Shown in pieces: positions 1 to 10,264 of a stretch of 10,264 bases of DNA (position 1 is its first letter; the number at the start of each line of letters is the position of its first letter). Source of the stretch: Chlamydiia bacterium (GTDB lineage Bacteria; Chlamydiota; Chlamydiia; Chlamydiales; RGXB01); contig JBEIFH010000033.1 in assembly GCA_040382515.1 (NCBI GenBank), positions 1-10,264 of the forward strand. The letters are read 5' to 3'. A program made the position numbers and the translations under genes. A model generated the notes under the pieces. That model made no database searches. It was not told the DNA's origin and worked only from the letters and a program-made list of their open reading frames with translations.

Positions 1-2
1 GT

Positions 3-176
3 CCGATAGATTTAGTGGTAGTAGGGTCGGTGCATCGCGTTCCTTTAGGTTGGATCAAATATTTAGAAAAAAATAAATTCAAGGTCGCCTATATCTGTGG
101 AGAGGATTTTCATGTTTGTCCGTTTCATTCGTTTCAAACCCTATTTATTCGGGAATATTCCTCGTTAGGAATCTAA
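3..176 (+). CDS. 3' end of an upstream gene (partial), probably glycosyltransferase-associated hypothetical protein
   Basis: Frame 3 is open from the window edge to TAA at 174-176: PIDLVVVGSVHRVPLGWIKYLEKNKFKVAYICGEDFHVCPFHSFQTLFIREYSSLGI*. It is absent from the ORF track. The DLVVxGSVHR...CGED...FIRE pattern looks protein-like, and the strand matches the downstream cluster. Confidence 0.65.
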   Translation, partial: PIDLVVVGSVHRVPLGWIKYLEKNKFKVAYICGEDFHVCPFHSFQTLFIREYSSLGI

Positions 177-181
177 AATTT

Positions 182-190
182 TGCTATAAT
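182..190 (+). promoter_or_regulatory. Extended -10 promoter element (TGnTATAAT)
   Basis: TGCTATAAT at 182-190 is a perfect extended -10, about 44 nt upstream of ATG 234 in the intergenic gap. No good -35 is visible. Confidence 0.5.
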
Positions 191-233
191 AATCCCCTTG
201 AAGGGGCGTCTTGAGTTTCGCTAGAATAGAAAT

Positions 234-899
234 ATGACAAAATATTTACTCTCCCGTTTACCCGGCATATTGTTGGTATTCGGTTTTTTGATAATAATTC
301 ATCATTACCAACTCAGTGTTTTTCCTCTCAAAGAAAACAGCGGAGCTCCTTTTTTTCGCTCCGAGATAAAAAATTTCGATATTTTTTTGATCTCTTCTGA
401 GGAAAAACCGGTCAAAGCAGAGCTCATAGAGTCTTTGATTCATCAAAAAGGGGTGCAGGTCAAAGTCCATCTTTTGGATGCAACCGAGCATAAGGAGGTG
501 TACCCTCTTGAGAAAATACAGTACAGAAAAGTGGATCCTAAAGATGTTTTAGCAGTTTTCCACAGCATTGTCCTGGCGCTGGACCCGGCGCATGTCTTGG
601 TCTTTATTGAACCGGTCGAAAAAAATATCCACCCCTATTTGCTTTACAAAATCAGACATCTTTTTGAACACCGGGATGTCAAAGCGGTTTATACTGACAA
701 AAAAATGAAACCCACCCAGCATCGACTTGGTTGGGAAAGGGCGAATATAAAAGCATACCAAGCGAGTCTCGCCCAGCAGATAAATATGGAGAAAATAAGA
801 ACCTTTGAAGACTACCATCAAGGGATTTTATTCCTTACGGCTGAGAATTTCCTTTTTTCAACAAAAGTTCTCGACCCTGAGCCGGAGATGGAAGATTGA
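234..899 (+). CDS. Membrane-anchored, degenerate GT2-like (GT-A fold) protein
   Basis: 221-aa ORF with an N-terminal hydrophobic segment (GILLVFGFLIII). FDIFLIS...LIESLIHQK...VKVHLLDAT echoes the GT2 start (FVIVIPxYN...SxxxQxY...VIxIDDxS). VLVFIEPVEKNIHPYLL sits where LDxDD normally lies. Confidence 0.5.
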   Translation: MTKYLLSRLPGILLVFGFLIIIHHYQLSVFPLKENSGAPFFRSEIKNFDIFLISSEEKPVKAELIESLIHQKGVQVKVHLLDATEHKEVYPLEKIQYRKVDPKDVLAVFHSIVLALDPAHVLVFIEPVEKNIHPYLLYKIRHLFEHRDVKAVYTDKKMKPTQHRLGWERANIKAYQASLAQQINMEKIRTFEDYHQGILFLTAENFLFSTKVLDPEPEMED

Positions 900-930
900 T
901 CCACAATTACAAATATTTTTAGGGGAGAGG

Positions 931-2013
931 ATGCGTATAAAGAATATTGTCCATTTGTTATTCCTTTCGTTCAGTTTACCGTTGATCTCTGTTGGAGTCG
1001 ATTTTTTAGTTCCGCACAAAAAGTTTTTAGATCCAAAAGTCCTTGAACAAAAGGATCTTTTAAACCCCAAAGTTATCTCGATAGATATACCTGATTTTCC
1101 CGGGGCTTATAATCCTGCGTTGATCGAACATTTAGAGGGGTATCTCCTTTTTTTTCGTTATGATGTGCCATTAGAGCATATCTATAAAAAAACGAAGTTT
1201 CACTATATGACCTACATAGGCTTCGTCTATTTGGATTGCGATTTCAAGGTCGATTCAGAGGTGAAATTTCTCAATCTGAACAACCCCTACTGTGAAGATC
1301 CCCGTGTATTTCGGTTCGACGATAAAATAGTCGTGTTCTTCAATACAATAGAGTCGCTTGATCCCACCTCAAGGACTATGAAGATGGCTTTTATAGACCC
1401 GGACACCGGTGAGGTGGAATACGTATGTAAGTTACCTGGCAAAAGAAAGAATCTAGAGAAAAATTGGACCCCTTTTGTGCGCAATGAAGGGGGAAAATCG
1501 AGCCTCTACTTTGTGTATGACTACCATACACTGGAAGTTGTCGAATTGAACAAAATTGATGCGGTATGGCAAATCTCAAGCACGAAAACAAATCCACTCT
1601 TAGGGCCGGACTATTTGGAGTGGAAAGAAAGGTGGGGCCCCTATAGAGGGGGAGCTCCGCTGATCGAGATTGACGATGAGATTTTCTGTTTTACCCATTC
1701 TTGTTTTGAAGAGACAGTAAACATATGGGGAATAGATCGTAGAAATTACTACTACCATGCGGGGCTGTTCACCCTCTCAAGCGATTTGTCAACACCCTTG
1801 AAATTACTACCAAATCCGATTTTATATGAAGGCGCCTATGATTCACCCCGTAAAAGATCTCCGAACAAGTGGGTCATTTATCCAACCGGGGCCGTTTATA
1901 AGCCTCAAAGCGGAAAAATTTATCTCTCTTTAGGTGAAAATGATGGAAAAATTAGAATCTTGGAATTTGATAAAAATCGTTTAATCAGTCAATTGACCCC
2001 TTTTCAAAAGTAA
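931..2013 (+). CDS. Exported five-bladed beta-propeller glycoside hydrolase/phosphorylase/transferase (GH130/GT91-like), paralog 1
   Basis: Start re-assigned to ATG 931, preceded by AGGGGAGAGG at 921-930, which avoids a 95-bp overlap. Leader MRIKNIVHLLFLSFSLPLISVG. Motifs AYNP, EDPR, EKNWTPF, RGGAP, VIYPTGA, GENDGKI. Confidence 0.75.
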   Translation: MRIKNIVHLLFLSFSLPLISVGVDFLVPHKKFLDPKVLEQKDLLNPKVISIDIPDFPGAYNPALIEHLEGYLLFFRYDVPLEHIYKKTKFHYMTYIGFVYLDCDFKVDSEVKFLNLNNPYCEDPRVFRFDDKIVVFFNTIESLDPTSRTMKMAFIDPDTGEVEYVCKLPGKRKNLEKNWTPFVRNEGGKSSLYFVYDYHTLEVVELNKIDAVWQISSTKTNPLLGPDYLEWKERWGPYRGGAPLIEIDDEIFCFTHSCFEETVNIWGIDRRNYYYHAGLFTLSSDLSTPLKLLPNPILYEGAYDSPRKRSPNKWVIYPTGAVYKPQSGKIYLSLGENDGKIRILEFDKNRLISQLTPFQK

Positions 2014-2027
2014 CAAAAAGAATTTCC

Positions 2028-3152
2028 ATGCTTTTTCCCCTATTTTCCGCTTTCTTAAGCCTATCTATATCTATTGTGGGCACCATCGATAAAAGGGATG
2101 GTATCGGACGGCAGTCGATTGAACTTGGCATGGGTCTCAAAAAAGAGTTCAATGTACAGGTTGTCCCTTTTGGAACCTATGAGGACCTAACAAGGGAGGA
2201 GGAGTCGCTGCTTGAGACCGATATGAGGAACCTGCACCCCCTTGTTTTGTTGAACACCTCTTTACCGGAGGTCCCTTATATGGTCGAGGTTTTGAAGAGA
2301 TACAAAAGAGCGGATCAGAGATATGTTGTTTATACGATGCATGAATCGGACTTTGTTGATCCCCATTTTGTGAAATACTTGAATTTTTTTGATGCTGTTT
2401 TAGTCCCTGACCCCTTTTTGGTCGAGGTTTTTCAAAAGAGCGGGGTGTCTTCCCCGATTGAGGTGATCCCGCTTGCGGTAGACTTGGAAATTTTTTTATC
2501 GCAACCATTAAAAAAAAAGATCCACAAACCGTTTGTTTTTGGGAATTTTTCGAGCATAATAGCTAGAAAAGATCAGATGGTCCTTTTAAAAGCGTTTTCA
2601 GATGCATTTAAAAATAATCCGGATGTCCAGTTAATCCTGGCCCCAAGAGGGGGAGATCGCCGCTGTATTCGGGAGTTGGAGGAAGAAATTTTAAAAAATC
2701 AGTTGCAAAATGTGAAATTTAAAATTGAATCTAAGGCCAAGGGTAATTACTTAAGGGCATTTCAAGCTGTCGATTGCTACGTCTCTCCTTCATGGGGAGA
2801 GGGGTTCAGCATCCAACCAAGAGAGGCAATGGCTTTGGGGATCCCTGTTATTGTATCAGCTAATTCGGGGCAAAAAACAATAGCTGAGTCGGGGCTCGTC
2901 TTTTCTTTGAGAAAATCTTCCCCGATAAAAGCCGAATATTCCTGCATGTTAAACAGTTTTAGCATGGGAAAAATGTATCAATCGGATAGAGAAGAACTCA
3001 GCACTCTTTTGAGGGCAATTTACGACAACAAAGAGCAAATTTTAAAGGAGAATTCCCACCTTCGTGAATGGGCTTCCAGGTATGACATTCAAAAAGGTCC
3101 GTTTTTGGAACAATTTAAGGAATTTTTCATAAGGAACTATGGAGATCATTAA
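2028..3152 (+). CDS. GT4 family (GT-B fold) glycosyltransferase
   Basis: 374 aa with ARKDQ (RK motif), DCYVSPSWGEGFSIQPREAMALGIPVIVS (EX7E signature) and YTMHES. Hydrophobic N-terminus. Confidence 0.88.
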   Translation: MLFPLFSAFLSLSISIVGTIDKRDGIGRQSIELGMGLKKEFNVQVVPFGTYEDLTREEESLLETDMRNLHPLVLLNTSLPEVPYMVEVLKRYKRADQRYVVYTMHESDFVDPHFVKYLNFFDAVLVPDPFLVEVFQKSGVSSPIEVIPLAVDLEIFLSQPLKKKIHKPFVFGNFSSIIARKDQMVLLKAFSDAFKNNPDVQLILAPRGGDRRCIRELEEEILKNQLQNVKFKIESKAKGNYLRAFQAVDCYVSPSWGEGFSIQPREAMALGIPVIVSANSGQKTIAESGLVFSLRKSSPIKAEYSCMLNSFSMGKMYQSDREELSTLLRAIYDNKEQILKENSHLREWASRYDIQKGPFLEQFKEFFIRNYGDH

Positions 3153-4233
3153 GAACGCACTTCTGGCACTTTTTTTTTCTACTGGTTTTTTCCCTTTGCT
3201 TTTTTCTATCAGTATACGTTCTGATAGCCCATTTCTCACCACCAAGGACTGTTTAGAAGCCAATAGCGCGATAGGCTGGGAGGTGCATTCACTATCGATC
3301 CCTTCTTTCCCTAATGCTTACAATCCCTCTATTGTCGCATGGGAAGGGGAGTTTCTCCTTTTTTTTCGGTACGACGAAAAAAGGGAGCATTTATTCAACT
3401 CAAAGAAGATTGAAGCGCTTACCTACATCGGGGTAGCAAGGCTTAGCAAAGACCTAAAAAAAATCGGGCCGGTTAAAATCCTGAACCTCATGAGCTCCTA
3501 TGCAGAGGATCCTAGAGCTATCCTTTGGAAGGGGAAGGTGGCAATTTTTTATAATGATCTCATTTTTGGGGAATCACTTGAGAGGAAGATGAAGGTTGCC
3601 GTTCTAGACCCCAAAACGCTCAAGATAGACGCTATTTACCCCCTTCCTAGCGCTAAAAAAGGGACCGAAAAAAACTGGACCCCACTGATTTTTGAAGAAA
3701 AGGGGGACGAGTTAGGATTTGTGTACAGTTTTGATGATCTTTCCCTTTATAAAATGGACTTTATTGATGACGAGGTGACTGTGCGCTCTCTTGGGTACAA
3801 TCGGCTCAAAAATTTCCCTCTTTACTGGGCGCGCCGCTATGGTCTTTTGAGAGGTGGTGCCCCGGCATTTTTTGCAGAGAAGAGATATTGGGCTTTTTTC
3901 CACTCCATGCATAAAGTAAAAACGCCAGTAGATGCGGACAAATTTCTTAAAGAGTATTACTACCTCCCGGGGCTGGTCACCTTTGTTGTGTCCCCGTCGA
4001 TTGAGATGCTCGAAATAAGCTCGTACCCTATTTTGTACGAGGGGGCTTTTGATACTACTAAGACCCGCTGCTTCGAAAAAAATGTCATCTACCCGAGCGG
4101 ATGTGTGTATGATCCTGAATCAGGCGAAGTTATTTTAACCGTTGGAGAAAACGATAGCGGAATCAAAATTCTCAAGACAAAGTTGGATCGACTCAAAAGC
4201 TCCTTAAAAAAGGTTTCAAAGTGCGCTATTTAA
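3139..4233 (+). CDS. Exported five-bladed beta-propeller (GH130/GT91-like), paralog 2
   Basis: 364 aa with a hydrophobic leader. Shares FPxAYNP, LLFFRYD, TYIG, EDPR, EKNWTP, RGGAP, PILYEGAxD, VIYPxG and GENDxxI with 931..2013. Overlaps the GT4 stop by 14 bp. Confidence 0.78.
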   Translation: MEIIKNALLALFFSTGFFPLLFSISIRSDSPFLTTKDCLEANSAIGWEVHSLSIPSFPNAYNPSIVAWEGEFLLFFRYDEKREHLFNSKKIEALTYIGVARLSKDLKKIGPVKILNLMSSYAEDPRAILWKGKVAIFYNDLIFGESLERKMKVAVLDPKTLKIDAIYPLPSAKKGTEKNWTPLIFEEKGDELGFVYSFDDLSLYKMDFIDDEVTVRSLGYNRLKNFPLYWARRYGLLRGGAPAFFAEKRYWAFFHSMHKVKTPVDADKFLKEYYYLPGLVTFVVSPSIEMLEISSYPILYEGAFDTTKTRCFEKNVIYPSGCVYDPESGEVILTVGENDSGIKILKTKLDRLKSSLKKVSKCAI

Positions 4234-4835
4234 TATTTATATTCTTATCTGTTTTCACCTGGATCTCCCTCAATTCTGTTGAGCCAAAGACGCACAGAAT
4301 TTTGGGTTGGGTTCCTTATATGGAGGTTTTATCGAAAAATCTATCTGACAAAAATCCCCGATTTGACCGAGATATCCACCTTTTATTTGCCGATCTCATG
4401 AAGCTAAAAGTTGTAGAAAAGATTGTAGTCTATGGAAGTTCAGCACAGATGTATCCGGTTTTAGGGGCTTATTATTTGCGCTATTTTGGAAGGGGAAAAT
4501 TGTACCATCGCCCTTTTTTGGAAAAAGAACAGGAAAAAAATCTTTTGTCCCAAATACAACGTTATTTGAAAAGTTATGTCCTAGAGAAATTTGTGTCAGA
4601 GGAGAAAATGGGCCCTTTAGAGACAAATATCGAGATCGTCGTGATTGACTTTTCAAAAAAAAAGGGGGATTTTGATGCAATTTTCATGGAGTGCAAGCCC
4701 CATTTGTCTAAAAATGCCCTGTTTTGGGTACATTCAGGCAAAGGGCAGATTTTAGAGCTGGAGAAATACGGTCTAAAAAAAATAGAGATCTACTCGTTTG
4801 AGAAGGACTTTCCGGTAGCACTCTATAGCCTTTAA
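4221..4835 (+). CDS. Hypothetical exported protein, degenerate class I SAM-methyltransferase-like (Methyltransf_24-like)
   Basis: GTG start overlapping the upstream stop by 13 bp. Leader MRYLIFIFLSVFTWISLNS. Motif order KIVVYGSS / IEIVVIDFS / PHLSKNALFWVH parallels VEIGxxxG / IDxxHIDG / PxLxxGGxxxxxD. Confidence 0.5.
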   Translation: MRYLIFIFLSVFTWISLNSVEPKTHRILGWVPYMEVLSKNLSDKNPRFDRDIHLLFADLMKLKVVEKIVVYGSSAQMYPVLGAYYLRYFGRGKLYHRPFLEKEQEKNLLSQIQRYLKSYVLEKFVSEEKMGPLETNIEIVVIDFSKKKGDFDAIFMECKPHLSKNALFWVHSGKGQILELEKYGLKKIEIYSFEKDFPVALYSL

Positions 4836-4839
4836 ATCC

Positions 4840-4876
4840 AAAAAAGGCCCCTAAATTCCTCATCGTTATTTAGGGG
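4840..4876 (-). terminator. Intrinsic terminator between convergent genes (serves ugd)
   Basis: Inverted repeat CCCCTAAAT (4848-4856) / ATTTAGGGG (4868-4876) with an 11-nt loop. A6 at 4840-4845 gives a U-tract on the - strand just after the ugd stop. Confidence 0.6.
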
Positions 4877-4887
4877 AAAGAAGAGAT

Positions 4888-6294
4888 TTAAAAACGGTCT
4901 ATTTTTTTACCGATCTGGATACATTCAAAGCTAGCTTCGTTCATAATCACAGGGTCGAGGAGGTTTCTACAATCAAAAAACAGATTCCCTTTAGTCAAAA
5001 GGCGTCCTTTTGTCCAATCGAATTCAAGAAACTCTTTCCAAGGGGTAGCAAGTAAAACCGCGTCTACACCCTCTAGAGCCTCGATAAGAGATGCTTTGAC
5101 CTCAAAATTTTGGGAATCATTTCGAACATTAGTACCGGCGATAGGATCGTAGGCCTGGATAAAAGCCCCCTTTTTGATCATAATCTCCATCAACTTCAGT
5201 GCTGGGGATGCGCGCACATCGTCGGTTTCTTCTTTGAAAGCAAGACCAAGCAAAGCGATTTTTTTCCCTTCAAAACTGCCTAGCATTGTTTCCAGACGAT
5301 CCACTATTTTTGAGGGGCGGAAGTCATTTACATCAACAGCCGCTTGAATTACATTGAGCGAGGTTCCGTTTTTTTCTGCAGCTTTTAAAAATGCAAGGGT
5401 GTCTTTAGGAAAGCAAGATCCGCCAAATCCTGGACCCGGTTTCAGGAACTGCGCACCTATCCGTTTGTCAAGTCCGATACCCATCGCGACTTCATCCACA
5501 TCTGCCCCAACCAATTCGCAAAAATCTGCGATTTCGTTGATAAATGAGATTTTGACCGATAAAAAAGAATTAGAAGCGTATTTTATCATCTCAGCCGATG
5601 CGATGGAGGTAGAGAGAAATTTAGCCCCTTTTTGGAGAATAGGAGCGACTATTTTTTTAAACAAGGATGCAGTATCGGAATTTTCGGCGCCAATGACTAC
5701 CCTGTCCGGATTCATGAAATCATAGACCGAGGAGCCTTCACGCAAAAATTCGGGCGCATACCCTATTTCAAAAGGGGTATTGAAATGATTATGGTTAGTG
5801 ATAATCTCTTTGATCTTTTGGACACTCCCCATAGGAACGGTGCTTTTGACAAAAATAGTTTTAGGATTGTTTAGATTTTTTCCAATTGTCTGAGCAGTGT
5901 CAAAAACAAAATCAAGGTTGGCCTCCCCGTTAAATGACTCAGGGGTTCCGACCGTAATAAAAATGATGTCATTGGACTGTATTGCTTTGGCGACTTCGGT
6001 GGTGAAAAAGAGTCTGTTTTGATGCAGGTTTTTAGTGACCAACTCCTCCAAACCATGTTCGTAAATAGGTATCAAACCATTGTTCAAAGAATGAATTTTT
6101 CGGGTATCAAGATCACAACAGGTAACCGTATGGCCAATTTCTGCCAAACAAGTTCCAAGAACCAACCCCACGTACCCTGTTCCTACGACACCGATTTTAT
6201 AAGAATGAGTGTCAGATGCAAACCCTTTTGATGTAAGTATTGTAGTAAAAAAAACAAAAAAGCAAAAAAAGCGAGAATAAAATAGAATGTGCAT
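4888..6294 (-). CDS. ugd: UDP-glucose/GDP-mannose 6-dehydrogenase family protein with N-terminal signal-like extension
   Basis: GTGYVG Rossmann motif, KSTVP, PEFLREG, KYASNSFL (catalytic Lys), GPGFGGSCFPKD (catalytic Cys) and GLAFKEETDDVRASP. AAGGA lies 7 nt upstream of ATG 6294. Confidence 0.95.
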   Translation of the reverse strand: MHILFYSRFFCFFVFFTTILTSKGFASDTHSYKIGVVGTGYVGLVLGTCLAEIGHTVTCCDLDTRKIHSLNNGLIPIYEHGLEELVTKNLHQNRLFFTTEVAKAIQSNDIIFITVGTPESFNGEANLDFVFDTAQTIGKNLNNPKTIFVKSTVPMGSVQKIKEIITNHNHFNTPFEIGYAPEFLREGSSVYDFMNPDRVVIGAENSDTASLFKKIVAPILQKGAKFLSTSIASAEMIKYASNSFLSVKISFINEIADFCELVGADVDEVAMGIGLDKRIGAQFLKPGPGFGGSCFPKDTLAFLKAAEKNGTSLNVIQAAVDVNDFRPSKIVDRLETMLGSFEGKKIALLGLAFKEETDDVRASPALKLMEIMIKKGAFIQAYDPIAGTNVRNDSQNFEVKASLIEALEGVDAVLLATPWKEFLEFDWTKGRLLTKGNLFFDCRNLLDPVIMNEASFECIQIGKKIDRF

Positions 6295-6393
6295 GAGGAA
6301 ATCCTTAGCAGTTAATCGATTTGATGATAGTCTAAAACAATCTTAAATTTAAAACATTTTAGCCATTTTAATTAAATAAGTTTTGAATCTGCT
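6295..6393. promoter_or_regulatory. Divergent AT-rich promoter region between ugd and the GT31-like pair
   Basis: 99-bp intergenic gap between divergent starts. Candidate + strand TTGATG(6321-6326)-N17-TAAATT(6344-6349). Confidence 0.4.
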
Positions 6394-7200
6394 GTGAATT
6401 TAATCTCTCGATTATTAATTTTTATCCTTTTGAAATGGAATCTTTGTGCAGAGACTACCTCTGACAGCCCCATAGCAAAGAAAAATCTTGTTCTCATCAT
6501 ATCGAGCAGTCAATTGCCCGTTTTTAATGTACATAAAGCCTCATGGAGAAAATATATGCACAAATTCTCCACTGATTTTGAGTGCTACTTCATAGAATTT
6601 GATCCTGAACTGGAACAGGACTATTTTGTAGATGGGGATATTTTAAAAATCCGGGGCGTGGAGTCTTATATTCCAGGAATTTTCGACAAGACAATACTAG
6701 CACTTGCGTACTTTGAAAAAAGATTTTCTGAATTCGCCTTCATCATTAGGCCGAATCTATCTTCTTTTATCTATTTTCCGGCTTTAAAGAGGTTCCTCGA
6801 GAGTCAAAATAAAGAGCGATTTTACTCCGGAAATCGCTCACTATATCAAAATTACGAAAATAATGAGGGAGACCATCTGATTTTTGGGCATGGAGCCTGT
6901 GTAGTGTTCTCAAGAGATCTAGCAAATACGCTCTTAGAAAAAAAGGGTCAGTATATGCAATTGCCTTACTCCAAATTTCATGCGGACGACCTTCTTTTTG
7001 GGTTAATTTTCAAAAAGGAGGGGATACCATTCGTCCCATTCCAAAGCTTTTATATTGAAAAAAACATAGACCCATACAAGATTTTTGGATGTATACCAAA
7101 AGATACATTTCATTTTAGGGTGAAAGTCTCTACAGGTGAGGATCGGCTTTTTAAAGAGAAGGTGATACATAATAAATTGTATGAAATCTATTATGAATAA
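6394..7200 (+). CDS. GT31/Fringe-like (GT-A) glycosyltransferase, paralog 1
   Basis: GTG start and leader MNLISRLLIFILLKWNLCA. Motifs ESY...KTILAL, FIIRPNLSSF, FYSG, GHGACVVFSRDLA and DDLLFG follow the GT31 order K(T)...KxDDD...YxG...SGxGyxxSxD...EDvxxG. Confidence 0.62.
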   Translation: MNLISRLLIFILLKWNLCAETTSDSPIAKKNLVLIISSSQLPVFNVHKASWRKYMHKFSTDFECYFIEFDPELEQDYFVDGDILKIRGVESYIPGIFDKTILALAYFEKRFSEFAFIIRPNLSSFIYFPALKRFLESQNKERFYSGNRSLYQNYENNEGDHLIFGHGACVVFSRDLANTLLEKKGQYMQLPYSKFHADDLLFGLIFKKEGIPFVPFQSFYIEKNIDPYKIFGCIPKDTFHFRVKVSTGEDRLFKEKVIHNKLYEIYYE

Positions 7201-7972
7201 TCTTCTTGCACTCTGTCTATTTTTTTTTCCTCTTTACGGAATGAGCCAAACAAACTTAAGAAAGGGAAAAAATCTTGTTTTGCTCTTCTCATCCGAAGAG
7301 GGATTGAGAGAAAAGATCTTTAAAAATTTTTGGCTCAAGATGCTGGATGCCGAATCCGACGATTTTGACTATGTATTCATAAAAAAAAATCGGGACTTGG
7401 AGGGGGAAGCGGGTGTATTTTCGGATAAATACCTATCCGATAGCCCGATTGGAGCCTCTTTGAAAAGAGAGGTTAATTTGCATAGCGTTTTAAAAAATAT
7501 CGGCCCGCAGCTTGACGCATACGATTACGTGATAAAAGTTGAACTGGATACTATCCTGATTTTCTCAAGACTAAAGAAAATCCTCGAGAAATCTCCCTTG
7601 GAAAAACTTTACCTTGGAAATGTTTCTTTTAAAAAGTTCGGTCTTGATACAATCCCGTATGTCCATGGCGCGTGTATGATTTTTTCTAAGGATCTAGCAA
7701 AGCTATACTTGGAACAAGATAGGTTTACAGGGGATTTTGAAGAGGAGGGATGTGATGAGGACTGTTTTTTCGGAAGGTGGATGCATGTTCATGATATCAG
7801 ACCTGTTCCTATTCCAAGTTTACGTTTAGACAATTATTACAAACCGATTAGATTTTATAAAACTTTACCTGAGTTTTTTTTTGAATTTAATATTCAAATG
7901 ACTTTAAGAAAAAAATCGCGTTATTATTATGAAAAATGTTTTGCTGAAGAACTTTTAGAAATTTTTTCCTGA
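7181..7972 (+). CDS. GT31/Fringe-like glycosyltransferase, paralog 2
   Basis: Start at ATG 7181 or 7193 (ATGAATAA overlapping the upstream stop). Leader NNLLALCLFFFPLYG. Motifs KNLVLLFSS, YDYVIKVELDT, LYLG, HGACMIFSKDLA and DEDCFFG are co-linear with 6394..7200. Confidence 0.62.
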   Translation: MKSIMNNLLALCLFFFPLYGMSQTNLRKGKNLVLLFSSEEGLREKIFKNFWLKMLDAESDDFDYVFIKKNRDLEGEAGVFSDKYLSDSPIGASLKREVNLHSVLKNIGPQLDAYDYVIKVELDTILIFSRLKKILEKSPLEKLYLGNVSFKKFGLDTIPYVHGACMIFSKDLAKLYLEQDRFTGDFEEEGCDEDCFFGRWMHVHDIRPVPIPSLRLDNYYKPIRFYKTLPEFFFEFNIQMTLRKKSRYYYEKCFAEELLEIFS

Positions 7973-8029
7973 AATAGATATAAAAATTAAACTAAATAAA
8001 AATAATGCCCTTACTTCTTTTGAAGAAAA

Positions 8030-8866
8030 ACGTTTAAGCGTTCTAGAAAAATAATTTTATTCATAGCTTTATTCTTTTTTATCCCGTTGTTGCTAGGGGC
8101 TAAAATTGCGGGTGTAACCTTGGTTGTCGGCGACTCCTACAAAAAGACTATGGAGATCCCTTAAAAAAACAAATTTCTTTACTGCGAAAAATTCTTCTAT
8201 GATCTTTTTGTGGGGGATAAAAGAACACATGATCGGGAGTTTTTTCAGTGGGAAAAAATAAAAATTCTGTCAAAAATCATGGAAGACATCTCCTATGACT
8301 GGGTTTTTGGACCGATGCAGATGCGATGTTTATGAATTTTTCGATTGCTCTAGAGCAGTTCATAGACGACGATGCTCTTCTCATTATTTCAAATGATTAC
8401 AAAGGTTGAACAACGGTCACTTTTTGATTAAAAATTTTCCCGAATCAAGAGATTTTATGAAAAATGTGTGGAACAGAGTCGATTGCATTCGGGGGGTAAT
8501 GAGGAGCAGGTAGCTATGGAAAAAGAGATTTTTTAAAATCCTCTATTTTCAAAAAAAACCAAGTTTATTCCGCAGATGATGGTCAACTCTTTTTCAAAAG
8601 AGAGTTTTCACCATTTCAGTGTCTGTTATGAAAAAGGGCTCTACCAACCAAAAGATTTCATCGTCCATCTTGTAGGTTTGCACGATCCGGTTTTTTTGAC
8701 TGAGAAATTTGCCTTTTTTGAAAAACAGGTGGAATCGTCCCCTTTGGATTATCTCCATTTTCTCTCCTTTTACGGCAAAAAAAAGCGGGTTAAAAATAAC
8801 CCTTATGTCACCAGTTTTTTAGAAAATCAATGCCCGGAAATTATTGGATCTACACCAGATACTTGA
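8030..8866 (+). pseudogene. Disrupted GT34 (GMA12/MNN10-like galactosyl/mannosyl-transferase) gene
   Basis: Reconstructed across frames: (T)FKRSRKIILFIALFFFIPLLLGAKIAGVTLVVGDSYKKTMEIP*KNKFLYCEK..YD..WEKIKIL..YDWVF/WTDADAMFMN..IISNDYKG/LNNGHFLIKN..W..RG/GNEEQVAM..IF*NP..IPQMMVNSF..YQPKDFIVHLVG. It has the GT34 hallmarks WxK, WxDxD, LNxGxFxxxN, EQ and DFxxH. Lesions: TAA 8162, -1 at T5 8304-8308, -1 at about 8405, -1 at G6 8491-8496, TAA 8534. Confidence 0.82.
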
Positions 8867-9233
8867 AGGGGTAGAGGAGATCTATTTTTTACAAAAGGAT
8901 CTTGGTTTCCTGGCAGGTGTTATGCAGCCTTTTTTGAAAGAAACTATCTTTTATATTTTAGAGGAATTGATAGCACCTCATCCATAATTTCCGACTATTT
9001 TCGACTTAAAAAAACAAAACAAACTTTGAAAGGTTTTACTGGGTTTGAGGGCTTGGCGCCCTGCTGAAGTCAAAAAAGAAAAAACTGATTTTTTGTCTGG
9101 ATGAGAGGCATTTCATATAAAAATTCCCCTTCTTTGAAGGGTCTCTTAAAGAAAGAAATTTGAAGATCATTTTTACATCTAAAAATAAAAAACGGGAGTT
9201 AGACCTGTTTTTTTCAAAAAAAAATATACCGGT

Positions 9234-9263
9234 AAAAATCTACCCCCTTGAGAAGGGGGAGAT
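9234..9263 (-). terminator. Intrinsic terminator of uvrD
   Basis: ATCT-a-CCCCCTT-gag-AAGGGGG-AGAT hairpin (9238-9263) 12 nt past the uvrD stop. The A-run at 9234-9238 gives a U-tract on the - strand. Confidence 0.65.
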
Positions 9264-9275
9264 GTATTTCGTCGT

Positions 9276-10264
9276 TTAAAAGGGCCGTTTTTTGATTTCC
9301 AGATGTGCAAAAGGGAGCTCTTCAAAAAAGCGACTCTTTTTCATGGGCCTCGAGGTTCCCCATAAGAAGCGATAGGCTGTGAAGGTAAGGGTGAGCTTGC
9401 GCTCAGCGCGGGTCATTCCTACGTAGAGCAGACGCCGCTCCTCTTCCAAATCAGGAAGTTCAAGCTTCGAATTGATGTGGGGCAGGATATCCTCTTCCAG
9501 ACCGCATATGTAACATGTGTGGAACTCAAGCCCTTTAGAATTGTGGAGCGTCATTAAAAATAGTTTCGGGTCCATGGAGTGCGCCTCATCAAAACTTTGA
9601 CGTAAAGAGAGCTCTTCGAGGAATTGCACCACAGTCAGTTCCGGATTTTCCTCTTCCCACTCAATAGCTTTTGCAATTAAAGCTTCCACGTTCTCTTTTC
9701 TATCTTGGTAGGTCTCTTTGTCCTCTTTGAGATAGTCAAGGTAGGATGTTTCCTTCAATATTTTCTGCAATTTTTGCGCAATTGAGGAGATTCCCCCCGC
9801 ACTATTCAGGATATAGGTAAATTTATCCAGTTCTTGCTTTTGTTTCGAAGAAAGGGGGAGATTGCGTGTATCTTCGAGAATTGTAGCAAAGGGGAGCATG
9901 CTTTGATTCTGGAATTCTTTGATCTTTTCAAAAGCGGCATTTCCAATTCCCCTTTTTGGGACATTGATCACCCTTTGAAAAGCAATGAAGTCATTTTTGG
10001 AAACTGTGAGCCGAAGGTAAGAGAGCAGGTCTTTTACCTCTCTTCGTTCGTAGAAGGAGAGACCCCCAACTATAGTGTAGGGGATGCGCTCTTTCAAAAG
10101 GGCATCCTCCAGGCTCCTGGATTGGGCATTAGTTCTATACAAAAGGGCAATAGTAGAAGGGTCTTGTCCCCGATCGATCGCATAGCTTACATCGCGAGCT
10201 ATAAATTGCGCCTCCTCCCTTTCATCAAAAAAAGGGCGCACCTGGATTTTTTCCCCATCCCCCA
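9276..10264 (-). CDS. uvrD: UvrD/PcrA superfamily 1 DNA helicase, C-terminal part (5' end outside window)
   Basis: ALLYRTNAQSR, GGLSFYERREVKD, NVPKRGIG, LMTLHNSKGLEF (motif V) and EEERRLLYVGMTRA (motif VI). The frame stays open from 10241 to the window edge. Confidence 0.95.
   Translation of the reverse strand, partial: GDGEKIQVRPFFDEREEAQFIARDVSYAIDRGQDPSTIALLYRTNAQSRSLEDALLKERIPYTIVGGLSFYERREVKDLLSYLRLTVSKNDFIAFQRVINVPKRGIGNAAFEKIKEFQNQSMLPFATILEDTRNLPLSSKQKQELDKFTYILNSAGGISSIAQKLQKILKETSYLDYLKEDKETYQDRKENVEALIAKAIEWEEENPELTVVQFLEELSLRQSFDEAHSMDPKLFLMTLHNSKGLEFHTCYICGLEEDILPHINSKLELPDLEEERRLLYVGMTRAERKLTLTFTAYRFLWGTSRPMKKSRFFEELPFAHLEIKKRPF

Follow-up and report, generated by a model that had tools for sequence, protein, structure and literature searches.

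In which compartment does a bacterium build a glycan when its glycosyltransferases, and the UDP-glucose 6-dehydrogenase (Ugd) encoded beside them, begin with leaders that resemble export signals? On the prevailing view, the surface glycans of bacteria have to be assembled on lipid carriers in the cytoplasm, since nucleotide sugars and NAD+ do not occur beyond it. The locus considered here lies on a contig of 10,264 nucleotides (JBEIFH010000033.1, "the window") from the genome of an uncultured freshwater chlamydia (Chlamydiota). Seven genomes of the genus, G000 to G006, were compared, of which G000 is the window's own.

Eight intact open reading frames (ORFs) were confirmed where an initial annotation had placed nine leader-bearing genes (Table 1). 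The ninth, g9, was found to be a pseudogene with several frameshifts and stops, and the leader quoted for it had no start codon in frame. The breaks were real and not an assembly artifact, because contigs from the independent run X6 carried identical letters without gaps. The locus had been delimited as 234..8866; the g9 remnant reached ~9273, and the end of a tenth gene was found at the contig start. The fragment of this tenth gene encoded 56 aa at 95% identity to L032:4218-5141, a G002 orthologue with a leader at its N terminus. Pfam and NCBIfam searches with this orthologue gave no match, and the tenth gene neither had a useful match in the PDB nor resembled the GT47-like protein. The start of g4 overlapped the stop of g3, as did that of g5 with g4 and of g8 with g7. 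The GC content of the locus was low, at 0.396 compared with ~0.43 in most contigs.

Table 1. Features of the window, with positions counted from its first nucleotide
Feature	Position	Strand	Basis or remark
Tenth gene, 3' end, truncated by contig start	3..177	+	G002 orthologue of 308 aa
g1, 221 aa, N-terminal hydrophobic segment	234..899	+	Conserved; GT2-like fold lead
g2, 360 aa, leader and predicted five-bladed beta-propeller (GH130/GT108/GT91 group)	931..2013	+	Pfam, Foldseek
g3, 374 aa, GT4	2028..3152	+	Pfam PF00534 (7e-15), EX7E in alignment
g4, 364 aa, leader-bearing paralogue of g2	3139..4233	+	Pfam BMT (0.0016)
g5, 204 aa, leader, GTG start	4221..4835	+	Methyltransf_24-like fold lead
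ugd, 468 aa, predicted UDP-glucose 6-dehydrogenase	4888..6294	-	Pfam, NCBIfam, PDB match
Ugd leader, ~26 residues	6217..6294	-	Predicted cleavage site after ...KGFA motif
g7, 268 aa, GT31-like	6394..7200	+	Family-profile matches to GT31 structures
g8, 259 aa, leader-bearing paralogue of g7	7193..7972	+	Sequence comparison
g9, broken GT34 gene (pseudogene in window strain)	8030..9273	+	Three-frame translation
uvrD/pcrA, 3' part, leaderless flank outside the system	9276..10264	-	Pfam, NCBIfam

The window Ugd, the sole copy found in G000 (one match), is predicted to be a UDP-glucose 6-dehydrogenase by its three Pfam domains, its match to PDB entry 4a7p (6e-112) and its intact catalytic motifs (GTGYVG at 38, PEFLREG at 181, FGGSCFPKD at 290). 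The previously proposed GT4, GT34 and GT31-like families held. Membership of g3 in GT4 was indicated by a GT-B domain with the EX7E motif intact, and g9 was assigned to GT34 through its intact, leader-bearing G002 orthologue of 411 aa (PF05637, 5e-25; XXT1, 2.7e-6), the reading frame in the window being broken. For g7 and g8, the family profile matched B3GALT6 (1.3e-8) and other GT31 structures, and Pfam Galactosyl_T was detected in 41 of 99 family members. No DxD was found in this family, the consensus RTNLSS aligning to KADDDS/KTDSDM, and g7 has RPNLSS in place of the canonical motif; both proteins are provisionally filed as GT31-like, short of GT31 membership. A single-sequence fold of g7 was discarded (pLDDT 34.8).

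For g2, the match to Pfam BMT passed the cut-off (2.9e-7), and an AF2 model (pLDDT 92.6) gave Foldseek matches to GH130 (1e-11) and Leishmania MTP (4e-10). Among 36 members of the propeller family profile, 18 matched GH130 and 10 matched BMT. The fold and the EDPR, EKNW, RGG and HS motifs are common to g2/g4 and the GH130/GT108/GT91 propellers, but identity to solved members was only 12-19% and the nearest matches in the viral library were giant-virus proteins. GT91, the family originally named, is one option among three, with GH130 and GT108. Of 200 genomes, 76 contained the propeller family, whereas it was found in none of 28 from the small-genome family f35, which its genome size suggests is Chlamydiaceae. 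Searched individually, g1, g5, g7 and g8 had no match in Pfam or NCBIfam. Atlas placed g1 near GT2 clusters (0.90-0.91) and g5 near Methyltransf_24 (0.88), as leads only, and no DxD was seen in g1. Both may be non-catalytic. As neither has a family match, "every enzyme" was an overstatement; GT2 is a weak fold lead for g1.

Leaders were called with a heuristic of our own (a 9-residue uncharged hydrophobic score of ≥2.0) together with orthologue comparison rather than with a trained predictor. The heuristic was passed by 7 of the 8 intact window genes, by 156 of 776 soluble ORFs of ≥150 aa genome-wide and at 2.9% of 3,880 internal control positions; the binomial P of 9e-5 for the window is too favorable, since co-transcribed genes and two paralogue pairs are counted as independent. 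About a dozen of 181 ORFs scanned were false positives caused by a hydrophobic first strand. Most window leaders were clear, with n-, h- and c-regions upstream of the folded domain in g2, g4, g5, ugd and g8; g3 and g7 were weak. The leader of g3 has 12-13 residues, lacks K/R and ends in S/T/A-L-S directly ahead of the first strand, and g7 fails the score with a hydrophobic run of only 7 residues, its G004 orthologue having a clear leader. The conservation expected in homologous loci was borne out, with leaders present in orthologues across all seven genus genomes (7 copies each for g3 and g5). Except in g1, leaders diverged more than mature domains, and their frames remained open and hydrophobic down to ~25% sequence identity. 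The g1 leader was identical at 16-24 of 25 positions, compared with 36-95% in the mature part, and is likely an uncleaved anchor.

The strongest case for export within the locus is Ugd. All 6 complete copies from the genus had a leader, and ahead of its Rossmann strand the window copy offers no other ATG, GTG or TTG. In four distant genus copies the leader was identical at 5-6 of 22 positions and the mature part at 58-63%. Among 43 Ugd loci in 41 genomes of other families, none had a clear leader and one was ambiguous. In a FastTree phylogeny built with the leaders left out of the alignment, all 21 leader-bearing rows fell in a single branch of 23 rows, whose SH-like support of 93 is under 95 and which contains one leaderless long-branch row. 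This branch was apart from 41 of the 43 other chlamydial rows and included members from outside the genus, one of them named Ca. Dependentiae.

The character of the leaders was compared in G000 between hand-picked sets: no difference was seen between 30 leaders of glyco/cofactor proteins and 26 of exported families (p 0.08-0.64), and the former were distinct from 11 anchors both in their 19-mer hydrophobicity (p 1e-4) and in net charge after the core (p 9e-4). Among 150 matches to the GT31-like family, 82 had a leader, 23 started at the domain and 45 were unclear. Of 76 GT31-like leaders, 48 had the pattern x-x-Ala after the h-region; in the control, which is unlike leader regions in composition, the mean count was 18.9 and the highest 29. 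In the same set, a 19-mer score of 2.0 was reached by 11 of 76, and 14 had fewer than 19 residues before the domain. The genus leaders were mostly too short or too polar to span a membrane. Tat export was rejected, since no S/T-RR-x-F-L/I motif was found among the leader-set ORFs and TatC was found in 0 of 7 genus genomes. One leaderless GT31-like member was encoded on an IMG/VR contig, a single case that does not suffice to attribute all 23 leaderless members to viruses.

The leader trait is not specific to the window but is found genome-wide and across the phylum. In G000, another twenty enzymes that use cofactors were leader-bearing. Among donor-making enzymes, leaders were found on 6 of 6 NRS/ER and 5 of 30 Gmd proteins and, in G005, on Uxs and two nucleotidyltransferases; other leader-bearing proteins were Adk, an APH-type kinase, a 2OG oxygenase and two AvrB_AvrC-family proteins. 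Carriers of the NTT and SAM-transporter-like types were present, with three full TLC carriers. G000 also encodes NadE and a UAP-like uridylyltransferase, so donors made in the cytoplasm are conceivable.

That the window lacks a wzx/wzm-type exporter had been pointed out initially, and the wider searches agreed. Across the seven genus genomes, which are 72-97% complete, the priming transferase Bac_transf was found in none and ABC2_membrane in one, there with a stop, so that no Wzm was found; Wzx was not found in a search of G000. PF00483 yielded only a GlgC-like protein (6 of 7 genus genomes) and no GalU/ManC-type enzyme, MetK was not found in the genome search, no nucleotide-sugar exporter was identified, and G000 had no collagen-like acceptor. 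An EamA gene adjoins ugd in G004 and G006. It was rejected as a nucleotide-sugar exporter: its product shares 31-33% identity with the sole EamA match that each of 6 f35 genomes gave, close to the identity range of SAM/SAH transporter homologues (PMC3104491), and is likely a SAM-transporter paralogue.

Glycan assembly outside the cytoplasm, as first proposed, was the best-supported reading, because leaders are conserved and mostly too short for an anchor and because the genus searches found neither a priming transferase nor a flippase. The explanation favored here, to which about an even chance is given, is a Sec-exported, lipid-carrier-free glycosylation line in the periplasm, fed by host nucleotides. 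The leaders, g1 aside, are predicted Sec signal peptides that would be cleaved by signal peptidase I. The enzymes would cross unfolded, then fold and act in the periplasm, and NAD+ would therefore have to be encountered outside the cytoplasm. UDP-Glc, GDP-Man, NAD+, ATP and SAM from the host would supply the periplasm as they pass porins toward inner-membrane importers. There, Ugd would make UDP-GlcA, Uxs in G005 would make UDP-Xyl, and the pair of RmlB-like and NRS/ER proteins would make UDP-Rha. The GT4, GT31-like, GT34 and propeller proteins would build a surface glycan, to be capped by g5-like proteins, with sugars transferred straight from nucleotide sugars and neither lipid carrier nor flippase involved; candidate acceptors are envelope proteins or LPS. 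Against this reading, UDP-Glc and NAD+ have masses of ~566 and ~663 Da. Both exceed the 520-Da cut-off of the C. trachomatis inclusion (PMC3104491), and supply would therefore need a transporter or a cytosolic lifestyle. A periplasmic site is favored by the probable g1 anchor and by anchor extensions of 30-42 residues in 18 of 18 parsed GT4 homologues from other families, which imply that such proteins stay at the inner membrane.

The charges around these anchors bear on a different reading, in which the leaders are uncleaved N-out/C-in anchors and an ordinary cytoplasmic pathway is tethered to the inner membrane face. By the positive-inside rule, an excess of K/R after an anchor marks the following part as cytoplasm-facing. 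Such an excess, counting against the periplasm, was found in 23 of 24 anchored propellers of other families and in 7 of the 18 GT4s (9 had more K/R before the anchor and 2 were equal). In G000, the anchor of WaaA, a protein of cytoplasm-facing topology, is flanked by K/R on either side, and the cytoplasm offers cofactors through NadE and the UAP-like enzyme. However, MreC, periplasmic by family, is likewise richer in K/R after its anchor, most genus leaders are too short or polar for a span, and no flippase or priming transferase was found that could export the product. Tethering is considered improbable. Far less probable still are mis-called starts or non-functional extensions, to which the heuristic passing one fifth of soluble ORFs, its dozen false positives and the decay of g9 would lend themselves. 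Conservation largely refutes them, the frames having stayed open and hydrophobic despite divergence. Ugd has no alternative start, three starts overlap upstream stops, and of 80 non-leader ORFs the 47 with an annotated product included none from a known exported family.

Enzymes exported by Sec might instead travel on by type II secretion and act in the vacuole lumen or host cytosol on host nucleotide pools, the product being a matrix or modified host or vacuole molecules. The host cytosol is normally supplied with its own UGDH, which counts against this. The genes required seem available, as gspD/E/F/G-like genes are present, and in 5 of 7 genus genomes the type II operon contains a leader-bearing GT31-like paralogue immediately after the second pseudopilin gene, whose stop its start overlaps; this points to a possible site beyond the periplasm. 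But the link concerns one paralogue in one genus, with matches in 0 of 14 genomes from other families, and the gene may have been inserted there by chance, and anchored members such as g1 and the 18 GT4s could not leave the inner membrane. The leaders on Adk, the kinase, the oxygenase and the AvrB_AvrC-family proteins would suit secretion. Precedents are Sec/type II substrates in the inclusion lumen (PMC6717882), UDP-Glc import by SLC35D2 (PMC4829429) and Waddlia Ndk2 with a signal peptide (PMC13318545). On balance, secretion past the periplasm is regarded as possible but unlikely.

The closest precedent is glycogen synthesis in the C. trachomatis inclusion lumen (Gehre et al. 2016, PMC4829429), where carbohydrate enzymes of the chlamydia likewise act on host UDP-glucose beyond the bacterium's own cytoplasm. 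Those enzymes are described there as lacking a signal peptide, exported by type III secretion and producing glycogen, whereas the window locus has hydrophobic Sec-type leaders and different enzyme families, including several of glycosyltransferases and NAD(P)-dependent donor-converting enzymes. CPAF, CT311 and CT795 (PMC6717882) and Ndk2, which is paralogous to a nucleotide enzyme that normally resides in the cytoplasm and was itself localized by heterologous expression (PMC13318545), also bear signal peptides, but as described are single proteins with no glycan pathway. Wzx/Wzy and ABC-transporter pathways similarly cluster ugd and glycosyltransferase genes in low-GC loci, but use a priming transferase, Wzx or Wzm, none found here, and here the enzymes are leader-bearing. 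The eukaryotic ER/Golgi uses the same or related families (GT31 B3GALT6/B3GNT2, GT34 XXT1, UXS1, yeast Bmt GT91) and, if export holds, shares sugar transfer from nucleotide donors in a compartment apart from the cytoplasm. In contrast, the leaders here are mostly short and apparently cleavable, the GT31-like proteins lack DxD, no nucleotide-sugar exporter was identified, and leaders also mark Ugd and the enzymes for Rha/Fuc donors. Eukaryotic UGDH and Rha/Fuc donor enzymes are cytosolic. "Golgi-like" is thus an analogy only, the close relatives seen being of bacterial or giant-virus type. A literature search over mostly freely accessible articles, without supplements, yielded no earlier description of such a system.

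The predicted Sec tags on Ugd, Uxs, Gmd/Fcl and the rhamnose pair imply that these intracellular bacteria would have pools of nucleotide sugars and NAD+ outside their cytoplasm. Glycans are likely built outside their own cytoplasm, from host-derived activated sugars and cofactors. That across environmental Chlamydiota and Dependentiae whole pathways, NAD(P)-dependent donor-making enzymes included, are Sec-exported without lipid carriers into a host-fed, Golgi-like periplasm is held with slightly less than even confidence. If true, this would be a new bacterial route to glycans that exploits host metabolism in a new way, energy parasitism making the periplasm a Golgi-like biosynthetic compartment, and a role could be assigned to many exported proteins of uncultured chlamydiae that lack annotation.

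Signal-peptide-like leaders had been proposed for all nine genes of the window. This held for the eight intact ORFs (g1 to g5, ugd, g7, and g8) but not for g9, whose frame is broken. Leaders were scored by the mean hydropathy of the highest-scoring 9-mer that lacked charged residues and began no later than residue 15, with ≥2.0 as the threshold. This was reached by 7/8 intact window genes, with g7 failing, and by 156/776 soluble ORFs (≥150 aa) of the source genome, compared with 2.9% of 3,880 internal positions. The leaders of g3 and g7 were weak. Synteny of g1 to g5 and ugd was kept in 6/6 other genomes of the genus, and the leaders were retained there as a feature while diverging in sequence. 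Among four distant Ugd copies from the genus, 5 to 6 of 22 leader residues were identical, compared with 58 to 63% for the mature part, and the leaders of g2, g4, g5, g7, and g8 were likewise the more divergent part. The reverse was observed for g1, consistent with an uncleaved anchor. The leader pattern of the window is real and non-random.

The genome (1.39 Mb, 46 contigs) includes the window as contig C33, with a GC content of 39.6% against ∼43% for most contigs, and its DNA was present in named lake, freshwater, aquatic, or wetland metagenome runs. The Ugd is full length with intact motifs and is the sole match in the genome. Of the glycosyltransferase families named in the initial annotation, GT4 was borne out for g3, which has the EX7E motif, and GT34 for g9 through its orthologue in the related genome G002. 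GT31 stood only as GT31-like for g7 and g8: their family profile matched B3GALT6 (1.3e-8) and other GT31 structures, Galactosyl_T matched 41/99 members, and the DxD position was occupied by RTNLSS. The GT91 call for the five-bladed propellers g2 and g4 was split, with GH130 matching 18/36 family members and BMT 10/36; the predicted g2 model (pLDDT 92.6) resembled GH130 and Leishmania MTP. If g2 and g4 are hydrolases, leaders on them would be ordinary. Fold-level Atlas leads alone suggested a GT2-like g1 and a Methyltransf_24-like g5.

The g9 remnant could be aligned to the intact G002 protein until ∼9273. Contigs from metagenome run X6, a separate study, differed from the broken gene by two substitutions each and zero gaps, while run X5 differed by two indels within the gene. 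The GT34 gene thus appears to be in current decay, being broken here and in X6 and intact in G002. A short X5 contig linking sequence near 6394 and 7947 (30 foreign letters between sides of <30 bases) is probably from another organism or a repeat.

Across the genome, the scan covered 181/188 leader-set ORFs and, from 120 non-leader ORFs drawn at random, 80. About 12 leader-set matches were false positives, with the domain beginning ≤12 residues from the N terminus, and known exported families numbered 0/47 among annotated non-leader ORFs. Twenty hand-picked proteins outside the window had a leader ahead of a domain of the glyco or cofactor-using kind. They comprised GT2, GT11, GT28, GT47/RXYLT1-like, two GT4-like proteins, and one GT31-like paralogue; two propellers; an RmlB-like dehydratase (score 1.7, under threshold) and the rhamnose-pathway enzyme NRS/ER; and Adk, an APH-type kinase, an SDR, three methyltransferases, a 2OG oxygenase, and two AvrB_AvrC proteins. 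AvrB has been reported as a UDP-rhamnose transferase (PMC10866546). A GlgC-like protein, a UAP-like enzyme, one GT4, and the epimerase at C20:4463, which we take to be HldD, had no leader; therefore, two enzyme sets coexist in the genome. With the eight window genes, G002 g9, and the Uxs of G005 (another genus genome), 30 such leaders were compared with two other sets, all three having been preselected by the same score; they did not differ from 26 of exported families (p 0.08 to 0.64) but differed in the 19-mer from 11 anchors (p 1e-4). Serine-rich runs directly following the leader make three porin-like proteins possible candidate O-glycan acceptors.

Coordinates of features in the window and in genomes of its genus (G000, source genome; C, contigs; L, excised loci)
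Feature	Location	Strand	Remark
Tenth gene	window, ends at 177		cut by window start
g9 (GT34)	window 8030-9273		frame broken
RmlB-like dehydratase and plant-type NRS/ER	G000:C8:26241-29486 (L065)		both with leader; PDB 4qqr 2.7e-112; adjoin propeller paralogue
GT31-like paralogue in type II secretion operon	G000:C1:129522-130328 (L218); L219, L220, L222, L223		leader; start overlaps second pseudopilin's stop
Uxs, G005	L034:2949-3941	+	leader; starts directly after ugd stop
Nucleotidyltransferase and HAD-nucleotidyltransferase fusion, G005	L239:1330-3559		leader
APH/choline-kinase-like protein and adenylate kinase	G000:C3:5629-7312 (L063:5035-6715)		adjacent; both with leader
AvrB_AvrC (Fido) family pair	G000:C4:24312-26094 (L054:4284-6063)		tandem; Sec-type leaders; genome also has leader-bearing UDP-rhamnose pair
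Broken GT2 gene	G000:C13:21641-22319		adjoins leader-bearing GT11
Porin-like proteins	G000:C1:43487 (Legionella_OMP match); C28:12767; C9:48538		serine-rich runs
EamA transporter, G004 and G006	L033:8924-9874; L037:5630-6589	-	between g5 and ugd

In the wider phylum, the propeller was found in 76/200 genomes (0/28 in a small-genome family), with neighbors that we read as frequently leader-bearing GT- and methyltransferase-like ORFs. The g3-type GT4 occurred in 23/201 genomes and NRS/ER in 6/200, with a leader on 6/6 and on the RmlB-like partner in all five genomes where it was seen. Gmd had a leader in 5 of the best 30 loci, as did Fcl in two of those five. The 150 matches to the GT31-like family comprised 82 with a leader, 23 starting at the domain, and 45 ambiguous. 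Propeller homologues in other families (L103 to L128) have a long anchor and then a K/R-rich stem, in contrast to the short leaders of the genus, and topology may be lineage dependent.

The leader Met of the window Ugd is the sole start codon ahead of the Rossmann strand. No clear leader was found among 43 Ugd loci from 41 genomes of other families (L146 was ambiguous), drawn from 45 with a match, leaving out G007, G044, G055, G059, and weaker matches. Hydrophobic leaders were present on 15 of the best 120 database matches; nine of these are genus-like, and among the remaining six is one named Ca. Dependentiae. In a FastTree phylogeny of 105 rows, built with leaders removed and including 40 of 104 leaderless database matches, all 21 leader rows fell within one 23-row branch (support 93), together with a truncated genus row and a leaderless long-branch row. 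The Ugd leader may have a single origin.

A lack of canonical exporters in the window had been reported; in the genome (92.65% complete), neither Wzx nor MetK was found. In the seven genus genomes (72 to 97% complete, so that not finding a gene is not proof of absence), Bac_transf and TatC were each found in 0/7 and ABC2_membrane in 1/7, that copy with a stop; the sole PF00483 match was the GlgC-like protein, in 6/7. The source genome contains three full TLC carriers (NTT-type), four EamA genes, NadE, and three secretins. The suggested search for nucleotide-sugar transporters, with EamA candidates compared, identified none, and the EamA gene beside ugd in G004 and G006 likely encodes a SAM/SAH-transporter paralogue.

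Since no Tat was found, export would be via Sec, with the enzymes unfolded, and NAD+, which Ugd consumes stoichiometrically, must then be encountered outside the cytoplasm. Host ATP and SAM would cross the periplasm en route to inner-membrane importers, SAM import having been reported (PMC3104491). The leading reading, at even odds, is that the periplasm offers usable nucleotide and cofactor pools and that the glycan line operates there; the anchored members favor that site. The reported inclusion cutoff of 520 Da (PMC3104491) would exclude UDP-Glc and NAD+ unless transported, which counts against host supply. Alternatively, Sec export could be followed by type II secretion, with the enzymes acting beyond the periplasm. 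The GT31-like paralogue is coupled to pseudopilin genes in 5/7 genus genomes, where it could be a substrate or a pseudopilus modifier, and chlamydial Sec/type II substrates have been published (PMC6717882); even so, this route is the unlikelier one. Taken in either form, periplasmic or type II secreted, work outside the cytoplasm is quite probable.

The leaders could instead be uncleaved anchors tethering cytoplasm-facing enzymes. In other-family lineages, a K/R excess follows the anchor in 23/24 parsed propellers and in 7/18 GT4s (10 of 30 GT4 loci yielded no row of their own), which supports such a tether there, although MreC of the source genome has the same bias; as a reading of the leaders, this arrangement is improbable. 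The proposal of glycan assembly outside the cytoplasm is partly supported, in that the predicted leaders are real, non-random, and similar to those of exported families, and is weakened by the K/R pattern of other-family homologues and by g3 and g7. The leaders likely mark glycan synthesis that would take place outside the cytoplasm.

The nearest precedent is Chlamydia trachomatis, reported to make glycogen in the inclusion lumen from host UDP-Glc (PMC4829429); its enzymes have no signal peptide, in contrast to those here. Ndk2 of Waddlia (PMC13318545) is one tagged nucleotide enzyme, whereas here a set of glyco and cofactor enzymes is tagged. Literature searches, not extending to subscription journals or supplements, turned up no account of a Sec-tagged glycan pathway for either chlamydiae or Dependentiae. 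The main additions from the window are the contrast between its leader-bearing Ugd and leaderless orthologues, the canonical exporters not found across the genus, and the GT31-like paralogue in the type II secretion operon. If true, glycan synthesis outside the bacterial cytoplasm by a Sec-tagged pathway would be categorically new.
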